NCBI GenBank assembly: GCA_964371245.1
Contig: CAYJKP010000002.1
Span: forward strand, 178,306 to 242,305
Direction of reading: 5' to 3'
Source of the DNA: an uncultured Gammaproteobacteria bacterium
GTDB lineage: Bacteria > Patescibacteriota > Patescibacteriia > JAHIZJ01
DNA length: 64,000 bases
Shown here: positions 1-64,000 of the stretch, piece by piece
How positions within the stretch are numbered: position 1 is the stretch's first letter
Layout: every line of letters begins with the position of its first letter
The notes under the pieces: generated by a model
Databases searched by the model: none
What the model saw: only the letters and a program-made list of their open reading frames with translations
What the model was told of the DNA's origin: nothing
Translations under genes and position numbers: made by a program

Positions 1-129
1 AACATCACCTATATCCTCAAGAACAACAAACTCTATAGTATTATCCAGTATATTCCAAAACTGACCGACCGGGGTATGTACACGGCAATCTACGGCCAGA
101 TCCTGGCAAATTTTTCCTTCACGCAGTAG
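1..129 (+). CDS. 3-prime end of an unidentified CDS entering from the left edge (open frame 1 ending TAG at 127-129)
   Basis: Open reading frame from base 1 to a TAG stop, followed by a rho-independent terminator. No family recognised from 42 aa. Confidence 0.3.
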   Translation, partial: NITYILKNNKLYSIIQYIPKLTDRGMYTAIYGQILANFSFTQ

Positions 130-137
130 CGAAAGAT

Positions 138-172
138 AAAAAAACCGCCCGAGGAATCCGGCGGTTTTTTGT
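138..172. terminator. rho-independent terminator (bidirectional hairpin between convergent genes)
   Basis: A-run, then ACCGCC stem and GGCGGT stem, then TTTTTTG. It lies between the left-edge CDS and the minus-strand CoA-binding gene. Confidence 0.6.
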
Positions 173-199
173 TATGTCTATATTACAAAAATAGGGTGA

Positions 200-622
200 T
201 TATTTCTGACCTTGTTTATATAATTGGTCACGTATGGTCATAATGCACGACCCATCGGCGACAATATCCATTCCGAGTTTCAACGCCTTATCACGGATGT
301 CCTGGCTTTCCGCGCCGGGCTGGAACCAAAGCTTGGCCACATGGGCAAAATTGGCGTCATCGAGCACTGCCCCGCCTTCATCCGGGGAAACCACAACAAT
401 CGCTACGTCAACTCCGCCCGGGATATCCTGAAGCCGATGGTATACCGGAGCACTGGCGATTTTCGTGACTTTAGCGTTAGAATTTACACCCACAACTTTA
501 TAGCCAGCGTTGAAAAAATCCACGAGAACGCGGTACCCGTATTTCTCTTGGTGCGTGCTGGCACCGACGACAGCATACCGGTATTTTTCATTTATAAACC
601 TTTTCGCTCGTTCGAGGTCCAT
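200..622 (-). CDS. CoA-binding domain protein (YccU-like)
   Basis: The 140-aa ORF has a Rossmann-like YAVVGAS motif, small size and overall YccU/CoA_binding_2 family resemblance. Confidence 0.65.
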   Translation of the reverse strand: MDLERAKRFINEKYRYAVVGASTHQEKYGYRVLVDFFNAGYKVVGVNSNAKVTKIASAPVYHRLQDIPGGVDVAIVVVSPDEGGAVLDDANFAHVAKLWFQPGAESQDIRDKALKLGMDIVADGSCIMTIRDQLYKQGQK

Positions 623-772
623 ACTATATAGTATACAGAAAAAAATTACATCTGTTAATAAATTAAGGGGGTGATTTTTATTGACAACCGCGACAATTCC
701 TTTTAAGATAGCGCCGTTGATGACTGTAGCCTGGTGGCGGTGTTGGTATGAACACTTTTCAAGGGAGGTGGC

Positions 773-2029
773 ATGCGCCGAACTAGCCTGTACTTTTTCA
801 TCCTCACCTGTCTGTTCGCGGCCCAGCCGGCCCGATCACAGGAACCCCTCAGCCTCCGCTTCATGAGCCAGCGCACCCAGCTGGACCGGTATCTCGGTCA
901 GGACGCCGTCGGTCAAATCAGCGGACAGGACATCAAACTGTTCGTGGACAATTCACGGCGGACGCGGCTGCTCGCCCTGGAGATCGAGAACTACAACAAC
1001 GACGTTCCCGACTCAATCGGCCTGGAGCTGCCCGAAAAACGCCGCAACATCGGCGTCTGCCTGCCGCTCACGAATCACTTCACGTTTCGCTACGTCCACA
1101 ACTCGTACGAGTACAACATCTCCGACGACTTCACCACCGAAGGGTACTATCCGTGTTTCGATGACACGACCAACCGGATCATGTTGGGCTTTGAGGAAGA
1201 CAACGAGCGTTCCTTCCTCGCCTATGGGTATGGCCGGCAGCAGCTCGGCCATTGGCAGCTGTATACAGCTGCTTCCCAGGAACGATACGACAAGGGAATG
1301 CGACAGAAAGAGCGCGTGATCAATGAACGCCTTGGCTTCGCGACCAGCCGTCTGGTCAGCGGGCTGCAGCTGTTCGCCTCCGGCACCTACAACTTCGGCA
1401 CTGAGCGGCCGACGTGGTCAGCTGGTTTGGCCCGCCCCGTGCCGATGGGTTCCACTCAGCCCGGATTCTATGTCTCCGGCCGATACAAGCCGGAAGCCAC
1501 CTTCGTGCTGGCGATGTTCACGATCGGCACGAAGGCCTTCCCCCAGGAGATGGTGGCTGACCAGTTTACTTCTTCGATGGTTTCGACGATGCATACCAGC
1601 CGGATTGTGCGCGGTCGCGACTTCGATGTCATGGGCGGCAGCTCATCGGGTTACAAGATCCAGGAGATGAGCGATGTCGCCGGCTACCTCACCCTGGTGG
1701 ACACCGAAGTGACTGAGACTGCCTCAGTCCGAGAGCTCGAAGCGGCTCTCTACGGCACGTTGTCCTGGTGCATTGCCCGACTAGCCAACCCGTTCATCGG
1801 TTTCGCCCATTCGGAATCGCGCGACCTGATCTACAACCCCATGCTTCACGGCATGGATGATCCCGGACAGAGCTGGAACACCGTCATGCTCGGCGGAAAG
1901 ATCAACGTTCTGGCTAGGCCCGATCCTCGCGGAACCAGGAAAGCCGGTTATCTGAAACTGGAATCAAAGCTCCGTTTCAACCGACACGGCTTCAACGGCC
2001 TAAGCCTCGAAGGCACCTTCTGGCTCTAG
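773..2029 (+). CDS. hypothetical secreted / outer-membrane-like protein (high GC)
   Basis: N-terminal signal peptide (MRRTSLYFFILTCLFAAQPARS) and a beta-rich sequence with aromatic residues near the C-terminus (GTFWL). No family assigned. Confidence 0.5.
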   Translation: MRRTSLYFFILTCLFAAQPARSQEPLSLRFMSQRTQLDRYLGQDAVGQISGQDIKLFVDNSRRTRLLALEIENYNNDVPDSIGLELPEKRRNIGVCLPLTNHFTFRYVHNSYEYNISDDFTTEGYYPCFDDTTNRIMLGFEEDNERSFLAYGYGRQQLGHWQLYTAASQERYDKGMRQKERVINERLGFATSRLVSGLQLFASGTYNFGTERPTWSAGLARPVPMGSTQPGFYVSGRYKPEATFVLAMFTIGTKAFPQEMVADQFTSSMVSTMHTSRIVRGRDFDVMGGSSSGYKIQEMSDVAGYLTLVDTEVTETASVRELEAALYGTLSWCIARLANPFIGFAHSESRDLIYNPMLHGMDDPGQSWNTVMLGGKINVLARPDPRGTRKAGYLKLESKLRFNRHGFNGLSLEGTFWL

Positions 2030-2125
2030 GTCAAACCCGATTCATTTATTGATTCCGGGTTTTTTTCTTTGGTGCTATCTGTTACAATGGAGATGTTTCG
2101 ATATCTTAGCAATTAACCCATTTCT

Positions 2126-3205
2126 ATGAACCAAAAAGGCTTTATTTCGCTTATTGCCACGATTATCATCGTGCTCGCCGTTCTGGCCGCTGGGGCGTAT
2201 TATTATGGCCGTGGTTCGGGAAAGGTCATAACAGAAAATCGCGACGTGACCACCTTTTCAAAAATCTCGCTCAAGGGCATCGGGAACTTGAAGATAAGCC
2301 AGGGTGATACGGAAAGCCTCCGCATTGAGGCCGAAGACAACCTCATGAAAAAGATCGAGACTGAAGTGCGCGGCGACACACTTCACATCGGTTTTAAATT
2401 GGCCTGGCCGTTTTGGAGCGTCTGGCCGACGAAAGACGTCAATTTCTATGTGACCGTGAAAAATCTTTCCGACGTCAGTGTTAACGGGTCAGGGAAAATC
2501 GACTTTACTACCCTTGCCCTCCAGGACGTAGGTTTACGCGTTAGTGGCTCGGGCACCATCACTGGCACAACGCTAACTGGCCGCAATGTTACTATCAACA
2601 TCAGCGGTTCGGGAAAAGTACGGCTTGGCCTGAATGTTGAAAAAATTGTTTCACACATCAGCGGTTCAGGCGACTTCTCGCTCAATGGCATCGCGACCGA
2701 TCAAGAGATTTCCATCAGCGGCTCGGGGAAATACTTGGCCAAAGATCTGGTCAGCCAGAACGTGAAGGTCGATATCAGCGGCTCGGGGAAATCTGAGGTA
2801 AACGCCCAGAAAAGTCTGACGGTAAAAATCAGCGGCAGCGGTAAGGTCGGTTATTACGGCCAGCCGGTGATCGACCAATCCATTTCCGGCTCAGGTAAGA
2901 TCGAACGGCTGACCGACGGTCCGGCGACCAACGCAAATACTAACACTAACGCGGTGGCTAATATTAATTACCAGCCAGCACCAAGCGATGCCTATCGCAA
3001 CAATCCGCGGTACTGCGAACAAACCGCCGACTGTGTGGCCGTGCCCCACCCAGCGAACAGTTGCTACAAAGCCTACTATAATATCTACGCCGAGAATGAA
3101 ATCGAAGCCTATAAAAACCAGACCGGCGCCGTAAGGGAAGATTGTCCGTTCAACGGACCCGCCCTCTGTGAAAATAATGTTTGTATCGGTAGAGCGCTGA
3201 TGTAA
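2126..3205 (+). CDS. DUF2807/GIN-head putative adhesin-like protein with repeated ISGSGK motifs and a Cys-rich C-terminal domain
   Basis: N-terminal TM/signal. At least 7 tandem (I/V)SGSG(K) beta-solenoid-like repeats. C-terminal 6-Cys segment. Asn/Thr-rich linker (PATNANTNTNAVANINY). Confidence 0.6.
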   Translation: MNQKGFISLIATIIIVLAVLAAGAYYYGRGSGKVITENRDVTTFSKISLKGIGNLKISQGDTESLRIEAEDNLMKKIETEVRGDTLHIGFKLAWPFWSVWPTKDVNFYVTVKNLSDVSVNGSGKIDFTTLALQDVGLRVSGSGTITGTTLTGRNVTINISGSGKVRLGLNVEKIVSHISGSGDFSLNGIATDQEISISGSGKYLAKDLVSQNVKVDISGSGKSEVNAQKSLTVKISGSGKVGYYGQPVIDQSISGSGKIERLTDGPATNANTNTNAVANINYQPAPSDAYRNNPRYCEQTADCVAVPHPANSCYKAYYNIYAENEIEAYKNQTGAVREDCPFNGPALCENNVCIGRALM

Positions 3206-3210
3206 ATAAG

Positions 3211-3245
3211 AAAAAACCGGCTACCGTCTGGCAGCCGGTTTTTAA
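3211..3245. terminator. rho-independent terminator (bidirectional)
   Basis: AAAAAACCGGCT..AGCCGGTTTTT hairpin with flanking A- and T-runs between convergent genes. Confidence 0.65.
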
Positions 3246-3262
3246 TTTTGCTGAGCTTAAAA

Positions 3263-3520
3263 TTAGTTCCGTTTTTCGACGACGATTGAACACTTCGTCA
3301 GCAATGCGGCCATGGCGCCGAGGGCGGCAAAAACCGGCAGCAGTACTGCACCGACCGCCGCGAACGTTACTGGTATTTCCAATATCGACTCACCTTTTTC
3401 GTTTTTGATAATGATCCGGCGAATGTTCCCTTGATGGATTAATTCCTTTACTTTTTGGACGAGCTCGTCGCCGTTGATTTTGAATTCCTCTTGACTGGGG
3501 CTTGTTTTTTGGGTTGCCAT
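3263..3520 (-). CDS. DUF4342-like small protein
   Basis: 85 aa with a soluble N-terminal half and a Gly/Ala-rich hydrophobic C-terminal half (AAVGAVLLPVFAALGAMAALL) typical of DUF4342. Confidence 0.5.
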   Translation of the reverse strand: MATQKTSPSQEEFKINGDELVQKVKELIHQGNIRRIIIKNEKGESILEIPVTFAAVGAVLLPVFAALGAMAALLTKCSIVVEKRN

Positions 3521-3597
3521 AATGTTTGGAATAAATGGTAATGTTTTGCCTAGTCGTACGTATCATTATAACATATGCATCTTCTACGACTAGCCGG

Positions 3598-4296
3598 TCA
3601 CTCATCATAACAAACGTATTGGCACGGGTCGATCCAGCCTGACAGCTCGGCCTGGGTATTCACATAGCCTCTGATATTTACGTCCGCACCTTTGTGAAAA
3701 CCAAGGTGCAAATGCCTGCGCTCCCCGGCTGTTTCCACGCTGTATCCTTTTCCGAGAATACCCAGCTCATCACCATGATTGACGATATCACCAACACTCT
3801 GTTCAATACTTGATAATCGAAGGTGTCCATAAATAACTGTTATTGCTTCCCCATTGAGCTGACACGATTGCACCGCCACCCCGCCATATCCGCTGGCTGA
3901 CTTACGCACGCTGAGCGGTCCGGTGCAGACGGCATGAACCACGACGTCGGCATTAAGTTCTTCCGGGAAAATCTCGAAATCCGCCCCAGTATGATACCCC
4001 CGGAATCGCTCTGGCTGAATCGGCGATGTTTGGGGTGTGATAAATATACCAAATGGCTTTTTCGTCACCCTTTCTCCTGAACGCGTGAGCAGCGGTAGGG
4101 ATATGTCAGCGGCTGAATTTGTTTGAGCTGGAAGCGACGAATTATTGACAATCGTATTTGTATTGGACGGGGCCGGTGGCGTGTTCGATTGATTCTGGGT
4201 TGGCGAAGATAACAATCGAAGCGACAGAAAGACCGCACCAACGAAGAAAATTATTACGATGAGGATATATACCTTTTTCATAGTGTTGTTAGGCAA
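3598..4296 (-). CDS. M23 family metallopeptidase (LytM-type), membrane anchored
   Basis: N-terminal TM. HxxxD (HTGADF) and HLH (HLHLGFH) zinc-ligand motifs of the M23 family. Asn/Thr-rich linker. Confidence 0.75.
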   Translation of the reverse strand: MPNNTMKKVYILIVIIFFVGAVFLSLRLLSSPTQNQSNTPPAPSNTNTIVNNSSLPAQTNSAADISLPLLTRSGERVTKKPFGIFITPQTSPIQPERFRGYHTGADFEIFPEELNADVVVHAVCTGPLSVRKSASGYGGVAVQSCQLNGEAITVIYGHLRLSSIEQSVGDIVNHGDELGILGKGYSVETAGERRHLHLGFHKGADVNIRGYVNTQAELSGWIDPCQYVCYDE

Positions 4297-4513
4297 ACAA
4301 ATTCAGGAAAAAATAAGGTTGTTGTGGTATAAAGAATACGCGAGCAGGTCGCAGTGTCATACCTAATACGCCCCGTGTGGAAAAATAATGATAAAAAGAT
4401 TCTCTCGGCGGCGGCGTCATGAGGCTTGTCTCAACTTAGGGAAAAAAGTGCGTCTATGAAACAACCATAATCTCTGCTATAATGCACTACCCTAAATACT
4501 AACACACTCCCAT

Positions 4514-5089
4514 ATGACAAACTATCTCCAACCGCCTACCCAACAAGCAGACGCAAAGCCAGAAGGCTTTCGCTCCATCTATACGCTCTATGCGCCAAAA
4601 GTGTTTAATTATCTCTGGTATCGCGTCGGTAATAATTATGCCGTGGCCGAAGATCTCATGCAGGAAACGTTCCTGCGCGCCTTCGAACGCCTGCCCTTCT
4701 ACACCCAGCGCGGCTATTCCTATCTGACCTATCTCATTACCATCGCGCACAATCAGCTCATGAATTACTTCCGACGGCCGATCACCTTGTCGCTTGAGGA
4801 AGCTTACTATCTGACGGTCGACACCAGTTCCGAGGTCGAGCGACGACTCATGGCGAGCCATGTCTGGAACCACATCCGCCGATTGCCGCCGAGCGAGTAC
4901 CGCCTCTTTGATCTCCGCTACCGGCAAGATTTATCCATCAAAGCAATTTCAAAAAAAGTTCATAAGTCGGCCAACGCCATCAAATTGACGCTTAGCCGCT
5001 CCCGAGAAAAAATCCGCCGCGAGCTTGCCCAAGAAGACCAGCTCCAAAAAGCCTCGTACCACCGCACCGCCCAGCCAACGACGGCCTGA
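4514..5089 (+). CDS. RNA polymerase sigma-70 factor, ECF subfamily
   Basis: Region 2 (DLMQETFLRAF) and region 4 HTH (LSIKAISKKVHKSANAIKLTLSRSR) are characteristic of ECF sigma factors. Confidence 0.8.
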   Translation: MTNYLQPPTQQADAKPEGFRSIYTLYAPKVFNYLWYRVGNNYAVAEDLMQETFLRAFERLPFYTQRGYSYLTYLITIAHNQLMNYFRRPITLSLEEAYYLTVDTSSEVERRLMASHVWNHIRRLPPSEYRLFDLRYRQDLSIKAISKKVHKSANAIKLTLSRSREKIRRELAQEDQLQKASYHRTAQPTTA

Positions 5090-5174
5090 CACCTTTTTCT
5101 GGCTCAGGTGTTTAATATAATGTGAGGGAAAACAATGACTGTGTTGTTTTTCCCAAATAACCCACCTTTTTTAC

Positions 5175-5207
5175 GGCAAAACCGGCTCCCTACAGCCGGT
5201 TTTGTGA
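5175..5207 (+). terminator. rho-independent terminator after the ECF sigma gene
   Basis: AACCGGCT / AGCCGGTT hairpin followed by TTTTGTGATT. Confidence 0.6.
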
Positions 5208-5212
5208 TTGGC

Positions 5213-5240
5213 TTGACTGTCGATATAAAACCGTTATACT
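5213..5240 (+). promoter_or_regulatory. sigma70-like promoter (TTGACT-16-TATACT) ahead of a ~180-nt GC-rich leader
   Basis: Consensus-like -35/-10 hexamers with 16-nt spacing. Confidence 0.45.
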
Positions 5241-5421
5241 GACCAGCTTGTCTGTCAAACGATAAGCGATGGCGCGTTCACGTCGCCCTGGACGGAATGC
5301 CATGTACCGGAGCCCGAAATTCGGGCGACTGGTGCAGGGATGGCCGGCCTTGGCACTTCCGCCTGCAGGATAGTCCGGCTTTCTTGAGCCGGACAGACCT
5401 GCGGTACCGGAGGACACTATC

Positions 5422-6258
5422 ATGCTAGACTGTCAGGAGTGCGAGAAAGCTGACCAGCTGAAACAAGAACGGTCGAAGTACCACCCAGCAGTCCATCTGA
5501 TCGGGGGACTGCTATTGCTCGCCGCCGCCTTCATCGGCAATCGGTACGGCTGGCGAAATCCCGCTGACTTCACACACGACTTGGCGTGTGCCGCTGGCAT
5601 CCTCAGCTTCGTTTTATCCGTCTGGGTAGGTTTCATCCCGTACATCGGCCGCAGCGTCATCGGCCACTATCTCTTCGACTACGTGAATCACCGGAGCGAA
5701 GGACATACCCACCTGACGCAGCCTCGGTACGGCTTTTCGGATGACTACGGGTTCAATGCCAAGGGGCCGATTTTCCGGATCACGCTCGGCGGTTGGTTCA
5801 AGCGCAACGCCGTGCTGCATCAGCCATCCGGCCACTGGTGGCACCACCTGAGGCGGGCTAACGGTATTCGGTTTCAATCAGGCAACAGTTACTCGCTGAG
5901 CGACCCGGAAGGAGGCTGCCTGCCGCCGATGACTCTGGCCGAGCTGCGCTGGGTGGTGGAATGCTTCACCGGACTGCGCACGCTGATCGAATTCGCCCGC
6001 GTGGTTGAAAGACAGCGGGATCATCTGGGCGGAACAGCTTGCGCAGTTGTGCGCTATGCCAAGAGTACCAAAGACAGGGAAAAGTCTCCGACAGCCCAGA
6101 GCATGCGACTGATGCTCGAGCAGGGAGTTCGGACCGTTCCGGCTCATCGTTACGGCGGCTCAGTCGACTCCTCGGGCCTACTGGCTAGCTGGGATGAGCT
6201 CGCGACCCGGATGCTACCCCCAGAACCGGCCGGCACGAGCGAGCTAGCCGCCGGCTAG
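5422..6258 (+). CDS. hypothetical protein (high GC), N-terminal Cys-x2-Cys and 2 TM helices, His-rich middle
   Basis: Long ORF with coding-like composition. CQEC motif, two hydrophobic helices, HxxH-rich segment. No family assigned. Confidence 0.4.
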   Translation: MLDCQECEKADQLKQERSKYHPAVHLIGGLLLLAAAFIGNRYGWRNPADFTHDLACAAGILSFVLSVWVGFIPYIGRSVIGHYLFDYVNHRSEGHTHLTQPRYGFSDDYGFNAKGPIFRITLGGWFKRNAVLHQPSGHWWHHLRRANGIRFQSGNSYSLSDPEGGCLPPMTLAELRWVVECFTGLRTLIEFARVVERQRDHLGGTACAVVRYAKSTKDREKSPTAQSMRLMLEQGVRTVPAHRYGGSVDSSGLLASWDELATRMLPPEPAGTSELAAG

Positions 6259-6329
6259 TTGATCGGTTGATCCGTTTCTCTCCGCGCCAAGGACGATTAT
6301 GTCCGCGGCGCTTTTTCATACTCGGAAGA

Positions 6330-6358
6330 TTGACAGTAAAGAAAAATAATGCTAGTAT
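6330..6358 (+). promoter_or_regulatory. sigma70-like promoter (TTGACA-17-TAGTAT)
   Basis: Near-consensus hexamers 22 nt upstream of the 6381 start, preceded by a GC hairpin terminator. Confidence 0.5.
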
Positions 6359-6380
6359 ACCGAGTTGTTAATCCAATCGT

Positions 6381-7220
6381 ATGCCTGCGTCGTCGCGAAA
6401 AAAATCTATCTGGTTGTCCATTGCCCTAATTGTGGTGGCTGGTTTGTTTTTTGCCTATCAGTACCGAGTCGCCCTGAAAGAATGGGTGAGCGGAAACGCC
6501 GTCAGTGATCTACCCCCAGCCCAACCAAGCACAAATTTCAATCGCAACACCGCCAATGAGAACGGCAACGACAATTCGAGCCAACCTGTCAACGAAAACA
6601 TTAACAGCAATACAAACGTTCAACCAAAGCCGCTGCCCGCTGAAATCAACCTTAGAGTTCCGTTCACCTCCCAAGCCCCGGACGCGAATTGGGACATGCC
6701 CTACCAGGAAGCCTGCGAGGAGGCGGCCGCGATCATGATCAACGCCTATTGGAACAAGAAAACGTCGTTTACGAAACAAGAGGCGGACACGGCCATTCTC
6801 GATCTGGTGGCGTTTGAAGAACAGCATTATGGTTTTTATAAGGATACTGACGGCGCGGAGACCATCCGATTTATCAAAGACAAGTGGGGATATGAAACGG
6901 TTGATTTGTATACCGGGGACGAGGTAACCATCGAGCGGATGAAGCGCGAGGTAGCGGATGGCTATCCCGTTCTGGTCCTGACGGCCGGCCGGATGCTCGG
7001 CAATCCGAATTACAAAGCGCCCGGACCGATCTACCACGCCCTCGTCATTAAAGGGTACAAAAAAGATGGCACGATCATCACCAACGATCCGGGCACGCGC
7101 AAAGGTGCTGATTATGTCTATGATCCCCAAACCCTGCTCAATGCCATCCACGAATGGAATAATGGCGATGTGAACAATGGTCAGAAGGTCATGATTGTCA
7201 TCCGTCCGAAAAGCGAGTAA
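6381..7220 (+). CDS. C39-like cysteine peptidase family protein (YvpB/BtrH-like), membrane anchored
   Basis: N-terminal TM, Asn-rich linker, then a domain with QAPDANW...CEEAA (catalytic Cys context) and a C-terminal His region resembling Peptidase_C39_2. Confidence 0.55.
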   Translation: MPASSRKKSIWLSIALIVVAGLFFAYQYRVALKEWVSGNAVSDLPPAQPSTNFNRNTANENGNDNSSQPVNENINSNTNVQPKPLPAEINLRVPFTSQAPDANWDMPYQEACEEAAAIMINAYWNKKTSFTKQEADTAILDLVAFEEQHYGFYKDTDGAETIRFIKDKWGYETVDLYTGDEVTIERMKREVADGYPVLVLTAGRMLGNPNYKAPGPIYHALVIKGYKKDGTIITNDPGTRKGADYVYDPQTLLNAIHEWNNGDVNNGQKVMIVIRPKSE

Positions 7221-7324
7221 TCACTCATTTTCCATTAATATTGACAAGTAATAATCATACAGAGTATGATATTTTTGTTTTTGGATCTTCAAACCGTCAA
7301 CAAATCCTCGAAGGAGGGTGAGGA

Positions 7325-7594
7325 ATGCCAGCGGCTACCCAGCCCCGAAGAAGAATCGGTGAAGTGGTTGCACATCAGATGATGCGGAACGGGCTAAGGG
7401 TCTTCGTCGTCACAGGCGCTGAAGGATCTCTGCATGTTGGGGGTGAGATCACGCTCGGAGAGGCTCCACCCGTCACTGTCAATGGCCTGGAACGCGATGG
7501 TCAGTCGATCGAGTCGGTCGGCGGCGGAACGAAGGTGAGCTTTCACCTGTCCGATGATCGCATCATTCCAAACGGCACACCGGTCTTCGCCTAG
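7325..7594 (+). CDS. hypothetical small protein (high GC)
   Basis: 89-aa ORF with a strong SD (GGAGGGTGAGG) 5 nt upstream of ATG, followed by a hairpin terminator. Confidence 0.4.
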   Translation: MPAATQPRRRIGEVVAHQMMRNGLRVFVVTGAEGSLHVGGEITLGEAPPVTVNGLERDGQSIESVGGGTKVSFHLSDDRIIPNGTPVFA

Positions 7595-7673
7595 ACCGAC
7601 GATTGCTTCAACGGCCTTGGCCGTCGAGACCTGCTTCGGTAGGTCTCTTTTTCAATAAAAAAGGGGGCGGGTA

Positions 7674-8390
7674 TTAACCACCCCCGGCGCTTTCCTTGTC
7701 GGAAAGCAATCGACCGGTCCCGGCTGTAGCCGGAGCAGTGTGAAGATGCCGTATCTGCGGGCCGGTGAAGAAACCGGCAAACGGTTCATTCCGGTCGTTG
7801 TAGTAGCGCCGGCTTTGCTCCCCGAGCTCAGCGACCCAGGGCTGGATCCGCGGATGCCGATCGGCCAATTCGGGCCGGAATACCGCCGCCATCGGCAAAA
7901 GGATATCCAGTGTCTCGTGCGCCTTCCGTACGCGGCTTTCCGGCGGCATGACGTCGCAGGTTCGGAAGTAGTGCAGCCGATCGCCCAGTTTCAGTAGAAC
8001 AACACGCGGGTCGCGCAACGCGCAGCGATAGAGCTTCCCGTAGTACATCTCGGCTTGCGGCACCCAGCCCAACTGGCTGAATTCCTTGTCGCATGAGACG
8101 GCCTCGACCAGACCCGCTACTTCGGGACCGAACAAGTCGAGGATCACGGCGATGCAGACATCCGTGTCCTCATCGAGGTCGTGGAGTATGGCCGCACACA
8201 CTTCAACCCACGTGCAACCGATCGCCAGCATATAACCGGCGACGGCATAGGCGTGGTTGACTGCTGGTGCTCCAGAACGGCGGAGCTTGCCGGCCATGGC
8301 CTGTTCGGCAATGCTGCTCGCCTGATAGATGCGTTCTGGTTGTTCGATGCTGGAACGTGCCAGTTGAAGCCGAAATTCGTCCTTTGTCAT
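7674..8390 (-). CDS. HD-domain phosphohydrolase, (p)ppGpp-hydrolase-like (RelA/SpoT N-terminal HD family)
   Basis: H..HDxxED motif (ILHDLDEDTD) and surrounding helices typical of SpoT-type HD domains. SD GGGGGTG upstream. Terminator hairpin overlaps the stop. Confidence 0.55.
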   Translation of the reverse strand: MTKDEFRLQLARSSIEQPERIYQASSIAEQAMAGKLRRSGAPAVNHAYAVAGYMLAIGCTWVEVCAAILHDLDEDTDVCIAVILDLFGPEVAGLVEAVSCDKEFSQLGWVPQAEMYYGKLYRCALRDPRVVLLKLGDRLHYFRTCDVMPPESRVRKAHETLDILLPMAAVFRPELADRHPRIQPWVAELGEQSRRYYNDRNEPFAGFFTGPQIRHLHTAPATAGTGRLLSDKESAGGG

Positions 8391-8515
8391 TGCCCACCCC
8401 CTGAGTACCGAATCCGTGGTTATTCGCCTCTTCCGTCAAACGCCGAAGCGTTTCTTCCGTGGAAAGAACAGGTGCGTTCCTATGATGTACGGGTACGAGA
8501 AAACATTGTCATAAA

Positions 8516-8550
8516 CAAAAAATCGCCTGGTTCGGCGATTCGTTTTTTGG
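8516..8550. terminator. isolated rho-independent terminator hairpin (A-run/T-run flanked)
   Basis: AAAAAATCGCC..GGCGATTCGTTTTTTGG. No annotated CDS ends here, so it may close a small transcript. Confidence 0.45.
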
Positions 8551-8786
8551 CACACACCTACTCCTCGGGAGGGAGAACGTGAAGCTACTTCGCGGTCTCC
8601 TCTTCCCTCTCTTTTCCGACCAGGCCGCTGGGAAGATGCCAATATTCATATGGTAAATTTGCTCCATTATATCATCGTTTCAGCGACGGTCAAGTGTACA
8701 ATCCACCGTCGAAATACTACCTTGTATGATTCCGAGATTAGTGCTACGGTATTGATAGAGAATATAATAATTCACTCACGTATAGT

Positions 8787-9587
8787 ATGAACCGCAAAAC
8801 TTCGGTTTCGATCATTCTTACGTCACTTATTCTCATTGTCGGCGTCGGCGCGCTCACGCTTTTCGTATATCTGCCGAAGAAAAAGGCACAACAAAACAAG
8901 AGCGACGTTCTGGGCGCGAAAACGACCAGCGCCCTCGAAACAACAACGGCCTATTTGACGACGCAGGTTGGCGTTGTAAAAGAATTGGAACGCCTGATTC
9001 GCAATTCCGGTCCGGTCTATACCGATCGCGAGAACAGTCAATACACGCCCGACGATCAACTCAAAACAGCTGACTCGACCCGACAAAAACTTCTCGCTTT
9101 TAAGGTTCAGGCGCAAGGCTGGGTCGTACCGGCTGAGGCCGGCGAGGTTCAAGCGCTTTTTCAAAAAGTTCTCGACCAGGAGCTCACTGTTAGCGACTCA
9201 TATCTAAAAGCCTTTAACCAAACAACGGGCAACGCTCAAGAAGCGCAATTCACCTTGGTAGAATCAGCGCGCTTACGGGTGGAGAGTGAAAAACTCGTAG
9301 CCAGCCTGAAAACAAAAAATGGCGAATTGCTAAAAAATGCCGGCGCCACATTTACTGATTCCGACGGCGACACCTTGCCGGACGTTTGGGAACGAATTGC
9401 CGGCAGCGACCAAACGCTGGTCGATACCGACGACGACGGACTGCTTGACGGTGAAGAATTCAATCTCTATCTTACGAAGCCATATGAACCCGATACTGAC
9501 GCCGATGGTTTTAGCGACGGTCAAGAAATAACGAACGGATTTAACCCGATTGGCCTTGGTAAATTGATACAGTCGTCAAGCAATTAA
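8787..9587 (+). CDS. membrane-anchored protein with C-terminal calcium-binding DxDxDG (thrombospondin type-3-like) repeats
   Basis: N-terminal TM. C-terminal repeats DSDGDTLPD, DTDDDGLLDGEE and DTDADGFSDGQE. Confidence 0.5.
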   Translation: MNRKTSVSIILTSLILIVGVGALTLFVYLPKKKAQQNKSDVLGAKTTSALETTTAYLTTQVGVVKELERLIRNSGPVYTDRENSQYTPDDQLKTADSTRQKLLAFKVQAQGWVVPAEAGEVQALFQKVLDQELTVSDSYLKAFNQTTGNAQEAQFTLVESARLRVESEKLVASLKTKNGELLKNAGATFTDSDGDTLPDVWERIAGSDQTLVDTDDDGLLDGEEFNLYLTKPYEPDTDADGFSDGQEITNGFNPIGLGKLIQSSSN

Positions 9588-9753
9588 ACCTGTTTTTCAT
9601 ATTTCGATAACCAACTAGCCGGCCCCATGGTCGGTTGGTTTTTCTAGGCGGGACCCCGCAAGTGGTGTATACTTTTACTAGGTTTACGCCCGCGCCCTTG
9701 ATTTTTTTCACCATTCTGGTATACTCACAAATTCTTAGAAATTTACGTAATCC

Positions 9754-11340
9754 ATGGAAAACGAGACACCCCAACAACCGATCGCGAAGCTCGTTCACGC
9801 CTATCAACAGCCAAATCTCGACTTTGCCGCCTTCCCGTCCGAGCCCCGTATCCAGGTCAGTCAGATGGCCAGTCGGATGGCTTTTATTTATGAACGGATC
9901 CGCAACGCGCTTGAATATCAAGAGCTTCATCTGATCCGAAAGAACGCTATTGAACGAACAATGAAACGGCGGCTGATGTCGCGGGTCAAGCCGTCAGAGC
10001 TGGGCCAGGATTTAATATATGAACTTATCCGTGGCCGCTACCTGCCTGACAAACAAGTCCCGGAGCATAAAATCGCCGACGTCACAAATATTCTCAATAA
10101 ATACTTCTACCTTTTTAATCGGATCGGCTTTTATCAAAAAGGCGGGGAAAAACGAAAAACGTACAAATGGCTCATCGGCATCGCAGCCGTCGAGATTGAC
10201 CAAGCACTGATTTCTCCAAACAAGACGCAGGCATTGGCTGAGTTCATGTACTCAACCATCCAAAAGAATATCCAACTCGACCAGAAAATACCGGATTTGG
10301 AAAAGAACATCCAAATTTATCTCGCGGTTCAGCGAGCGCTCCTTCGTTCGGATCAGTCGATCCTCCGCTATCAACTCTTCCTCTATTACAATCAGGGCTG
10401 GTATCAAGCCGACCGAGCCTTCGTTGAAAAACTTGCTCAAAATCTACGCTCCATAAAAGGCGAGATTGAACGTCAGATCAGCCACCCGATCGGCGACAAC
10501 CTCTTTCGCTATCTCAAGAAATACTGCATCTACTTCCACGTCATGAAAGACGTGGTGGAAGAAGATCCGGCCACGGCCTTGCAGCGTTTCTCGGATTTCT
10601 CAAACCTCGAGGTCAGCTTAAAAAAGGCCTGCGCGGAACGGTATAACCAGGCACGCCGGAAGCTTCGGACGGGAGCGGTTCGGGCAATCATCTACATTTT
10701 CATCACCAAAATGATGTTAGCGCTGATCATGGAAGTGCCGTACGACCTCTATCTGAAAGGGGAAACGAATTTGTACCATCTTGGCCTGAATGTCATTTTC
10801 CACCCTCTGTTGTTGTTCCTCGTCGCCCTGACCGTCCGGATCCCAGCCGAGGAAAACACCGCGCAGATCATTGTCGGCGTAAAAAGCATCCTGGCGCGCG
10901 GCGACGCTGGCGAAATACTGATCCAACGAATATTCCGACGACGGAAGATCTTAACATCGGCCTTCAACTTCCTCTACGTCATTCTATTTGTCATTACCTT
11001 TGGAGCGATCATCTTTGTATTAAATCGATTTAATTTCAATGAGCTCAGTATCGCTCTGTTCCTGCTGTTTTTAACGCTGGTCAGTTTCTTTGGCATCAAG
11101 ATGCGCGAAGAGGCGAAAGAGTATATCGTGGTTGGCCGCCGGGAAAGCACGCTCGGATTCGTGATTGACCTCTTTTCAATGCCGATTGTCCGGGCGGGAC
11201 GCTGGATTAGCTTAAAATCGCCGAAAATCAACGTCCTGCTTTTTGTCTTCGATTTCATTATCGAGGCGCCCTACAAGACATTCGTTAATATTTTTGACGA
11301 ATTGACAAAGTTTATTCGCGAGAAAAAAGAAGAGTTATAA
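9754..11340 (+). CDS. hypothetical integral membrane protein (soluble N-terminal ~300 aa, then 5 or more TM helices)
   Basis: Long ORF with a clear hydrophobic helix cluster in the C-terminal half. No family recognised. Confidence 0.5.
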   Translation: MENETPQQPIAKLVHAYQQPNLDFAAFPSEPRIQVSQMASRMAFIYERIRNALEYQELHLIRKNAIERTMKRRLMSRVKPSELGQDLIYELIRGRYLPDKQVPEHKIADVTNILNKYFYLFNRIGFYQKGGEKRKTYKWLIGIAAVEIDQALISPNKTQALAEFMYSTIQKNIQLDQKIPDLEKNIQIYLAVQRALLRSDQSILRYQLFLYYNQGWYQADRAFVEKLAQNLRSIKGEIERQISHPIGDNLFRYLKKYCIYFHVMKDVVEEDPATALQRFSDFSNLEVSLKKACAERYNQARRKLRTGAVRAIIYIFITKMMLALIMEVPYDLYLKGETNLYHLGLNVIFHPLLLFLVALTVRIPAEENTAQIIVGVKSILARGDAGEILIQRIFRRRKILTSAFNFLYVILFVITFGAIIFVLNRFNFNELSIALFLLFLTLVSFFGIKMREEAKEYIVVGRRESTLGFVIDLFSMPIVRAGRWISLKSPKINVLLFVFDFIIEAPYKTFVNIFDELTKFIREKKEEL

Positions 11341-11427
11341 TATTCGGTAATTCATAAAAAGAAAAGAGGCGGTCCAACCCGGTTGAGTGGAAACGCCTCG
11401 TTTGTGATTCACTAGGAATCACGTGTG

Positions 11428-14400
11428 CTAGATCTTTCTCGTCCTCGGCAGCGAGTGAATGCCGCCCCTACCCTGCCGTTCATGGAGATCCCAGGCATAG
11501 CTGGCTAGCTGCGCCGGATCGATCGGGTCGCCATCAACGTACAAGAACAGGATATTGGCACCATCAACGTGGTGCAGCTGCGCTTGGGCGTACTTGGATG
11601 GCATGCAGCCCTGGGGACAGACGGCCACACCGCCATGGCGCAGGTCCACGATAGTCAGCGCCGCCTCGCCTTCAGGCGCGCCTTCGAAGTACGGTTTGAC
11701 CGCTGCCATAACAGGCTCGATTCTCGTGTGCGTGTTCCGGCCGATCGCGTGAGCGACGACGCGATCCAGGCGCCAGAATACCCACCACTGCAGGAGGGCC
11801 TTCAGGCTGACCGCCACGCGATTGAACTGATCGCGCTTGTGGCCGTGCCCTTGGGTCCAGGTGAGATACTGGATCCATTCGTGAATCGTTGAGCGCCGAA
11901 CCCTGACATTGTGGTCAGCCAGTATTCTGACCACATTGCCATTGGCATGGGGGTCTCTGACCACGTAGATCTCGCCCGAGAGGTGTCCCTGGACTACATT
12001 GGCCTCTCGCTCAGGATCAATCCAGATCGACTGAAACTCACGGACGACTCGGTCCAAGAAACCGGGTAGCCCCCAGTCGCACAGCCAATCTCGGATCTGA
12101 CCCGGCAAGCGCTGGGCTACCGGACGAACCTTCAACTGCTCTACCGCCCGCGCCATCGCCCACTGATACACTCGATCGACGTCAGCCGGGTTCCGGGCTA
12201 TCGGCAGATAGTAGCACCAGAGCTCGTCCAGCAGATCAGCCAGCATGACTGCGGCGCAGGCCTTAAGTCGCAGGTGTTTTCCCACGCCGTCATAGGCATT
12301 GTCCGATGAAGTAGCAAACAGGTGAACTGCTTGCGCTGGATCCAGCTGGGTCAGAATGATCCCGTGCTGCGTCCGGTACGAACCGAAGCGGCAGGGACCA
12401 GTCGTGGCCGGCATGAACCAGTAGAAGTGTTTGATCTCGGGATATTGCGGCAGAACCTCCCGGACCATGTGCTCGAGAACGCCGGTTACGTACATGTACG
12501 GGACGCATTCTTTTCCGGTCGCGTACCGGCCGCGTCCCAGACGAAGTATCTGGTCATTGGTCGGCGGGGCCGCGATTACCCTGATGCCGATTGACGAATA
12601 GACCGCGGTCAGCAAAGGCTCGAGGTTACCGAACTGACAGAGAACCAGCGCTGACTCAGGGTCATCCGGATTAAACGGCTTGCCCGTATCGTGTTCCTGA
12701 AGCAAGGTGAGATCGGAAACCAGCCCGCGCTTATCTCCGTCCCGATAGTGCCGACGCATGGCGTAGACACTCGACTGAATCCGCGTCGTGAAGCCGCCCA
12801 TGCCCGTATGCCCATCGGTTTCGATGATGCAGTAGGGCACGTCGGCAATGTACCGCAGCCAGTGCTCCAGAAAAGCGTCCGGACCGCAGGAATAGCACGT
12901 GATCATCAGGGGATAAACGCCGGGCCGACGGTGCAGGTCAACCACCGCCCTGAGAATCCTCTGCCCCTCGCCCCAGTACACCAGGTCGAGAAAAGGCGTG
13001 GTCGGATCCACCGGGTAGCAGTCAACCGGAATGGCCACGACGCCGCTGCCCTGAATGATCTCTGGAATCTGTCCGTTGATCGCCGGAGACAGCGTGACAT
13101 AGAGCCGACCCAGCACCACGACGGCTGGCACCCGGTGTACCTCGGCATAATCCAGTGCGCGCTGGCCGATCGCCAGACAACGCTCCTGAAAATCCCGCTG
13201 CACACCAACGGCCAGGTCGAACGCCCGAAGGCTCTCGGCCTTGGTACGGCCCAGCTCTCGTCCCATCGAGACGAAAACCTCTCGCACTTCTTCGCTCGCC
13301 TGCCAATTCAGCCCGAACTTGATTACCGGCCTCAGGATTTTCATCCCGGGATCCGATGAATCATTCGGATTTACTCCGTTGATGGCGGCAGCCACCAGCT
13401 CGGGCGTTCCCTGAACCAGCGGGCACGTACTACCGACGTCGCAGCCGCTCTCCCGAGGCAGCAAAACCACCTTGGGAAAGCAGATCAGATCAACGCCAAG
13501 CTCAACCGCCTGGTCAGCCAAGCCATGGGCAACCTTGACCGGCGCGCACATGTCTTTGCCCAAACTGATCTCCTCACCCCGCTTGAGGGTTTCGGTGGTC
13601 GGTTCAAGCACTTTGACATTCACGCCGAGGTTGGCCCAGAACGAGGTGAGCAGGGGCATGAACCGGACGTTGGCCAGCGTCAGGGGAACCGCCACTGTTG
13701 GCTGCCCCTCCCGATCCACCGGCAAGGCCCGGGTCAGTGCCTCGTGAAGTTTGCGCCGTTCGTCAAACGGCTTCGGTGCGTCGGTCGGCAGTCTGTTTCT
13801 GGCGTTCCCTTCGTGCAGCGGACACATGCCGCCCGACTTAACCGTAACCGTGCGATCGCCGATTGACACCTTTGTCCGGTCAATCCGGCACTTGGCGCCG
13901 CAGTCGCGATTGCCGCAAGCGAAGCTTGAGCGCTCGACGACCTTGGCCGCGAGGAACTGCTCGAGATCAAACGGCTGATTCAGGTCAATCTGTTCCTGAC
14001 GGCATTGCTCGAGCGTCAACAAGGCGATGCCAATAGCACCGGTAGCGCCCGGCCGAGGCGGTACGATTACCTTACGACCAGTTACTGCCGCGATCGCCAT
14101 AGGCAAAGCGATGTTGTTCACCGGCATGCCAAGCGCGAAGATGACCTCTTCCAGTCCCAGTTGTCCGACCAGCCGGTTTAACCAGTTGTGGGCAATGAAG
14201 TAGAAGCGGCCGGCAGCGATGTCTTGGACGGTAAAGCCCTCACCCAACGCCCGGTCGGCAATGTCTCCGGAGTAGACAACGCAGGTTTGGCCCATGTCGA
14301 TCGGCTCTCGCGATTCGAGCGCCCATCGGCCAAACTCCTGAATCGTCGCCTTCATCCGCCTCGCGTCATACTCAACTTCGAAACCTGTTCCCGCCGAGCA

Positions 14401-15774
14401 AGCCCGGTTCATGTCTGAAGCGACTGGCATTCCTTTCCGGATATTGACCACCTTGGCATCCTGGCCGCCCAACTCACAGATAGTTACGGATCGGCCATGC
14501 TCTGGATCGTAGTAGCACGCACCCGCGGCATGCGCGGTGATTTCTGTTTCAACCAGCATCTGATTCCGCAAACCGCCAAAGCAAGCCTCAGCCACGTCGT
14601 AGACCGCGCGCCGACCCGAACCGGTAAAACCGAGACTGACAATCTGAACTCGGTCTCCGACCGCGGCCAGCATTTGCCGAACGATCAGTTGCGCAGCGGC
14701 GACCGGATTGCTGTTGGTTGGAACATAGTCGTCCCAGACTCGGCGTCCGGTAGCTACGTCGACCAATGCCGCCTTGGTTCCAGTTGAGCCGGAATCAATG
14801 CCGAGCGCGGCTCGTCCGCTCCAATGTGCCAGATCAAAATCCGGCTCGGTCAGCTTCTGGACCAGATGAGCTGCTGTGGTGAGCGGCTTGAACGTACGGA
14901 TGCTCCGAGACTTCGGACGAACGACAGTTGCTGAATCAGCGGTGTAGCGAGATACCTGGCCAGCCATGACCAAATCAGCCGCGATCAATCCCGCACCCCA
15001 GGCTTCGAAATAGTCAGACTCGGGATGGATTTCAATCGTCGGCTGGCCGATCATCGACTGGAGAGAGTCCATAACCGGCTGATTCTTGGTCACGCCGCCG
15101 ATTACGATCACCCGCCCGTCAATCGAGTTCTTCCTAAACAGGGCGTAAACAGATGCGGCAATGCCTCGAAAATAGCTCTTCAGCAAGACCGCAATGTCTT
15201 CGCCCGCATTGGCTAGGTGAGTGATCTCAGACTGGGCGAACGCCGCACAGCGCGGAACTAACTCAACCACTCGGTCAGTTGCCTGCGCCGCAGTAATCGC
15301 CTCGGGTACGCTCATGTCGGCTCGGGCGCATTGCTTCTCAACCGCTTCACCCGTGCCAGCCGAACACTTTTCAGCCAGCGAATTAGAGTATTCACCACCT
15401 TGGTTGCGCGTGAGCACGCTGTAGCCCCCGGCGCTGATCCGGATCAGGTTGATCGGCTCGTGGCCGACACCCTCAACCGGCGGGAAGAAATGTTCGCAGG
15501 CGCGATTCAGAGCCGCATCTCTGGGAATGTCACTTTGAACTTGTCCCCCGAGAATGCTGCCCAAGCTGCCAGTGGCCACCACCTTGCGAATCCGTGAATG
15601 GTCGAGTCGGGCCCAGATCTGGCCGACCGCCCTTCCCGGATTGCGCTGATGGGGGCACAGCACTTCGTCAGCCTTCACCCAACTTCCATCAGATCGTTCC
15701 AGGACGATCGCCGCCACGGTAGTCCGCCCGACTTTCAGGCCGACCACCTGGTCTCTCTGAGCCATACTGATCAT
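11428..15774 (-). CDS. acyl-CoA dehydratase activase-related protein: two BadF/BadG/BcrA/BcrD (ASKHA) ATPase domains fused to a dehydratase-like DUF2229-type C-terminal region
   Basis: Two activase-type ATPase N-termini (LKVGRTTVAAIVLE and LGIDSGSTGTKAALVD), each with a GGV.KN...GA.G.AL tail. Cys-rich C-terminal half (CGNRDCGAKC...GGMCPLHEG). Start at internal ATG with SD AGAAGGAGG. 1449 aa. Confidence 0.7.
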   Translation of the reverse strand: MISMAQRDQVVGLKVGRTTVAAIVLERSDGSWVKADEVLCPHQRNPGRAVGQIWARLDHSRIRKVVATGSLGSILGGQVQSDIPRDAALNRACEHFFPPVEGVGHEPINLIRISAGGYSVLTRNQGGEYSNSLAEKCSAGTGEAVEKQCARADMSVPEAITAAQATDRVVELVPRCAAFAQSEITHLANAGEDIAVLLKSYFRGIAASVYALFRKNSIDGRVIVIGGVTKNQPVMDSLQSMIGQPTIEIHPESDYFEAWGAGLIAADLVMAGQVSRYTADSATVVRPKSRSIRTFKPLTTAAHLVQKLTEPDFDLAHWSGRAALGIDSGSTGTKAALVDVATGRRVWDDYVPTNSNPVAAAQLIVRQMLAAVGDRVQIVSLGFTGSGRRAVYDVAEACFGGLRNQMLVETEITAHAAGACYYDPEHGRSVTICELGGQDAKVVNIRKGMPVASDMNRACSAGTGFEVEYDARRMKATIQEFGRWALESREPIDMGQTCVVYSGDIADRALGEGFTVQDIAAGRFYFIAHNWLNRLVGQLGLEEVIFALGMPVNNIALPMAIAAVTGRKVIVPPRPGATGAIGIALLTLEQCRQEQIDLNQPFDLEQFLAAKVVERSSFACGNRDCGAKCRIDRTKVSIGDRTVTVKSGGMCPLHEGNARNRLPTDAPKPFDERRKLHEALTRALPVDREGQPTVAVPLTLANVRFMPLLTSFWANLGVNVKVLEPTTETLKRGEEISLGKDMCAPVKVAHGLADQAVELGVDLICFPKVVLLPRESGCDVGSTCPLVQGTPELVAAAINGVNPNDSSDPGMKILRPVIKFGLNWQASEEVREVFVSMGRELGRTKAESLRAFDLAVGVQRDFQERCLAIGQRALDYAEVHRVPAVVVLGRLYVTLSPAINGQIPEIIQGSGVVAIPVDCYPVDPTTPFLDLVYWGEGQRILRAVVDLHRRPGVYPLMITCYSCGPDAFLEHWLRYIADVPYCIIETDGHTGMGGFTTRIQSSVYAMRRHYRDGDKRGLVSDLTLLQEHDTGKPFNPDDPESALVLCQFGNLEPLLTAVYSSIGIRVIAAPPTNDQILRLGRGRYATGKECVPYMYVTGVLEHMVREVLPQYPEIKHFYWFMPATTGPCRFGSYRTQHGIILTQLDPAQAVHLFATSSDNAYDGVGKHLRLKACAAVMLADLLDELWCYYLPIARNPADVDRVYQWAMARAVEQLKVRPVAQRLPGQIRDWLCDWGLPGFLDRVVREFQSIWIDPEREANVVQGHLSGEIYVVRDPHANGNVVRILADHNVRVRRSTIHEWIQYLTWTQGHGHKRDQFNRVAVSLKALLQWWVFWRLDRVVAHAIGRNTHTRIEPVMAAVKPYFEGAPEGEAALTIVDLRHGGVAVCPQGCMPSKYAQAQLHHVDGANILFLYVDGDPIDPAQLASYAWDLHERQGRGGIHSLPRTRKI

Positions 15775-15981
15775 TCGACTGCCTCCTTCTATTCGTGTCC
15801 ACTGATTGCCATACCTACGTAAAAACACGGGTTTTCAAAGACCGTGTTTATCTTTATTTTCAAGCCAATTTGGCTATATACCTTGTACCAGTTTCAGGCC
15901 GGCTTGTCAAAAAGAAAAAACGGCTCAAACCAGGGGGTTTGAGCCAAACTGACTGTGGTGCCACCGAGTGCACCGAAAGGG

Positions 15982-17109
15982 CTAGACTTCCTTGAACATG
16001 TACTTCCCGAAGGCCCGGTCGATCCGCTGCCGCCAGTCGTCGGGGCAGAAGAACTGGGTGACTGCCGCCGCGCTTGAAAGCAGCGAGTTCCCGTCCTGAG
16101 GGGTGAAGGCGAAACCCACGATCTCGTTACCATTGACCTCGAGCGTGTTGACCGGAATCACGGTTTGATCGAGGAACCGACCGTAGAACCCGTCGTCACG
16201 CGCCTCGGAAAACACCTGACCGGTGTTGTCCCACCAGGTCGTCGCCATGAGCGGCTGTTCCCGGATCGCCGCGATGAGCAGCTCGAGCGTCGGCGGATCA
16301 GCTACCTCGAGATTGAAGTGGCAGACATGCATGTACTGAGAGGGGATCTGAAGGGCAGACGAGAACAGGTTGAGATCCAGTCCGCACAGTTGGAGCAGCC
16401 GCCAGGCGTCGTAGGCGTGGTGCGTCCCGAACCGCCGGATCACGACATCTCCGTCCTTCAAAACCTCCTTGTGCTTGTCCACCTTCGGCGCCGAGATCAT
16501 TTCCGCCTGGCTGATGTCAGTCGCCCGCCGGATCATGACGAACCGACCCTTGATGAGCACCAGCCCCATCTTGCGGAGAAGGTTCAGCAGCGCCAGAATG
16601 TTGTGGGTGTTGCACGAAACCACCTGGCGCCACTTACTGTCCGCGACCTCGTCGTTGTTGACGTCGAGAGCGAACGGGACACCGAAACCATCCTCAGATC
16701 CCTGGGCAATGAACCCGCGCGTGGTCGCCTCGTGCTGAGGATACCACGGCTCCACCTTCACCGACTTCTTCTCGCCGGTCTTCTTGTCCTTGACCAGCAT
16801 CTCGCCGGTCTTGTGGCCGAGTCCGGCCGGAGTGCAGTCGATCACCACGTCCGCCCAGGCGAGCGCCTCCTCCCGGCTCATCTGCGGCTCCAGGCCGAGC
16901 TTGGCGAACTCGCCGAATTGATCCTGGTCAGTGACGAAGATCGCATCGCGCTGGATCAGACGTCGAACCGATGCCCTAGTCTTCAGTTCCGGCGTCCGCT
17001 TGTGGAACGCCACTTCGCGGATGCCGAGTTCCTCCCTCCTCTTCGTAAGCAGCCCGATCAACGGCTTGCCAATGGTCCCCGTGCCGACAACTAAGACCTT
17101 CCCCATCAT
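15982..17109 (-). CDS. archaeal-type (type II) glyceraldehyde-3-phosphate dehydrogenase family oxidoreductase
   Basis: GTGTIGK dinucleotide-binding start, DVVIDCTPAGLG and catalytic VVSCNTH motifs align with type II GAPDH. Contains a ~50-aa insertion. SD GAGGAGG before ATGATG. Confidence 0.55.
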   Translation of the reverse strand: MMGKVLVVGTGTIGKPLIGLLTKRREELGIREVAFHKRTPELKTRASVRRLIQRDAIFVTDQDQFGEFAKLGLEPQMSREEALAWADVVIDCTPAGLGHKTGEMLVKDKKTGEKKSVKVEPWYPQHEATTRGFIAQGSEDGFGVPFALDVNNDEVADSKWRQVVSCNTHNILALLNLLRKMGLVLIKGRFVMIRRATDISQAEMISAPKVDKHKEVLKDGDVVIRRFGTHHAYDAWRLLQLCGLDLNLFSSALQIPSQYMHVCHFNLEVADPPTLELLIAAIREQPLMATTWWDNTGQVFSEARDDGFYGRFLDQTVIPVNTLEVNGNEIVGFAFTPQDGNSLLSSAAAVTQFFCPDDWRQRIDRAFGKYMFKEV

Positions 17110-17245
17110 TGACCTCCTCGATGGCCGCATTCACCCGGGTAATCGCATCGAACACAACTCGTTCCTCGGAACGAAAGAAGGCCTGAGTTACCCTCCCCTG
17201 CCTTCTTACCAATCAAATAGTATTACGTATGATGAGGTATGACAA

Positions 17246-17704
17246 GTGCGTTTTTCCACAGTATTGCTTTTAAAAATACCTAGCTATGATAGAATGTTGT
17301 TACATTTACGTTTTTCTGGTGTTCTGTCAGCAAAGGTTGGCAAAAATATTAGTGGTTTTTTTCTTTTTCCCCTCATGATTTTCATTGGTCAATTCTTTGA
17401 GATATTAGCCATCGATCGGCAAAAAACAGCCGCCGGATTTCAACTGCCCTCGTTCCAACTACCGGAGATAGATTATTCCGGTCTGGCCATGAACGGTGCG
17501 ATGTGGCTGGCGATCTTTTTGGCGTTTTTTATGTTAAGCCGGATGATCTTCCATATCTATAAGCTCGCCGTTGCCGATGCTGACGACGAAAACCGGGAAA
17601 TGGCAAAGGATAATATTAAGAAAAATATTGGGTTTTTCCTTCTGGCTTCGCTTTCGTGGATGGCCTTGTCTTTTTTTCGACACGGAATTTCGCAATATTT
17701 TTAG
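17246..17704 (+). CDS. hypothetical small membrane protein (start uncertain)
   Basis: AT-rich ORF with 3 predicted TM helices. No clear SD. Confidence 0.3.
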   Translation: MRFSTVLLLKIPSYDRMLLHLRFSGVLSAKVGKNISGFFLFPLMIFIGQFFEILAIDRQKTAAGFQLPSFQLPEIDYSGLAMNGAMWLAIFLAFFMLSRMIFHIYKLAVADADDENREMAKDNIKKNIGFFLLASLSWMALSFFRHGISQYF

Positions 17705-17831
17705 GAATTCAAATTTCTCAACATTTTCTTAATAACGGACGCTATTAAGAAATTTATATTAGGTTACCTTTGTCGTACCATTATTATTTTTGCGTCAAAC
17801 AGTCATTTTTTCGAACCGGGACACCAATTAT

Positions 17832-17860
17832 TTGTCAATTATTGGAAAATATATTATAAT
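17832..17860 (+). promoter_or_regulatory. sigma70-like promoter (TTGTCA-17-TATAAT) for the hsp20 gene
   Basis: Perfect -10 and near-consensus -35, ~45 nt upstream of the start. Confidence 0.55.
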
Positions 17861-17903
17861 GTACTAGTAGACGGCAGTATTTTATCCATATTTAGCCACA
17901 ATA

Positions 17904-18368
17904 ATGCCAGACGAAAAATTTGTTACTCAATTAAAAGACTTAGACACGACAAAACAAAACACTGAACCCGATGAGAGTGTGAAATTATTCACATCAAATG
18001 ACAATGAGGGTGACATTTACTTAGAAGAAGATTACTCCGGCCAACTCGCCGTTGATGTTTATCAAACACCCAAGGACATTGTTATTAAATCGACCATCGC
18101 CGGCGTACAGCCCGAAGATCTCGACATCACCATCAACAACGACATGGTGACCATCAAGGGCATCCGTCGGAAAGAAGAGGTGGTGGCTGATGAAGATTAC
18201 ATTTATAACGAATGCCACTGGGGCGGTTTTTCCCGCTCGATTATTTTACCAGTCAATATTAAAGAAGATCGCGTCAAGGCGAATTTGAAAAATGGCATCT
18301 TGACCATTGTCCTCCCAAAAGCCGGAAAATCAAAAGTCCGCGTTGTTGAAGTTCATGAAGAAACTTAA
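17904..18368 (+). CDS. Hsp20/alpha-crystallin family small heat-shock protein
   Basis: Alpha-crystallin domain signature with the C-terminal GILTIVLPK motif. 154 aa. Confidence 0.85.
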   Translation: MPDEKFVTQLKDLDTTKQNTEPDESVKLFTSNDNEGDIYLEEDYSGQLAVDVYQTPKDIVIKSTIAGVQPEDLDITINNDMVTIKGIRRKEEVVADEDYIYNECHWGGFSRSIILPVNIKEDRVKANLKNGILTIVLPKAGKSKVRVVEVHEET

Positions 18369-18384
18369 TTTTAAATGTTTCACT

Positions 18385-19611
18385 ATGCAAAGGCATCTTT
18401 TCGTTCTTGCCTTTCTCAGCCTAGCCACGGCTGGCGTTATCACGGCACTGTCAGTCCACGCTGACTCGCTAAGCAGTGATGCTGTGGCGGGGTTAACAAA
18501 TAAAGATTTTCGTACTGCCCGAACCGAGGTTCAAAACAGCAAGCAATTTTTCCGCGACGCGAAAATTAATTGGGAAAAGGCGCGCGACGCCTATCAAGAA
18601 GACCCCAGCGCGAGCAACCTGGAGTCGGCCAAAAAATACGCCGTTCAGCTTATCAAACAGGCGATTGATGTTTATGATAAGCACTACATCCTCCTGGCCG
18701 CTCGGCTGAAGAATTCGACAGGCTTCGTCGAGGCCGAGCAGACGGCCATGCTCAATGATTTGACCGCTGAGCAGGCCTGGCTTCAAACTCAGCGCGTGGC
18801 GATTTCTGAGACCAATGATCCGGCCATCATCACTGATATCGCTAACCGGCTCAATACCTACCGGGTAGATAAAAGTGTTTTTGTAAAAAAGGTGGTTGGC
18901 GCCATTGCCAGCAGCCGGATCCAAACAACCTTGGCTCAAATGAACGATGCCACCGCTCGCGTCGATGATGATGTGGCGGTGTTAATCGCTCTTCAAAAAG
19001 ATACTGGATCGTTAACAAGCCCACGCGCGGATTTTGCCTTGAAGCTGGCAGCGGCAAAAGAAAAATACCAGCTTGGCCGCGATGGTTTCGCGAGTTTGGT
19101 GAATGCCGCGACGGTGGAACAAGATTTTGAATCAGCGCTGGCCAAGCTCCGCGAAGCCGGCGAAAAACTTACCGACGCCAAAACATCGTTGGACCAGATT
19201 ATCGCCGAACTGAAAAAAGTGAAAGCCTCGCGGGTCGGTGGCAACGGCGCGCTCTCTGCCCAGGGCGAGGGTAAATATGTTATATCTGCCAAAGAAGGGA
19301 CCGTCGCTATCGCCGCCGGTGAATCCGCCTCCTTAACCATATATGATCATGCCGGAGATGTGACGGTTGAGACCCAGGGAACAACCACCAAGGACATAGC
19401 TGGGCGCGGTACTGTATATACCGGCTTCACACAAGCCACCATTACCGGTGCCGATTTTCTGCTCGTCTACCTCGGCTCGACGACCGAACTGACCGCCAAG
19501 GGCACGGGCCGGGCGTATCTGAAAGGAACAGGCACGTTTCAAGCCGTACCGGACGGCGTGGCCGAAAGTTTCGCGGATGAAAACGGCGTCATTTTTAACC
19601 TTACTCAGTAA
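18385..19611 (+). CDS. hypothetical secreted protein (signal peptide, long coiled-coil/helical region, beta-rich C-terminus)
   Basis: Start moved to an internal ATG beyond the hsp20 stop. Signal peptide MQRHLFVLAFLSLATAGVITALSVHA. Confidence 0.5.
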   Translation: MQRHLFVLAFLSLATAGVITALSVHADSLSSDAVAGLTNKDFRTARTEVQNSKQFFRDAKINWEKARDAYQEDPSASNLESAKKYAVQLIKQAIDVYDKHYILLAARLKNSTGFVEAEQTAMLNDLTAEQAWLQTQRVAISETNDPAIITDIANRLNTYRVDKSVFVKKVVGAIASSRIQTTLAQMNDATARVDDDVAVLIALQKDTGSLTSPRADFALKLAAAKEKYQLGRDGFASLVNAATVEQDFESALAKLREAGEKLTDAKTSLDQIIAELKKVKASRVGGNGALSAQGEGKYVISAKEGTVAIAAGESASLTIYDHAGDVTVETQGTTTKDIAGRGTVYTGFTQATITGADFLLVYLGSTTELTAKGTGRAYLKGTGTFQAVPDGVAESFADENGVIFNLTQ

Positions 19612-19623
19612 CCGTTAAACTAT

Positions 19624-19893
19624 ATGAGAAAAAAAACGCGCGTTAGTCTCATCCTCGTACTCATCGTCGTTATTGTTGCGGCTGGAGTCTGGTACTTTTT
19701 CTTCCGGTCGTCATCAAAAAAGGAAGCCTCAAACAATAATACGAACCAGGTCGAGGATCTCGGATATGACAGCGTGCTTGATACGAGCGATCTGAGTAAA
19801 ATTGATCCGGCCAGCGCGGTGGATGGGCTTGATTCGGACGTTGAAGATTACGCCCAGCCGGATGTTAGCCTCGAAATTGATCTGAAAAAATGA
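19624..19893 (+). CDS. small membrane-anchored acidic protein
   Basis: N-terminal TM (VSLILVLIVVIVAAGVWYFFF) followed by an Asp/Ser-rich tail. Its stop overlaps the next start. Confidence 0.45.
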   Translation: MRKKTRVSLILVLIVVIVAAGVWYFFFRSSSKKEASNNNTNQVEDLGYDSVLDTSDLSKIDPASAVDGLDSDVEDYAQPDVSLEIDLKK

Positions 19894-20129
19894 CAGCCCC
19901 AGACGCCCGCGAGGCAATCGTAACGTCAGTTGAAGAGACAGCGGTTGTTCTCGATCTTGACGGCCAGAAAATTACGTGGCCGAAAAAACTCGCTCCAAAA
20001 AACGTGGCGGTCGGCGATCGGCTCATGCTCGCGCTTATGGATGTGGCCGCCTATCAAGCCAAGCGCGAAGAACTAGCCAAAGCAATTTTAAACGACATCC
20101 TTCAGGATAACGGAAACAAAGAGGCATGA
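19890..20129 (+). CDS. DUF3006-like small protein
   Basis: 79 aa. The pattern A.V..vE...AVl.ldg..i..p..l.P..v..GD.l fits DUF3006. Translationally coupled to neighbours. Confidence 0.45.
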   Translation: MTAPDAREAIVTSVEETAVVLDLDGQKITWPKKLAPKNVAVGDRLMLALMDVAAYQAKREELAKAILNDILQDNGNKEA

Positions 20130-22102
20130 CCGCAACGCCAGCAAAAAGCAAAAAAACGCCTCAACGGCGGTGGTTGTGGGTAACCCTAGCCGTCGTTTTT
20201 ATAATTATTATCGGTATCGCCGGCCTACTCGTCTATCAAGTCTCAGCCTACCACGACAGCGTGATCCCGGGCGTTCGACTGGCCGGACGGGCCCAGGCTG
20301 GATTCATGAGCCGTCTCAGCCAACCAGACCTTGAGTCGCTCCTCACCACCTACCAACAAAATATTGATGACGAAGGCTTTACTTTCGAATTTCAGACGCG
20401 AAAAGCAAATCTTCCCTCGCTCGTCCAGTCGACGGTCGATCCAGATCTTTCCCAGCAGCTTTTTTCGGTAGACATCACCGCGACGAAAGACGCCGTCTGG
20501 AGCTACGGCCATCACGCTTCGTTTGTCCGCAACGCGGGGGATGTTATGCGAGCGTTTTTTATCGGGATTGATGTCCCGGTCCAGTACACGCTTAATCGTG
20601 CCGGCGTGAAAAAAGTCCTACAGGAGAATTTTAAAGAATACGACAATCCAGCGACAAATCCGCAAATAGCCGTCCAGCCAGGCGGAACGATTTCCGTCAC
20701 ACCGGAGCAGTCCGGCGAAACCTTGGATTATGACCAAGCCTTGTCTGAATTAGCCGCTCAGATTGAAGCGCTTGATAATGAAACAATAACGCTCAAAAAA
20801 ATATATGACCAGCCGACAATCACAACCGATGAGATTGCGTCGGCTCGAACCGACCTCGGTACCCTGATAAAAACCCTTCCCTGGACACTCAGCTATGAAG
20901 ACAAGCGTTGGGCGATTACCTTGGCCGAGGTAACGCATTGGTTTCGCTTCAGCCGTCGTGACGATGGCTCGGTCACCTTCGATTTCGATCCCGCGGGTGT
21001 TGCCCAATTCCTCGATGCGACGCCCGGACCAATCATTAATGTTGAGGCGAAAGAAGGAAAATTCAAGATCAATAACGGCCGCGTCACGGAATTTCAAGTC
21101 AGTACGCCCGGCCAACACATTGACCTCGACAAGACAGTCGCTAATCTCAACGAAGCGATGATTGCAAAAGGCGCAACAGAAAGCCTGATCGCCGTTCAGA
21201 TAACCGAACCGCAGTCAAAAGAAACGGATGTCAACGAGCTTGGCATCAAGGAACTGGTGGCTGAAGGACGGACCGATTTCAAGGGCAGTCCAGCCAACCG
21301 GATACACAATATCACCGTCGGCGCCGAAACGCTAAACGGTCTCGTCATCAAGCCGGACGAGGAATTTTCATTGATCAAAGCACTCGGAAAAATCGACGCC
21401 TCAACCGGCTACAAGAGCGAGCTGGTCATCAAGGGAAATAAGACGGTGCCGGAATATGGCGGCGGGTTATGCCAAATTGGTACGACCTTCTTCCGGCTCG
21501 TTTTGAATACCGGCCTGCCGGTGCTGGAACGGCAAAACCATTCCTACCGCGTCTCGTATTACGAACCGCCGGTTGGTAAAGACGCCACGATCTATGATCC
21601 CAAGCCGGATTTTCGCTTTACAAACGACTATGATCATCACTTGCTTTTGCAGACCCGGATTGAGGGTACGCAATTGATTTTTGAGTTCTATGGTACCAAA
21701 GACGCGCGGACGATCGAACAGTCCGATCCGAAAATTTATAATTACGTCAGCCCTGGTCCAACCAAGATGGTTGAAACTGAAGATCTGGCCCCGGGCGAGA
21801 AAAAATGCACCGAAAAAGCCCACACCGGCGCTGACGCGGAATTCACCTATACCGTCACGTATCCGAATGGGGAGGTTAAACCAACCACCTTTAAATCACA
21901 TTATAAGGCATGGCCAGCCGTTTGTCTGGTTGGAAAACAGCCCAGCCCGCCTGAAACACCCCCGGTCGAACCACCCGCGACCAATACAAATGCAAACGCC
22001 AACACGAACGCCAACGTGAACACGAATTCTAACGCAAACACAAATACGACGACCAACACGAACACGAATAGCAACGCTAACGTTAACGCAGAAACCCCAT
22101 AA
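20126..22102 (+). CDS. VanW family protein (YoaR-like), membrane anchored, with Asn/Thr-rich low-complexity C-terminal tail
   Basis: N-terminal TM. VanW domain core (GYKSELVIKGNKTVPEYGGGLCQIGTTFF). C-terminal TNTNANANTNANVNTNSNANTN tail. Confidence 0.75.
   Translation: MTATPAKSKKTPQRRWLWVTLAVVFIIIIGIAGLLVYQVSAYHDSVIPGVRLAGRAQAGFMSRLSQPDLESLLTTYQQNIDDEGFTFEFQTRKANLPSLVQSTVDPDLSQQLFSVDITATKDAVWSYGHHASFVRNAGDVMRAFFIGIDVPVQYTLNRAGVKKVLQENFKEYDNPATNPQIAVQPGGTISVTPEQSGETLDYDQALSELAAQIEALDNETITLKKIYDQPTITTDEIASARTDLGTLIKTLPWTLSYEDKRWAITLAEVTHWFRFSRRDDGSVTFDFDPAGVAQFLDATPGPIINVEAKEGKFKINNGRVTEFQVSTPGQHIDLDKTVANLNEAMIAKGATESLIAVQITEPQSKETDVNELGIKELVAEGRTDFKGSPANRIHNITVGAETLNGLVIKPDEEFSLIKALGKIDASTGYKSELVIKGNKTVPEYGGGLCQIGTTFFRLVLNTGLPVLERQNHSYRVSYYEPPVGKDATIYDPKPDFRFTNDYDHHLLLQTRIEGTQLIFEFYGTKDARTIEQSDPKIYNYVSPGPTKMVETEDLAPGEKKCTEKAHTGADAEFTYTVTYPNGEVKPTTFKSHYKAWPAVCLVGKQPSPPETPPVEPPATNTNANANTNANVNTNSNANTNTTTNTNTNSNANVNAETP
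21980..22090 (+). repeat. imperfect tandem hexanucleotide-like repeat (AAY-RCN units) encoding the Asn/Thr/Ala tail of VanW
   Basis: aatacaaatgcaaacgccaacacgaacgccaacgtgaacacgaattctaacgcaaacacaaatacgacgaccaacacgaacacgaatagcaacgctaacgttaacgca. Confidence 0.6.
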
Positions 22103-22140
22103 TACGACGCCGTCACAAGATTTATCCCCAGGGGGGGCTC

Positions 22141-22169
22141 TTGACGGTGTTTTTTAGTTGTCGTAGAAT
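22141..22169 (+). promoter_or_regulatory. sigma70-like promoter (TTGACG-17-TAGAAT)
   Basis: Consensus-like hexamers at the start of a ~1 kb protein-free interval. Confidence 0.5.
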
Positions 22170-22176
22170 GCTTTTC

Positions 22177-22491
22177 ACGTGCCTAAAATCGGGCGAGAGT
22201 GGCGTAGTGGGGATCTCGCCCACCGGACCGAGAGTTTCGGCTCTCCACGGTGGATCGAGATCCCCCTCCCACTACTTCCATTGCACCTTCTTCTCGCACG
22301 GCATAGATAATGGGGTGAGGCCTCCCCTACACGTTCCAACGTGTATCGGTGGCCGAACGCATACAACACTGACACCAGGACGGTCATCCGTAAACCATGG
22401 AAGGTTCTCACCCCTGCTACCCCCGCCGCGCGCCATCACGTTACCCCTTTGTTGTACCCCTGGCACGTGATGGTCGCGCGGTTTTTCTTTT
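22177..22491 (+). ncRNA. candidate structured non-coding RNA (unclassified), ~310 nt, GC-rich, bounded by a promoter and a terminator
   Basis: No credible ORF: all six frames give short, overlapping ORFs. Multiple local helices, including mutually exclusive pairings GGGCGAGA/TCTCGCCC and GGGGATCTCG/CGAGATCCCC. Ends in a 15-bp GC stem plus T-run. Confidence 0.35.
22426..22491 (+). terminator. rho-independent terminator (CCGCGCGCCATCACG ... CGTGATGGTCGCGCGG + TTTTTCTTTT)
   Basis: Long GC stem with one bulge, followed by a T-run. Confidence 0.5.
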
Positions 22492-22493
22492 AC

Positions 22494-22523
22494 TTGACAA
22501 TTGGTAAAAAGGAATGATAGGAT
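22494..22523 (+). promoter_or_regulatory. sigma70-like promoter (TTGACA-18-TAGGAT) for a second short transcription unit
   Basis: Immediately follows the previous terminator. The unit ends at the 22758-22799 terminator. Confidence 0.4.
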
Positions 22524-22757
22524 GTGTCCGTCTTCGACAACCACACTACACGGAGGTGCAGTCGTGTCCAGACGGAACAATCATGTCCCGAGGTGCACTC
22601 AAGGCCATCCGCCGACAACAATGGAGGTGCGCTCTAAGTCGAAACACAGCACAATCTACGCTTGCCCATGTTGCGGTCGGGCGGAAACGGTCCACACCGA
22701 AAAAGGCAAGGTCGTCCAACCCGCCAACTGATCATTCCTCGGATCCGAAGAGTCTGA

Positions 22758-22799
22758 CCGTCTCGCCTGCGCGCAGAGACGGTTTTTGTATATTTTTCC
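22758..22799 (+). terminator. rho-independent terminator (CCGTCTCGCCTGCGC/GCGCAGAGACGG + TTTTTGTATATTTTT)
   Basis: Strong GC hairpin plus U-run. Confidence 0.6.
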
Positions 22800-23033
22800 A
22801 CCTTTACTTTTTTTGCAAACACCCTACAATACAAAACAGCTGATCGAGTACCTGCAGTCAAGAGAATTTTCCTGAGGAGATAGAAAAGGTGAAACACCTG
22901 TTCTAGCCTCAGAAAAACCCCCATGCTTTTCGTGACTGCAGATACCTGACCAGCTGAATAAATCCAATATCGATACAAATCTTCAATTCTCGATTTTTTC
23001 GAGAACGCGCTATCTTATCACACCTAAAAAATC

Positions 23034-23063
23034 TTGTCAAGACCCCTCAAAAGGTGGTACACT
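23034..23063 (+). promoter_or_regulatory. sigma70-like promoter (TTGTCA-18-TACACT) for the NIF3-ruvB-queH operon
   Basis: Hexamers ~30 nt upstream of the 23094 start. An upstream palindrome TTCTCGATTTTTTCGAGAA is at ~22986-23004. Confidence 0.45.
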
Positions 23064-23093
23064 GAGGTGACTTATCTTCTCTAAAAAAAGCAT

Positions 23094-24074
23094 ATGACGA
23101 TCAAAAACATTTATGACCTGGCAGTTCGTCTCGGCATTGCCAATGATCTCCGTGGCCAAAAAGCGGTCGTAAAAAAGCTCAATAAAGAACGGGCAAAATA
23201 TGAGGCGCTCCGCGGCGATGACCGGAAGGAATTCGACACCGAACGGCTGGTTAACCCTTTTTCTGATACGCGCATTTACTACGGCAATCCGGAGCAACCG
23301 GTCCGACGCGTCCTGGCTGGCATCGATATCGAAGCGGCTGAAATACTCGTGGCCAAAGAGCTGAGCCGGCAGAAACCCATTGATTTGATTATCTCGCACC
23401 ATCCGATCGGCGTCGGCTTGGCCGGCCTCGACGAAGTGATGCAGATGCAAGCGGAAATTTACGCTCTCTACGGCGTCCCGATCAATATCGGTGAATCATT
23501 GCAGCGCAAGCGAATCAGTGAGGTAGCGCGCTCGATCTCGGCTGAGAACCATAATAAGACCGTCGACGCCGCCCGGCTGATGAATATGCCGTTGATGTCA
23601 ATGCATACGGCGACGGATAATCTGGTCGCAAAATTCCTTGATACGCTCATCAAACGGCAGCGCCAAACATTGGACACCGTTGACGATGTCATGAAATTAT
23701 TAAAAACGATACCGGAATATGCCGCGGCCATGCGCCTAAAAGCCGGCCCGAAACTCTTCGCCGGGCACTTGGATCACTCCCTCGGGAAAATTGCGCTCTC
23801 GGAAGTGACGGGCGGCACTTCGGGCGCGAAAGAAATTTTCGCCGAACTCTCGCGCGCCGGCGTCGGGACGATTGTCGGCATGCACATGTCCGAAGAACAT
23901 AAGAACGAAGCAGAGAAAAATCATCTCAACGTCATCATCGCCGGACATATTTCATCCGACTCGATCGGCTTAAATTTGTTTCTCGATGAACTTGAGAAAA
24001 AAGGCATCGAGATAATTCCCTGCGGCGGTCTGATCCGCATCAGCCGAGTAAAAAAAGTTCAGCGTAAAAAATAA
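23094..24074 (+). CDS. Nif3-like dinuclear metal center protein (YqfO/GTP cyclohydrolase 1 type 2 family)
   Basis: Conserved SHHP motif (LIISHHPIGVG) and a C-terminal metal-binding region with the IIAGHISSD segment of NIF3 family proteins. Confidence 0.7.
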   Translation: MTIKNIYDLAVRLGIANDLRGQKAVVKKLNKERAKYEALRGDDRKEFDTERLVNPFSDTRIYYGNPEQPVRRVLAGIDIEAAEILVAKELSRQKPIDLIISHHPIGVGLAGLDEVMQMQAEIYALYGVPINIGESLQRKRISEVARSISAENHNKTVDAARLMNMPLMSMHTATDNLVAKFLDTLIKRQRQTLDTVDDVMKLLKTIPEYAAAMRLKAGPKLFAGHLDHSLGKIALSEVTGGTSGAKEIFAELSRAGVGTIVGMHMSEEHKNEAEKNHLNVIIAGHISSDSIGLNLFLDELEKKGIEIIPCGGLIRISRVKKVQRKK

Positions 24075-24077
24075 GCC

Positions 24078-25100
24078 ATGCCCAAAGAACGCGTCATTGC
24101 CGGTGAGGAAAAACCGGAAGACGAACGGCTCGACTATACGTTGCGGCCGAAAACCCTGAAAGAATACGTCGGCCAGGACACGATCAAAGCGAACCTGAAG
24201 ATTTTCATGTCCGCGGCCAAAAAACGGAATGAGGCGATTGAGCACGTCCTTCTCCACGGCTCGCCCGGTCTCGGCAAGACAACACTGGCGCATATTATCG
24301 CCCGAGAAATGGGGGTCAATATCCGCGTCACCTCCGGCCCGGCCATTGAGCGGGCCGGCGACCTCGGCTCGATCCTGACGAATTTAGAAGATCGCGATAT
24401 CATCTTCATTGACGAAATACACCGTCTGAACCGGGTGGTCGAGGAAACGCTCTACCCAGCCATGGAGGAATATGGCATCGACATCGTCCTCGGCAAAGGC
24501 TTAGGCGCCCGCACCATGCGCCTGGATCTGCCGAAATTCACGCTCATCGGCGCCACCACACAAATCAGCAAACTATCCTCGCCGCTCCGCGACCGCTTCG
24601 GCAACACTTTCCGGCTTGATTACTATGCCGACAAGGACATCGAGCAGATCCTTCAGCGGTCGGCGAAAATCCTCCGCATCCCGATTGAAGCCGAGGCGGT
24701 GAAAGAAATCGCCCGCCGCAGCCGGAAAACGCCGCGCATCGCCAATCGGCTGTTGAAACGAGTGCGCGATTATGCCGAGATGGAAAACGACGGCCAGGTA
24801 ACCATCGCCTCAACCCAAACCGCGCTCGAAATGCTGGAAATCGACAAATTCGGGCTCGATAAGACTGACCGCCTTATTCTACAAACAATCATCGATAAAT
24901 ACAGCGGCGGCCCGGTTGGCCTGAATACCATTGCCGCGTCGACCTCCGAAGAAATGGACACGATCATGGAGGTCTACGAGCCGTTCCTGCTCCAGCTCGG
25001 CTTCCTGGCACGTACCACTCGCGGCCGGGTCGTGACCAAGCCCGCCTATGACCATCTCAACCGGAAACCGCCGGCCAACCTCCAGGATAAATTAATCTAG
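24078..25100 (+). CDS. ruvB: Holliday junction branch migration DNA helicase RuvB
   Basis: Walker [12 protein letters not shown] and Walker B DEIHRL. AAA+ and winged-helix C-terminus collinear with RuvB. 340 aa. Confidence 0.9.
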
Positions 25101-25101
25101 C

Positions 25102-25680
25102 ATGCCCCGCCTGCTTCTCCACGCCTGCTGCGCGCCGTGCGTGGTCTATCCGATCGAGCGGCTTGAACCCGAATTTGAACTCGGCGTGTTTTTTTATAAT
25201 CCAAACATCCAGCCGGCCGAGGAATATGACAAGCGGCTGTCCGAATTGATCCGCTTTTGCCAAAAACAGAATATGGTTCTTATTGAACGACCGTACGATA
25301 CTGCCGAGTGGTTTGATAAAATAAAAGGTCTCGAGAACGAGCCCGAGCGCGGACGGCGGTGCGATATCTGTTATGAAATGCGCTTAAGAAAAACGGCCGA
25401 GTACGCAAAGAAAAATGGCTTTGCCTGGTTTGGCACCGGACTGACCAGCAGTCCGTATAAAAAGGCGGACAAAATAAACGAGCTCGGCCAGCAATTAGAA
25501 AAAGAGCTGGGTGTGAAATATTACGCCGCTGATTTCAAGAAAAAGGGCGGGGCGCTCCGGGCCGTGGAGCTTTCAAAGAAATACGGTTTTTACCGCCAAA
25601 ATTATTGCGGGTGCGTATTTTCGAAACGGGAACGCGAGACAAAAGACGCAAAACGTAGAGAAGCCTTAAGGCTTCTCTAA
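25102..25680 (+). CDS. queH: epoxyqueuosine reductase QueH (DUF208)
   Basis: N-terminal HACCAPC cluster and C-terminal CGC motif characteristic of QueH. 192 aa. Confidence 0.8.
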   Translation: MPRLLLHACCAPCVVYPIERLEPEFELGVFFYNPNIQPAEEYDKRLSELIRFCQKQNMVLIERPYDTAEWFDKIKGLENEPERGRRCDICYEMRLRKTAEYAKKNGFAWFGTGLTSSPYKKADKINELGQQLEKELGVKYYAADFKKKGGALRAVELSKKYGFYRQNYCGCVFSKRERETKDAKRREALRLL

Positions 25681-25709
25681 ATACAATGCGCTTGTTCGCG
25701 TTTTTAGCC

Positions 25710-25738
25710 TTGACAAAACTACGCTTTTACTGTATTAT
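25710..25738 (+). promoter_or_regulatory. sigma70-like promoter (TTGACA-17-TATTAT) ahead of a structured leader
   Basis: Consensus hexamers. Followed by a 13-bp inverted repeat GAAGACCGAAaag...ctttGTTCGGTCTTC. Confidence 0.45.
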
Positions 25739-25903
25739 ACTCGGTTCATTGAATAATCATGAGAAGACCGAAAAGAACGCTTGTTTAATCAAGTGCTTTG
25801 TTCGGTCTTCTCAAATGAGGAGCCTGGATTTGGTGCCGGAACGCTACCGAGCATCGAATTCACGACACGCAACTTCCGCACGATGCCTGAAAGGAGGCGC
25901 GCG

Positions 25904-26209
25904 ATGGGAGCGGTGCTACTCAGTCACCAGTTGATCGATGGTGGGTTCTTCTGTGCGCTCGGCACCACCGAGCATCCTGGAATGACGCAACCCGGCGTCA
26001 TCGTCAAGAAGGGGACCCCCTTCACCTGGGACTACAACAACGGCACTTTCGTCGTCTACGACGAGGCCGGCCGACCCTGGATCACCGGCGATCGTGCGGT
26101 CATGGATCGCTTCGAGGTCGCCTGCCACCAGCTCAGCCGCGGGGCATACGTCCCGCACTCGAACGACTCCGGCCACTTCATCCGGGCTATCCTCCCGACG
26201 CTACTGTAG
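25904..26209 (+). CDS. hypothetical small protein on a high-GC insert between queH and queA
   Basis: SD AGGAGG 7 nt upstream of ATG. 101 aa. Followed by hairpins and a T-rich stretch. No family assigned. Confidence 0.35.
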   Translation: MGAVLLSHQLIDGGFFCALGTTEHPGMTQPGVIVKKGTPFTWDYNNGTFVVYDEAGRPWITGDRAVMDRFEVACHQLSRGAYVPHSNDSGHFIRAILPTLL

Positions 26210-26309
26210 CCAGCTGTTCGTTCCGCTCTTGCCTCTGCGGATTTTTACCACTTCGGTGGTAAGGATCCCGGGGGCTTTTCTTTTCCAGAAAAACACGTAC
26301 AATACGTAT

Positions 26310-27329
26310 GTGAAACTTTCACTTTTTGATTACCATCTCCCAAAATCCCAGATTGCGCAAAAACCCGTCCGGCCGCGCGATCATTCGCGCCTCCTGGTGT
26401 TGGATTGGAAAACAAAGACTATCGAACACCGGCATTTTTATGATCTGGCTGAATACCTAAAACCCGGTGACGTGCTCGTGCTGAATAATTCAAAGGTGTT
26501 TCCGGCCCGGCTGATCGGCCGGAAACCGACCGGCGGGAAAATCGAAGTTTTTTTATTGCACCAAGAAAATCCGAACACCTGGTCTTGTTTGCTTGGCGGC
26601 AAAGGGCGACGCGTGGGATTACAAATTACCGTAGGCGAACAAGCACTTGTTCGCCTACGGGGTATCATAACAAAACAGCTTCCCGACGGTACCTGGCACA
26701 TCCGCTTCAACCAATCCGGCCGCAAACTCCTCGACTCAATAAATATCCTCGGCCAAGCGCCCACCCCGCCCTATATCAAACGCGCCTCGAATCTGAAAGA
26801 ATACCAGACGGTCTACGCCGACAAGGCTGGCTCAGTGGCCGCGCCAACCGCCGGGTTTCACTTTACAAAACCATTACTAAACAAACTGCGGAAACGAGGC
26901 GTCCACGCCGAGTTTATCACCTTGCACGTCGGCCTGGGCACATTCCAGCCGGTAAAATCCAACGACATACAAAAACACCGGATGCATCCGGAATTTGTCG
27001 AGGTTGACAAAGCCGTCCATCGGCGGCTGGTAAAAGCAAAAAAAGAAGGCCGGCGCATTATCGCGGTCGGCACCACGACGGTCCGGACACTCGAAACCTT
27101 GCCGAGAAAACTCGTTACATCCCGGCGCTGGATAAATACGTTCATCTACCCAGGTTACAAATTTAAGATGGTCGACGGCTTGGTAACGAATTTTCATTTG
27201 CCGAAATCGACCTTACTTATGCTCGTCTCAGCCTTTGCCGGGCGGACGCTCATACTCAAGGCGTATACACGGGCCATACAAAAGGGATATCGGTTCTATT
27301 CCTTCGGCGACGCCATGCTGATATTATAA
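26310..27329 (+). CDS. queA: S-adenosylmethionine:tRNA ribosyltransferase-isomerase QueA
   Basis: GTG start giving VKLSLFDYHLPKSQIAQKP, the canonical QueA N-terminus. Collinear over 340 aa with FHFT and GTT motifs. Confidence 0.85.
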   Translation: MKLSLFDYHLPKSQIAQKPVRPRDHSRLLVLDWKTKTIEHRHFYDLAEYLKPGDVLVLNNSKVFPARLIGRKPTGGKIEVFLLHQENPNTWSCLLGGKGRRVGLQITVGEQALVRLRGIITKQLPDGTWHIRFNQSGRKLLDSINILGQAPTPPYIKRASNLKEYQTVYADKAGSVAAPTAGFHFTKPLLNKLRKRGVHAEFITLHVGLGTFQPVKSNDIQKHRMHPEFVEVDKAVHRRLVKAKKEGRRIIAVGTTTVRTLETLPRKLVTSRRWINTFIYPGYKFKMVDGLVTNFHLPKSTLLMLVSAFAGRTLILKAYTRAIQKGYRFYSFGDAMLIL

Positions 27330-27364
27330 CGCTGACAAATTCGCAAAACAGGCACGGGGCGTAA

Positions 27365-27397
27365 TAAAAAGACGCGGTAAGACTGCGTCTTTTTTAC
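27365..27397. terminator. bidirectional rho-independent terminator between queA and a convergent gene
   Basis: AAAAAGACGCGGTAAGACTGCGTCTTTTTT. Confidence 0.65.
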
Positions 27398-27408
27398 TGG
27401 ATTGAATG

Positions 27409-27711
27409 TTACGCCGTGGTCGCCACGATTTCGGCAAAGTGTTCCAGGGCCTTTTTTTGAGATTCCTCCAGATCCTTGAACGGCTGACGCAAGATGCAGT
27501 AGCTGATCGCCTCCAGATAGACCAGCGGGTCATGGCTGTTGAGCTGCTTATCTTTAAGGTATTGGCGGGCGCAGCTCAAGAGATCGGTCATTTCAGCCGA
27601 GTCTTCGGCCGGCAATTTCACCTCGTCGCTAAAAAATCCTTGCTGAATAAGAAACGTCTGTAATTCCACGGCCGACGGATGGCAATCAATGGGTTGGTCC
27701 GTTGAATCCAT
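27409..27711 (-). CDS. hypothetical protein
   Basis: 100-aa ORF with coding-like composition, translationally close to the downstream SpoIID-like gene. Confidence 0.4.
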   Translation of the reverse strand: MDSTDQPIDCHPSAVELQTFLIQQGFFSDEVKLPAEDSAEMTDLLSCARQYLKDKQLNSHDPLVYLEAISYCILRQPFKDLEESQKKALEHFAEIVATTA

Positions 27712-27716
27712 ACATT

Positions 27717-29756
27717 TTAATATATTTGCTTAAGCGTGACGCCGGTATAATAATACTGGAGAATTTCCGTCCAGGTTTTTCCCTGGCTGGCCATGCCCAG
27801 TGCGCCTTGGGCGCTCATACCAACGCCGTGGCCCCACAGGGTCATGCCCTTGCAGTTTGGGTCCGAAACGGAGACGAGCCACGGGTACGGCCCGCCCGAC
27901 CAGACTTCATTCCAGGAGCGCGTCCGGCCGTCGCTGCGCGAAAAATACGGCGTGATCGCAACCGAATTGTCAAAGGTAGCAATCGTGCCAGCCGTTGCCT
28001 TGGCGTTTTCAGCCATCTTCGGCGCGCGGAGCTCAAAATTATAGCCACGGTAGACCTGATCGTATTGGGCGTCGACGGTAAAATGGTCGGCCGCGTGTTT
28101 GGTGTTGCGCTGAATGTGGTAATAGGCGTAGGTTCGCGCAGCCGTGATGAGCGCTTTGACGAATTCAGGCGGCGCGTTGCCGGACGATTCGGCGAGCCCC
28201 CCGAGATATGATTCGAGCGGCAGTTCGTTGATGACCCATAATTTTTTTGTTGCTTCAGCCCAGCGGATTTCAATCACGCCGCGGAAACGGTTATCGTTCA
28301 GGGCCGTGTTCCAGGCTGGCCGGTTTTCATAGCTAAGTAACTCAACAACACCGTTCGGTTCTGTCGGCTCAAACCGCAAATATTGGGTCGCGGTATACCG
28401 CTTATGGCCGAGATCATAGAGATACGTGCCGTTGCTGTACGAAACAGCCACCGGCGTTCCGGCCTGGGCAGTCTGGAGCGTTCGTCCCTGGCCATCGACA
28501 ATCGCGAAGGTGGTATTGGCGGTCAGACGAATAAGCGCAGTTGTATTATACAATCCAACGCGAATATCCGGCTGCTGCCGTTCCCCGCCCACCGGTCCGC
28601 TGACGGTGATGTGATAACTAAATGTTCCGCCACTAAGCCAAGCCACGTTTTCTGCCACGATGCCAAAGGACTCGTCATAGACACCGGGCTGCAAGGGCGC
28701 TTTCAGCGTGAAGGAAAAACGGCCGACTTCGCCGGGCTTCACCACCGTGGTATCGAGGCGGGTCGGTCGATAATAATATTCGGTCCAGTTCTCGTGTTGG
28801 AAAGCTGAGAGACGGCCGGCAGGATTAGTGACGTTCAAGGCGATAAAATGATCGCCGGTATTCGTCCAAGCGGCCGTACCGGTATTCTTCGCGTCCGCCC
28901 AGACGGTAAACGAATCGCCCGGCTCAACGGTTAGGCTGGTCTTGCTTTGTTTCACAATTTTCGCCTGATACGGGGGCGGCGGGGGCGTAACGGTGAGGGA
29001 TAGTGAAATGTGCCCACCCTCGAGCCAAGTATAGTTTTCAGCCACTAAATTGTAGCTTTCGACGTAATCGCCGGGTTTGTCCGGAGCACGTAAGGCGAAG
29101 CGGATAGTCCCGGTTTGACCGGGCTGGACGAGTGGCTCAAGGAGCCGGGCCGGACGATAATCAGCCCGCCAAAAAGGGTGACGGAACGGCGACGTGCGGC
29201 CAGCCGGGTCAGTGACGTTCAGCGCGATAAAGCGATCACCAAAATTGGTCCAGATCGCGCTCCCGGTATTTTTAACCTTTATTTCAACGGTGAGCGAGCG
29301 GCCGGTTTCAACGGTAATCCGTCCGGTCGGCTGTCCGACGATGGTTGCCTGATATAACGGCGTCGGGGCAACAGCCGGGCGATAGGTCTGGACGCCCAAA
29401 ACCGCGCTCCCTTCGGCGGCGAGCAAGGCATGATCATTGACGGACGGTTGCTCGGGCAAGTCAACCGGCGGCATCAAATTGAAGTAATCGCCGACATAGC
29501 CCTGGCTGATCGTTTCACGAACCGCGTTTTGTTCGACCGTGCTCCAGATTTCGGCGCTGGCATTGTTGACCGTTTGGACAAAGTTCAACGCCTGGGCCGC
29601 GGCAATGACGCCAAGCATGAAAATAAAAAGACGGATTGTTTTTTCCGCCAACGCTTCACCGGTCCGGTCCCCACGATAAAAGGGCCCGCTGGAATTATCC
29701 AAGACGCCCTTTGCATGAAAAACACCCCAATTTTTATTTTGTTTTTGTGTTTGCAT
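27717..29756 (-). CDS. SpoIID/LytB domain protein with N-terminal tandem Ig-like (NTG-x-W) repeats
   Basis: C-terminal SpoIID signature (LESYLGGLAE...PPEFVKALITAARTYA...GHGVGMSAQGALGMA). N-terminal signal/TM. Two ~110-aa repeats (KNTGSAIWTN.GD.FIALNVT.PAGR). Confidence 0.7.
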   Translation of the reverse strand: MQTQKQNKNWGVFHAKGVLDNSSGPFYRGDRTGEALAEKTIRLFIFMLGVIAAAQALNFVQTVNNASAEIWSTVEQNAVRETISQGYVGDYFNLMPPVDLPEQPSVNDHALLAAEGSAVLGVQTYRPAVAPTPLYQATIVGQPTGRITVETGRSLTVEIKVKNTGSAIWTNFGDRFIALNVTDPAGRTSPFRHPFWRADYRPARLLEPLVQPGQTGTIRFALRAPDKPGDYVESYNLVAENYTWLEGGHISLSLTVTPPPPPYQAKIVKQSKTSLTVEPGDSFTVWADAKNTGTAAWTNTGDHFIALNVTNPAGRLSAFQHENWTEYYYRPTRLDTTVVKPGEVGRFSFTLKAPLQPGVYDESFGIVAENVAWLSGGTFSYHITVSGPVGGERQQPDIRVGLYNTTALIRLTANTTFAIVDGQGRTLQTAQAGTPVAVSYSNGTYLYDLGHKRYTATQYLRFEPTEPNGVVELLSYENRPAWNTALNDNRFRGVIEIRWAEATKKLWVINELPLESYLGGLAESSGNAPPEFVKALITAARTYAYYHIQRNTKHAADHFTVDAQYDQVYRGYNFELRAPKMAENAKATAGTIATFDNSVAITPYFSRSDGRTRSWNEVWSGGPYPWLVSVSDPNCKGMTLWGHGVGMSAQGALGMASQGKTWTEILQYYYTGVTLKQIY

Positions 29757-29962
29757 AAGCTTTTTGTTTTTGTTTTTCTATCTTTATATTATCATATTTT
29801 TCACAAAAAGTCAATGCGTATCGCCTCTCATAGACCCCTCTCGAGTGATGGAAAATCGGCTGTATTATTACTGAACAATTTTAGTGTTCACCACATAGAT
29901 GCTACCGTTTGCCAAGTACGCCCGATAAATGATATGATTTTGGCAGCATTGGTCTATTCATC

Positions 29963-31384
29963 ATGACACTAACCCGACGCATCGCTCACAATACTTTTTA
30001 TCAAACGCTCGGCCGAATCATCAGCACGATTCTCGGCCTCGTTGTTTTTGGCTTGTTGGCTCGCTATCTCGGCACGGACGGTTACGGACAATATTCAACG
30101 GTCATCGCGTTTATCCAGATCTTTGCCGTCGTGCTCGACCTCGGCCTCTATATTATCCTGATCAAAAAGATTTCCGAACCGGACGCGCCGGTTGATCGCT
30201 ATGTCAATAACGTTTTTACCCTGCGTTTCTTTTCAGCCATAATTTTTCTCAGCCTGGCGCCGGTCGTCGCGTTGTTTTTTCCGTATCCCGCCCCGATAAA
30301 AATCGGGATTGCCATCACAACTTTTTCGTATCTCTTTATTTCTTTAAATCAAGTACTGACCGGGCTTTTCCAAAAAAATCTGCAGATGAATAAAATCGCG
30401 GTGGCTGAAATCATCGGTCGGATCGCGCTCTTGGCGGCGACGGGCGCGGTGCTCTTTTTCCACCTCAATCTGTACGCCGTTTTTGGATCGGTCATTGCCG
30501 GAAGCTTGGCGAACTTTTTGTACGTGTTTATTTCAGCCCATAAATTTGTCCGCCTCCGCTTCACGTTTGAATGGCTGATCTGGCGCCAGGTTTTGAGCGA
30601 ATCTTGGCCGATCGGACTGTCCGTCGCGCTCAATCTGATTTATTTCAAGGCTGATACCGTGATTTTATCGCTCTACCGGCCAGCGGCGGATGTCGGAATT
30701 TACGGCGCCACCTACAAAGTACTTGAAGTCTTAGTCACAATTCCGGCAATGTTCGCCGGGCTGATCATGCCGCTTATCACCGCCGCCTACGTGGTCAAAG
30801 ATTTCGAACGCTTCCGGTTTATCGTCCAGCGGGCGTTTGACTTCCTGGCCATGATGGCCTTGCCGCTGATCGGCGGGACGATCTTTATTGCCACACCGCT
30901 GATGGTTCTCGTCGCGGGTGGCGAGTTCTCGGCCGCTGGTTCAGTTTTGAAAATCCTGGTCGTGGCCACCGGCATTATCTTCATCGGCAGCTTATTCGGC
31001 AACGCGGTCGTGGCCGTGAACCGGCAAAAACCGATGATCTGGGTTTATCTGGCTGTCGCGGCCATCTCGCTCACCGGTTATCTCATCCTCATCCCCCGGT
31101 ACAGCTATTACGGCGCGGCCGGCGTCACGGTCGCGTCTGAAACAATGATCATGCTCGGCTCTTATTTCATGGTCAATCATGCGGCTCGATTGAAGCTCAG
31201 GCTTGGCAAGGTTGGAAAAATGGCGCTCGCGACCGCAGTTATGTCAGGCGCCCTTTGGCTCAGCCGCGACCTCTCCTGGCTCTGGCTTGTTCCGATCGGA
31301 CTCGGTGTCTATGTCATTTGCCTTTATCTCTTCCGAGTCGTTTCAAAAGCCGAATTGAAAGAAATCCTATCGCTCTCTCGATGA
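29963..31384 (+). CDS. polysaccharide biosynthesis protein / Wzx-type flippase (MOP superfamily)
   Basis: 473 aa with ~12-14 TM helices and an N-terminal motif typical of PST-family flippases. Confidence 0.7.
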   Translation: MTLTRRIAHNTFYQTLGRIISTILGLVVFGLLARYLGTDGYGQYSTVIAFIQIFAVVLDLGLYIILIKKISEPDAPVDRYVNNVFTLRFFSAIIFLSLAPVVALFFPYPAPIKIGIAITTFSYLFISLNQVLTGLFQKNLQMNKIAVAEIIGRIALLAATGAVLFFHLNLYAVFGSVIAGSLANFLYVFISAHKFVRLRFTFEWLIWRQVLSESWPIGLSVALNLIYFKADTVILSLYRPAADVGIYGATYKVLEVLVTIPAMFAGLIMPLITAAYVVKDFERFRFIVQRAFDFLAMMALPLIGGTIFIATPLMVLVAGGEFSAAGSVLKILVVATGIIFIGSLFGNAVVAVNRQKPMIWVYLAVAAISLTGYLILIPRYSYYGAAGVTVASETMIMLGSYFMVNHAARLKLRLGKVGKMALATAVMSGALWLSRDLSWLWLVPIGLGVYVICLYLFRVVSKAELKEILSLSR

Positions 31385-32508
31385 AAAATGTTCTGATTTT
31401 AAAATTCCCTTACTCCTCTCAATACGGCGGCGGCGAACGCCACACCGTGTTGCTCGTCGAACAATTGCAGAAATTGGACGTGCGTTTTTTCCTCGTCTCA
31501 TCTTGTCCCGTGCTCCTGGCTGAATTCGGCCGGCGGCGCTGGCCAACGCAGAAACTCTGGCTGCCGCGCGAACCGGTTTCAAAGATCGCCCTGCTGCTTT
31601 TTCCGCTTTGGGCGTGGCTGGCCTTCTTCATTCTGATCGGCGTGCTTATCCGCGCCCGTTTTACCCAAGGCGTCCGGACCGTCTACTGCCTCTCCCTGAC
31701 GGAAAAAATACTGGCCGCCATTCCGGCTCGTCTCCTCGGGCTGAGGGTCATCTGGGCTGAACACGTCGGCTTTCACCGCTGGCTGACGAAAAATCCGTTG
31801 CGCTATTTTTATCGTCTGTTTTCAAAATTCGCCACGATCGTCGTGATCTCGCAGGCGCTTCAGCATCAGCTTGTCGACCTGGGCGTGGCCGAGAAAAACA
31901 TCACGGTCATCTATAACGGCTTTGACTTTCCCTATTTTACCGGTCTCCGCCAGCCCGCCGCCGGCCAGAAACCGGATCAATTTGTCGTCGGGACAATGTG
32001 CCGGCTGGAAAAAGAAAAGGGCGTTGAAGTATTATTACTCGCTTGTCAAAAAGCGATTGAAATAATCCCGTATTTGCGACTGATTATCGTCGGCGAGGGC
32101 GGCGAACGGAAGCGCCTCGAGTGGCTGGCGAAAAATCTGAGCCTTGATCGGCGTGTTCAATTCGTCGGCTTCCAGCAAGAACCGGCGCTCTGGCTCAGGG
32201 ATTTTGACGTGTTCGTGCTCCCGTCGGTCAAACGCGAGTCGTTCGGGGCGTCGCTGGTTGAGGCCCTGGCTTTGGAGCGGCCGGTGGTGGCCTCAAACCT
32301 CGAGGGCATCCCAGAAATTGTCAAACAGAATGAAACCGGCCTGCTGGTCCAGCCGGGCAATTCCGAGGAGCTGGCCCAAGCACTCATTTATCTCTATCAA
32401 CACCCCGAAACGGCCCAGTCGCTCGCCCAGCGGGGACGGCAGTATGTTGAAGGCCAATTTACCATCGAACGCATGATCAGCGCTTTTTTCCGATTGTTCA
32501 GCGAATAA
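31381..32508 (+). CDS. glycosyltransferase family 4 (GT-B, RfaG-like)
   Basis: Start ATG overlaps the flippase stop (ATGA). C-terminal GT4 motif (E.FG..LVEA.A...PVVAS...G..E.V). 375 aa. Confidence 0.8.
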   Translation: MKNVLILKFPYSSQYGGGERHTVLLVEQLQKLDVRFFLVSSCPVLLAEFGRRRWPTQKLWLPREPVSKIALLLFPLWAWLAFFILIGVLIRARFTQGVRTVYCLSLTEKILAAIPARLLGLRVIWAEHVGFHRWLTKNPLRYFYRLFSKFATIVVISQALQHQLVDLGVAEKNITVIYNGFDFPYFTGLRQPAAGQKPDQFVVGTMCRLEKEKGVEVLLLACQKAIEIIPYLRLIIVGEGGERKRLEWLAKNLSLDRRVQFVGFQQEPALWLRDFDVFVLPSVKRESFGASLVEALALERPVVASNLEGIPEIVKQNETGLLVQPGNSEELAQALIYLYQHPETAQSLAQRGRQYVEGQFTIERMISAFFRLFSE

Positions 32509-32509
32509 C

Positions 32510-34000
32510 ATGGGAAACATATTAAAACAATTACGCTCACGGGAAACGATCATCGGCGGTTTGTTCGTCCTTGCCACCGTGCTGCTCTTAGGATTGGCCA
32601 CCGCCAAGCTGCCGGTTCTGCTGCCGCTCGGCGGAGTTGTCCTGGCCGGCCTGGCGCTCTTCACCTACCGCTCGCCGTTCCTGGCGCTGCTGGTGATCAC
32701 CTTCTTCCTGCCGTTCGAGCGCATCGGTTCGTACGACGTCGCCGGCATCACCGTCCGGCCGAGCCAGATCCTGGCGCTCATCTTGATCGTCGTCTGGTTT
32801 TTGCACGGCGTGATCAATCGGAATTTCCGAACCCAGAAGAATCCGATCGTCATCCCGCTGATCGCCTTTCTCCTGATCAATCTCGTCTCGCTGACCGGCG
32901 CAGCCAATATCCAGCGCTCCATCCTCGTGTTCGCCTTTACCCTTTTTACCATCGGCTTCAGCCTCCTCATCCCGAATTACGTCACCGACGAGGTGAAGCT
33001 GCGGCGCGTCATCCGCATCCTCCTGATCACCACCACCTTGGTCGCGCTCTTTGGCCTGTGGCAATTCTTCGGCGACATGATTGGCCTGCCGACCACCCTG
33101 ACCGGGCTGCGCGAGCACTATACGAAGATCGTCTTCGGCTTTCCGCGCATCCAGTCGACCGCGCTTGAGCCGCTTTACTTCGCGAATTTCCTGCTCATCC
33201 CGATCGCCGTGATCTACGCGCTCCTGATCAGCCGCTCAAGCTCGATCAAAATGATCCGGCTCCTGCCGCTCCTCATCCTGACCGTTTTGAATCTCGTCCT
33301 GACCGTGTCACGCGGCGGCTATCTCGGCGTGATCGTCATCATTCTCGTGGTGAGCTTTGTCTATCTGCGGAAGATATTTCGTTGGCAATTTCTGGTTTCG
33401 CTGGTTGTTGGGATAGTGGTGGTTTGGTTTTTTGCCATCCGGGCACTCGGTTTCGGCGACGTTTTCCAGCTGAACGCCGAAACCTTCCTGACCCACATCG
33501 TCGATTCCTTTTCCGGACCAGCCTATACCGAGCGTATTGAGACATTTCAGTGGGCTGAAGAAGCCTGGCGGGCAAATCCGATCATCGGCATCGGGCCCGG
33601 TCAGTACGGACCGTTCGTCTCGTCTCATCCGTATATTGAGCCAAAGGAAGGCTGGAAAATCGTGAATAACGAGTTTATCGAATTGCTGGCGGAAACAGGT
33701 GTCCTCGGCTTGGCTGCGTTCCTGGTTGTCATCGGCAGCCTCGTCATCCGCTCGCTCAAGGCTATTGTCCGCGCGCGCACCCCCTATCTCCGGGCGCTCA
33801 TGACCGCGCTCCTGGCCGCCCTGCTCGGCATCCTTGCCCAGTATATGACCTTCTCTATCTTATACATCATGCACGTCTGGTTCCTGATCGGACTCATGGT
33901 GGCGGTCCAGAACATCATCCTGAATCCAGCCGTGGCCGAACCCGAACCAAAACCCGAAGAATTGGTTAGCCATACTACCATTCAGCCGCCTCAGCCATGA
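32510..34000 (+). CDS. O-antigen ligase/polymerase family membrane protein (Wzy_C domain)
   Basis: Polytopic protein with the TVSRGGYLG motif in a periplasmic loop, characteristic of Wzy_C/WaaL-like proteins. Confidence 0.65.
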   Translation: MGNILKQLRSRETIIGGLFVLATVLLLGLATAKLPVLLPLGGVVLAGLALFTYRSPFLALLVITFFLPFERIGSYDVAGITVRPSQILALILIVVWFLHGVINRNFRTQKNPIVIPLIAFLLINLVSLTGAANIQRSILVFAFTLFTIGFSLLIPNYVTDEVKLRRVIRILLITTTLVALFGLWQFFGDMIGLPTTLTGLREHYTKIVFGFPRIQSTALEPLYFANFLLIPIAVIYALLISRSSSIKMIRLLPLLILTVLNLVLTVSRGGYLGVIVIILVVSFVYLRKIFRWQFLVSLVVGIVVVWFFAIRALGFGDVFQLNAETFLTHIVDSFSGPAYTERIETFQWAEEAWRANPIIGIGPGQYGPFVSSHPYIEPKEGWKIVNNEFIELLAETGVLGLAAFLVVIGSLVIRSLKAIVRARTPYLRALMTALLAALLGILAQYMTFSILYIMHVWFLIGLMVAVQNIILNPAVAEPEPKPEELVSHTTIQPPQP

Positions 34001-35286
34001 TTATCGGCCTGATCAGCCTCGTTGTCTTTTTCGCTCTCGCCATTTTACGTTTCCAATGGGCGTCGCGCGCTTTGGTATTGCTGTTACCGACGTATCTGGT
34101 TCGTTTTTCCATATTCGGCATTCCGTTTACCCTGCTCGAGGGAATGATCTTGATACTCTTCGCCGTCTGGGTCGGCCGGGTGATCGTTTTCCGCGAAGGC
34201 CGAAAATTGGTCCTGCCCTGGAGATGGGTAATTCTCCTTTTCCTGGCCGCCGCGACCGCATCCGTGTTCGTGGCGCCGGAACTAAAGCCTGCGCTGGGCT
34301 TATGGAAAGCCTATTTCATTGAACCAGTACTATTATTTCTCGTGCTGGTGAACACGGTGAAGAAAACCTCAGAAAAACGCTGGCTCGTGTACGCTCTTGG
34401 TTTGAGCGCCATCTTCATCAGTCTCTATGCCGCTGGCCAATACATCGGGTTTTTCAAAAGCCCGGCGCCCTGGATCAATGAAACGCCCAAGCGCGTTTCC
34501 TCGGTGTTCGACTACCCGAACGCGGTCGGCCTGTATCTCACGCCCATAGTGGTTTTATTCCTGAGCTTTTTCGCGTTCAAACGCGCAGCTGCCAACCGCC
34601 TGTTCACAGCCTTTGTCGTGATCCTCGGCCTAGCCGCGATATTCTTCTCGTTCACCCGCGGGGCAATCCTCGGCTTCGCGGCCGCGCTGGTTTTTCTCGG
34701 CTTTGTCAGCGAACGAAAAAAATTGATCTGGCTGATAATCGCCGTTACCATCGGCACCAGTCTTATCCTGCCGGCGAGCCGTCACGTGATTAATTCAGTC
34801 GTCAGCGTGAAAGACACTTCGACCGACGTGCGCGTGGTCCTCTGGCAGGGCACCTGGAATCTCCTGAAAGCCCACCCCTGGCTCGGCGCCGGTCTGGGCG
34901 GCTTCCCTGCGCTCTACGATAAATACCGTCTGATCAAACATACGGAGCTCCTGCTTTACCCGCACAATATTTTCTTAAACTTCTGGGTTGAAATCGGCCT
35001 GGCCGGCCTGGTAGCATTTTTCGTTATTCTTTACTCTTTCTTTAAGAATGGCGTCCGCGCCATTCGTTTGGAAAAATCCCGCATCTGCGGCTACAGCCTC
35101 ATGGCAAGCATGATCAGCCTCGTTATTTATGGCCTCGTCGAAGCGCCCTATTTCAAGAACGACCTCTCAGCTTTGTTCTGGGTTCTGTGCGCCTTGGTGG
35201 TTATCGTCAGCCGGCAGGTTGAGCGGGACGATGTGCTTAGCCCCGAGGCATCGGAGAGGTTGAAGAAGAATAGGATGCAGGTTTGA
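33997..35286 (+). CDS. O-antigen ligase/polymerase family membrane protein (second, tandem paralog)
   Basis: Polytopic protein with FSFTRGAILG and YPHNIFLNFWVEIGLAG motifs of the Wzy_C family. Overlaps the previous gene by 4 nt. Confidence 0.65.
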   Translation: MIIGLISLVVFFALAILRFQWASRALVLLLPTYLVRFSIFGIPFTLLEGMILILFAVWVGRVIVFREGRKLVLPWRWVILLFLAAATASVFVAPELKPALGLWKAYFIEPVLLFLVLVNTVKKTSEKRWLVYALGLSAIFISLYAAGQYIGFFKSPAPWINETPKRVSSVFDYPNAVGLYLTPIVVLFLSFFAFKRAAANRLFTAFVVILGLAAIFFSFTRGAILGFAAALVFLGFVSERKKLIWLIIAVTIGTSLILPASRHVINSVVSVKDTSTDVRVVLWQGTWNLLKAHPWLGAGLGGFPALYDKYRLIKHTELLLYPHNIFLNFWVEIGLAGLVAFFVILYSFFKNGVRAIRLEKSRICGYSLMASMISLVIYGLVEAPYFKNDLSALFWVLCALVVIVSRQVERDDVLSPEASERLKKNRMQV

Positions 35287-35332
35287 GAAATGGCTAAGCT
35301 TGTCTTATGTGTTAATACGTCTGTATAAATTT

Positions 35333-35560
35333 ATGGAAATCAAAATCCTTGACGGCGCTAACCTCGACATCGACCTCGTTTCCCAGGACAAAACATCGTG
35401 GAAGCAAATGCCGTGCCCCTGGAACGAAGCCGATGGCACAAACGCTCACAAATGCGCGGTCAAAAATGTTTCAATCTGCGAGTATTTTTGCGGCATCCAA
35501 TATCTCGATAACGTGCTGTGCTGCTATCCGAACAAGAATGAATCGGTTGATAATAAGTAG
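35333..35560 (+). CDS. small Cys-rich hypothetical protein (75 aa, 7 Cys)
   Basis: Internal ATG chosen. No signal peptide. CPW...C...C..C....CC pattern. Confidence 0.3.
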   Translation: MEIKILDGANLDIDLVSQDKTSWKQMPCPWNEADGTNAHKCAVKNVSICEYFCGIQYLDNVLCCYPNKNESVDNK

Positions 35561-35597
35561 AAAAAGTGATTTCACCGGATCAAGCTGATTAAATCCA

Positions 35598-36233
35598 ATG
35601 GATAATCTCCCACATATTGATAAGCCCGGCCTGGCCGTCGACATCGACGAGACCCTCTCCTGGACCATCGGCTACTGGACGGAAAAGATGATGGAGATAT
35701 TCGGCAATCCCGAAAACCTCACGGTCAAGGAAATTATCGAGAAATACCGCTACACCCAGAACGTGCCCTACTGGCAGTCGGCCGAGGCGAAGCAATGGAT
35801 GCACGACAAGATCCATTCCGACGATCTGCAGAAAGAACTGCCGCTGATCGAAGGCGCGAATGACTACTTACAAAAAATATATTCTATCATTCCGATCGCG
35901 GCTTACATCACTGTCCGGCCACAGTCAGTAATCAAGGGTACGCAAACCTGGCTCGATAAGCACGGTTTTCCAAAAGCGCCCATCATCTGCAAGCCGCTGG
36001 ACGTAGTACATGGCGACGGCAATAAATGGAAAGCCGAAGTCCTGCAAAAGCTATATCCGGATGTCCTGGGAATGATCGACGACAACGCCAAACTGCTCGA
36101 TTTCCTCGACGCCAAATACCCGGGCGTTATCTTTCTCTACGACCACCACACGGTTGAGAGCACCCTCAACGTCATCGCCTGTAAAAATTGGGGGGAGGTG
36201 TTTGGAGAGGTGGAGAGAAATTTCAATAAATAA
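35598..36233 (+). CDS. HAD-superfamily hydrolase, possibly 5'(3')-deoxyribonucleotidase-like
   Basis: HAD motif I DIDET(L) near the N-terminus and a C-terminal DD motif (MIDDNAKL). 211 aa. Confidence 0.45.
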   Translation: MDNLPHIDKPGLAVDIDETLSWTIGYWTEKMMEIFGNPENLTVKEIIEKYRYTQNVPYWQSAEAKQWMHDKIHSDDLQKELPLIEGANDYLQKIYSIIPIAAYITVRPQSVIKGTQTWLDKHGFPKAPIICKPLDVVHGDGNKWKAEVLQKLYPDVLGMIDDNAKLLDFLDAKYPGVIFLYDHHTVESTLNVIACKNWGEVFGEVERNFNK

Positions 36234-36392
36234 TCAATAAAACATTATCTAATAGTTATAAATGAGGTATTTACGAGAATAAACTAATAAATATTAGTAG
36301 TAATCCATTAATAAGATGGATTTTTTTATGCTAATATTAGTTATTTTTAGATAATATATTTAGATCTATTATTTTTATCCACATTTTTTATC

Positions 36393-36420
36393 TTGACACA
36401 ATATTATATTATGATAGTAT
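36393..36420 (+). promoter_or_regulatory. sigma70-like promoter (TTGACA-16-TAGTAT) at the left end of the low-GC island
   Basis: Near-consensus hexamers within a 150-nt AT-rich spacer. The ORF tool start (TTG) coincides with the -35 box, so the real start is placed at the downstream ATG. Confidence 0.5.
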
Positions 36421-36452
36421 ACATATATATTAATTCATCTAATTTTAACAAC

Positions 36453-37622
36453 ATGACAAACAATCCTCTATTATTCAAACTCCCTGCCATTAGAATTCGG
36501 CAGAGAGAGGAAACAAAACAAGCAATATATACCGCAGTTGTAAAAGCAAAAGATTTCATTACAAGAGAAACTGAAAGGTTTGTAATCGATTATTATAAGA
36601 GAGAGGATGGGATCGAAGATGGCTATCAAAGACCATTGACACCCATCTCAGTAACGAAAATTAAAGATTATATTCTAAAAGAGGTAAAAAATCCTTTATT
36701 GCCTACGAGTATTCTCGTGAATGCGCGAGATAGACTAAAATTTGAAGCAATTAACGACCCATACGGCTACCTGACCATAGATCAACCATTATTTATTATT
36801 GATGGACAACATAGATTCGAAGCCTGGAAACAACTTATGCATGATGAAAAATTAAGAGAAGTTTTAGGTGATTATGAGTTTCCAGTTGTTATCTTGTCGG
36901 GCTTTGAGCAAATAAAAGAAATAGAGCAATTCTATGTAATAAATTCAAGGCAAAAAAGAATAAAAACAGATTTAGCTCAAAGAAATTTCTTAAAGCTTGC
37001 AGGTAATAAAAATACGGAGTCAATAATCCCGGAAAGATCTAAATGGACATTATACGCAACTAAAATAGTGGATATTCTGAATGAGCAAATAAATGATTCG
37101 ATCTGGCACGATAGAATCATATTACCAAGCGACGGGTCTGATTTAAGGAAAAGGAAGATTATTTCACAGGCGTCTTTTGTTTCATCTTTGAAGCCAATGT
37201 TCATTGGTAGAGATGCAATTTTCGCCATCAATGACGATGAACTCCCGAAATTAATAAAAAAGTGGGCAGATCTTGTTAATAGCTATTGGGATACAGTCTA
37301 TAAAATATATCCGGAAGCGATAGATAATCTTCATGATTACTCCTTAATGAAAACGGTTGGGGTCTTCTCGCTACACTTATTATTGGTAAAGATTATAAAT
37401 CAAAAAGGGCTAAAAGACACTATTCTTGATCCGAAAGTACAAACAGACATATTAAAAGAATCAAAAGAAAAAATTGAAGAAGCTAAAAAGCATACGTTTA
37501 AGTTGGATTTCTGGAGATCAAAAGTGTCAGATATTAAAAAGGACAGGGGTGAATATGCCGGATCATATTCATCATCTGTTGGACATAATAAAATTGTAGC
37601 CAGAATATTCCTGGGCTATTAA
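36453..37622 (+). CDS. DGQHR-motif protein (DndB/ParB-like nuclease superfamily), stand-alone
   Basis: Exact FIIDGQHRF motif, the diagnostic core of DndB/DGQHR domains. 389 aa. ~32% GC versus ~55% flanks. No dndACDE or dpdA partners in the window. Confidence 0.7.
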   Translation: MTNNPLLFKLPAIRIRQREETKQAIYTAVVKAKDFITRETERFVIDYYKREDGIEDGYQRPLTPISVTKIKDYILKEVKNPLLPTSILVNARDRLKFEAINDPYGYLTIDQPLFIIDGQHRFEAWKQLMHDEKLREVLGDYEFPVVILSGFEQIKEIEQFYVINSRQKRIKTDLAQRNFLKLAGNKNTESIIPERSKWTLYATKIVDILNEQINDSIWHDRIILPSDGSDLRKRKIISQASFVSSLKPMFIGRDAIFAINDDELPKLIKKWADLVNSYWDTVYKIYPEAIDNLHDYSLMKTVGVFSLHLLLVKIINQKGLKDTILDPKVQTDILKESKEKIEEAKKHTFKLDFWRSKVSDIKKDRGEYAGSYSSSVGHNKIVARIFLGY

Positions 37623-37630
37623 CAAGCCAT

Positions 37631-38272
37631 ATGTTCACCGAAACTAATACATGGTTTTATACGTTGAGTACTATTTCCCAGACTTGCGCTGCTATACTTG
37701 CGCTCGGTGCAACATTCGTTGTATTTAAGCTTGATAAAGTAAAAATAGCAATTGATAATTATAGAGGTAGAGTAGTTCGATTATTACAGCTCTGGCATAG
37801 AGGTGAAAAAGCGCCAGATAAGTTTTTTGATGAGCCTGATGAAAAAATAATAGAACAGTACATAACAAGCGTAATTGATAGCGATGAAGATGTATTTGAC
37901 AGAAACGGTGTTATAGAATTATATGAGCTTTTTGAAGGAGTTCGTTTGAATTATGCTGTATCAAAAGATGCATTTATAATGAGCAACGGAATAAAACTAG
38001 ATCATGAAGAAAGAAAAAGGTGGTGTAACAGAATGGCTCACCTCATGAAAAAAAACGTTATACTAAATAATAGAATATATAATTATTTACGGTTTTCTAT
38101 AATATCTCTAGCGATGAGTATAATAATAAGCGTCGGATTGTTAATAGCGAAACCCTTAAATTTACCTGTTGATAAAAATACTTTAATTGTAATTGTGGCT
38201 TTTGCAATTTTATCAATTGGGTACAGCGCTTATGCTGTTTGGAAAATCGCCAGATCAAAACCTATTCAATAA
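37631..38272 (+). CDS. membrane protein co-transcribed with the DGQHR protein (1 N-terminal and 2 C-terminal TM helices, ~110-aa acidic soluble core)
   Basis: Starts 8 nt after the DGQHR stop. Same low GC. Hydrophobic segments WFYTLSTISQTCAAILALGATFVVF and FSIISLAMSIIISVGLLIA/LIVIVAFAILSIGYSAYAV. Confidence 0.55.
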   Translation: MFTETNTWFYTLSTISQTCAAILALGATFVVFKLDKVKIAIDNYRGRVVRLLQLWHRGEKAPDKFFDEPDEKIIEQYITSVIDSDEDVFDRNGVIELYELFEGVRLNYAVSKDAFIMSNGIKLDHEERKRWCNRMAHLMKKNVILNNRIYNYLRFSIISLAMSIIISVGLLIAKPLNLPVDKNTLIVIVAFAILSIGYSAYAVWKIARSKPIQ

Positions 38273-38299
38273 ATATGTGACCATAAAATACTGTATACA

Positions 38300-38701
38300 A
38301 TGCTCTACCTAAAAAATCCCCACCGGGCGATTAAACACCTCATCGTCATCCCGCTCGTCTCCACCCTGATCATCCCCCTCGCCCTCCTCGACCTCTGGGC
38401 GGAGATCTACCACCGGGTCGCGTTCCCGCTGTACCGCTTCCCCTATCTGAAGCGGCGGGAATACATCAAGCTCGACCGGCACAAGCTGAAATATCTGTCG
38501 TTCTGGGAAAAGTGCTACTGCGCCTATTGCAGCTACGGCAACGGCGTAATCAACTATTGGCTGCGGATGGCCGGCGAGACCGAGCGCTACTGGTGCGGCA
38601 TCAAGCACGCGGCTGACCCCCGCTTCCACGAGCCGGCGCACCAGCGGAAGTTCGCGGAGTATAATAACGAAGAGGATTTTAACCGCAAATATAAGCAATA
38701 A
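38300..38701 (+). CDS. hypothetical protein with N-terminal TM and a CYCAYC...WCG Cys cluster
   Basis: 133-aa ORF of normal GC. No family assigned. Confidence 0.4.
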   Translation: MLYLKNPHRAIKHLIVIPLVSTLIIPLALLDLWAEIYHRVAFPLYRFPYLKRREYIKLDRHKLKYLSFWEKCYCAYCSYGNGVINYWLRMAGETERYWCGIKHAADPRFHEPAHQRKFAEYNNEEDFNRKYKQ

Positions 38702-38702
38702 A

Positions 38703-39308
38703 ATGAAACAAACAATTTGTTTATTCGGCGACAGCATCGCCTGGGGAGCCTGGGACCGGGAACGGGGCGGCTGGGCTGCTCGATTGAGAATCTATTTAGA
38801 AACAAATAACCGCGATATTGCCGTGTATAACTGCGGCGTATCCGGTGATACAGTCGCAGATTTGCTTCAACGAATCGATGTCGAGTGCCAGGCCAGGTGC
38901 CCGAATATCATCGTCTTGTCTATCGGAATTAACGATTCCCGATATTACACGACAAAAGACAAACCGGAAACAACCCTCGAGCAATTTCAAAAGAACTTTG
39001 ACGAACTTCTTAAGAAAGCAAAAAAGTATGCTGATACAATCATCTGTCTGGGGCTCACCAAAGTTGATGAAAAGATAACAACACCCTGCTCTTGGAAGCC
39101 AGATAAGTATTACGATGATGAAAATATCAGAAAGTATGACGCGATAATACAAAAGTCTTGTGACAGCGCGGGCGTACTTTTCTACAGCATGTATGACTTG
39201 CTAGATTTCTCCGATCTGGTCGATGGTCTGCACCCCAGCCCCAAAGGACATGAAAAAATGTTCCAAGTGATAAAAGAGTTTTTTCAGAAGCAGGGATATA
39301 TATCATAG
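38703..39308 (+). CDS. SGNH/GDSL-family hydrolase
   Basis: Block I FGDSIAWG (GDS-type catalytic Ser), block III GxND, block V DGLHPS. Confidence 0.75.
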   Translation: MKQTICLFGDSIAWGAWDRERGGWAARLRIYLETNNRDIAVYNCGVSGDTVADLLQRIDVECQARCPNIIVLSIGINDSRYYTTKDKPETTLEQFQKNFDELLKKAKKYADTIICLGLTKVDEKITTPCSWKPDKYYDDENIRKYDAIIQKSCDSAGVLFYSMYDLLDFSDLVDGLHPSPKGHEKMFQVIKEFFQKQGYIS

Positions 39309-39477
39309 CCGGTAATAAAATATCTCTCGACTAAGTCAGCCGAAGCTTGGCGAAGGCTGACGCATGGAGAGATACGATAAATTAATGTATCTCTCGACCT
39401 TGTTCGAGAAATATTTTTTATTAAATTAAAAAGACCCTGTTTATTACTCGTCGGGTCTCGGTAACGAGTGTGTGCTG

Positions 39478-39963
39478 CTAAACGATGCTCACGCCGGCCT
39501 GGTTGAGCTCGACGACGATGCTCGCCTCGTCGTCCAGGATCTGGCCATCGCACCAGTCGAGGCGGTCCTCGTCACAGCCGGTGCACCGGGCGTAGAGCCG
39601 GTCGGGATTCCCGCCGGGATCGCGCCGCGTCACTTCCCAGACGCGGCCGTGCGCATCCCTGATGCCGTTGCCCAGCGCCAGATCGCGCCATTCCGTCTGG
39701 GTGATTGGCGTCTTCCATACGCGCCCGTCCTCGATCGCCGTCACCGTGAGGCTCACCTCAAGCCTGGTGACCTCGCCGTCGTCGGTGTATTTCGGCTCGA
39801 GCGAAACGCCGCTCTGAACCTGGAGCGTCCGACGGTCCATCGACACCTGGCCTACGCGGACCTGGCCCGCGGGAGCGTTCAGACCGGGATCGTAGACGCG
39901 CCAGATCTCGTGCCCGTTCTCGAAACAGAAGACATCACCGGTCTTGAGCGTGCTTAAGAGCAT
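39478..39963 (-). CDS. hypothetical protein (high-GC island)
   Basis: Start at internal ATG with SD GGAGAAGGAGG. 161 aa. Downstream hairpin terminator. Confidence 0.45.
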   Translation of the reverse strand: MLLSTLKTGDVFCFENGHEIWRVYDPGLNAPAGQVRVGQVSMDRRTLQVQSGVSLEPKYTDDGEVTRLEVSLTVTAIEDGRVWKTPITQTEWRDLALGNGIRDAHGRVWEVTRRDPGGNPDRLYARCTGCDEDRLDWCDGQILDDEASIVVELNQAGVSIV

Positions 39964-40118
39964 GAGGTTCCTCCTTCTCCGTGGACATTCATGGCCATGA
40001 GTGCATCGTGACAACAACCGCCCATACTAGCAAATTCCCGCGAATTGTCAAGGTGGCTATCTGGAGCGCCGCTTCAAAAAATGCGATAAAGCGCCGCCTA
40101 TAAATACGTTTATACCAC

Positions 40119-40188
40119 TGTCATCCCGAACTTGTTTCGGGATCTCACTGCTGCACTATGGAGATACTGAAACAAGTTCAGTATGACA
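40119..40188. repeat. 70-nt imperfect inverted repeat (20-nt arms TGTCATcccGAACTTGTTTC / GAAACAAGTTCagtATGACA) forming a long hairpin
   Basis: 17/20 complementary arm positions with a 30-nt spacer. Followed by a CCGGCAAAGCCGG hairpin and a T-rich run. Lies in a divergent intergenic region. Confidence 0.5.
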
Positions 40189-40226
40189 ATAAGAAGGCGG
40201 CGCTTTCCGGCAAAGCCGGACTTTTC

Positions 40227-40257
40227 TGTCACTTTTCTTTTTAAAAGAAAAGTGACA
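40227..40257. promoter_or_regulatory. perfect 15-bp-arm palindrome TGTCACTTTTCTTTT-T-AAAAGAAAAGTGACA, candidate operator
   Basis: Perfect dyad symmetry ~40 nt upstream of the 40299 start. Shares TGTCA/TGACA half-sites with the neighbouring long inverted repeat. Confidence 0.4.
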
Positions 40258-40298
40258 AAGGACTTGTAAATTAGCTCATCCTGAATTACGATGAGTAT

Positions 40299-40919
40299 AT
40301 GAAACGAACGAAAACCCAAATCTTCTACATCCACGGCGGCGATACCCACCAAAACGAACGGGCCTATCAGCGCTGGCTGAAAACGCGGCCGATCACCATC
40401 GAGAAAAAAATCACCTGGACCACGACCTATCTCGACCAGGCGCTTGGTCCACGCTTTCACATCATCCGTCCCCGGATGCCGCTCCAGGACAACGCGAAGT
40501 ACCGGGACTGGAAAACGCATTTCGAACGGTTTTTCCCGAAGCTGAAAAACAATATTATCCTCATCGGCCAGTCGCTCGGCGGCATTTTCCTAGCCAAGTA
40601 TTTATCCGAGAACAAATTCCCCCGGAAGATATTATCCGCCTACCTGGTCTGCCCGCCGTTCGACGACACCCTGCGAAAAGAACGTTTGGCCGGCGGATTT
40701 AAACTCAAGTCTGACTTTTCGCTCCTCGAAAAGAACGCGTCCAAACTCACCTTGCTTTTTTCGAAGAACGACGACGTTGTTCCATACGTTCACGCAGCCA
40801 AGTACGCGAAGAAATTGCCGCACGCGAAGGTGATTGTCTACAAACACATAAACGGACACTTCCGAGTGGCGAGGTTGCCCGAGATTGTCAGGATGATTAA
40901 GCACGATATGAAAAAATAG
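40299..40919 (+). CDS. alpha/beta-fold serine hydrolase (RBBP9/YdeN-like esterase family)
   Basis: GxSxG nucleophile elbow (GQSLGG). 206 aa with a conserved His near the C-terminus. Confidence 0.6.
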   Translation: MKRTKTQIFYIHGGDTHQNERAYQRWLKTRPITIEKKITWTTTYLDQALGPRFHIIRPRMPLQDNAKYRDWKTHFERFFPKLKNNIILIGQSLGGIFLAKYLSENKFPRKILSAYLVCPPFDDTLRKERLAGGFKLKSDFSLLEKNASKLTLLFSKNDDVVPYVHAAKYAKKLPHAKVIVYKHINGHFRVARLPEIVRMIKHDMKK

Positions 40920-40920
40920 C

Positions 40921-41295
40921 ATGAAAATTATTCGAAAAGAAGAAACGCCATTCGTCTCAAAACCTGAAGGCACGAATGTCCGCTACTATTTGCGCGACGA
41001 ATATGAAGTGCATCACAACGAACAGGCTCCGGGCTCAACGCAAACGTGGCACCATCACGAAAAAATCCTTGAAACTTTGTATATTATCGAGGGCGAACTG
41101 ACGGCTGAATGGAAACACGATGGGAAAAGCGAAAAAGAAATCGTCCGGGCCGGCGACTTGATTGAAACCGAGAATACGCCGCACACGTTTACGAACCATA
41201 CTGATAAAATCGTGAAGTTTATTGTTATTAAGCAGGTGCTGGTTGGCACAAATAAACGCGACATTTTAAAAAGCGATAAGGTCGTCGATCAATAA
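40921..41295 (+). CDS. cupin domain protein
   Basis: Two-His cupin motif (WHHHEK...) in a 124-aa beta-barrel-sized protein. Coupled to the upstream gene. Confidence 0.55.
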   Translation: MKIIRKEETPFVSKPEGTNVRYYLRDEYEVHHNEQAPGSTQTWHHHEKILETLYIIEGELTAEWKHDGKSEKEIVRAGDLIETENTPHTFTNHTDKIVKFIVIKQVLVGTNKRDILKSDKVVDQ

Positions 41296-41313
41296 ATTCT
41301 ATTTTTCTCATAT

Positions 41314-42075
41314 ATGGACTATATAAACATCGCTACCCAGGCGGTAAAAAAATCTGGTGACGTATTGAAAAACTCCTTTGCTCGCCAATCGACGGTCGAA
41401 GGAAAAGGCAAGCATGACATTGTCACTGAAGCGGATCGCGCGTCGGAAAAAATAATACTCGACCTCCTGCATGATTATTTTCCAGACCATGCCATTGTGG
41501 CCGAGGAGTCAGGCGCCCGACACACAAATTCCTCCTACACTTGGTATGTTGACCCGCTTGATGGGACGACTAATTTTGTGACTGGAAATCCGTATTTTTC
41601 CGTTTCACTCGCACTGGCGCATGAGGGAGAGGTCGTGTTGGCGGTTGTTTTCAACCCCATACTCGATGAATTGTATGTCGCCGAAAAAGACCATGGCGCG
41701 TTTCTGAATGGCCAACAAATGCACGTTTCAAAAAATAGACAGTTTTCCGAAGCCTTACTGGCGGCCGCGTATTCTATGGCTGAAAACGACATCAGGCGTG
41801 GCCTGAAAACCATCGAAGCACTCGCGCTTAAGGCGCGAAAAGTTGTCATCAATTTTTCTCCCGCCCTGGATTTGTGCAATATTGCGCGCGGCCGAATCGA
41901 CGGCCTGGTCGATAATGGCACCACGCCCGAAGATCACGCGGCCGGGAGTTTAATTCTGACCGAGGCCGGCGGCGCGGTCCAAAATTATCAGTCCGCCCAT
42001 TGGAACGTGAACGAAACCGGCGTCATCGCCTCGAATGGCGTGTTTCAAAAAGAACTTGCCACGATCGCGCAATAA
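41314..42075 (+). CDS. inositol monophosphatase family protein (SuhB/IMPase)
   Basis: Motifs EESG and WYVDPLDGTTNF, and a C-terminal region diagnostic of IMPase/FBPase family metal sites. Confidence 0.8.
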   Translation: MDYINIATQAVKKSGDVLKNSFARQSTVEGKGKHDIVTEADRASEKIILDLLHDYFPDHAIVAEESGARHTNSSYTWYVDPLDGTTNFVTGNPYFSVSLALAHEGEVVLAVVFNPILDELYVAEKDHGAFLNGQQMHVSKNRQFSEALLAAAYSMAENDIRRGLKTIEALALKARKVVINFSPALDLCNIARGRIDGLVDNGTTPEDHAAGSLILTEAGGAVQNYQSAHWNVNETGVIASNGVFQKELATIAQ

Positions 42076-42102
42076 TAATTCAGCGCATCTAATATAAACA
42101 AG

Positions 42103-42146
42103 CGACCCTGCAACTGGTTTGGTGCAGGGCTGCCTGTTTTTTATCT
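42103..42146. terminator. rho-independent terminator between convergent genes
   Basis: CCCTGCAactggtttggTGCAGGG hairpin followed by a T6 run 7 nt downstream. Confidence 0.45.
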
Positions 42147-42162
42147 TATTTTGTTGTCTTCG

Positions 42163-44106
42163 CTATTGCCGCGGCGCGAGCGAGAAGTTCACGTTCTTGG
42201 CGATATTGCCGATCGTGATTGTTACGTTTCGCGGGCCGGGCAGGTCATAATATGGACTGACGACAGTAACGCGGCGCGCGCCTGGGGCGATCCCGTCGAC
42301 AACGTAGTAGCCGTTCGAGTCTGACCAGGCCGAAAACACCGTATCGACTATCTTCACCAGCGCCGAAACCGGCAAACCAGTCACTTTATCCGTCAGGTAG
42401 CCGGAAACCGAGCCGGCCGGCGCGAGCGCCACGACTGATCCGGTCTTTTGGCCGGCGGTAACATTGGCCTTAACGATCTGGGTAACGTATTTGGTCGAGC
42501 TGATTTTCAGACGATAGGTGTTGGTCTTCAGGCTCCGCACCAGGTAGTACCCTTTTTCATCAGTCACGGCATACGTATAGGGAATTTCTTTGCCATTATT
42601 CGGCGCATAGACCTCAACGATCGCGCCCGCGACGCCTTTACCGCTGGCTGTCACCCGTCCATGGATTGAGCCGCCCTTGTCGAGTCGGTACTTTTGGCCG
42701 GTCGTATTGGCATTTAAGGTGATCGTTTCTTTGTTATACGTAATGTAGCCATTGAGGATAATTTTCAGCCGGTAATCGCCAGGCGAGACATTGCGGAAGG
42801 TGAAGCCGCCGTCGCTCTTCGTGGTAAAGGCGTAATCAGACACCTCCGAGCGGGTTTTATTCCGTTTAAATAGATAGACAACCGCGTTATCGAGCGGGAC
42901 GCCGCTCTTTGATTTCACGGATCCGCTGAATTTCACAGCTGCTGGCAGGGTGAGGTTTTTACCCGAGGTGGTCCGACCAGCGCTGACGGAAACGCCATAA
43001 AGCTTCTGGCCGACGTAATAGTTCCGGGTGGCCGTAACCGTGTAGCTGGTCGAGGGTTTCAGCCGTGAGAGCGTATACTTCCCGCCCGACCCGGTTGTCG
43101 TGGAATAGGTATGACCGTAGCCGTCATCGGCGGTAATGGTAACACCCGAGAGGCCGCTGCCACTCGATTTCGTGATTTTACCCGTAATCTTCCCTCCCTT
43201 GTTCAAAGAGAGATTCCGATTTGTCAGATGCGTGTCGTCGCCCGCGATGGAAATGTCCGCTGTTTTTGTGACATAGCCCGACACGCTGACCGTCATCGTA
43301 TAATCGCCCACGGCCGTACTGTTCGTGGTATACATGTCGTAAATAGATACCGTATACCGGCCGGAGGAGTTCGTCGTGGCGCCGTAGGTGCCGCCGGTCG
43401 ACTTCGCAAGGGTAACCGTCGCGCCGGATAGGGCAGCGCCGCTGGCAGTCTTTATCACGCCGGAAACGGTACTGGCCGGCTTCAGCCAGAAATTTCTGGT
43501 TACAGTCCGTTCATCGCCAGTCAAGTTGACGCCGCTCACGGAAGCGCTGAAATACCCAGGTTTTTGAATTATCACGTTGTACACGCCAGCCGCCGAATCA
43601 GTATAGTCGTCAGGCAGTGGAATATTATAATACACGCCGCTCGAGGTCGAGGTTGCATACCCGTAGCCGTTCGCCGAGCCGCCGGCGTGGGTATAATAAA
43701 TGGTCGCCTCGCTCACTCTAGTAACTCCATCAGATGCGTATACGCGTCCGGTAAAACGGCCGCGCTTGGTTAGAGAAAAATTTCTGGTCACCGTACCGGC
43801 GCTCGTAACCGTGACTGTTTTTGTCTGTTGGATTAAATACATATTGGAAACATTCCCTAGATACATGTAGTGTGTTACGTCATACGTGCCGGGCGCCACG
43901 GCAATGCTGTATGAGCCATCGGCTCCGGTCGTGGCATATTCGACAGACCCACTGCTTGTGTTTTGCGCATACATGGTCAATGATTCGATCGGATTGCCGT
44001 TTGACGCATACGTGACCGTACCCTGAATTGTTCCATCCGCGGCCAGGGCGGGCGTGGCCACAACAAAAGCCGCGCCGATGATGAACGCGTAGAGAAGTTT
44101 TTTCAT
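42163..44106 (-). CDS. secreted protein with ~7 tandem carboxypeptidase-regulatory-like (CarboxypepD_reg) beta-sandwich domains
   Basis: Signal peptide (MKKLLYAFIIGAAFVVATPALA) and repeated G.V.G.V....G.P...A.V.. units along the whole length. Confidence 0.55.
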   Translation of the reverse strand: MKKLLYAFIIGAAFVVATPALAADGTIQGTVTYASNGNPIESLTMYAQNTSSGSVEYATTGADGSYSIAVAPGTYDVTHYMYLGNVSNMYLIQQTKTVTVTSAGTVTRNFSLTKRGRFTGRVYASDGVTRVSEATIYYTHAGGSANGYGYATSTSSGVYYNIPLPDDYTDSAAGVYNVIIQKPGYFSASVSGVNLTGDERTVTRNFWLKPASTVSGVIKTASGAALSGATVTLAKSTGGTYGATTNSSGRYTVSIYDMYTTNSTAVGDYTMTVSVSGYVTKTADISIAGDDTHLTNRNLSLNKGGKITGKITKSSGSGLSGVTITADDGYGHTYSTTTGSGGKYTLSRLKPSTSYTVTATRNYYVGQKLYGVSVSAGRTTSGKNLTLPAAVKFSGSVKSKSGVPLDNAVVYLFKRNKTRSEVSDYAFTTKSDGGFTFRNVSPGDYRLKIILNGYITYNKETITLNANTTGQKYRLDKGGSIHGRVTASGKGVAGAIVEVYAPNNGKEIPYTYAVTDEKGYYLVRSLKTNTYRLKISSTKYVTQIVKANVTAGQKTGSVVALAPAGSVSGYLTDKVTGLPVSALVKIVDTVFSAWSDSNGYYVVDGIAPGARRVTVVSPYYDLPGPRNVTITIGNIAKNVNFSLAPRQ

Positions 44107-44334
44107 GTGTGTATTGTGAATACTTAGTACTCTTAGTATAGCAACGGATTGGATTACGCGCTAGCAAGCGATTTTTCCTCATGTTTTACAGGCCTAAGCA
44201 CAATCGGAGCGGGACTTGACGTTCGGTCCATATATGATACATTATTCAGTCGAGCCAATACGACTATTTGCGGTTGTGCTGGCTTCGGACGACGGGGTTA
44301 CGGTCGGACACACGGATAGAAGGAGGGTTCAGTC

Positions 44335-44949
44335 ATGGAGCTGAGGATTCCGTCAACTGCTTACGGCGTGACCTTGTTTGTGCGTCGGGGCGAGGCGCAT
44401 AAGGAAGTGCCGGCCATAAGCCGCACCCTGACCCAAGAGGGCGCTGATCACTGCATCGGGGTCAGTTCGTACTGGGAAGAGGTGATCGGCTCACTGAGCA
44501 CTCGGTTCGACAGGCCTCGGTATTTCACCGGTTCGATGCCCGCCACGGTGCTCACGTGCTACTTCATCTTCGGGCCGTCGGCGATTACCATCCACCCGCA
44601 CCTCACCTCCACGGTCAGCGGCAAGACCATCCAGGAAGGTCGCTGGTTCGAGGCGCAGCAGGCGGCTGGCAGGACCCGCGTCCAGACCATCAGAGCGCTC
44701 TGGGAAACCCCGGAGATCTGGGAAGGTCAGCCGTTCGAGCACCAGAGCCGGCAGGTGCACCAGTTCCTCGTGGAAGAAGGGGCTGGTCTCTTCCGCATCG
44801 CCGTCAGCGACGAGCCAGCGATCACGCTCGCGCTTCTCGACGCGGTCGATGACGAAGTGCTCGGCCTGGGTCCTTGCGAAGGACTTCTGATCTTCCGTGA
44901 TCGGGAGGGCACCATCGTTGGCACCCAGAAGCTCGTTCCCTCAGTGTAA
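44335..44949 (+). CDS. hypothetical protein (high GC)
   Basis: 204-aa ORF with an SD-like GAAGGAGGG upstream and a clean terminator downstream. Confidence 0.4.
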   Translation: MELRIPSTAYGVTLFVRRGEAHKEVPAISRTLTQEGADHCIGVSSYWEEVIGSLSTRFDRPRYFTGSMPATVLTCYFIFGPSAITIHPHLTSTVSGKTIQEGRWFEAQQAAGRTRVQTIRALWETPEIWEGQPFEHQSRQVHQFLVEEGAGLFRIAVSDEPAITLALLDAVDDEVLGLGPCEGLLIFRDREGTIVGTQKLVPSV

Positions 44950-45063
44950 CGCCGCCCTTAGGCGCTGCGCGTCAGTCCAGGGATTCCTCGGACTGACTTT
45001 TTTTATATATGAAAACGACCCGTCTGAATACGGGTCAAAGTGCGATTTCAATTGTCGGACAGT

Positions 45064-45921
45064 TCACTCGTCGTGCGTGACCGTTACATCAGGAAAGATG
45101 AGCTGGGTTGATTCCGCATTGATGGTCGCTTGGGTACAGCCGAGCGTTTGCAGAGCGCGGAAGTGTTTCCGCAGACCGCGTAAATGTGCGAGCAGGAATT
45201 CAGCGCCGTCAAAGTTCGGCAGATCGGCTGGCGGTGTCGTAGCCGGGGCGGGTGCCTCGCGCGTGGGTTCGTCCAGGCGAGGGGCTGATGGCACCAGGTC
45301 AGGTTCAGGCGATAGTCTCAGCCAAGCGCCAATTTCCTCAAACAGATCGGCCGCTCGGACATCCATCGGATCGAGACGATACTGGATCGCCTCGTCTGAA
45401 ACGCGCACGGCACAATGAAGATAGCGACCATCGCCGCTGACTTCCAGCCGGTAGGGTTGTCCCCCCTGGAGCTGGAGCAGATGATTGCGCTCTCGATCAT
45501 ACTGTGCAACGTGCGGGTTCCTCTCAAAATAGTCCTCGAGCCCTGCCAGCGTGATCGGCTGACGCGTCCTGCCGCTGTCCGAACCGGGCGGCGGCTTTTC
45601 ATCTGCCTCGGGCGCAGGATCCCGCGGCTGAAATCTCGGAAAGGCCTGCCGCAAATCTGTAACCATGCCATGCACATTAGCGCCGGGTGCCGAACGAATG
45701 TCGATCGGTTGAAGCCAACGGCCCTCGTAGTACGTCACGATAACGCGATCATCCTTGACGTTTGCAGCTGGTAAGCGCGCCGACCCGACGTACGGCTGGC
45801 GCGGTCTCGGCGTAGCTGACTGAACGCGGCCTTTCAGCAATACCTTGATCCAGGTAATGAGCTGTTCGAGGTGCGCTTGAAAGAGCGCCTCCGGTTCAAA
45901 AACCCGCTCTGTTGAACTCAT
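45064..45921 (-). CDS. hypothetical protein (high GC)
   Basis: Start at internal ATG with SD AGGAGA. 285 aa. Convergent terminator at ~45020-45060. Confidence 0.4.
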   Translation of the reverse strand: MSSTERVFEPEALFQAHLEQLITWIKVLLKGRVQSATPRPRQPYVGSARLPAANVKDDRVIVTYYEGRWLQPIDIRSAPGANVHGMVTDLRQAFPRFQPRDPAPEADEKPPPGSDSGRTRQPITLAGLEDYFERNPHVAQYDRERNHLLQLQGGQPYRLEVSGDGRYLHCAVRVSDEAIQYRLDPMDVRAADLFEEIGAWLRLSPEPDLVPSAPRLDEPTREAPAPATTPPADLPNFDGAEFLLAHLRGLRKHFRALQTLGCTQATINAESTQLIFPDVTVTHDE

Positions 45922-46142
45922 GATTGTCTCCTTCTGGCCGCTTGGCCAGATTGCCTGAAACAAAAGCCGTGGCGTGTGCCCTGCGAATAACCGACCCCAC
46001 CTTACCAATCGTGCCCTTGACTGTCAAATAAAAATCGGGCGGCCCTAATCAGTAATTGCCTTGATGTTAATCAATATTATCCCCCTGGACAAAAACCTAA
46101 AAATGCGCTATAATTACTGCAGAAAGTAAAAATAAAAACACA

Positions 46143-48368
46143 ATGATACTTCGCAAAACAACAAAGCGCGTGGGGGGCGTATTCGCTATTCTGGCTGTCC
46201 TCTGGCTCTGCCTGGCTTCATATCATCAGGCCGCAGCCATTGCCCCAGACCGCATCAGCGCTGAAACGATTCAGCAAAATACTTTGGGTGAACAAGCACG
46301 TTCTCCTTTTTTAATTGGCACGGAATATCAATCGCCAGACATCACGTTGTCAAAAGCCGCCACGGTTTTCGGCTTTACCTGGCAGGGCACTGCAAGCGCA
46401 ACGTTTTCCGTTCAATTAAAAAACGATACCACTTGGTCGGATTGGAAAGTAGTACCGGCTATGGAAGGGGTCGGAAAAAATGACCTTTCTGGCACTGATC
46501 TGCTTTTTGTCAGTCCCACCACAACCTTCCGTTATCGTTATACCGCCAGCGAACCACTGACAAATGTCCGGGCGTTTGCGCTCCGCGTTGATTCTCAAAC
46601 TGGCGTTGTCAGTTGGCTCCAGCGATTTCTCCAGTCATTCGTACCCGCCAGTCGAGCCAATGTACCGATCATTCCACGCGCTGACTGGGGTGCAAACGAG
46701 GAAATCAGCTTCTGGGAACCGGAATACGCCCAACCGGAGAAAATTATCGTCCACCATACCGCCGGCGCTGACGGCAGCGTCAATCCCGAAACCGTTATTC
46801 AGTCCATCCAATACTGGCACGCGGTCGCGCTGGGCTGGGGCGACATCGGCTATAATTATCTGATCGACGCCAACGGCAATATCTACGAAGGGCGCAAAGG
46901 CGGCGACGGCGTCATTGGTGCCCATGCCTATCGTAATGGCGCCTGCAACGAACAGCGTTTCGGCGGCGACCACGTCGGCGTCGACTTTAATCGCGGCACG
47001 ATCGGTATTTCCCTACTCGGCAATTATCAAGATAACGAACCGACTGCCGCCGCGCTCGACTCATTGAGCCGGCTGATCGCCGAGAAAGCGCATCGCTATG
47101 GTATTTCTCCGACCGGCTTTTCTGATTTCCAGGATCTCGTGAACGTACCAAATGTCCTCGGCCATAAGGACGTCGATTGTACGCTCTGCCCCGGGACGAA
47201 CGTGGAGGATCGACTCGCCTCAATTCGAACGCACAGCCAGCACTATTACAACGAGCTTGGCACGCCGGAGGCGACTACCCGGGCAAGCTTTATCGCCGCC
47301 AGCGATCGTGATTTCAATCTTCAAACCCAGGAGACAATAACCCTGTGGGCGGATTTTAAAAACACCGGCACGTCAACCTGGCACCGGAATGACACGGTCC
47401 CGCTCATGTTGGCAATAAGTCACGCCGGTTCGCCCTTGGCAGATTCCAGCTGGCTGTCCGATACCGTGGCCGCAAAATTACACGCGGTCAGCGTGGCGCC
47501 GGGCGAAACCGGACGTTTTGAATTTACCGTCACCGCCCCGAGTGACCATCTCGAGGTGACCGAAACCTTTCAACTCGTCCAGGATGGATTAGCAATCGTC
47601 AATACGGATTTTCAGCTCGTCGTCCACGTGACTGGACTGGACTGGGCGGCCCGGCCGAAAACCCAGGCTGTCAACGCGGCCAGCTTCTTGGGTGCGCGAC
47701 TGCCAGCCAGGTTGACGTTTACGAATGCCGGCACAAAGACGTGGACGCGCGATAATACCTACCTCTATATCTATGACCTCGGCGACGCCGCCAGCCGCTA
47801 TCGTGACCGCGACTGGTCAGAACCGGACGGCAAAATATTGCTCAAACAGACAAGCGTAAAGCCTGGCCAGACCGGTACCTTTGAATTTCAGGAAACCAGC
47901 CCGGTTAACCCGGGACGCTACAAACAAATTTTCCGGCTCTACGCCGCCGGCCGACGCGTCGTGAATTCCGAGGTTGAATTGATTACCCGCGTGGACGCCA
48001 TGTATAAAGCACGGTATATTTCCTCAACTCTGCCGCTCGCCATGAAAACCGGCTGGCGGCCGCTGGTGACGCTCCGATTCAAAAATACCGGCGTGACGAT
48101 TTGGGATAAGAATGTTTGCCTCAACGCCTACGACTTGGGCTTCCGAGCCAGCCGATTTTCCGATTCCGATTGGTCAACTGCTACGGGCGGCGCAACCTTG
48201 AATGAAACCTCAGTAAAACCTGGCGCCATTGGCACGTTTACGCTTCGGCTGCGAGCACCGCAACCAGGGCTCTATTTGAATATGTTCCAATTGTCGGCTG
48301 CGAACTACCCTTATCAAATTCAAGGCGGGACGGCAGCCAACATCACGCGCGTCGATCCGGCGCGATAG
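46143..48368 (+). CDS. N-acetylmuramoyl-L-alanine amidase (Amidase_2/PGRP domain) with four C-terminal Ig-like (NTG-x-W) repeats
   Basis: Signal peptide. Amidase_2 zinc-ligand context (IIVHHTAG ... HKDVDCTLCPG). C-terminal repeats of ~110 aa (FKNTGTSTWHRND.., FTNAGTKTWTRDN.., FKNTGVTIWDKN..). Confidence 0.8.
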   Translation: MILRKTTKRVGGVFAILAVLWLCLASYHQAAAIAPDRISAETIQQNTLGEQARSPFLIGTEYQSPDITLSKAATVFGFTWQGTASATFSVQLKNDTTWSDWKVVPAMEGVGKNDLSGTDLLFVSPTTTFRYRYTASEPLTNVRAFALRVDSQTGVVSWLQRFLQSFVPASRANVPIIPRADWGANEEISFWEPEYAQPEKIIVHHTAGADGSVNPETVIQSIQYWHAVALGWGDIGYNYLIDANGNIYEGRKGGDGVIGAHAYRNGACNEQRFGGDHVGVDFNRGTIGISLLGNYQDNEPTAAALDSLSRLIAEKAHRYGISPTGFSDFQDLVNVPNVLGHKDVDCTLCPGTNVEDRLASIRTHSQHYYNELGTPEATTRASFIAASDRDFNLQTQETITLWADFKNTGTSTWHRNDTVPLMLAISHAGSPLADSSWLSDTVAAKLHAVSVAPGETGRFEFTVTAPSDHLEVTETFQLVQDGLAIVNTDFQLVVHVTGLDWAARPKTQAVNAASFLGARLPARLTFTNAGTKTWTRDNTYLYIYDLGDAASRYRDRDWSEPDGKILLKQTSVKPGQTGTFEFQETSPVNPGRYKQIFRLYAAGRRVVNSEVELITRVDAMYKARYISSTLPLAMKTGWRPLVTLRFKNTGVTIWDKNVCLNAYDLGFRASRFSDSDWSTATGGATLNETSVKPGAIGTFTLRLRAPQPGLYLNMFQLSAANYPYQIQGGTAANITRVDPAR

Positions 48369-48428
48369 CCATATTTTCAACACAAAATAAAAGCGGGCCT
48401 GGGAAATTCCCGAGGTCCGTTTGTCGTC

Positions 48429-48797
48429 TCACGGGTATGAGACGGACTGAAATCGAAAGGGGCGTCGCCGAAGAAGCGTGTGGATGATGCTTGCTGCCGC
48501 CGTGGTGCTTGGCCGTCGGGTCGGTCGTGGCCCTCCCGGCGTGCCGCCTGGACCGTTCCGTCGCAGGCCCTCACGCTCTATCCGACCGGCAACTTCCTCG
48601 CGGTTCACGAGGTAATGCCTCGGATCGGCGACGATACCGATGCCGGCTTCCCCAAGCCGCAGCTCTTGCAGGACGATTGTCGCCACCCGCTCTTGCCTGC
48701 CTCTCCCGAATAGATGCCAGAGGTTCCTGAGACCGGGACGAGGCTTCCGTCGATCGATAAAGATCTTTTCGCCCGGTCGGCGTGTCAAAATGAGCAT
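48429..48797 (-). CDS. csrA: CsrA-like carbon storage regulator homolog carrying a 21-aa insertion and a long low-complexity C-terminal tail
   Basis: N-terminus MLILTRRPGEKIFID matches the CsrA start (MLILTRRvGEtlmIgD). After a 21-aa insert, RVATIVLQELRLGEAGIGIVADPRHYLVNREEVAGRIE aligns to the CsrA beta3-5/GVxAP-REEI region. SD GGGGAGG. The high-GC context inflates shadow ORFs, so the end point is uncertain. Confidence 0.45.
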   Translation of the reverse strand: MLILTRRPGEKIFIDRRKPRPGLRNLWHLFGRGRQERVATIVLQELRLGEAGIGIVADPRHYLVNREEVAGRIEREGLRRNGPGGTPGGPRPTRRPSTTAAASIIHTLLRRRPFRFQSVSYP

Positions 48798-49060
48798 TGT
48801 GTCCTCCCCAGTCGGAGCCCTTCACTATCCTTAGGTATTGCTACCCCAGGTTTATCACTGCGTATCACCACGATTTCCCGAAAATACAAGGAAACGTATC
48901 GTGAGTATAAGCGGGATTCCCCGGTTTTGTCAAGGGTCTTGACGCCGCCCGCACCCAGAACAGAAAGGCCATGGAAATACACCTAAAATCCCCTTTACGT
49001 AAGGGTAAAAATGTGCTACTCTTTTGGTACAAGAAAATATAGTGAATTAAGGATTTTTTT

Positions 49061-49696
49061 ATGTATATTACCTGGCACGGTTTGACCAGCTTCAAAATCC
49101 AAACGCAAGATTGCACACTGATAACCGATCCCTTTGGCAAGGAGACGGGCTTAAAACCGGTGCGCAGCCAAGCGGAAATCGTCACTATTGGCCAGTCGAA
49201 GAACCCGGACGGCAACTACACGAGCGGCATATCAGGCAATCCCTATATCATCACTGGGCCCGGTGAATATGAGCTGAAACGGGTGTTTGTGCACGGCTTG
49301 GCTGACCAACTCGCTGGCCAGCCGCTGAAGCCTGATTTTTTAACCCTCTATTATTTTGAGGTTGAAGGCATCCAGATCGCCCACCTGGGTACGATCAACC
49401 ATCCTCTGACAAATGAACAGCTCGAAACATTTGAGGACATCGACGTCCTCCTTATTCCGGTCGGTGGTAAGCCCGCCCTCTCAGCCGATAAAGCTACGGA
49501 AATCATCAGCCAAATAGAACCGCGAATTGTTATCCCGATGTACTATCGGTTGCCCGGCTTGAAAACGCGACTCGACACCCTGAATGGTTTTTTACAGGAG
49601 ATGGGCATAAAATCGCCCGAAGAAATGCCAAAACTCAAGCTTGTCAAACGCGATTTGCCGCAGGAAGAAACACGTACGATTATTCTCCAACCGTAA
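49061..49696 (+). CDS. metal-dependent hydrolase, MBL-fold (UPF0173-like)
   Basis: 211 aa. The His/Asp pattern (ITWHG...D...H..HLGT..H) fits the beta-lactamase-fold UPF0173/YtkL family. Confidence 0.6.
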   Translation: MYITWHGLTSFKIQTQDCTLITDPFGKETGLKPVRSQAEIVTIGQSKNPDGNYTSGISGNPYIITGPGEYELKRVFVHGLADQLAGQPLKPDFLTLYYFEVEGIQIAHLGTINHPLTNEQLETFEDIDVLLIPVGGKPALSADKATEIISQIEPRIVIPMYYRLPGLKTRLDTLNGFLQEMGIKSPEEMPKLKLVKRDLPQEETRTIILQP

Positions 49697-49699
49697 CCC

Positions 49700-50176
49700 A
49701 TGCCACCAAAGAAAAAAACCAAGGCGCCAGCTCCGAAAAAACGCGCTCAAGCCGTCACCGTGCGGATTGTTGAAACTCGGCCGAATATTACGCCAGTCGA
49801 GCCGCCCGCCCCAGAGCTACTCCTCGCGAAACCGACTGCTGTACCCGAAGCGAAAAAGAGAGCCCGACCGCTCGCCTCGCTGCGTCCGACTGAAACGGTC
49901 GTTCGCCCAAAAACCTACGCCTGGATTGGCGTCGGTGTAAGTTTTGCGTTTATCGTCGTCGCCTGGGTTTTTTTCATGAAGTATTTTCCGTCGTCAAAGG
50001 GACCAAATCAAGCCGATCAAACACTGTCGAATATCGGTAAAATCGTCGGCCAAGCAACGGCTGATCTAAAAGGGCAGGCGGATAAATTAAAGAACGCATT
50101 ACCCAGTGAACCAACCCAGCAGGAACTCGAAGTACAAGAACTTGATCAAACGGTCTTTCCGGAATTTTATCAATAA
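49700..50176 (+). CDS. hypothetical membrane-anchored protein (Lys/Pro-rich N-terminus, 1 TM)
   Basis: 158-aa ORF immediately downstream of the MBL gene. TM segment WIGVGVSFAFIVVAWVFFM. Confidence 0.45.
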   Translation: MPPKKKTKAPAPKKRAQAVTVRIVETRPNITPVEPPAPELLLAKPTAVPEAKKRARPLASLRPTETVVRPKTYAWIGVGVSFAFIVVAWVFFMKYFPSSKGPNQADQTLSNIGKIVGQATADLKGQADKLKNALPSEPTQQELEVQELDQTVFPEFYQ

Positions 50177-50206
50177 TCGGTAATTCGTAATTTGCCTTAA
50201 TCCTCT

Positions 50207-52651
50207 ATGGTAGACAACCTCGGAAAAATAACAATTCGCAACATCACCGATGAAATGCAGGAGTCGTACCTCGACTATGCCATGTCGGTGATTGTGGCTC
50301 GTGCTTTGCCCGATGTCCGTGACGGCTTCAAACCTGTCCACCGCCGCATCTTGTATGCCATGTGGAATATTGGCTTGAAACCAGGGTCAAAATATCGAAA
50401 ATCCGCCACCGTCGTCGGCGAGGTACTCGGCAAATACCATCCGCACGGCGATTTAGCCGTCTACGACGCGATGGTCCGAATGGCCCAAACGTTTTCGCTG
50501 CGCTATCCCCTGGTCGATGGCCAGGGCAATTTTGGTTCAATCGACGGCGACAGCGCTGCCGCCCATCGATACACTGAGGCGCGGCTGGCAAAAATCTCCG
50601 AGGAAATTCTTGCCAATATTGAAAAGAATACTGTTGATTTCATCCCGAATTATGACGGCTCCCAGCAAGAACCGCAGGTGCTGCCGGCCCGGCTGCCCAA
50701 TTTATTGCTGAACGGAACCATGGGTATCGCGGTCGGCATGGCCACAAATATTCCACCGCACAATCTCGGCGAAGTCGCCGATGGCCTGATCCACCTGATC
50801 GACCAGCCAAATAGCTCGGTCGAGGATTTGATGAAATTCATCAAGGGACCGGATTTTCCGACTGGCGCGCAAATCTTTGATATCAACGAAATCAAACAGG
50901 CTTACGCGACCGGCCGAGGCAGCATCGTGATGCGGGCGAAGAGTGAGATCGTCGAAGAACATGGAAAATTCAAAATCATTATCACCGAAATACCCTATCA
51001 GGTAAACAAAGCGCAGCTGCTTGAGCATATCGCCCAATTGGTGAATGACAAGAAGATCGACGGGATCCGCGATCTGCGCGACGAATCGGACAAGGACGGC
51101 ATTCGAATCGTCATCGAGCTGAAGAAAGAGGCCTATCCGAAGAAAACACTCAACCGGCTCTACACGCTCACCCAGCTCCAAGATGCGTTTCATGTAAATA
51201 TGCTGGCGCTCGTTGACGGCATCCAGCCGCGCGTTTTGACCCTCAAAATGATCCTCGAAGAATATCTGAAACACCAGCAGGTCGTGACGCGGCGCTATCT
51301 CACCTATGATCTCGATCGGGCTAAAGAGCGGGCGCACGTCCTGGAAGGTTTGAAAATCGCCCTGAAACATCTCGACGCGGTTATCGCCACCATTAAGAAA
51401 TCAAATGATCGTGAGGAAGCAAAGGTCAATTTAATAAAGCGGTTTAAATTAACCGAAATTCAGAGCGTGGCTATCCTCGAGATGAAGCTCTCCCAGCTGG
51501 CCAATCTGGAACAGCAAAAGATCCTCGACGAGCTGAAGGAAAAACTGAAGTTAATCGATGAGTTAAAGGGCCTGCTCGCCTCCCCGAAGAAAATTCTCGG
51601 CTTGATCAAAAAAGACCTTCTTCACATGAAGGAAAAATACGACAACAAGCGACGGACCGAGGTCTTCCCGAATCCGGTCGATAAATTCACGCAGGAAGAT
51701 CTGATTCCGAATATTGCCACGATCGTCATGAGCACCCGTGACGGTTATATCAAACGCGTCGAGCCGGAGTCGTTCCGGACCCAGGGCCGGGGTGGCAAAG
51801 GCGTCATCGGTCTGACGACCAAAGAAGAGGATGCCGTCGAACATTTCTTTACCACCACTACGCACGCCAACCTTTTGTTCTTCACCACGCGGGGTCGCGT
51901 TTTCCAATTAAAAACCTATGACATCCCACAGGCCAGCCGGACCGCCCGCGGCCAGGCGATCGTGAATTTCCTGCAGCTCCCGAGCCACGAAAAGGTTTCA
52001 ATCATCCTGCCCATCCCGGAATTAAAAGGCTCCCAATACCTGATGATGATTACCCGCAATGGCGTTATCAAGAAAGTCGATATTAAAGATTTTGAAAACG
52101 TCCGCCGCTCCGGCTTGATCGCCATCCGGCTGAAGACCAACGACACGCTCGAATGGGTCAAGCCGACGACCGGTAGCGATAATATCGTCTTGGTCAGCCG
52201 CGAGGGGCAGGCGATTCAATTCCGCGAAAAGGAAGTTCGCGCCATGGGACGCAGCGCCGCCGGCGTCCGCGGCATCCGTCTAAAAGGCACGGACGAGGTC
52301 TGCGGCATGGCGATTATTTCGCAAGGCAAGGTGCTCCCGGAAATGCAGCTTCTCGTCGTGATGGAAAACGGCCATGGCAAGCGTTCTGGACTGAAGAATT
52401 ACAAAGTCCAAGGCCGCGGCGGTACTGGTATAAAAACAGCCAAGATAACGACGAAAACAGGTAAAATCGTCTCAGCGTTCGTCGTGAACTCAAAACTTGA
52501 AAAGGAAGACCTGATCATTATTTCCGGTAAGGGACAGGTGATCCGCTTACCGATCAAGTCTGTTTCGGTACTCGGTCGGGCCACCCAAGGCGTCCGTCTA
52601 ATGCGCTTCTCGGAAACGTCAGATAAAGTCGCCTCCGTAACCTTCATTTAA
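50207..52651 (+). CDS. gyrA: DNA gyrase subunit A
   Basis: N-terminal [14 protein letters not shown] and the active-site Tyr region. The QRDR-region motif ([17 protein letters not shown]) is collinear with GyrA over 814 aa, including the C-terminal beta-pinwheel repeats. Confidence 0.95.
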
Positions 52652-52655
52652 ACGA

Positions 52656-53351
52656 ATGGTTGACGAGGCGCTGGCCGTCCAAATCCAAGAACTTACTAAG
52701 TCATATACGCTCGGAAAAGTTGTCACTCCCGTGTTGAAGGGAATAACTTTTTCGATTCGCCGAGGTGATTTTATTGCTTTAATCGGCCCGTCTGGATCGG
52801 GTAAATCTACGCTCCTCAACCTGATCGGCGGCCTCGACCGGCCGACCTCAGGGCGTTTAACCGTCTTCGGCCAGGGCGTTGGCTCGCTGAAAGACCGCCA
52901 GCTGGCACATTACCGCCAGCGCGAGGTTGGTATGATTTTCCAGTCCTTCAATCTCCTGCCAAATATCAGCGCTGAACAAAATGTTCTGCTGCCCGCCCTC
53001 CTGGCCGGCGACGACATGAAGGCGGCCACCCGCCGGGCTAATGAACTGATGGAACGCGTCGGCTTGTCAGCTGTGCGCCACCATCGTCCGGCCGAGCTCT
53101 CGGGCGGCGAGCAGCAGCGCGTCGCGGTTGTCCGGGCGCTCCTAAACCGGCCGAAGCTCCTGCTCGCTGACGAACCGACTGGCAATCTGGACAGCGCCTC
53201 AGGCAAAGAGGTAATCCAGGCGATCACGAACTTGGCACGCGATGCCGGCAGCACGCTGCTGGTTGTTACCCACGATGATCGCGTCGCGGCCGCCGCCACA
53301 CACACCATCCACCTGCTCGACGGTAAAGTTGAAACTGGAGGACGGCCATGA
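52656..53351 (+). CDS. ABC transporter ATP-binding protein (MacB/LolD/FtsE-like)
   Basis: Walker A GPSGSGKST, signature LSGGEQQRVAVVRAL and Walker B LLLADEPTGNLD. Confidence 0.85.
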   Translation: MVDEALAVQIQELTKSYTLGKVVTPVLKGITFSIRRGDFIALIGPSGSGKSTLLNLIGGLDRPTSGRLTVFGQGVGSLKDRQLAHYRQREVGMIFQSFNLLPNISAEQNVLLPALLAGDDMKAATRRANELMERVGLSAVRHHRPAELSGGEQQRVAVVRALLNRPKLLLADEPTGNLDSASGKEVIQAITNLARDAGSTLLVVTHDDRVAAAATHTIHLLDGKVETGGRP

Positions 53352-54637
53352 AACCAGCGCGACTTTTTCAATTATCCTTTCAAAATATTTGGCGTCGGAA
53401 ATTCCGGACGGTTTTGACCGTGCTCGGCATGAGCGTTGGCATCGGTGCCATGGTTTTATTAATCTCGTTTGCTGCCGGCCTTCAAAAGGCTAATAAAGAA
53501 ATGCTTCTGTCGTCAATGGAGCTGACGCAGTTGACGGTGATGAAAAACTCTCCCCAAAATGGGCCTGGCCTGGTTGTTGAAGGTGACGCATCGTCGAGTT
53601 TTTCCGTGGACGAACTGAAAACGTTGACTGACATACCTCATGTAAAAATCGCCTACCCGTCATACACGCTTTACGATTTGAAGCTTTCCTATAACGGCGC
53701 GACCAACGAACAGATGTTGACCCCGACGCCGGTCGAGATCATCGACCAGAAAAAGAAAGACAAGCTTGAAGCCGGTGCCTGGTGGACTGAAAACGACGCT
53801 ACCGCCGTCGTGCTGTCGCAACAGACCGCCGATAATCTGAAGGTATCCCCGAGCGACCTCGTCGGTAAAACAGTAACATTGCAGCTGCTTAAATGGTCAA
53901 TGCAGGGGCAGAGTGAGGTCGTCAAGGAATATTCGGCGACCGTGACGGGCGTACTTAAAAAGTCGACCAATTCATTTGGACCGTTCGGCGCTGACGCGAT
54001 CAGCCTGGGTTTTGCCGAAGTTATTAATAATGACCGGCCGGCCGGCGAGGGATATGATCCGAAGCTGGAAAGTTGGAGTACCGTCAATGTTATCGTGGAT
54101 GAACCGGATAATGTGAAGTCGGTGCGGGAGGAAATCCAAAAAAAGGGCTGGTATGCCAGCGGCGTGGAAGAACTGATCAACCAGCTTAACCAGGGTTTCC
54201 TGATCATGAAAATCGTCCTCGGGATCATCGGCGGCATCGGCTTAGTGGTTGCCCTGATCGGTATCACTAATTCAATGCTGATGGCGGTATTGGAACGGAC
54301 CAGGGAGATCGGCATTTTAGCTGCTCTCGGCGCCTCACGTCGGACGATCACCTGGCTGTTTCTCATCGAAGCCGCCTGGCTGGGACTACTCGGCGCTGCA
54401 GTCGGATTGGGCGGCGCGTTCGTGCTCGGCAAACTGATCGTGGCCGGCGTCGGCACTTATTTTTCGGCCACCGGCAAAGATCCGGGCGAGACGACGACTT
54501 TTTTGAAATTCTACATCAGCGCCGGTTTGGCGCTCAGCACTCTGGCGGGTGCGTTTGTGATCACGCTATTGGCGGGCTGGCTGCCGGCCCGGCGCGCCGC
54601 TCGGCTTGATCCAGTGAAGGCTTTACGTCACGAGTAA
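53348..54637 (+). CDS. ABC transporter permease (MacB-like periplasmic core + FtsX-like C-terminal 4-TM domain)
   Basis: N-terminal TM, large periplasmic domain, and a C-terminal FtsX-type TM bundle. Overlaps the ATPase gene by 4 nt. Confidence 0.8.
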   Translation: MKPARLFQLSFQNIWRRKFRTVLTVLGMSVGIGAMVLLISFAAGLQKANKEMLLSSMELTQLTVMKNSPQNGPGLVVEGDASSSFSVDELKTLTDIPHVKIAYPSYTLYDLKLSYNGATNEQMLTPTPVEIIDQKKKDKLEAGAWWTENDATAVVLSQQTADNLKVSPSDLVGKTVTLQLLKWSMQGQSEVVKEYSATVTGVLKKSTNSFGPFGADAISLGFAEVINNDRPAGEGYDPKLESWSTVNVIVDEPDNVKSVREEIQKKGWYASGVEELINQLNQGFLIMKIVLGIIGGIGLVVALIGITNSMLMAVLERTREIGILAALGASRRTITWLFLIEAAWLGLLGAAVGLGGAFVLGKLIVAGVGTYFSATGKDPGETTTFLKFYISAGLALSTLAGAFVITLLAGWLPARRAARLDPVKALRHE

Positions 54638-54663
54638 CAATATTCTCTACTCTCCTTCAGATA

Positions 54664-54702
54664 GAAAACAGACGGGAGAAATCATCCCGTCTGTTTTGTT
54701 TA
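54664..54702 (+). terminator. rho-independent terminator after the ABC transporter operon
   Basis: ACAGACGGGagaaatcatCCCGTCTGT followed by TTTTGTTT. Confidence 0.65.
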
Positions 54703-54716
54703 GCCGGTCAATGATC

Positions 54717-54745
54717 TTGACAAAATCAAGAAAAGACTTTATATT
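54717..54745 (+). promoter_or_regulatory. sigma70-like promoter (TTGACA-17-TATATT) for rpmF-nusB-rnc
   Basis: Consensus hexamers ~60 nt upstream of rpmF. Confidence 0.5.
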
Positions 54746-54804
54746 TACACGGATACGGCAGCCTTGTGTAATGAATAAAATTATTGTATATTTAAACTGT
54801 CTTT

Positions 54805-55071
54805 ATGGCACTTCCAGGAAAACAATCATCAAAATCCCGCAAACGCGGACGCATCTCCCTGCTTAAACAGAAGAAGGTTTCTCTTTCGATTTGTCCAAAA
54901 TGTAAAAAACCGATTCGACCACATCACGCCTGCGCGTTCTGCGGAACGTATCGTAGCCGCCCGATCCTTGAGATAAAGACAAAACTCAAGACGCCAAAAA
55001 AGAAACGCGAAGCCGAACAAGAGGCGAAAGAACAGAAAAAGCACGAAAAAGAGGAAGAGAAAAAACGCTAA
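54805..55071 (+). CDS. rpmF: 50S ribosomal protein L32 with Lys/Glu-rich C-terminal extension
   Basis: Basic N-terminus and a zinc ribbon C-x2-C ... C-x2-C (CPKCKKPIRPHHACAFCGTY), as in Firmicutes-type L32. Confidence 0.7.
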   Translation: MALPGKQSSKSRKRGRISLLKQKKVSLSICPKCKKPIRPHHACAFCGTYRSRPILEIKTKLKTPKKKREAEQEAKEQKKHEKEEEKKR

Positions 55072-55074
55072 CCC

Positions 55075-55530
55075 ATGTCAAACCGTCACCTCGGCCGAAC
55101 CTTGGCCATGCAAACCCTCTACGAATGGGACTTTAACGGTCAAAAGCCCATTAATTTAGCGAAAGCCGCGAAAGACAATGTTGAAAAGTTTGCGCCCGGC
55201 TTTGACGACGTGGAATTTACGCAGCGGCTCCTCAAGGGCGTTACCGAGCACATGAAAAATATTGATCAGCTGATCACGAAATACGCGCCAGAATGGCCGC
55301 TCGAACAAATTACCGTGGTTGACCGCAACATTCTCCGGATCGGCGTGTACGAGCTGAAATTCGCGCCGGATATTCCGCCCAAGGTGGCAATCAATGAAGC
55401 GATCGAGCTGGCCAAGACGTTCGGCGGCGAATCATCGGGTAAATTTGTCAACGGCGTTCTGGGAGCGATCTATAAGGATATGGATGCAGAAAAAAAGCCG
55501 GCGGAAGAAGTGAAACAACCAATTCAATAA
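55075..55530 (+). CDS. nusB: transcription antitermination factor NusB
   Basis: Conserved AR.AMQ.LY..D N-terminus and D..R.I.R.GVYEL / INEAIELAK motifs. 151 aa. Confidence 0.85.
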
Positions 55531-55611
55531 TTAATTTTCTTCGGTGCAGGAAACTCGGTATCGCGACCGTCAGGATACCCGGCTCCCTCCGCTGAAGACG
55601 CGTTCGACGCT

Positions 55612-56304
55612 ATGAAAGATCTCTCTCGACTTGAAAAAACACTCGGCCTCTCGTTCCAGAACAAAGATTTACTGAAACAGAGCCTTGTCCATCGCTCCTA
55701 TCTCAACGAGCATCCGGGTTTTGCCCTGGGGCATAATGAACGCCTTGAATTCCTCGGTGACGCGGTTCTCGAACTTGCCGTGACGAAGCATCTGTATGCT
55801 GAATTTCCGGATGAAAGCGAAGGCGTTTTGACAAATTGGCGGGCCAGCCTCGTCAAGAGCGAACGCCTCGCTGAAATGGCCGACGAGTTGAAGCTCAACG
55901 ATTTTCTGTATTTGAGCCGCGGCGAATCAAAAGATACAAATTCGAAAGCGCGTCGCTACATTCTCGCGAACGCCTTCGAATCGGTCATCGGCGCGCTCTA
56001 TCTTGATCAGGGATTTGAAGCGGCCGAACGAATGCTTCAACAATTCCTCCTCCCGAAGCTCAAGCACATCCTCCAAAATCATCTCTATCTTGATCCGAAA
56101 AGCCTTTTCCAAGAAAAGAGTCAGGAAATCGAAGGCATCACTCCGCACTATAAAGTACTTTCAGAAGACGGCCCGGATCATGCCAAACAGTTCGTCATCG
56201 GCGTGTATTTAAAAGACGTCTGCGTCGCCAGCGGAACCGGCGCCTCAAAACAAGAGGCCGAAGAAAGCGCCGCCCGCGCGGCTCTCAAGGTTAAAGAGTG
56301 GTAA
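55612..56304 (+). CDS. rnc: ribonuclease III
   Basis: RNase III signature ERLEFLGDAVLEL and C-terminal dsRBD. 230 aa. Confidence 0.9.
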   Translation: MKDLSRLEKTLGLSFQNKDLLKQSLVHRSYLNEHPGFALGHNERLEFLGDAVLELAVTKHLYAEFPDESEGVLTNWRASLVKSERLAEMADELKLNDFLYLSRGESKDTNSKARRYILANAFESVIGALYLDQGFEAAERMLQQFLLPKLKHILQNHLYLDPKSLFQEKSQEIEGITPHYKVLSEDGPDHAKQFVIGVYLKDVCVASGTGASKQEAEESAARAALKVKEW

Positions 56305-56308
56305 AACC

Positions 56309-56800
56309 ATGTCAGAATCCCTCCATCTCGTTCTCATCGCCTTAACCGCCCTCCTCATGGTGATTGGGTTTTTGGGAACGATTTTTCCGAGCTTGCCCGG
56401 CCTCCCGCTCCTTTGGACGGTCGTTGTCTTATACGGACTGACAACGCAATTCAAAACAATCGATATCAACTTTCTGATACTCACCACGCTGCTGGTTGTC
56501 CTGGTCATTTTCCTCGATATTATCGCGAGCGTGCGCGGCACGAAAAAGCTTGAGATATCCGCCTGGGGCGTTCTCGGCGCGATTGCTGGCGGCGTGATCG
56601 GTTCTGGCTTCCATTCGCTGCCTGTGCTGGTCATCCTGCCAATCGTCGGCGCGGTCATCGGCGAGCTGATTTCGGGCCGGGACGCCGTCTATCGGATTGA
56701 AACGAGCAATTATCACCTGGTCGGATTCGTCGGCGGCACGATTGTCAAAGCGGGCGTGGCCGTCACGATTATCGGATTGTTTTTGTCAAAAGTACTCTAA
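56309..56800 (+). CDS. DUF456 family membrane protein
   Basis: 163 aa, 4 TM helices, Gly-rich helix (GAIAGGVIGSG). Translationally coupled to rnc. Confidence 0.5.
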   Translation: MSESLHLVLIALTALLMVIGFLGTIFPSLPGLPLLWTVVVLYGLTTQFKTIDINFLILTTLLVVLVIFLDIIASVRGTKKLEISAWGVLGAIAGGVIGSGFHSLPVLVILPIVGAVIGELISGRDAVYRIETSNYHLVGFVGGTIVKAGVAVTIIGLFLSKVL

Positions 56801-56817
56801 GGATCGGCCAATACTGT

Positions 56818-56842
56818 TGCTCCCGAACCGGGAGTTTTTTGT
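56818..56842 (+). terminator. rho-independent terminator
   Basis: CTCCCGaacCGGGAG followed by TTTTTTGTTTG. Confidence 0.65.
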
Positions 56843-56969
56843 TTGACCAATCTTAATAACTGGTGTTAAATTATTGGCGGCTGTATAGCGCAAACAGCGT
56901 GGCTAATGTCAGGGGGAAACACTCCCTGATACCGCTACTGCACAGTCAACGCAATGGAGGATTTGTCGC

Positions 56970-57809
56970 ATGGACGGAAATCCGGGTAACGTCGTCCTGC
57001 CCGACGTGCTGCTTGGTGAAGCGAGAAGCCGGTTGATCGTGGCGATTGACACCCCCGAGATCGACGGAGCTCGGCTGATCGCCAGGACTTTGAAGGGACA
57101 TGTCGGTCTCGGAAAAGTGGGACTCGAGATTCACTACAGTCACGGCGCTCCGCAGACCGTCGAAGCAATCGGCGGATTGGACACGATGGTGGACGGGAAG
57201 TTCCACGACATCCCAAACACCGTCGGCGGTGCAGTTACCGGTATTCTTGGTGGCGATCGGCACCTTCTGATCCGAATCCTGAACGTTCACATTTCCGGTG
57301 GCCTGGAGATGCTGAAGAGGGCGGTGGCCGCACGGGACAAGATCTGGGAAGAGACTGGAGAGACCAGCTTGCCGCGGCCGCAGCTTCTCGGGGTAACCAT
57401 CCTGACCACGCAGAAGTACAGCGACTTTGTGGCCATGGGTTTTGCGCCGAATCTCGGTCCCGATAAGGTGACGGCGACGGAGAATCTGTGGCTGCAGCAG
57501 CGAGTGCTCGATATGAGCGCCATGGCCAGGGAAGCAGGTCTGGACGGCGTGATCGTGCCAGGACCGTTCGCGGCGGCCGTTCGCGAGAAGTTCGGACCGG
57601 ACTTCGTCATCCTCTGCGCCGGCATCCGTTTTCCGGAGGGCGACCAGCACGACCAGGTGCACATCGCCACGCCCCAGGGCGCGATCGAGAACGGCGCCAC
57701 GTACGTGGTCATGGGTCGGGCTTTGACCGAAGCGCCTGAACCGGCAGCGGCAGCTGACCGCGCTGTCCATGAGATCGCTTTGGGTTTGCAGACGATCCGG
57801 TCGCGCTGA
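56970..57809 (+). CDS. pyrF: orotidine 5'-phosphate decarboxylase (high GC)
   Basis: LIVAIDTP (substrate-binding Asp), DGKFHDIPNTV (catalytic Lys) and C-terminal VVMGRAL motifs. SD GGAGGA 8 nt upstream. Confidence 0.8.
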   Translation: MDGNPGNVVLPDVLLGEARSRLIVAIDTPEIDGARLIARTLKGHVGLGKVGLEIHYSHGAPQTVEAIGGLDTMVDGKFHDIPNTVGGAVTGILGGDRHLLIRILNVHISGGLEMLKRAVAARDKIWEETGETSLPRPQLLGVTILTTQKYSDFVAMGFAPNLGPDKVTATENLWLQQRVLDMSAMAREAGLDGVIVPGPFAAAVREKFGPDFVILCAGIRFPEGDQHDQVHIATPQGAIENGATYVVMGRALTEAPEPAAAADRAVHEIALGLQTIRSR

Positions 57810-57856
57810 CCGCCTGCAACCAACCGCCGATCTTGCTACCTGAAAGGAGTGGTATC

Positions 57857-57955
57857 GTGCCCGCATGGCTGGTCGTAGCATTCGTGCTACTCGGACTGTA
57901 CGCTGGTAGCATGGGCGACGTTGAAGACGCCGGAGACATGCCGCCTTCCCCGTGA
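57857..57955 (+). CDS. tiny hydrophobic peptide ORF (32 aa, GTG start, single TM)
   Basis: SD AAAGGAG 7 nt upstream. Peptide VPAWLVVAFVLLGLYAGSMGDVEDAGDMPPSP. Too short for homology-based support. Confidence 0.3.
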   Translation: MPAWLVVAFVLLGLYAGSMGDVEDAGDMPPSP

Positions 57956-57986
57956 GCCGCACTCTTCGGCGTTGAAGGAGGGCTAA

Positions 57987-58076
57987 ATGCCCCACCAATT
58001 GATCATTGCCGGAAGCGTTCTTCTCGGCCTGGCCGCGCCAGTCGTTCGGTGGCTGGTCCTGAAGAAACGCTCCTAG
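57987..58076 (+). CDS. tiny hydrophobic peptide ORF (29 aa, single TM, basic C-terminus)
   Basis: SD GAAGGAGGG 5 nt upstream of ATG. Peptide MPHQLIIAGSVLLGLAAPVVRWLVLKKRS. Followed directly by a terminator. Confidence 0.3.
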   Translation: MPHQLIIAGSVLLGLAAPVVRWLVLKKRS

Positions 58077-58078
58077 TT

Positions 58079-58111
58079 GCCCGAAGAGTCCGCTCAACGG
58101 GCATTTTTATT
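58079..58111 (+). terminator. rho-independent terminator
   Basis: GCCCGaagagtccgctcaaCGGGC + ATTTTTATT. A TTGACA -35 box follows immediately. Confidence 0.5.
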
Positions 58112-58237
58112 GACAAAATAGCGTATGATACTATAAGCTGTCAGGACAGTGCATTCCGATGGAATGAACTGTCACCCACGATAACCCAACTACCGTACCG
58201 TGAACGACCGTGATCACATCAGGACTTTCTAGAGGGA

Positions 58238-59440
58238 GTGTGCCTCGCTATGGAGCCGCAACTTGCACAACGCGTTGAGAATGTCCAGACCGAAAACGCG
58301 TTCGTGACCTTCAAGAATGGTCTCGCTATCCAGGCGGAGATCGATCGGGATCCGACCAGCCATCCTTTCGACCGAGTGATTTTCCTTTGCCTCGGCGAAC
58401 CCGATTTCCGGACGCCCAGACACATCTGCCGCGCGGCCATCCGTGCCATCCTGGCCGGCGTCCACCATTACGGACCGGCGGCCGGTCAAGCGCTCTTGCA
58501 GGAGGCTATCGTCCGGCGTACCCATGACACGCTGGGGCTCACATACGACCCCGACTGTGTCGTCGTGACGCCGGGCGCCAAGCCGCTCATCCTGTATACG
58601 CTCCTGGCCTGCGTCGATCCCGACATGGAGGTCGTCTACCCGAATTCCGGCTTCCCCATCTACCCTTCCGCCATCGATCTCATCGGCGCGCGCCCGGTAC
58701 CGATCCAGCTGCGGGAAGAGAATGGCTTCCAACTCGATCCGGACGAGCTGGAATCGTTGATCACCGACCGCACGCGGCTCATCATTCTCAACACGCCGCA
58801 CAATCCGACAGGCAGCGTGCTGAGCCGCGATGTTCTGCGTGAAGTCGCTCGGATCGCAACCAAGTACGGGATCTGGGTTCTCTCGGACGAAGTCTACGAT
58901 CGAATCATCTACGACGGGCTGGAGCACGTGTCGATCGCGCAAATGCCCGGCATGCAGGATCAGACGGTCATCATGAACGGTCATTCGAAAGCCTATGCCA
59001 TGACCGGCTGGCGCGTCGGCTACGGCGTCATGCCAAAGCGTCTGGCTGCAAAGATGACCCGCCTCCAGACCAATGTCACGAGCTGCACCAGCGTGATCAT
59101 GCAGGCCGGGGCACTGGCTGCGATCATGGGCGAGCAGGAGTGCGTCCAGACCATGGTCAGCGAGTTCGATCGACGCCGGCAGATCATCGTCGGCGCGATC
59201 AATGATATCCCCGACATTTGGTGCCGCCGCCCGGGTGGCGCATTCTACGCCTGGGCGAATGTCAGCGAGATCACGGACGACTGTGAAGCCTTCGCTGACG
59301 ACGTACTCAGAAAGAAGGGCGTTGCCATCGGTGCTGGCACGCACTTCGGCCAGGAGGGCTACGTGCGTTTCTCGTTCGCCAACTCGATCCCGAATATCAA
59401 GGAAGGCATCCACCGCTTCCGCACGTATCTCGGGAGATAG
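58238..59440 (+). CDS. pyridoxal-phosphate-dependent aminotransferase, class I (aspartate/aromatic aminotransferase family)
   Basis: NTPHNPTG and PLP-lysine context GHSKAYAMTGWRVGY. 400 aa. Confidence 0.85.
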   Translation: MCLAMEPQLAQRVENVQTENAFVTFKNGLAIQAEIDRDPTSHPFDRVIFLCLGEPDFRTPRHICRAAIRAILAGVHHYGPAAGQALLQEAIVRRTHDTLGLTYDPDCVVVTPGAKPLILYTLLACVDPDMEVVYPNSGFPIYPSAIDLIGARPVPIQLREENGFQLDPDELESLITDRTRLIILNTPHNPTGSVLSRDVLREVARIATKYGIWVLSDEVYDRIIYDGLEHVSIAQMPGMQDQTVIMNGHSKAYAMTGWRVGYGVMPKRLAAKMTRLQTNVTSCTSVIMQAGALAAIMGEQECVQTMVSEFDRRRQIIVGAINDIPDIWCRRPGGAFYAWANVSEITDDCEAFADDVLRKKGVAIGAGTHFGQEGYVRFSFANSIPNIKEGIHRFRTYLGR

Positions 59441-59727
59441 CTCTGTCACCCGCCGCCGCGCAACGCATTGTTGCTACCGGCGGTTTTTCTTACCTAGCGG
59501 AAATTGTTAATAAATGTCTTTATAAAAATTATAGCGATATTTATACACAGCCTGTTGATAAATTTCCTTGACACCCATACGGCACGGGACTAAGGTGGAA
59601 ACAACGATATCTGTGAGGCGATGAAGCGTAGTACTTAATTGGTCGCTTAGCCATCCTAGTTAAATAGAGGAGGGCTGGGACTACGCGGAGCCAGTAGCGA
59701 AACCGATCACGATTTCACTGACTTATC

Positions 59728-59755
59728 AGCCTCACTTTGTTGAGGTTTTTGTCTT
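59728..59755 (+). terminator. rho-independent terminator closing a ~150-nt ORF-less unit
   Basis: CCTCActttgtTGAGG + TTTTTGTCTT. Upstream at ~59567 there is TTGACA-17-TAAGGT. Confidence 0.4.
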
Positions 59756-59929
59756 ATATTGGGCAAAAAACTCAAGCATCCCACTCTTATCCGAATACAT
59801 CCCTCGGGTAAGTCAGGGTGCTGGAGGGATTACCCTGCCAAACGCACCTTGAGATTTTAACCACGGATAATTCGCAGAGTGTCTCTAAACCCGCAGCCAC
59901 GGAATCGTCCCGATCAGAAGGAGGGAGCC

Positions 59930-60682
59930 ATGCACCGACTCAGTGTCCTCTGTTGCATCGCCCTGGTAGCAGTGTTCAATGCCAGCTGCGCCCAGGCGAC
60001 CGAACCGTCAACCACAACCCGTGGCCCGGTTTGGGCCTACGGCGCCGAAGTCCAAGGCGAGGCCTGGTTTGAGGAACGCGAGGGCGTTTCCTACTACCAG
60101 GGAAGGTATCAGTACTGGCCGCGCGCCCACAGGGAGGAGGCGCCGGCTGCTCTGACGGAACTCGACCCCCTGACCGCCCACGCGTGCGAAGTGGCTGGCA
60201 CCGTCCTCGATGAGGCATCGGCGGCCGCCGGTAGCGCCGTGACGCAGTCCGACTGGGAACGTCTCTACACGCAGGTGCTGGAGGCGCACCGCGATGTCGT
60301 CATTTCCTACACACCGAACGGCCGGACCATCGCAATCGAGTTCGCCAATCTCCCGGTCAAGTACGTCATCAGCTGCCCGGTCAATCCCGCGCGGTCCGGC
60401 CGGATTGCGTCGGATCCCGACAGCGTCCGGCAAACCCAGGTCGATCGCTTCTGGAAGTTCTACAACAACGGGTCCTGGGTCTTCTGGGGCTCCGACTACT
60501 TCATGGTCGTGCCGCCGATCTGGCAGGCAAAAACCATCGCCGCCATCGACAGCGTGACCGCTCTCAAGAACAGCGGGCTCCAGGGCGAAGCGCTCACCCG
60601 CGCTATCGTCGCCATCGACATCAAGAACACCGCGCTCGAAGAGGACAACTTCGTCAGGGACCTGATCAGCGAGGGGAGGTAA
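59930..60682 (+). CDS. hypothetical secreted protein / putative lipoprotein (high GC)
   Basis: SD GGAGGGAG. Signal peptide MHRLSVLCCIALVAVFNASC with a lipobox-like FNASC. 250 aa. Confidence 0.5.
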   Translation: MHRLSVLCCIALVAVFNASCAQATEPSTTTRGPVWAYGAEVQGEAWFEEREGVSYYQGRYQYWPRAHREEAPAALTELDPLTAHACEVAGTVLDEASAAAGSAVTQSDWERLYTQVLEAHRDVVISYTPNGRTIAIEFANLPVKYVISCPVNPARSGRIASDPDSVRQTQVDRFWKFYNNGSWVFWGSDYFMVVPPIWQAKTIAAIDSVTALKNSGLQGEALTRAIVAIDIKNTALEEDNFVRDLISEGR

Positions 60683-60686
60683 GGCC

Positions 60687-62165
60687 ATGCGCATCCTGAA
60701 GCTCTGTTTGTTCAACATCTTCGGGCTCGCCTGTCTCTTCACCTGCGCTCTCGCATCACAGCCCGAACCGCCCGGCCAATGCAAAACGCCGGGCGCCTAT
60801 TTCGCCCGTCTCGAAGAGCCCTGGCAGTTCATCAACGGCGCGCAGCCTGACGCGGAGAACGCGCTCAATCACCAGGGATACACCTTCGTCTGGCACGGGA
60901 ACCCCGACACCACATTCTACCCTGCCTTGCCGGACCCGACTCTGACGGAGTTCGTGTCTGACATCGGGGCAGACGCTGGGGCATTCTTCCTAAGTGGAGA
61001 CTCTGACAACCAGTGCACTGCTGTCGAGGTCTACCCACACACCACTCGCGGACGTCGGCTCGCTCTCGCTGCTGGCCAGAACTATGCCAACCACGGCTTC
61101 AGCGGCGAGGTATACCTCTACGAAGACGCCTGGCAGAGCGGCTGGGCAGTCGCCTTGTCTTGGTCTGGAGTATCATCGCGCTGTAACTTCAACGACGCGA
61201 TCGTAGACATCGAGACCTGCATCAGCACCGCCTCGGGAACGTGGACCGGAGCCAGAGTGGAATTCGTCAATGACGACTATCTCTCTGACTCAGAGAGCTT
61301 CACGAACACGGACGCGATCTGGGGCGGGCTCGACGGACAGGACGGCTGGAAACGCCGAACGGCCAGTTGGGGCTTTGCCCACGCTTCTTCCAAGTGCCAC
61401 ATGCGCGAACCGCAGACCGACGGGGGCAAGACGACGCTGGCCCCCTGCGTGAAGTGGTTCAACTTCGACCACGGCGACCAGATTCCCGACCAGGGCCTTG
61501 ATCTCCAGGTCCTCTTTGACACCGAGATCACGACGGTCGGAGGTGCGCTGAGCGCCTTCGAGGTCACCCGACCCGGAGGCGATCCAGTCACCTTCACCGT
61601 GACAAACGCCCAGCTGGCGAATGACACGACTCTGACCGTCCACGTTGCGCCTGTCACCGGTTCCTTCGGCGCCTCCTACCTCTCCGCCCTCTCGAACAAT
61701 ATCGTCAGCAAGTGCAACAGCAATGCCCATCTCGACGGTAGCCAAGAGGGCGGTCCTGACGACATGACCTGGCGGCTGAAGCACGGCCAGGATCCGGCGG
61801 CGGAGATTTGCACCTTCGCCGTCGACGAGAACGGCCTCGCCCGGTGGGAGGTCTCGTCCGAGTATCGAACCGAGAAGTACCTTGTCCAGGGCCTCTCCGG
61901 CGCTGACTGGGTAACGCTCGCTACGATTCCGGCCGGCCAGTCCCACTATGAACAGTCCGTCGGCGCCGGCTACCCGGCCTATCGCCTGATCGAAGTCGAA
62001 ACCGGCGGCCACGAGATCATGCAGGAGACTGCCGTCGCTCATCCGATCCCGACTGCAGCACCGGACACGCTTCTGACCGATGACCAACTGCGAGCACTGC
62101 TCGACGAGAAAGAGCATAATCGCGGTGGCGGAACACCGTCCTGCGGGCGCGGCGGCGACACCTGA
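60687..62165 (+). CDS. secreted protein, N-terminal portion of a probable T9SS cargo (signal peptide present). Ends at in-frame TGA
   Basis: Signal peptide MRILKLCLFNIFGLACLFTCALA. Same reading frame as the downstream ORF. See finding. Confidence 0.5.
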   Translation: MRILKLCLFNIFGLACLFTCALASQPEPPGQCKTPGAYFARLEEPWQFINGAQPDAENALNHQGYTFVWHGNPDTTFYPALPDPTLTEFVSDIGADAGAFFLSGDSDNQCTAVEVYPHTTRGRRLALAAGQNYANHGFSGEVYLYEDAWQSGWAVALSWSGVSSRCNFNDAIVDIETCISTASGTWTGARVEFVNDDYLSDSESFTNTDAIWGGLDGQDGWKRRTASWGFAHASSKCHMREPQTDGGKTTLAPCVKWFNFDHGDQIPDQGLDLQVLFDTEITTVGGALSAFEVTRPGGDPVTFTVTNAQLANDTTLTVHVAPVTGSFGASYLSALSNNIVSKCNSNAHLDGSQEGGPDDMTWRLKHGQDPAAEICTFAVDENGLARWEVSSEYRTEKYLVQGLSGADWVTLATIPAGQSHYEQSVGAGYPAYRLIEVETGGHEIMQETAVAHPIPTAAPDTLLTDDQLRALLDEKEHNRGGGTPSCGRGGDT

Positions 62166-62195
62166 AGCTTCGTCATCATCGCAGCCCCACAGTTT

Positions 62196-63641
62196 GTGGG
62201 GGACAGCCAGTACATGTCCAACTACTGGACAGCGAAGGGCTACACCGTCACCATCGTCTCGACCTCTAGCTTCGGCGGCGACATCCTGAACGGCGTCAAG
62301 AACTACGTCCGAAACAACTCCGCCCAGTACTTCCTGCTCGTCGGCGACTACTCCGACCCAGCCTGGGGCGGTTCGCTCTGGAACGCCAACGGCTGGCCGA
62401 CCATCTACCAGGGGTATCTACAGGACGGTTACCCGTCCGGCGGTAACCCCACTCACAACCTGATCCCGACCCAGGTCGTACCGGATCCGTTGCCGCGGAA
62501 CCAGAATATGGCGTACTTCGCGCCCTACTGGTTCTTGAGCGACATGATCCTCTACGGCGATACGGACGACAACGGACTGCCCGACAAGACGGTCACCCGC
62601 CTGCCCTACACCACTGCCAGCCAGTACCTGAATCACATCTGGAACATGGAGTACTACAACGACGCCGGTTATCCGGCGGACTCGTACCAGGTCCAGTTCT
62701 TCGTGGGCGATGTGGATCACTACGAGGACGGCGAGGGCGACTTGGCGGTCGCCATGGCCGACAGTATCACCTCGATCCTGCCGGGCTACCAGTACGTCAA
62801 CCGCATGCTGGAATCGACCTATTTCGACGCCTACACCAGGGCGCTGATGGCGGCCCAGCGCTGGAACTCGGACCTCGAGCTCGTCATCTTCGCGAGTGCC
62901 ATGGGGAATCGGTACAAGCCGGGGAATTTCTTCTCGGTCAGCGCCGGCTTCTCCATGAGCATGATCTACTCCGGAACCTGGTGCCCCTGGGTTATCGGCA
63001 GTTCCTGCGACACCGGCGATGAGTTCTTCGTGATGCATCCAAGCTACCAGGAAACGGTCCTCAACCGGTTCCTGACCGCCTCGAACAAGGGTGCGATCGG
63101 CTGGGCTGGACCGACCGCCGGGACCTGGCAGGACGCGAACGTCGTTATCGCTGCCACGATCGTGCACCGCATCTACGAAGATCCATCTCGCCCGGTGGCT
63201 GAGAGTATCCGCTTGGCGCTGTGTGATATCCTGATCGCGTACGATCCTGAGACGCATCCGGACATCGTGAACACCGCCTTGTCGTATGCTGCCTTCTGCG
63301 ATCCGCTCACGCCGTTCCTGCACGCCAATCACGTCGTCGCCGTGGACGAGCAGAGATCCGACATCCAGCTGACTCTCGCCCAGAACCGTCCGAATCCCTT
63401 CGGCGGACAGACGGCCATTCGGTTCACGCTGCCTCAGGCCGGGCCGGTCAGCCTGCGCGTGTATGACGTGGCCGGGCGAGTCGTCCGTACGCTCATCAAC
63501 GGTCTGAGCCAGCCCGGTGCCTACCAGGCCGTCTGGAACGGAATGAACGACGACGGTCGGCTGGTCAGCCAGGGCATTTACTTCGCCCGTCTCGCGGCCC
63601 AGGGTCGCGAACTCGAGCGCAAGTTGGTGCTGATGCGCTGA
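62196..63641 (+). CDS. C-terminal portion of probable T9SS cargo protein (protease-like catalytic region + type-A T9SS C-terminal sorting domain)
   Basis: Last ~85 aa (NRPNPFGGQTAIRFTLPQAGPVSLRVYDVAGRVVRTL...SQGIYFARLAAQGRELERKLVLMR) match the T9SS CTD consensus. No signal peptide of its own. Listed start is an alternative codon (GTG). Confidence 0.55.
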   Translation: MGDSQYMSNYWTAKGYTVTIVSTSSFGGDILNGVKNYVRNNSAQYFLLVGDYSDPAWGGSLWNANGWPTIYQGYLQDGYPSGGNPTHNLIPTQVVPDPLPRNQNMAYFAPYWFLSDMILYGDTDDNGLPDKTVTRLPYTTASQYLNHIWNMEYYNDAGYPADSYQVQFFVGDVDHYEDGEGDLAVAMADSITSILPGYQYVNRMLESTYFDAYTRALMAAQRWNSDLELVIFASAMGNRYKPGNFFSVSAGFSMSMIYSGTWCPWVIGSSCDTGDEFFVMHPSYQETVLNRFLTASNKGAIGWAGPTAGTWQDANVVIAATIVHRIYEDPSRPVAESIRLALCDILIAYDPETHPDIVNTALSYAAFCDPLTPFLHANHVVAVDEQRSDIQLTLAQNRPNPFGGQTAIRFTLPQAGPVSLRVYDVAGRVVRTLINGLSQPGAYQAVWNGMNDDGRLVSQGIYFARLAAQGRELERKLVLMR

Positions 63642-63763
63642 TCCGTGGAACCTTGAACCTTTGACATCTCGGTGGAATGGCTTCATCCGAAGTCACTCCA
63701 CCATTTTCTCAAGGGCTGAAGAAATCAGCTTGCCTCTAATAAAAAATGAAAGGGGGTGACAGC

Positions 63764-63955
63764 ATGAAAAAATTTATTTTTGGCCTCATGGTCGCCATTA
63801 TGATTGCCGGAAGCATCGGCGCTTTCGTCATCATGACAAAAGCGCCGGCGCAGGCCCGACCACTCGAATACTCCATAGATTGTTCCTGGGGCGAAATCAA
63901 GGATTGCTATGGCGGTGGTTGTAATCACTGTTGCCCGGAAAACTGCAAGCCGTAG
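63764..63955 (+). CDS. small secreted Cys-rich peptide (signal peptide + 6-Cys ~30-aa mature region)
   Basis: SD AAAGGGGGTGA. Signal peptide MKKFIFGLMVAIMIAGSIGAFVIMTKAPAQA. Mature part has C-x8-C-x4-C-x2-CC-x3-C. The same SD motif recurs at 63980-63997 ahead of an ATG at the window edge. Confidence 0.4.
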   Translation: MKKFIFGLMVAIMIAGSIGAFVIMTKAPAQARPLEYSIDCSWGEIKDCYGGGCNHCCPENCKP

Positions 63956-64000
63956 CCGTCACGATGTATAAATAACGTGTGAAAGGGGGTGAAAACAATG

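Follow-up and report, generated by a model that had tools for sequence, protein, structure and literature searches.

A predicted PlsA/Ger-family reductase and a neighbouring class-II GAPDH-like dehydrogenase in a Patescibacteria bacterium

[quoted passage not shown] PlsA/PlsR is known in a two-gene form from C. perfringens and in a single-gene form, EF1327, from E. faecalis (Jackson et al. 2021; PMC12838417, PMC9702350), while Ger, described as a 'modified PlsA', is represented by T. maritima Tmari_0479 and D. alkenivorans SHJ90043 (Sahonero-Canavesi et al. 2022; PMC13159169). Every alkyl-ether producer has the 'BBD' architecture, in which two BcrAD_BadFG domains are followed by DUF2229; the validated Ger proteins of T. 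maritima and D. alkenivorans share it, and a second reduction/dehydration module appears in the published architectures as small 'H/D' Pfam matches (PMC13159169). Forms with one activase have been associated with plasmalogens, those with two activases with alkyl ethers, and PlsA and Ger are not distinguishable from sequence (PMC13274423).

Locus organisation and base composition

The window, a stretch of 64,000 nucleotides, derives from a Patescibacteria bacterium with a tiny genome, in which one giant gene predicted to belong to the known PlsA/Ger family was observed. Two open reading frames, both on the minus strand, were present where a first-pass annotation of this DNA had located them. 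Gene B (11428..15774) encodes 1448 aa, predicted to form a single-chain PlsA/Ger-family enzyme with the order Act1-Act2-Cys linker-Red1-Red2, and gene A (15982..17106) encodes 374 aa, a putative class-II GAPDH-like NAD(P)-dependent dehydrogenase. Gene callers placed the start of gene B at ATG 15774, with the SD sequence GGAGG 7 nt upstream (15786–15782), and that of gene A at ATG 17106. A terminator and a separate promoter had been proposed between the genes. The terminator was found 3' of gene A (15921..15946, minus strand) as a strong intrinsic one, with an 11-bp stem containing 6 GC pairs followed by TTTTTTCTTT (T run), but the promoter was not, since a scan of the region between the genes yielded no sigma-70 match. 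The site 5' of gene A (17217..17245, minus strand; TTGTCA-17-TACTAT, 9/12 matches) is promoter-like by consensus match only, and the same scan returned as many such matches as expected by chance.

The GC contents of the two genes, 0.596 and 0.611, were higher than those of the immediate flanks (0.48 and 0.41), although the contrast originally given, ~62 % against ~45 %, was overstated. Window genes had a GC content of 0.535 ± 0.067, a dozen further genes reached at least 0.60, and the excess of the two genes was ~1 sd for this genome. Relatives with orthologues at 42–67 % identity had the same excess, of 2–14 points. An excess of this size that recurs in diverged relatives is not evidence of recent transfer, and the horizontal acquisition once read from GC content is therefore not supported.

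Gene B: activase and reductase regions

A Pfam search of gene B detected the paired ASKHA domains and DUF2229 that would be expected of the proposed enzyme type, with BcrAD_BadFG in two stretches and DUF2229 at E 1.3e-38. Each ASKHA half independently matched activator structures, giving the BBD order. Act2 (aa ~322–592; 13999..14811, minus strand) is a canonical HgdC/HadI-type ATPase domain with the motifs GIDSGSTGTK and ELGGQDAK, and matched HadI/HgdC/MbdQ-type activators at E 2e-22. Act1 (aa ~8–300; 14875..15753, minus strand) is a divergent ASKHA/BcrAD_BadFG domain; the N-terminal 321 aa by themselves matched the HadI, HgdC and MbdQ activators at E 4e-11 to 1e-10. Its nucleotide motifs are degenerate, with GLKVGRTT where GxDxG is expected and no GGQD, so that of the two complete ATPase domains first described both are present but Act1 is not complete. 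GGQD is missing from the first ASKHA domain throughout the whole family, while the change of GxDxG to GLKVG, which substitutes Lys for the phosphate-1 Asp, was found in the Patescibacteria clade. Candidate [4Fe-4S] ligands in both domains were located by alignment: HgdC (1HUX) C127/C166 corresponded to C459/C498 of Act2, and C137/C176, retained in Act1, form the equivalent pair, with Cys at the same positions in MbdQ. The sequence thus has an ASKHA pair with two Cys per domain that could bind a bridging [4Fe-4S] cluster, as in BCR/HAD systems.

The Cys-rich C-terminal region of 838 aa was modelled by AF2 with a pLDDT of 90 over its whole length. The top structural neighbours were HadB/C, DCCP and BzdN/O, and the predicted fold is that of the catalytic subunits of 2-hydroxyacyl-CoA dehydratase, benzoyl-CoA reductase and DCCP, in agreement with the earlier description of a Cys-containing, dehydratase-like region of ~800 aa. 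Profile searches gave no sequence-level match in gene B to HGD-D or benzoyl-CoA reductase catalytic-subunit families. The region includes a linker (aa 612–655; 13810..13941, minus strand) modelled as a beta-hairpin, in which C620, C625, C629 and C651 (C-x4-C-x3-C-x21-C) showed no variation in a set of 16 homologues or in one of 49 and are also retained in T. maritima Ger; a metal or Fe-S site is presumed here. Red1, the DUF2229 module (aa ~693–1010; 12745..13698, minus strand), has three invariant Cys (C743, C784 and C963), as does Red2 (aa ~1041–1433; 11476..12654, minus strand; C1090, C1128 and C1390), a putative diverged repeat of the Red1 fold with a weak DUF2229 match of its own (aa ~1052–1106, E 9e-5). 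Together with the four activase Cys these made 14 that did not vary among 16 homologues; the ten C-terminal ones were likewise invariant among 49. This complement corresponds to the putative [4Fe-4S] Cys of PlsA/Ger.

Pairwise alignment of gene B with T. maritima MSB8 P0387 (AAD35567/AGL49404) covered residues 113–1398 and was collinear over 92 % of the length, with 29 % identity across 1328 columns and an E value of 8e-146; each of the 14 conserved Cys was retained. From the accession series we take P0387 to be locus Tmari_0479, i.e. the validated Ger. The match is far stronger than the published criterion for Ger homologues requires (E≤1e-50 with at least 30 % query coverage; PMC13159169). 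A rough NJ tree placed the Patescibacteria clade with a Myxococcota/Actinomycetota-type branch that has no validated member, and not with the Thermotoga or Desulfatibacillum branch. The architecture, the conserved ligands and the full-length homology support gene B as an ATP-driven low-potential-electron reductase of the BCR/HAD radical-enzyme type, predicted to hold activase and catalytic parts in one chain, and suggest a further PlsA/Ger-family member, a known kind of enzyme, in a Patescibacterium. The ATP-dependent, low-potential reductive character assigned at first pass is borne out by the Pfam domains, conserved Cys, fold and HgdC ligand alignment. Its view of the giant fused forms as uncharacterised and of unknown substrate is superseded, because PlsA and Ger have the same architecture and the gene B product is homologous over its full length to a protein taken as validated Ger.

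As a PlsA/Ger-family enzyme, gene B would probably convert ester to ether lipid. Act1 and Act2 would form an intramolecular pseudo-dimer, with C137/C176 and C459/C498 ligating a [4Fe-4S] cluster that bridges them. ATP hydrolysis, probably mainly at Act2, would bring an electron donated by reduced ferredoxin or flavodoxin to a very low potential, from where it would pass to two three-Cys [4Fe-4S] sites, in Red1 and Red2. There the sn-1 acyl ester carbonyl of a glycerophospholipid could be reduced in two one-electron steps, with protonation and dehydration giving a vinyl ether (PlsA-type), which may be reduced further to a saturated alkyl ether (Ger-type). No lipid-synthesis genes were found within the window. 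Patescibacteria are generally regarded as lacking de novo lipid synthesis, which makes the in vivo substrate of gene B less certain.

In a rival reading, which we consider unlikely but not negligible, gene B would be an ATP-dependent enzyme of the BCR/HAD type, a reductase or dehydratase, with a non-lipid substrate, and its likeness to PlsA/Ger would be confined to architecture. Candidate substrates are a 2-hydroxyacyl-CoA and an aromatic CoA ester, or else a small molecule, as with double-cubane cluster protein (DCCP). The nearest structures, the tree position away from validated members, the modest identity to Ger and the public annotation as 'acyl-CoA dehydratase activase' would all fit such an enzyme. 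However, catalytic subunits of the HGD-D or benzoyl-CoA reductase type were not detected by sequence, the Ger alignment spans nearly the whole chain with every conserved Cys, and genes for CoA-ligase, CoA-transferase and fermentation were absent nearby in the window. Double-activase DUF2229 proteins are, moreover, the form validated as Ger (PMC13159169).

Gene A: a class-II GAPDH-like dehydrogenase

Gene A carries the motifs GTGTIG, DCTP and SCNTH. In an alignment with M. fervidus GAPDH, from which the residue numbers of the latter were counted, Cys165 (SCNTH) and His260 (YMH) corresponded to C140 and H219, Arg193/194 to R167/R168 and His229/230 to H193/H194. The catalytic Cys and His are thus intact, and these residues and the RR and HH pairs were invariant among 40 family members; we take their roles, presumably anion binding for the two pairs, from archaeal GAPDH structures. 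The AF2 model had a pLDDT of 87. Its top six Foldseek matches comprised 2CZC, 1CF2, 1B7G and 2YYY (E ~1e-19 to 1e-20, TM 0.71–0.81), class-I GAPDH and E4PDH ranked lower (E ~1e-13 to 1e-14), and the same four archaeal GAPDHs were the best PDB sequence matches. The predicted class-II fold and the motifs agree with the type-II GAPDH-like identity first assigned to this gene. The single 50-aa insertion then described was not found; there are two lineage-specific insertions relative to its own family, of ~17 aa (aa ~104–120) and ~9 aa (aa ~214–222). Aspartate-semialdehyde dehydrogenase was rejected as an identity, with none among the NCBIfam matches, PDB sequence matches or 50 Foldseek matches listed. 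The family comprises >5,500 clusters at 90 % identity, and its few organism-named matches were all bacterial, from several phyla. It is a widespread, highly conserved bacterial family without a name, and the earlier view that an archaeal-type GAPDH paralog is unusual in a bacterium is accordingly not supported.

There is a fair chance, though we lean against it, that gene A is not a GAPDH and belongs to a separate bacterial enzyme family of class-II-fold dehydrogenases with another physiological substrate. Its scores against the NCBIfam type-II GAPDH models were less than half the equivalog cut-offs (90.5 against 185 bits for NF003251; 65.7 against 232.9 for TIGR01546), no Pfam family matched at E≤0.01, NCBI labels its members 'hypothetical protein', and the family has invariant motifs of its own, AQGSExFG and FTPQDGN. 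A gap-pgk-tpi context was not seen among the loci examined, and no recurrent glycolytic neighbour family was apparent in ~80 clustered loci, as read from the sequences with few neighbours Pfam-scanned. Members also occur in lineages such as [Eubacterium] cellulosolvens, which we would expect to have a class-I GapA. Against this stand the conservation of catalytic and presumed anion-binding residues with the M. fervidus chain, the cofactor-site motif HKRTP, which resembles archaeal (S/T)KT(R/K)P, and archaeal GAPDHs as the nearest folds. Gene A would thus more plausibly encode an NAD(P)-dependent thioacyl-enzyme aldehyde dehydrogenase that works independently of gene B on a phosphorylated aldehyde, most probably as phosphorylating GAPDH or a close variant.

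Relationship of the two genes and comparison with known systems

The two genes had been interpreted as one reductive module, and whether the pair co-occurs elsewhere was answered differently near and far. Genes A and B were adjacent on the same strand, as in the window, in the related MAGs L005 and L097, whereas the pair was absent from all 160 unrelated loci, with a GAPDH-like gene at 0 of 80 PlsA/Ger-like genome loci and a PlsA/Ger-like gene at 0 of 80 GAPDH-like metagenome loci. In one close relative (L094), gene A lay at the identical syntenic site beside the same neighbour of 528 aa, and gene B was missing there; gene B occurred without gene A in another (L096), and gene A was alone in two more (L093 and L095). 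Cooperation, in which the GAPDH-like enzyme might, for instance, serve the ether-forming enzyme by making an aldehyde from an acyl-phosphate or thioester by reduction, or as a source of reducing equivalents, could draw on this adjacency, on the shared GC excess over the flanks and on two distant bacteria in which the GAPDH-like gene adjoins a convergent fabF-acpP-fabG-fabD-plsX cluster. The genes found next to members of the GAPDH-like family are heterogeneous, however, a strong terminator separates the genes, and Ger alone is enough for ether-lipid formation in E. coli (PMC13159169). Such cooperation is very improbable, and a module of genes A and B is largely refuted by the terminator, the absence of co-occurrence and the occurrence of each gene alone in Patescibacteria relatives. 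As an independent neighbour of gene B, gene A does not make a new module. The explanation that we regard as probable is that the genes are separately terminated chance neighbours in one Patescibacteria lineage, with gene B a BCR/HAD enzyme of the PlsA/Ger branch and gene A a class-II-type dehydrogenase, most likely phosphorylating GAPDH or a close variant.

Gene B resembles Ger in being a single polypeptide of ~1400–1450 aa that carries DUF2229 after two BcrAD_BadFG domains, and in its collinearity and conserved Cys; a putative second reductase/dehydratase-like module would be a further likeness. It differs in its 29 % identity, its separate branch with Myxococcota/Actinomycetota-type sequences, the Lys in Act1, its Patescibacteria host and an activity that is predicted. 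By published description it also shares with PlsA/PlsR the BCR/HAD-derived Act1-Act2-Red1-Red2 order and [4Fe-4S] Cys, and by analogy the proposed chemistry would be identical as far as the vinyl ether. Unlike HadBC/HadI, HgdAB/HgdC, BzdNOPQ, MbdONQP and DCCP/DCCP-R, gene B fuses all four parts in one chain; it has an extra four-Cys linker compared with HadBC/HadI, HgdAB/HgdC, class-I benzoyl-CoA reductases and DCCP/DCCP-R, and differs from the HAD, BCR and DCCP systems in having neither an HGD-D or BCR catalytic-subunit sequence match nor CoA-metabolism genes nearby. Gene A shares with the archaeal class-II GAPDHs of M. fervidus (1CF2), P. horikoshii (2CZC), S. solfataricus (1B7G) and M. jannaschii (2YYY) its modelled fold, a GxGxxG cofactor site, both catalytic residues (Cys and His) and the RR and HH pairs, but is only ~20 % identical to them, scores below the equivalog cut-offs and belongs to a family with its own invariant motifs, two lineage-specific insertions and bacterial named members.

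Genes A and B at the syntenic site

The fused gene (gene B) and the upstream dehydrogenase gene (gene A) were both located on the minus strand, as ORFs at 11428-15828 (1466 aa if read from a GTG) and 15982-17130 (382 aa), respectively. Public gene calls on identical contigs place the starts at ATG 15774 for gene B (1448 aa) and ATG 17106 for gene A (374 aa); the former is preceded by GGAGG and its position is shared by homologues. Both proteins recur on contigs from metagenomes and MAGs, the longest of 1.17 Mb, and close gene B homologues carry the label 'Patescibacteria group bacterium'. Surrounding genes include ruvB, queA, queH and gyrA, along with many orphan low-complexity secreted proteins; in combination with the homologue labels, this gene content points to a CPR bacterium. 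A 528-aa protein encoded at 9754-11340 (plus strand), which had no Pfam match and looked membrane-protein-like by eye from its sequence, shares 72-74 % identity across relatives and is found here as the convergent gene every time, with or without the fused gene beside it.

The first-pass annotation had read the two genes as a horizontally acquired reductive module, with a terminator and a separate promoter between them. The terminator was present after gene A (11-bp stem and T run) but a scan of the gap between the genes gave no promoter. The gene B leader RNA was not unusually structured (z -1.46) and had no Rfam match. A second small hairpin (ACACGG...CCGUGU plus U run; 15820-15848, minus strand), situated between the terminator and the gene B ribosome-binding site, could be an attenuator; it had no Rfam match and its fold was not significant.

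Co-occurrence of the genes was not found in unrelated loci, with a GAPDH-like gene in 0 of 80 PlsA/Ger-like loci (GTDB species genomes, 10-kb flanks, 1.3 Mb scanned) and a PlsA/Ger-like gene in 0 of 80 metagenome loci of the GAPDH-like family (0.66 Mb scanned). Within Patescibacteria, adjacency was limited to one conserved syntenic block, present in the window and two related loci (L005 and L097). A further locus, L094, preserves this arrangement (HSP20 ... gene A ... 528-aa membrane protein ... HD_4) with gene B wholly absent, while L093 and L095 carry gene A in a different context and L096 carries a gene B orthologue (61 % identity) without gene A. Functional linkage was rejected on the co-occurrence counts, and the genes, with a terminator between them and each occurring alone in Patescibacteria relatives, do not form a module. 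The patchy presence of gene B indicates gain or loss within the Patescibacteria lineage. In L096, a heliorhodopsin gene (13126-13926) lies ~800 bp downstream of the fused gene.

Horizontal acquisition had been argued from GC content. Window genes have a GC of 0.535 ± 0.067, placing the two genes (0.596 and 0.611) ~1 sd above this value, and a dozen other window genes match or exceed them. The excess recurs in diverged orthologues: in six related loci, orthologues with 42-67 % identity to gene A and 61-65 % to gene B were 2-14 GC points over their surroundings, tracking each genome's own GC. Recent transfer was rejected on composition, as per-gene GC and GC3 for the window and these six loci make the pair no outlier, and the pattern is consistent with a composition peculiar to these genes or with an old history, not with recent acquisition. 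The nearest gene B relatives outside Patescibacteria share only ~31-35 % identity.

In L097 (GCA_018814765.1), the copy at the same syntenic site (1556-2635) is only 42 % identical to gene A, between flanks with 65 % (fused gene) and 73 % (528-aa membrane gene) identity to the window, and its motifs are mainstream bacterial (FSFGRD, YARGIND) as opposed to the Patescibacteria sub-clade type (FSEARD, FALDVN). This combination is suggestive of replacement in situ or of a strong shift in rate. The real compositional outlier is at 36393-38272 (plus strand), where two ORFs have a GC of 0.33 against 0.53 for the window; the first has a DndB domain (PF14072, E 2.7e-15) and the pair probably represents a defence or DNA-modification islet of recent acquisition. 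At 59606-59716 (plus strand), an Rfam c-di-GMP-II-GAG riboswitch match barely reached the gathering score (40.5 versus 40 bits). Downstream of it come a pair of orphan ORFs and a Peptidase_C25 + FlgD_ig protein (59879-63641), all with a GC of 0.62-0.64.

A class-II GAPDH-like family

Type-II GAPDH models were the sole NCBIfam matches for gene A, at scores well under their cut-offs (90.5 versus 185 and 65.7 versus 232.9), and PDB sequence matches consisted of four archaeal GAPDHs only. The AlphaFold model (pLDDT 87) was most similar to archaeal GAPDHs (TM 0.72-0.81), followed by class-I GAPDH and E4PDH. An aspartate-semialdehyde-type dehydrogenase was rejected, as none occurred among the NCBIfam, PDB or listed fold matches. 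Conservation extends to the catalytic residues (Cys and His) and to the RR and HH pairs, none of which varies among 40 homologues. Rather than the single 50-aa insertion first described, there are two lineage-specific insertions of ~17 and ~9 residues.

This family is common, with at least 5,517 clusters (90 % identity) at E≤0.001 among 8,000 candidates scored, and is so strongly conserved that only 65 clusters (50 % identity) were obtained at E≤1e-30. The few organism-named matches were from Acidobacteria, Tectomicrobia, [Eubacterium] cellulosolvens and Patescibacteria, and NCBI names family members 'hypothetical protein'. A literature search found no report of an archaeal-type GAPDH in CPR, and neither class-I GAPDH nor lipid-synthesis genes were seen within the 64-kb window. 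Gene A belongs, independently of gene B, to a class-II GAPDH-like family that is widespread and uncharacterised. It flags a conserved, unnamed family across several bacterial phyla that would be a cheap target for biochemistry.

Neighbours of the family vary between lineages and no recurrent neighbour looked glycolytic. Those judged by eye from sequence included an MBL-fold hydrolase, tilS-hpt-ftsH, ccmABC and HMG-CoA reductase; at one locus, Pfam confirmed an HD-domain protein, urocanase and UbiA. A conserved operon partner was rejected on this heterogeneity. Several GAPDH-like metagenome loci with 29-32 % GC (L114, L127, L138, L141, L142, L164 and similar) have neighbours in common, namely hutH, hutU (urocanase), an HD-domain phosphohydrolase and a UbiA-type prenyltransferase. 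In another group, with ~42 % GC (L133, L135), an HMG-CoA-reductase-like gene lies nearby, by the look of the sequence. Some of the loci in these two groups could be archaeal. In L007 and L009, which hold distant gene A homologues, the gene is flanked by a divergent hprK-rapZ-PTS cluster on one side and a convergent fabF-acpP-fabG-fabD-(plsX or fabH)-rpmF operon on the other, a position outside both operons that is kept in two lineages.

Gene B and the PlsA/Ger family

Pfam matches to gene B comprised two stretches of BcrAD_BadFG and DUF2229, and NCBIfam detected an 'acyl-CoA dehydratase activase' domain. Residues 1-321 alone match the activators MbdQ, HadI and HgdC (E 4e-11 to 1e-10), as do residues 322-610 (E 2e-22 to 4e-14). 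Alignment with HgdC (1HUX) pairs C459 and C498 of gene B with C127 and C166, the two ligands per monomer for the bridging [4Fe-4S] cluster; the domain 1 equivalents are C137 and C176. These Cys pairs bear out the earlier reading of a fused mimic of the activator homodimer. Two ASKHA domains are present, as proposed, but the first (Act1) is not a complete ATPase copy. It has no GGQD throughout the whole family, and its phosphate-1 motif (15708-15752, minus strand; aa 8-22), GxDxG in all other homologues, is GLKVG(R/K)TT in the Patescibacteria clade, so that the metal-binding Asp is swapped for Lys. Act1 may therefore be a structural pseudo-ATPase with the sole role of supplying two cluster ligands.

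Giant fused forms had been regarded as functionally uncharacterised, which is out of date. PlsA/PlsR was identified as the anaerobic plasmalogen synthase by Jackson et al. (2021), according to PMC9702350 and PMC8788747. Sahonero-Canavesi et al. reported 1-alkyl glycerol monoethers and called the enzyme behind them glycerol ester reductase (Ger), with an architecture of two PF01869 domains, PF09989 and further small domains (PMC13159169). Gene B aligned with the Thermotoga maritima MSB8 protein P0387 (AAD35567/AGL49404), taken to be the validated Ger, over 1328 columns (29 % identity, E 8e-146), and with a homologue from a Desulfatibacillum sp. MAG at 96 % query coverage (28 % identity, E 1.9e-121). 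By its architecture and these full-length matches, gene B has the sequence-testable features of the PlsA/Ger family, with a weak signal for the second reduction module, and is predicted to be a new, divergent member of this known family in a Patescibacterium. Sequence cannot yet tell PlsA from Ger, even though alkyl ethers tend to accompany forms with two activase domains (PMC13274423). In a rough NJ tree, the Patescibacteria clade joined a Myxococcota/Actinomycetota-type branch that holds no validated member.

What was originally proposed, a new reductive module gained by horizontal transfer and acting on an unknown substrate, is mostly explained by existing knowledge. Its anatomy largely held and its enzyme class was right, while the uncharacterised status, the module and the GC evidence for transfer did not stand. 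Ultra-small Patescibacteria (CPR) are generally considered to rely on lipids taken from a host. We tentatively propose, as a possibility short of a probable one, that this CPR lineage turns scavenged diacyl phospholipids into ether lipids by means of a PlsA/Ger-type enzyme that stands alone and whose first ATPase domain is degenerate, and that its membrane is thereby chemically distinct from that of the host; and, separately, that gene A belongs to a large, unnamed, bacterial class-II GAPDH-like family whose real substrate is maybe not G3P. If active, the gene B enzyme would extend ether-lipid formation by PlsA/Ger chemistry to Patescibacteria and be relevant to membrane building or remodelling by episymbiotic minimal-genome bacteria. 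Patescibacteria ether lipids would, in turn, bear on the 'lipid divide' debate and on environmental sources of ether-lipid biomarkers.

The catalytic half of gene B consists of a Cys linker and two modules, of which Red1 is the DUF2229 domain and Red2 shows up weakly as a repeat of DUF2229. Pfam HGD-D had no match in this C-terminal half even at E≤10; by fold search, its top structural neighbours were HadB/C, DCCP and BzdN/O. Ten Cys were invariant in 49 homologues, with four in the beta-hairpin linker, three in Red1 and three in Red2. HAD-type catalytic clusters have three Cys per cluster and an open iron site, and gene B resembles them in having three Cys per module. The likeness to the T. 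maritima protein extends to every conserved gene B Cys, all of which are matched in the alignment.

Follow-up and report, generated by a model that had tools for sequence, protein, structure and literature searches.

A candidate small-gene island between VanW and NIF3 in Patescibacteria: a structured RNA, a 55-residue protein and a minus-strand rod RNA

Introduction

The genomes of Patescibacteria are tiny and densely packed with genes, and hardly any member of the group has been cultured. The 64-kb stretch of patescibacterial DNA analysed here, hereafter the window, to which all coordinates refer, contains between its VanW and NIF3 genes, both of them housekeeping genes, an interval of about 1 kb in which no gene has been called in any assembly examined. 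What occupies this interval? A preliminary description, made by reading the sequence, had taken it to be protein-free and to hold two successive promoter–terminator units, the first of them encoding a GC-rich RNA with mutually exclusive helices. Structured bacterial RNAs of more than 300 nucleotides are uncommon, and some have proved to have unusual biochemistry; in the literature searched, we found no published study of the regulatory RNAs of Patescibacteria. The spacer is probably a small-gene island made of three separate units: a structured RNA (unit 1), a 55-residue protein (unit 2) and a rod-shaped RNA read from the minus strand (unit 3).

Organization of the locus

The VanW–NIF3 gap is divided into three promoter–terminator units, two on the plus strand and one on the minus strand. 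The 1.4-kb region around them contains 6 promoter-like sites, against 1.0 ± 1.1 in shuffled sequences. Both plus-strand promoters lie exactly where the preliminary description had put them, and each has 10 of 12 matching positions. The promoters and the RNAs of units 1 and 3 are as follows.

22141–22169, plus strand: unit 1 promoter, TTGACG-17-TAGAAT (promoter scan; hexamers kept in relatives)
22177–22491, plus strand: unit 1 RNA, ~315 nt (promoter, fold, terminator, homologues)
22494–22523, plus strand: unit 2 promoter, TTGACA-18-TAGGAT (promoter scan)
23012–23040, minus strand: unit 3 promoter, TTGACA-17-TAAGAT with a TG extension (promoter scan)
about 23006–22826, minus strand: unit 3, rod-shaped small RNA, ~180 nt (fold, covariation, model R1)
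23034–23063, plus strand: NIF3 promoter, TTGTCA-18-TACACT (promoter scan, alignment)

The NIF3 promoter diverges from that of unit 3, and a palindromic −35 element is common to both. Another promoter-like site, TTTACT-16-TACAAT at 22803–22830 on the plus strand, is likely to be a false positive, given that unit 3 would be transcribed along the minus strand. Downstream of the interval, the NIF3, ruvB, queH and queA genes lie on the same strand as units 1 and 2.

None of the open reading frames (ORFs) of at least 30 amino acids in the interval matches Pfam or NCBIfam. No similarity to phage or plasmid records was found for the interval, the sole matches in viral contigs, searched with a 17-mer, being chance 17–19-mers; nor were further copies of its elements found within the window. 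Across the whole window, ARAGORN finds no tRNA or tmRNA, and the only Rfam match at the gathering score is a c-di-GMP-II riboswitch model at 59606.

Fold of the unit 1 RNA

Transcription from the unit 1 promoter would yield an RNA that we infer to start with ACGUGCC, 7–8 nt past the −10 hexamer; this heptamer is kept in two more distant Patescibacteria lineages, L073 and L074. The RNA was described at the outset as a GC-rich structured candidate, and it is indeed strongly structured: at a GC content of 0.58 its fold reaches −133.3 kcal/mol (z = −6.6), and 0 of 100 shuffled sequences fold as well. The fold comprises a 5′ rod, a multibranch middle and a long 3′ hairpin.

22191–22297, plus strand: domain 1, long imperfect rod hairpin (covariation)
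22312–22414, plus strand: domain 2, multibranch, closed by GGGGUGA/UCACCCC (compensatory changes)
22425–22491, plus strand: domain 3, long hairpin with a GCGCG base (fold)

The core helix of the rod pairs 22209–22218 with 22256–22265. In the window, domain 3 doubles as an intrinsic terminator, in which 22425–22441 pairs with 22465–22481 (17 bp including one bulge) and is followed by T5, with the U-run at 22482–22491; this is the terminator of the preliminary description, where it had been placed. The helices GGGGAUCUCG/CGAGAUCCCC, CACCG/CGGUG and GAGAG/CUCUC, read by eye from the sequence, are all present in both the minimum-free-energy and the consensus folds. The alternative helix GGGCGAGA/UCUCGCCC, proposed as the exclusive partner of the first, fares differently: it is present as sequence, but in the consensus fold GCGAGAG (22193–22199) pairs instead with UUCUCGC (22291–22297) and extends the rod, and the homologues give the alternative no support.

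Unit 1 shows no sign of a conserved reading frame. A 109-codon ORF in it is broken by 2-nt and 1-nt indels relative to the nearest relative, L001, and no ORF with a Shine–Dalgarno sequence is common to unit 1 of L073 and L074; the ORFs of unit 1 in the window match neither Pfam nor NCBIfam. A sponge of the CsrB/RsmZ type was considered and rejected, as GGA motifs are unenriched (counts of 5, 8 and 11 in unit 1 and its homologues, against shuffle means of 3.7, 5.7 and 5.8), with only L074 mildly above its mean. The idea that unit 1 is a pseudogene remnant of minus-strand genes, which occupy this position in two other lineages (L077 and L079), was likewise discarded; tblastn detects no similarity.

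Relatives and covariation of unit 1

Unit 1 is known from four distinct sequences (window, L001, L073 and L074) in three lineages, two of the sequences being 91% identical. In L001 both hexamers of the sigma-70 promoter are identical to those of the window and four spacer bases differ, and in the more distant lineages promoter counterparts follow the VanW stop codon, TTGACC-17-TAGACT in L073 and TTGACT…TAGACT in L074. The positional homologues in these two lineages share the three-domain layout, match in nhmmer searches with E ~1e-4 to 0.3 over the promoter and the first ~100–200 nt, and fold with z = −10.6 (L073) and −5.2 (L074). Both have a separate terminator downstream of domain 3. Terminator U-runs lie on the plus strand in all unit 1 lineages, and three G–U-preserving changes are consistent with that strand.

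The preliminary description had proposed to look for covariation in related intergenic regions; there, the rod covaries, and compensatory changes are also seen in the helix that closes domain 2 and at the base of domain 3. In the rod, 92.5% of cells across the four sequences are paired, compared with 32–50% when partners are slid, and two-sided changes occur in 8 of 20 pairs, with 0–2 of 500 shuffles as good; this covariation rests on few independent events, because there are only four sequences and two of them are 91% identical. Read directly, the closing helix of domain 2 has both strands altered together, to GGGUGGA/UCCACCC in L073 and GGGCGGG/CCUGCCC in L074, and its strands are collinear in the three RNAs (positions 136/121/121 and 231/225/233). 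The base helix of domain 3 is shared by the window with L073 and L074, where it partly covaries. As the inner branches of domain 2 are unalignable and whole-length MAFFT alignment misplaced both L073 and domain 2, only the rod was modelled; the resulting model, R2, matches the four known sequences and adds no new member among 66 loci. Between the window and L001, 20 of the 31 differences in unit 1 fall in columns left unpaired by a fold computed from the window sequence (P = 0.004). At least 23 contigs carry this locus, but those of the same species hardly differ in sequence, and L071 is the same as L001, so they add no covariation information.

The distribution of unit 1 is patchy. It is dispensable, because the closer relatives L003 and L072 lack it; in other NIF3 relatives the spacer is absent or the gene context differs. 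In L073 and L074, unit 1 occurs in the absence of unit 2, on which it therefore does not depend. With its own promoter and terminator, its homologues and its covarying rod, unit 1 agrees with the earlier proposal of an independent structured non-coding RNA, and would be a stand-alone gene for an RNA of ~315 nt. It would belong to a small, fast-evolving RNA family limited to one Patescibacteria subclade.

The unit 2 protein gene

The interval had been described as lacking any credible ORF. This does not hold for unit 2, which contains a 55-codon ORF with a perfect GGAGGTG sequence ahead of it and a frame that is kept in the nearest relative.

22552–22558, plus strand: Shine–Dalgarno GGAGGTG, 5 nt ahead of the GTG start (direct reading; kept in L001 with a 4-nt spacer)
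22564–22731, plus strand: small protein gene, 55 aa, MSRRNNHVPRCTQGHPPTTMEVRSKSKHSTIYACPCCGRAETVHTEKGKVVQPAN (GTG start, Shine–Dalgarno sequence, frame conservation in L001)
22758–22799, plus strand: unit 2 intrinsic terminator, CCGUCUC…GAGACGG followed by a U-run (fold)

Within the window, only about one long ORF in four has a Shine–Dalgarno-like core. The 36-residue ORF beginning MEVRSKSK that had been noticed earlier is the C-terminal part of the 55-residue ORF. The tiny basic ORF noticed with it can be set aside, as it lies in a different frame with a stop codon just upstream in the window and no Shine–Dalgarno-like site ahead of it. The terminator was correctly recognized, with a hairpin at 22758–22782 followed by T5. 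In L001, the terminator keeps its stem and has an altered loop, and the promoter keeps its −35 hexamer and has TACGAT as its −10 hexamer.

The orthologous gene in L001 runs from 3470 to 3637 and is identical in length, start and stop. The two copies differ by 48 substitutions (29% nucleotide divergence) and by no indel in 168 nt, whereas the flanks have three indels. The differences are distributed as 12, 12 and 24 over the three codon positions (P = 0.003 for at least 24 third-position changes), dN/dS is ~0.24, and none of 20,000 random-substitution trials reaches the observed amino-acid identity. The dS of ~1.0 is oddly high compared with 0.31–0.45 in the flanking genes. The unit 2 RNA is not unusually structured (fold z = +0.24), as expected for an mRNA.

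On this coding signature, unit 2 is predicted to be a protein gene, whose product is basic, hydrophilic and an orphan. The isoelectric point is 9.7 and the GRAVY score −0.95 (9.9 and −1.08 for the L001 ortholog). A word search of 5.8 billion sequences returned no homologue of the protein, a HMMER scan of 1.84 billion representative proteins returned just two repetitive false positives, a metagenome scan recovered nothing beyond the L001 contig, and no Pfam, NCBIfam or PHROG family matches. As a gene separate from unit 1, unit 2 may have been recently acquired or recently born.

The residues C11, H15, C34 and C37 are conserved in both of the orthologues compared, and with this C-x3-H…C-P-x-C pattern the protein may bind zinc; two low-coverage contigs from the same species have changes in the C34 and P35 codons. 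The protein resembles small zinc-ribbon proteins (HVO_2753-like, L24e and L37ae) in its length of ~55 residues, its basic character and a C-P-x-C-G knuckle in both orthologues with C-x3-H upstream. It differs from them in that its matches are non-significant (E = 0.1–8 against PDB sequences, Foldseek E ≥ 0.4) and that three cysteines and one histidine are conserved, no more. The predicted fold, a single-sequence model of moderate confidence (pLDDT 67.5), has one helix and three strands and no significant structural match.

The unit 3 rod RNA

The best-conserved element of the interval is unit 3, which lies with its promoter at 22826–23040 on the minus strand and was missed in the preliminary description. 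Its rod extends from 22956 to 22837 and is followed by a U-run from 22836 to 22826; the bulge CACGAAAAGCAUGGGGG is invariant. The fold has z = −9.0, and the consensus energy favours the minus strand (−64.4, against −38.4 for the plus strand). Covariance model R1 finds unit 3 in at least 10 lineages, in which 89.4% of cells are paired, compared with 42–53% when partners are slid; both sides change in 33 of 49 pairs, and none of 500 shuffles is as good. The promoter motif CTTGACAAG…TGCTAAGAT is kept in 8 of the 10 aligned lineages. Unit 3 has no Rfam match. It would be an older and more widespread small RNA than its neighbours on the opposite strand.

Alternative explanations

The mutually exclusive helices had suggested a switch-like or pseudoknot-like RNA, and unit 1 could then be a cis-acting leader, a riboswitch or attenuator, in which these helices decide between stopping at 22482–22491 and reading through into unit 2 and NIF3–ruvB–queH–queA. 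The UCUCG segment can indeed pair either with GGGCGAGA or with CGAGA, the 5′ end CACGUGCC could base-pair with GGCACGUG (22462–22469), overlapping the top of the 3′ arm of the terminator, the minimum-free-energy fold of L073 contains an equivalent 5′/3′ pairing, UACGUGCC/GGCGCGUA, and the downstream genes share the strand of unit 1. The 5′/3′ pairing would, however, displace just 5 of the 17 terminator pairs; L001 has one change that keeps it (C to U, giving G–U) and one that breaks it (G to A, giving C–A), and L074 can form only 3–6 such pairs. The alternative helix, whose pairings are invariant between the window and L001 and hence uninformative in that comparison, has no clear counterpart in L073 or L074, and riboswitch models give no match. 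Unit 1 is also not placed like a cis-acting switch, because its own terminator is followed by a separate promoter; that of unit 2, with a perfect −35 hexamer, begins 3 nt past the U-run, and in L073 and L074 the RNA stops at its own terminator facing a convergent RNA gene. Switching in cis thus has neither comparative support nor a suitable position, and we regard it as quite improbable. We give still less credence to unit 1 being an RNase P RNA, SRP RNA, tmRNA or 6S RNA so strongly diverged, in a fast-evolving phylum, that Rfam misses it. Its size is suitable, it has a strong promoter of its own and is highly structured, and all four of these RNAs went undetected within the window. Against this stand the Rfam 15 scans, in which region 22000–23150 yields no housekeeping-RNA or riboswitch match at the gathering score, and at E ≤ 10 still nothing but noise of the microRNA and CRISPR-repeat kind, and the homologous loci of L073, L074, L003 and L072 give nothing relevant; ARAGORN finds nothing either. 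Direct reading likewise reveals no RNase P P4/CR-I GGAAAGUCC, SRP GGAA loop with AGCAGC or tmRNA GGGG…CCACCA. Moreover, the close relatives L003 and L072 have no such RNA at this locus, and unit 1 evolves far faster than essential RNAs.

Selection might be lacking altogether, with units 1 and 2 the decaying, non-functional remnant of an insertion or selfish element and the hairpins a by-product of GC-rich palindromic sequence. The patchy distribution (found in L073 and L074 but not in L003 and L072), the failure to find homologues elsewhere and the divergence of unit 2, the most diverged stretch in the entire comparison with L001, would fit such an origin. Decay would not be expected to spare promoter hexamers, terminator and helices while loops and spacers vary, nor to leave compensatory changes across lineages whose NIF3 proteins are only ~70% identical; the unit 2 ORF is under purifying selection and free of indels, and similarity to phages or plasmids and extra copies in the window are both absent. 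A remnant is, on balance, highly unlikely. A functional link between units 1 and 2 is somewhat easier to entertain, although still unlikely: they would form one module, with the RNA either bound by the basic Cys/His protein or pairing with the ribosome-binding site of the ORF and so repressing its translation, as in type I toxin–antitoxin systems. Loci of the tisB/istR kind are type I systems with an adjacent, trans-encoded antitoxin RNA, and units 1 and 2 resemble them in combining a small ORF with a neighbouring small RNA, each with its own promoter, and in having their best RNA–mRNA complementarity on the ribosome-binding site. The two units are adjacent on the same strand, the longest unbroken complementarity, AUUGCACCUUC (22280–22290) with GGAGGUGCAGU (22552–22562), falls exactly on the Shine–Dalgarno sequence of the ORF, the protein has a basic isoelectric point of 9.7, and most of its sequence and structure matches, all of them weak and non-significant, are nucleic-acid-binding zinc-ribbon proteins. 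Yet this 11-bp duplex is at chance level (it scores 25, where shuffled sequences average 24.9 ± 2.8) and whole-duplex energies are no better than those of shuffles, so that unit 1 was rejected as an antisense regulator of unit 2. Differences from tisB/istR are plain as well: the protein is hydrophilic (GRAVY −0.95) and basic, unlike the membrane peptides of type I toxins, and the RNA also occurs without the ORF, in L073 and L074. Unit 2, finally, is diverging about three times faster than unit 1.

Our best guess remains that unit 1 acts in trans, as a small RNA whose function depends on its structure, and is neither a riboswitch nor an antisense regulator of its neighbour. Its folded shape would let it bind proteins or serve as a scaffold, an idea that follows from the exclusion of alternatives rather than from positive evidence.

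Discussion

A kilobase that is free of long genes and carries three promoter–terminator units suggests that Patescibacteria devote DNA to small RNAs and microproteins which escape gene callers. A broader reading, which we put forward tentatively and consider possible rather than probable, is that, in one Patescibacteria subclade, the VanW–NIF3 spacer forms a conserved island of non-coding RNAs with two RNA classes for which we found no description, one comprising unit 1 (three domains, 315–395 nt) and the other the widespread ~180-nt rod of unit 3, possibly a 6S-like regulator of RNA polymerase, and that the unit 2 microprotein gene is new, either born within the 3′ tail of the unit 1 gene or taken up into it, in one species group. 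If true, this would give unusual insight into how a gene is born in a streamlined genome. Current understanding stays as it is unless a function emerges for the units of the island; with the orphan ORF of unit 2, the case for a lineage-specific microprotein can be put to the test.

The raiA motif, HEARO and OLE are classes of large structured bacterial non-coding RNA of unknown function that were found by comparative genomics. Unit 1 resembles them as a stand-alone intergenic gene of several hundred nucleotides, with several domains whose helices carry compensatory changes, no conserved ORF and a narrow phylogenetic range. It differs in having no Rfam 15 match, in being represented by four sequences from one Patescibacteria subclade, in its poorly conserved middle domain and in the absence of a recurrent protein-gene partner.

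Unit 3 offers a concrete candidate for global regulation in Patescibacteria. Like the rod-shaped RNAs of the 6S and Ms1 type that bind RNA polymerase, it is ~180 nt long, has a strong sigma-70 promoter and forms a long, nearly continuous rod, broken by an invariant single-stranded bulge beside a weak G–U-rich helix. Unlike 6S RNA, it gives no match to the Rfam 6S models at E ≤ 10, its rod core is only 120 nt long, and a one-sided bulge of 10 nt takes the place of the two-sided central bubble.

Three compact genes in the VanW–NIF3 spacer

The 991-nt spacer between the VanW and NIF3 genes, in which no gene is called in any assembly examined, is predicted from its sequence to hold three compact genes: a clade-specific structured RNA (unit 1), an orphan microprotein gene (unit 2) and, on the opposite strand, a more broadly distributed rod RNA (unit 3). 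The host is an uncultured Patescibacteria (CPR) bacterium and the surrounding genes are housekeeping ones (VanW/PG_binding_4, NIF3, RuvB, QueH and QueA).

Features of the spacer and its flanks
20126–22102: VanW/PG_binding_4 protein, housekeeping neighbour
22141–22169, plus strand: promoter of unit 1, TTGACG-17-TAGAAT (promoter scan)
22494–22523, plus strand: promoter of unit 2, TTGACA-18-TAGGAT (promoter scan)
22564 (GTG) to stop codon 22729–22731, plus strand: unit 2 ORF, GGAGGTG 5 nt upstream
22837–22956, minus strand: unit 3 hairpin, 120 nt, conserved in loci L003, L072, L073, L074, L004 and L006
23006 to 22826 (about), minus strand: inferred unit 3 transcript, about 180 nt, z = −9.0
23040 to 23012, minus strand: unit 3 promoter, TTGACA-17-TAAGAT with TG extension, conserved in 8 of 10 aligned lineages
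23094–24074: NIF3-family protein, 97% identical to MAG JBAZLK01 (locus L001) and 83% to JAQTMH01 (L003)

Dozens of further Patescibacteria MAGs have NIF3 proteins at 45–63% identity to this one, and an identical protein occurs on at least 23 contigs, the longest among those listed being 918 kb. Against a background nucleotide identity of about 90% in a 9-kb comparison with L001, unit 1 is 91–95% identical, unit 2 64–81% and unit 3 (the last 300 nt before NIF3) 97–99%. No other part of the spacer is as divergent as unit 2, which ranks with a hypervariable stretch (19200–19500; 58–75% identity) inside the 434-aa ORF 18307–19611 among the least identical segments of the whole comparison. Only unit 3 aligns to the more distant L003, L004 and L006; units 1 and 2 do not. 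In the QueH–QueA gap, a segment of roughly 600 nt (~25650–26300) with a called ORF of 101–108 aa, which has no Pfam match, is missing from L001 and L071.

The signals reported in a preliminary description of this interval are real: a scan located both of its promoters, within a region holding 6 promoter-like sites (shuffles: 1.0 ± 1.1), units 1 and 2 each close with a hairpin and then a U-run, and the helices it named are present in the predicted folds. Its failure to recognize a known RNA also agrees with Rfam, which gives no match in the interval at gathering score and nothing relevant at E ≤ 10. It misread the interval as protein-free and unit 1 as switch-like, and missed unit 3. Across the 64-kb window, ARAGORN detects neither tRNA nor tmRNA genes; a borderline Rfam match to the c-di-GMP-II-GAG riboswitch aptamer lies at 59606–59716 on the plus strand (40.5 bits; gathering score 40).

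Unit 1 is a structured RNA conserved in shape

Unit 1 (22177–22491, plus strand) is, on comparative grounds, a probable conserved structured RNA gene, with a predicted fold (22176–22495) of −133.3 kcal/mol (z = −6.6). Both promoter hexamers are identical in L001 while four spacer bases differ, and indels of 3, 2, 1 and 1 nt leave no conserved frame. In the window-only fold, 20 of the 31 differing columns are unpaired (P = 0.004); the window–L001 consensus fold has no broken pairs and one pair changed on both sides. Three changes turn G–C or A–U into G–U, and these would be mismatches if read on the other strand.

The decisive comparison is with more distant relatives retrieved via their NIF3 proteins, L073 (72% identical) and L074/L075 (70%), whose VanW–NIF3 spacers measure 693 and 773 nt. 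Just after VanW, L073 and L074 carry a matching promoter (TTGACC or TTGACT with TAGACT) and, 7 nt past it, the same 5′ end as the window, ACGUGCC. Their RNAs are 367–395 nt long (z = −10.6 and −5.2), and nhmmer matches them to the window only weakly (E about 1e-4 to 0.3), over the promoter and first ~100–200 nt. The domain order is nevertheless collinear in all three: a rod, a multibranch domain with closing strands at 136/121/121 and 231/225/233 (window/L073/L074), and a long hairpin with a GCGCG base beginning at 249/239/252. The rod core covaries, from GGGGAUCUCG/CGAGAUCCCC to GGUGGACCGUGC/GCGCGGUCUACC to GGAGGGUCAUCC/GGAUGAUCCUC; 8 of 20 rod pairs show changes in both partners, and the share of paired cells is 92.5%, falling to 32–50% when partners are slid by 1–3 columns. 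Both strands of the closing helix of domain 2 change (GGGGUGA/UCACCCC in the window, GGGUGGA/UCCACCC in L073, GGGCGGG/CCUGCCC in L074), as does part of the base helix of domain 3; the interior of domain 2 gave no alignment across homologues. In L073 and L074 a terminator of its own stands past domain 3, whereas in the window domain 3 itself has gained the U-run.

The family is real, yet narrow, fast-evolving and dispensable. A covariance model of the rod, run on 66 loci, recovers only the four unit 1 sequences, and unit 1 is missing from L003 and L072, though these are closer relatives than L073 and L074. Where units 1 and 2 would lie, L003 carries 250 nt of unrelated sequence (3480–3735) with several hairpins, an overall weak fold (z = −2.4) and no sigma-70 promoter, so the spacer turns over fast between lineages; L072 has nothing in place of unit 1.

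A conserved TTATCCCCA box adjoins the −35 element of unit 1 upstream (window 22125–22140, L073 2326–2343, L074 2262–2284); possible readings are an operator, an UP element or the terminus of the VanW transcript. The C-terminal tail of VanW (21960–22102) is Asn/Thr-rich and of low complexity (NTNANANTNANVNTNSNANTNTTTNTNTNSNANVNAETP).

Possible roles of unit 1

The preliminary reading of a switch rested on two helices sharing a segment, but the apparent alternative is better accounted for by a repeat of UCUCGC: in the consensus fold, GCGAGAG (22193–22199) pairs with UUCUCGC (22291–22297) at the base of the rod. Pairing of the 5′ and 3′ ends (CACGUGCC with GGCACGUG) could form in the window and L073, is weaker in L001 and L074, and would cost the terminator no more than 5 of its 17 pairs. 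The position of unit 1 is not that of a riboswitch, since an independent promoter lies within 3 nt of the terminator and a convergent RNA gene comes next in L073 and L074. Unit 1 does not evidently act as antisense to unit 2: the longest complementary stretch between the two units sits on the SD sequence of the ORF, yet is at chance level, and unit 1 exists without unit 2.

Unit 1 is not GGA-rich, which speaks against a CsrB-like RNA, and it is probably not derived from the minus-strand genes that occupy that position in loci L077 and L079, a tblastn comparison showing no similarity. No phage or plasmid sequence resembles it, its only matches to viral contigs being chance 17–19-mers. Conservation concerns shape and not single-stranded sequence, and we therefore favour, by exclusion, a trans-acting, structure-dependent RNA, which would act by binding or scaffolding a protein.

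All three units are of familiar kinds, units 1 and 3 being stand-alone small RNAs and unit 2 a small ORF, and none is known to act by a new mechanism. A brief literature search found no small RNAs described in Patescibacteria, and the two RNAs merit further study in this phylum.

Unit 3 is a rod RNA divergent from NIF3

Unit 3 appears to be read from the minus strand. Its consensus fold there has −64.4 kcal/mol and 49 pairs, against −38.4 kcal/mol and 40 pairs on the plus strand; numerous plus-strand A–C mismatches are G–U pairs on the minus strand, and only there does a U-run follow the rod. A covariance model detects unit 3 in ten lineages, in each case oriented divergently to NIF3, with 89.4% of cells paired (42–53% when slid) and both-sided changes in 33 of 49 pairs, covariation reached by none of 500 shuffles. 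A weak second match (17 bits, E about 0.01) adjoins the L077 copy, at 1985–2089 on the plus strand.

No Rfam model matches unit 3. An invariant bulge, CACGA(A/C)AAGCAUGGGGG (CACGAAAAGCAUGGGGG), interrupts its rod opposite an equally invariant CUUCUUGAC. A long rod, an invariant opening and a strong promoter recall 6S RNA, but the opening is one-sided, and we consider a 6S-like RNA conceivable but rather unlikely. The divergent promoters of unit 3 and NIF3 have one palindromic −35 element in common, TCTTGTCAAGA (23031–23041), and may therefore compete for RNA polymerase.

Unit 2 encodes an orphan small protein

Unlike the protein-free interval first described, unit 2 has the marks of a protein gene: a conserved frame, an SD sequence and a dN/dS of about 0.24 between the window and L001. 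Its RNA (22529–22800) is structured at the level of random sequence (z = +0.24). The L001 counterpart is a 55-codon ORF (3470–3637) with an identical GTG start, which is the first start codon past an upstream stop, so that conservation does not extend to a longer 76-codon version present in the window. Between the two ORFs there are 48 differences in 168 positions and no indels, against 3 indels in the 140 flanking nt; differences fall 12/12/24 on codon positions 1/2/3, and the two agree at 38 of 56 aligned codon positions if the stop is counted (67% of the 55 residues). When 48 substitutions were placed at random in 20,000 trials, the frame stayed open in 27%, at least 24 third-position changes occurred in 0.3% and the observed amino-acid identity was never reached.

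The predicted protein is basic and hydrophilic (pI 9.7, GRAVY −0.95), and both alleles keep C11, H15 and a C34-P-x-C37-G knuckle. It is apparently an orphan, with no Pfam, NCBIfam or PHROG family and no homologue in an index of 5.8 billion proteins; a full scan of 1.84 billion representatives gave just two repetitive false positives, and a metagenome search returned the L001 contig alone. A single-sequence AlphaFold model (pLDDT 67.5) has one helix and three strands. It has no significant structural neighbour, and zinc-ribbon proteins are among its top matches only below significance, so that the protein is at most a candidate zinc ribbon.

Unit 2 has a dS of about 1.0, whereas VanW and NIF3 on either side have 0.31–0.45, a two- to threefold difference; recombination, hypermutation or diversifying selection are possible causes. 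Two contigs of the same species at about 4x coverage, L065 and L069, differ from the window only at the C34/P35 codons (equivalent to 22663–22666), and these changes may be assembly errors or a real CPxC polymorphism.

Follow-up and report, generated by a model that had tools for sequence, protein, structure and literature searches.

A low-GC island in a Patescibacteria chromosome joins a stand-alone DGQHR gene, with a conserved palindrome at its putative promoter, to a membrane-protein gene of a separate family

A low-GC island in the window, the whole 64-kb stretch of DNA analysed, carries two genes in tandem: gene 1, encoding a stand-alone DGQHR-domain protein, and gene 2, encoding a membrane protein with three transmembrane (TM) segments. 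On the comparison of loci made here, the pair is a one-off mosaic of a single lineage and not a recurrent defence system, because the pairing was absent from every other genome examined. The new result is a palindrome that, in the sequences compared, is conserved beside a TTGACA promoter upstream of the gene 1 clade. The host chromosome is that of a Patescibacteria (Kerfeldbacteria-like) bacterium; Patescibacteria are bacteria with tiny genomes. In the explanation that we prefer, at a probability of roughly 45%, the island is a mobile two-cassette mosaic in which a self-regulated DGQHR switch would drive a membrane-protein cargo, plausibly of a conflict type. The features are listed in Table 1.

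Table 1. Features of the island, with positions in the window.
Feature	Position	Strand	Description
Low-GC foreign island	36234..38299	.	Between an HAD/NT5C-like gene and a 133-aa gene, inside a + strand gene run
AT-rich hairpin	36302..36329	+	AATCCATT-AATAA-GATGGATT, then a T-run; from sequence and minimum-free-energy fold
Candidate palindromic operator/parS-like site	36359..36370	.	TTTAGATCTATT; core TAGATCTA at 36361-36368
Sigma-70-like promoter (predicted)	36393..36420	+	TTGACA, 16 nt (TG-extended), TAGTAT; best-scoring site, 10 of 12
Gene 1, stand-alone DGQHR-domain protein	36453..37622	+	389 aa; N-terminal ParB/Srx-fold NTP-binding domain, C-terminal helical domain
Gene 2, promoterless ORF	37631..38272	+	213 aa; 3 TM segments; ~115-aa middle domain predicted cytoplasmic

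Composition and boundaries of the island

The island is foreign, horizontally acquired DNA, because its composition deviates from that of its surroundings. It is the lowest-GC 2-kb stretch in the 64 kb, with 31.8% GC against 53.0% in the left flank, 50.1% in the right flank and 53.1% over the whole window, and GC3 was 0.30 in gene 1 and 0.25 in gene 2, compared with 0.63-0.83 in adjacent genes. Both the low-GC block of about 2 kb and the horizontal acquisition proposed in an earlier note on this DNA were thus borne out. The left edge coincides with the end of the HAD gene (stop at 36233), the right edge falls 27 nt ahead of the next gene (38300), and no tRNA, integrase, or flanking or end repeats were found at the island. 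Contig ends recur at 37196-37269 and 38303 and may mark strain variants carrying another cassette. The surrounding genes of the window are not defence genes, and no methyltransferase (MTase) homologue was found in the window.

The spacer upstream of gene 1 measures 219 nt at 17.4% GC, and not 150 nt as had been given for an AT-rich leader; the predicted 5′ untranslated region of gene 1 is only ~30 nt. No RNA family in Rfam matched the leader, and its folding gave z = -0.98. Judged by sequence and predicted fold, the hairpin in this spacer looks like a weak terminator of the upstream HAD gene; it contains only 2 G-C pairs and was for that reason omitted by the terminator scan. The HAD gene and a Cys-rich gene upstream had been suggested as co-functional with the island genes. 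They were ruled out as partners on composition and absent synteny: both have host composition, lie beyond the terminator-like hairpin and were never found beside relatives of gene 1. The small Cys-rich protein contains 6 Cys, one fewer than the 7 counted previously.

Family assignment of gene 1

Gene 1 was assigned to the DGQHR family by profile and by motif. It scored 91.8 bits against TIGR03187 (DGQHR; cut-off 58.85) and 56.8 bits against Pfam DndB PF14072 (cut-off 29.1), both above the curated cut-offs, and it contains the exact motif FIIDGQHRF that had been read in it. The motifs of the family, a QR pair, the DGQHR pentapeptide and FxxxN (PMC4619093), are found in gene 1 as GYQR (57-60), DGQHR (117-121) and FYVIN (160-164), and all three (GYQR, DGQHR and F160-N164) were invariant in 30 clade members. 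The family alignment has 38 invariant columns, and gene 1 is intact. The ATG at 36453 agrees with the N-termini of 29 relatives, and the public gene calls with a start at 36411, giving 403 aa, are probably overextended.

The N-terminal domain of gene 1 was structurally similar to solved ParB/Srx proteins. The best structural matches were KorB, ParB-N and PadC. A Foldseek comparison of gene 1 with the PDB gave a top E-value of 0.024, to ParB-N. Gene 1 nevertheless differs from the KorB/ParB CTPase switches in that it has no sequence-level relation to them, no recognisable helix-turn-helix and no ParA, KorA or TrbA partner. The profile of the gene 1 clade matched no PDB sequence, and neither a helix-turn-helix nor another DNA-reading element was identified in gene 1.

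Gene 1 encodes a protein of the DGQHR/ParB fold but belongs to neither DndB nor DpdB proper. It scored far below equivalog level for both, with 33 bits against TIGR04172 (DGQHR_dnd_1; cut-off 450) and 61.2 bits against NF041060 (DpdB; cut-off 300). The PADLOC DndB model matched with an E-value of 8.4e-4, and hhalign aligned gene 1 with DpdB over 279 columns at a probability of 98.9%. DndB is a repressor of its own operon that acts via palindromes in its promoter (PMC4507180); gene 1 has the same DGQHR domain with the QR, DGQHR and FxxxN motifs, and its relatives likewise keep a palindrome beside their own promoter. The differences are that gene 1 has no dndCDE nearby, that the operators are dissimilar (TACGN10CGTA for DndB, TTTAGATCTAAA upstream of the gene 1 clade), and that the genes putatively regulated by the clade are variable and not Dnd genes. 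DpdB, a DNA-stimulated ATPase aiding a DNA-modifying enzyme (PMC10164549), has the two-domain architecture of gene 1, whose clade is repeatedly linked to DNA methyltransferases. However, the motif highlighted in DpdB is DGQQR (PMC10164549) where gene 1 has DGQHR, no DpdA, DpdC or DpdD-K genes accompany gene 1, and the window is without any modifying enzyme.

The absence of Dnd and Dpd partners from the 64 kb, as claimed earlier, was confirmed. No Dnd or Dpd component was found by PADLOC among 60 window ORFs, and tblastn with pPOL9A queries for DpdA, which is a TGT paralogue, and for DpdD, F, G, H, J and K (DpdC not included) gave no match in the window or in ~85 related loci. Around 16 clade loci, Dnd and Dpd genes were absent from the 25 top neighbour families listed. 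Phage, plasmid and IMG/VR collections held only distant DGQHR proteins, of 24-30% identity. The gene 1 clade, of roughly 64 clusters, occurs mainly in uncultured bacteria, several Patescibacteria lineages included, and DGQHR loci are chromosomal (contigs up to 1.18 Mb), patchily distributed and foreign in composition.

A conserved palindrome and promoter upstream of gene 1

The 8-bp palindrome TAGATCTA (clade consensus TTTAGATCTAAA) is present in a single copy in the 64-kb window, and a half-site, TTTAGAT, lies at 36344-36350. At 12 of the 17 clade loci, against 0.14 expected, the DGQHR gene is preceded by the core palindrome at a distance of <=220 nt; the maximum reached in 20000 shuffles was 4 loci. 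Thirteen of the 17 palindrome sites in 235 kb fell <=220 nt upstream of DGQHR genes. Among distant DGQHR clades the palindrome was found at 2 of 47 loci.

The palindrome and TTGACA are kept together upstream of gene 1 relatives at 32-81% identity, a TTGAC box adjoins the palindrome in most clade loci, and an alignment with loci L009 and L094 shows that TCTTGACA and the -10 box are retained. The promoter scan by itself was at chance level (15 consensus matches versus 12.0 +/- 3.6 expected), and the TTGACA-16-TAGTAT promoter that had been ascribed to gene 1 was accepted only because it is conserved in relatives. Across these relatives the conserved palindromic site lies at the gene's own promoter, the arrangement expected of a self-regulated ParB-like protein of the DndB/KorB type. 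Another factor could bind the palindrome. Its arms, TTTAG...CTAAA, are similar to operators of KorB and KorA, TTTAGCGGCTAAA and TTTAGCTAAA (PMC11790492), a similarity that may be coincidental.

Gene 2 and its family

Gene 2 belongs to a widespread, undescribed family with 430 representatives of 50%-identity clusters. Its hydrophobic segments lie at residues ~8-32, 149-173 and 184-205, and AlphaFold predicted long helices at 3-55, 125-173 and 182-208. The three TM segments described in the earlier note were therefore upheld, but its acidic core was not: the middle of the protein carries no net charge (21 K/R and 21 D/E), and an acidic patch is limited to residues ~62-98. The middle domain (residues 33-148) was predicted to be cytoplasmic because of the charge distribution (positive-inside rule). 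A polar face of TM1, formed by W8, S13 and Q17, is invariant in the family.

Searches of Pfam, NCBIfam and PADLOC with gene 2 and its family returned nothing consistent, and no relatives were found in phage, plasmid and IMG/VR collections. An assignment to SLATT was rejected. The C-terminal TM helix pair is SLATT-like, and NF033634 matched weakly at residues 139-201, but it scored 17.4 bits where the cut-off is 41, and the match was limited to 1 of 64 family members; it was treated as a hydrophobic-segment artefact.

Mosaic structure of the island

Gene 2 begins 8 nt past the stop of gene 1 (37622 and 37631), as previously stated, and its co-transcription with gene 1 is likely because of this short gap and because gene 2 brings no promoter with it. 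The proposal that the two genes form a conserved module failed. No gene 2 relative was detected at E<=10 in ~75 DGQHR loci by tblastn and a 64-sequence family profile, none of 7 independent gene 2 contexts contained a DGQHR gene, and in the genomes examined the two were found together only in the organism of the window (L001-L008). Downstream genes differ even behind the gene 1 relatives of 81% and 77% identity. Between the window and the gene 2 loci, the flanking genes had only a weak Ser-hydrolase similarity in common.

Nucleotide similarity to L009 and L094 begins at 36323 and 36356, respectively, and goes no further than the stop codon of gene 1 (37622). With the gene 2 relatives of L091, L083 and L092, the similar stretch extends from 37634 to 38266-38271 and covers the ORF only. 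Because similarity halts at the stop of gene 1 and restarts at the start of gene 2, these alignments identify the island as a mosaic of two cassettes.

Neighbours of the relatives

The slot downstream of gene 1 relatives is variably filled, by Hypoth_Ymh/HEPN, another TM protein, a GHKL ATPase, HNH, or an EcoRI-like MTase with GmrSD_N-HNH. The Hypoth_Ymh/HEPN partner, that of L009, resembles the B component of PD-Lambda-3 (PD-Lambda-3_B, E 1.7e-13), and the GHKL ATPase is the partner at L030. Multi-TM downstream partners were seen among ~60 DGQHR loci only in the window, L094 and L010. DNA methyltransferases or restriction-modification (R-M) genes were near gene 1 relatives in 6 of 17 clade loci, in rearranged gene orders: m5C MTases 49-56% identical among themselves at L097, L011, L012 and L013, and the EcoRI-like MTase with GmrSD_N-HNH at L095 and L032. 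The L097 relative has a BglII-family R-M system beside it. Other loci have HNH, HEPN or GHKL genes; for these defence-type neighbours of gene 1 the figures are raw counts from a small sample. Two clade members (L014 and L015) are solitary, beside housekeeping genes.

One gene 2 relative lies behind a Dsr1-C-terminal-like gene, with an 8-nt overlap, in a REase_III/CHAT cluster, and another adjoins SoFic; several others are found amid ordinary small enzymes (HAD, cupin and Ser-hydrolase). Defence genes were present in 2-3 of 7 gene 2 contexts, again a raw count from a small sample.

These arrangements are reminiscent of modular defence operons (PD-Lambda-3 and DSR1-type), which have interchangeable effectors: closely behind an unchanging gene lies an effector-type gene that varies, and the gene 2 relative directly behind the Dsr1-C-terminal-like gene recalls the DSR1 type in particular. 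They differ in that neither gene 1 nor gene 2 matched a PADLOC model of such a system, distant DpdB/DndB matches aside, and in that some gene 1 clade members are without any partner.

Discussion

In the preferred explanation, cassette A (~36323-37622) is a self-contained unit of the palindrome TTTAGATCTA, the conserved sigma-70-like promoter and the stand-alone DGQHR protein, recurring in many genomes with different neighbours, and cassette B (37631-38272) is a bare 3-TM ORF from a separate family, joined 8 nt behind gene 1. The DGQHR protein would be a DNA-binding switch that depends on NTP, akin to DndB, DpdB and KorB, with a putative NTPase activity, and would autoregulate its transcript by binding the palindrome beside its own promoter. 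Gene 2, with no promoter of its own, would be expressed as cargo under DGQHR control. This cargo would most plausibly be a conflict-type effector (defence or addiction) at the membrane, because of the genes that fill the same downstream slot in relatives.

Some observations speak against this explanation. The pairing is confined to one organism, so a joint working of the two proteins is unsupported. Two clade members are solitary, several gene 2 relatives lie amid ordinary enzymes, no DNA-reading element was identified in gene 1, and the neighbours in the window are not defence genes.

A broader proposal, tentative and by our own estimate unlikely, is that the DGQHR clade is the constant 'driver' of an undescribed class of conflict cassettes. 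These modular cassettes would be common among uncultured bacteria, Patescibacteria included, and their mobile unit of palindrome, promoter and ParB-like NTP switch would capture promoterless effector or modification genes. Among the captured genes would be those for 3-TM proteins, HEPN/Ymh, GHKL ATPases, HNH nucleases and DNA methyltransferases. Their expression or activity would be controlled by the unit, possibly in answer to the modification state of the AGATCT/GATC-containing site, and the window would hold a membrane-effector version.

The strongest competitor, which we nonetheless judge somewhat improbable, is a chance juxtaposition, or a joint transfer, of unrelated mobile accessory genes. 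Gene 1 would be an orphan regulator or helper that has lost the MTase/R-M module usually found with its clade, gene 2 would be an independent membrane protein, and their co-transcription would be meaningless. The pair is not syntenic elsewhere, both families are found alone elsewhere, and 6 of the 17 clade loci tie gene 1 relatives, in rearranged orders, to DNA MTases, of which the window has no homologue. However, the island is one 2-kb insert of uniform composition with an 8-nt junction, for which a single acquisition of the joined pair is simpler; gene 2 lacks a separate promoter at this locus, and the slot behind gene 1 relatives repeatedly holds tightly spaced, effector-like genes.

It is quite improbable that the pair is a dedicated two-gene abortive-infection system, in which the DGQHR protein would sense or nick invading DNA and activate a cognate membrane effector, leading to membrane collapse. 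The tight operon within a foreign island and the invariant polar face of TM1 would suit such a system, as would the L009 partner, since PD-Lambda-3, whose B component it resembles, is an abortive-infection system by experiment (PMC13190303). Yet the pair is conserved in no other locus, multi-TM partners are rare among the DGQHR loci, gene 2 has no PADLOC match and its SLATT match is due to chance, and phage and plasmid collections contain no members of either family to hint at a target.

A role outside defence, in which a ParB-like protein and a parS-like site would serve DNA organisation, segregation or membrane tethering with the 3-TM protein as anchor, is very doubtful. It would agree with the ParB/Srx fold and its top structural matches, with a single conserved palindrome by the gene as in parS-parB arrangements, and with arms resembling KorB/KorA operators (PMC11790492), but no ParA partner turned up, the loci lie in chromosomes and are patchy and of foreign composition, the membrane partner is not conserved, and the neighbours are R-M or nuclease genes and not partition genes.

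That gene 1 is left over from a degraded Dnd (phosphorothioation) or Dpd (7-deazaguanine) cluster, as its DGQHR domain in common with DndB and DpdB and the queuosine-pathway genes QueA and QueH in the window might suggest, is close to refuted: its scores are far under the DpdB and DGQHR_dnd_1 cut-offs, no Dnd/Dpd genes are in the window and no DpdA or DpdD-K homologue in the ~85 related loci, gene 1 is intact in a well-conserved family, and QueH lies ~11 kb off beside ruvB, a housekeeping arrangement.

To our knowledge, DGQHR proteins have been known solely from the large DNA-modification systems Dnd and Dpd, in accessory roles. The gene 1 clade stands alone and brings with it a conserved cis-site and promoter. 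Should the palindrome prove to be bound by the protein, the clade would provide a compact model for ParB-fold NTP switches as regulators outside chromosome segregation, and a handle on the swappable partner genes, including the 3-TM family to which gene 2 belongs.

The low-GC island and its surroundings

The GC content of the island was 31.8%, against 53.0% in the left flank, 50.1% in the right flank and 53.1% in the whole window, making it the lowest-GC 2-kb stretch in the 64 kb. Third-position GC (GC3) was 0.30 in gene 1, the DGQHR-domain gene, and 0.25 in gene 2, the gene for a protein with three transmembrane (TM) segments, compared with 0.63-0.83 in neighbouring genes. The island is foreign. 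On the left it is bounded by the stop codon of a HAD/NT5C-like gene (36233), and its right edge lies 27 nt ahead of the next gene (38300); a search of the ends revealed no tRNA, integrase or flanking repeats. The basic observation of the earlier note, a low-GC island with these two genes, was confirmed by composition, HMM scores and hydrophobic segments, but the AT-rich leader described as 150 nt measures 219 nt at 17% GC.

Positions of the features discussed (window coordinates unless a locus is named)
Feature	Position	Strand	Remark
Low-GC island	36234-38299
Gene 1	36453-37622		389 aa; FIIDGQHRF present
Gene 2	37631-38272		213 aa; starts 8 nt past gene 1 stop
Palindrome TTTAGATCTAAA	36359-36370		beside TTGACA box
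Palindrome core TAGATCTA	36361-36368
Small Cys-rich protein	35333-35560
1466-aa ORF	11428-15828	-
RuvB-QueH neighbourhood	23094-25680
RuvB	24078-25100
QueH	25102-25680
High-GC islet	39450-39900
Islet ORF	39478-40017	-	179 aa
Islet ORF, overlapping	39472-39957	+	161 aa
GyrA	50207-52651
Methyltransferase/restriction-linked locus	L095:6218-8291
Methyltransferase/restriction-linked locus	L032:4500-6579
Methyltransferase/restriction-linked locus	L097:2832-4844
Methyltransferase/restriction-linked locus	L011:2249-4423
Methyltransferase/restriction-linked locus	L012:1784-4140
Methyltransferase/restriction-linked locus	L013:3905-6085
Cluster with gene 2 relative	L084:1-7302
Cluster with gene 2 relative	L085:1-5894

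What surrounds the island is unremarkable: genes for Wzy_C, a glycosyltransferase, a GDSL lipase, a Ser-hydrolase, a cupin and an inositol monophosphatase. Upstream, the small Cys-rich protein, previously credited with seven cysteines, has six in 75 aa; its composition is host-like (GC3 0.63) and, among the loci examined, it was present only in the window's own organism. GyrA shared 81% identity with proteins labelled 'Patescibacteria group bacterium' and approximately 70% with many Candidatus Kerfeldbacteria proteins. Several ENA and Logan samples yielded assemblies of the same locus, the longest contig reaching 1.18 Mb. Contigs from independent assemblies of the same organism (L004-L008) broke off repeatedly, either within gene 1 (37196, 37254, 37264, 37269) or at the right boundary of the island (two at 38303, one at 38338); coverage of one broken contig was 12x. 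Such ends could come from strain variants that carry another cassette, or from poor coverage of AT-rich DNA.

Elsewhere in the window, RuvB adjoins QueH and a QueA (Queuosine_synth) match is also present; QueH and QueA are tRNA-queuosine genes, here in a housekeeping arrangement and unlinked to the DGQHR gene, and window scans gave no strong TGT/DpdA-type match. PADLOC analysis of 60 window ORFs returned single matches to mad3 (E 3e-30), mad8, CARF_LolE_TM, AriA, IetA and ATPase-Toprim, which probably represent generic ATPase, ABC or permease similarity. The 1466-aa ORF, which would be an unusually long one for a ~1-Mb genome, is probably the source of the BcrAD_BadFG and DUF2229 (CoA-enzyme activase) matches. 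The high-GC islet, 1.2 kb beyond the right end of the low-GC island, is short and has 67-68% GC; its ORFs had no Pfam match.

Gene 1 and a conserved upstream palindrome

Gene 1 scored above the curated cut-offs of TIGR03187 (91.8 vs 58.85) and PF14072 (56.8 vs 29.1). Its clade comprises about 64 clusters at 90% identity, with members of approximately 380-400 aa, 37-81% identity and 38 invariant columns that include GYQR, DGQHR and F..N, and the clade profile aligned with bona fide DpdB, the DGQHR protein of 7-deazaguanine DNA modification (Dpd), over 279 columns at 98.9% probability. The gene 1 product is a DGQHR/ParB-fold protein, and its clade is a distinct one.

An alignment of the DNA upstream of the gene in the three closest relatives identified a conserved ATTTAGATCTA, followed by TCTTGACA and the -10 box. 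The palindrome TTTAGATCTAAA holds AGATCT and GATC motifs. Of the 17 clade loci compared, 12 have its core, TAGATCTA, within the 220 nt preceding the start codon, the window among them (the others being L009, L010, L014, L016, L030, L032 with two copies, L033, L094, L095, L096 and L097), with proteins 32-81% identical to gene 1; composition-matched shuffles (20000) gave a mean of 0.14 loci and a maximum of 4. Throughout 235 kb of clade loci, 13 of the 17 copies of the core fell within these upstream regions. The core occurred once in the 64-kb window and in 2/47 loci of distant DGQHR clades. The site, with consensus ATTTAGATCTAAA across the clade, starts 19, 21, 24 or 32 nt ahead of the TTGAC box or, in L096, L016 and L033, lies just downstream of it; L011 and L013, of the m5C-methylase-linked subclade, retain only the half-site TTTAGAT abutting the -35 box. 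Palindromic site and promoter are conserved, and it is this conservation in relatives that backs the proposal that gene 1 has its own promoter, rather than the consensus scan, which alone was not above chance (15 sites vs 12.0 +/- 3.6). The distribution of the site indicates that palindrome and gene 1 protein are a putative protein-site pair travelling together.

Variable partners of the DGQHR genes

The downstream partners of the clade vary. The closest relative, L009 (81% identity), is followed by a Hypoth_Ymh/HEPN protein (PF09509 E 1.8e-30; PADLOC PD-Lambda-3_B 1.7e-13, Aga_HEPN 6e-14), L094 (77%) by an unrelated TM protein, L095 (59%) by an EcoRI-like methylase and then GmrSD_N-HNH, L096 (57%) by an HTH protein, L030 (51%) by a GHKL ATPase and L018 by an HNH protein; in L014 and L015 a solitary DGQHR gene lies beside housekeeping genes. 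A multi-TM downstream partner is rare among the approximately 60 DGQHR loci of all clades. Conserved partners in other DGQHR clades contrast with this variable slot: a protein of about 295 aa encoded 0-8 nt further on in Vibrionaceae, Idiomarina, Alteromonadaceae and Psychromonas (L020-L024, match ~8001), and one of 170-181 aa with a 4-nt overlap in L050, L051 and L055.

DNA methyltransferases (MTases) adjoin the DGQHR gene in 6/17 clade loci; no MTase homologue was found in the window. The m5C MTases of L097, L011, L012 and L013 are homologous (49-56% mutual identity). That of L097 has a BglII-family endonuclease alongside, and the AGATCT inside the L097 palindrome is presumably the BglII recognition sequence. 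In L011-L013 a conserved, unannotated 280-aa gene is found on either side of the DGQHR gene, and homologous EcoRI-like MTase and GmrSD_N-HNH pairs are downstream in L095 and upstream in L032. Because the MTase linkage is conserved through rearranged gene orders, it argues for a function or for co-mobility.

A two-cassette mosaic

L009 and L094 resemble the window at the nucleotide level from 36323 or 36356 up to the stop codon of gene 1 (37622) and no further, and similarity to the gene 2 relatives of L091, L083 and L092 was limited to 37634 to 38266-38271. Since similarity to the two sets of loci stops at gene boundaries, the island is a mosaic of two cassettes, A (upstream region and gene 1) and B (the gene 2 ORF alone), with 8 nt between them. 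No promoter comes with gene 2; judged from the sequence, it must depend for expression on the promoter of gene 1 or on read-through.

Searches by tblastn with gene 2 against all loci with gene 1 relatives matched solely the window's own organism; a profile built from 64 sequences of the gene 2 family had no match, even at E<=10, among all ORFs of about 75 DGQHR loci, and a DGQHR gene was missing from each of the seven independent contexts in which gene 2 relatives (32-70% identity) lie. The pairing is lineage-specific and the pair is not conserved.

Gene 2 and its family

The gene 2 protein has hydrophobic segments at residues ~8-32, ~149-173 and ~184-205, and its AlphaFold model (pLDDT 82.8) shows a small alpha/beta insert in addition to three long helices. 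K/R residues gather behind TM1 and at the C-terminus; by the positive-inside rule, this would place the middle domain (about 115 aa) in the cytoplasm. The acidic core noted earlier was reduced to an acidic patch, the middle of the protein being net neutral. At E<=1e-3, profile searches recovered 430 representatives of 50%-identity clusters, of which 104 reached E<=1e-10; the best matches were mostly 165-230 aa, many aligned over nearly their full length, and the conserved part was TM1 (W8, L12, S13, Q17, F29). No Pfam, NCBIfam or PADLOC model fitted gene 2 or its family, and phage, plasmid and IMG/VR collections contained no members. A SLATT match of gene 2 was due to chance.

In L084/L085 the gene 2 relative follows, with an 8-nt overlap, a Dsr1-C-terminal-like 711-aa gene (E 8e-17) in a cluster that also holds a type III REase-like gene and a CHAT protease, and in L091 it precedes a SoFic-like gene (E 2e-38); the remaining contexts are beside HAD, cupin, Ser-hydrolase and flavodoxin genes. 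The L084/L085 order is type III REase-like helicase, CHAT protease, 284-aa gene, 711-aa gene, gene 2 relative and 213-aa gene, with the 284-aa and 711-aa genes fused into 1021 aa in L085. This gene set is a candidate undescribed defence operon.

Interpretation of the island

The reading we favour, at a probability of roughly 0.45, is that the gene 1 protein would bind the palindrome in an NTP-dependent manner and regulate its own expression, and that gene 2 would be expressed as its cargo, a conflict-type membrane effector. DpdB is an ATPase dimer stimulated by DNA (PMC10164549), ATP and GTP are both ligands of a DndB-like protein (bioRxiv 10.1101/2025.10.10.680097), and DndB, the DGQHR protein of DNA phosphorothioation (Dnd), represses its operon via palindromes in its own promoter (PMC4507180).

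The main rival, rather unlikely but still a serious contender, holds that the two genes are not functionally coupled and that gene 1 is an orphan of a restriction-modification-linked clade. We regard as improbable a dedicated sensor-effector pair for abortive infection. The two-gene defence module proposed in the earlier note did not survive the synteny check, the pair being absent from about 75 DGQHR loci and the 7 gene 2 contexts; of that interpretation the foreign island and its own promoter stand, and the conservation of the pair does not. A role in segregation or tethering is more doubtful still; the site arms, TTTAG/CTAAA, are those of the RK2 KorB and KorA operators (PMC11790492), which is a resemblance only. 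Descent from a Dnd or Dpd system has the slimmest chance: gene 1 fell far under the equivalog cut-offs for DpdB (61 vs 300) and the Dnd DGQHR protein (33 vs 450), a scan of 60 window ORFs detected no Dnd or Dpd protein, and a search of the window and about 85 related loci detected no homologue of DpdA or DpdD-K; the remnant hypothesis was therefore rejected.

What the island offers is a stand-alone and apparently self-regulated DGQHR cassette.
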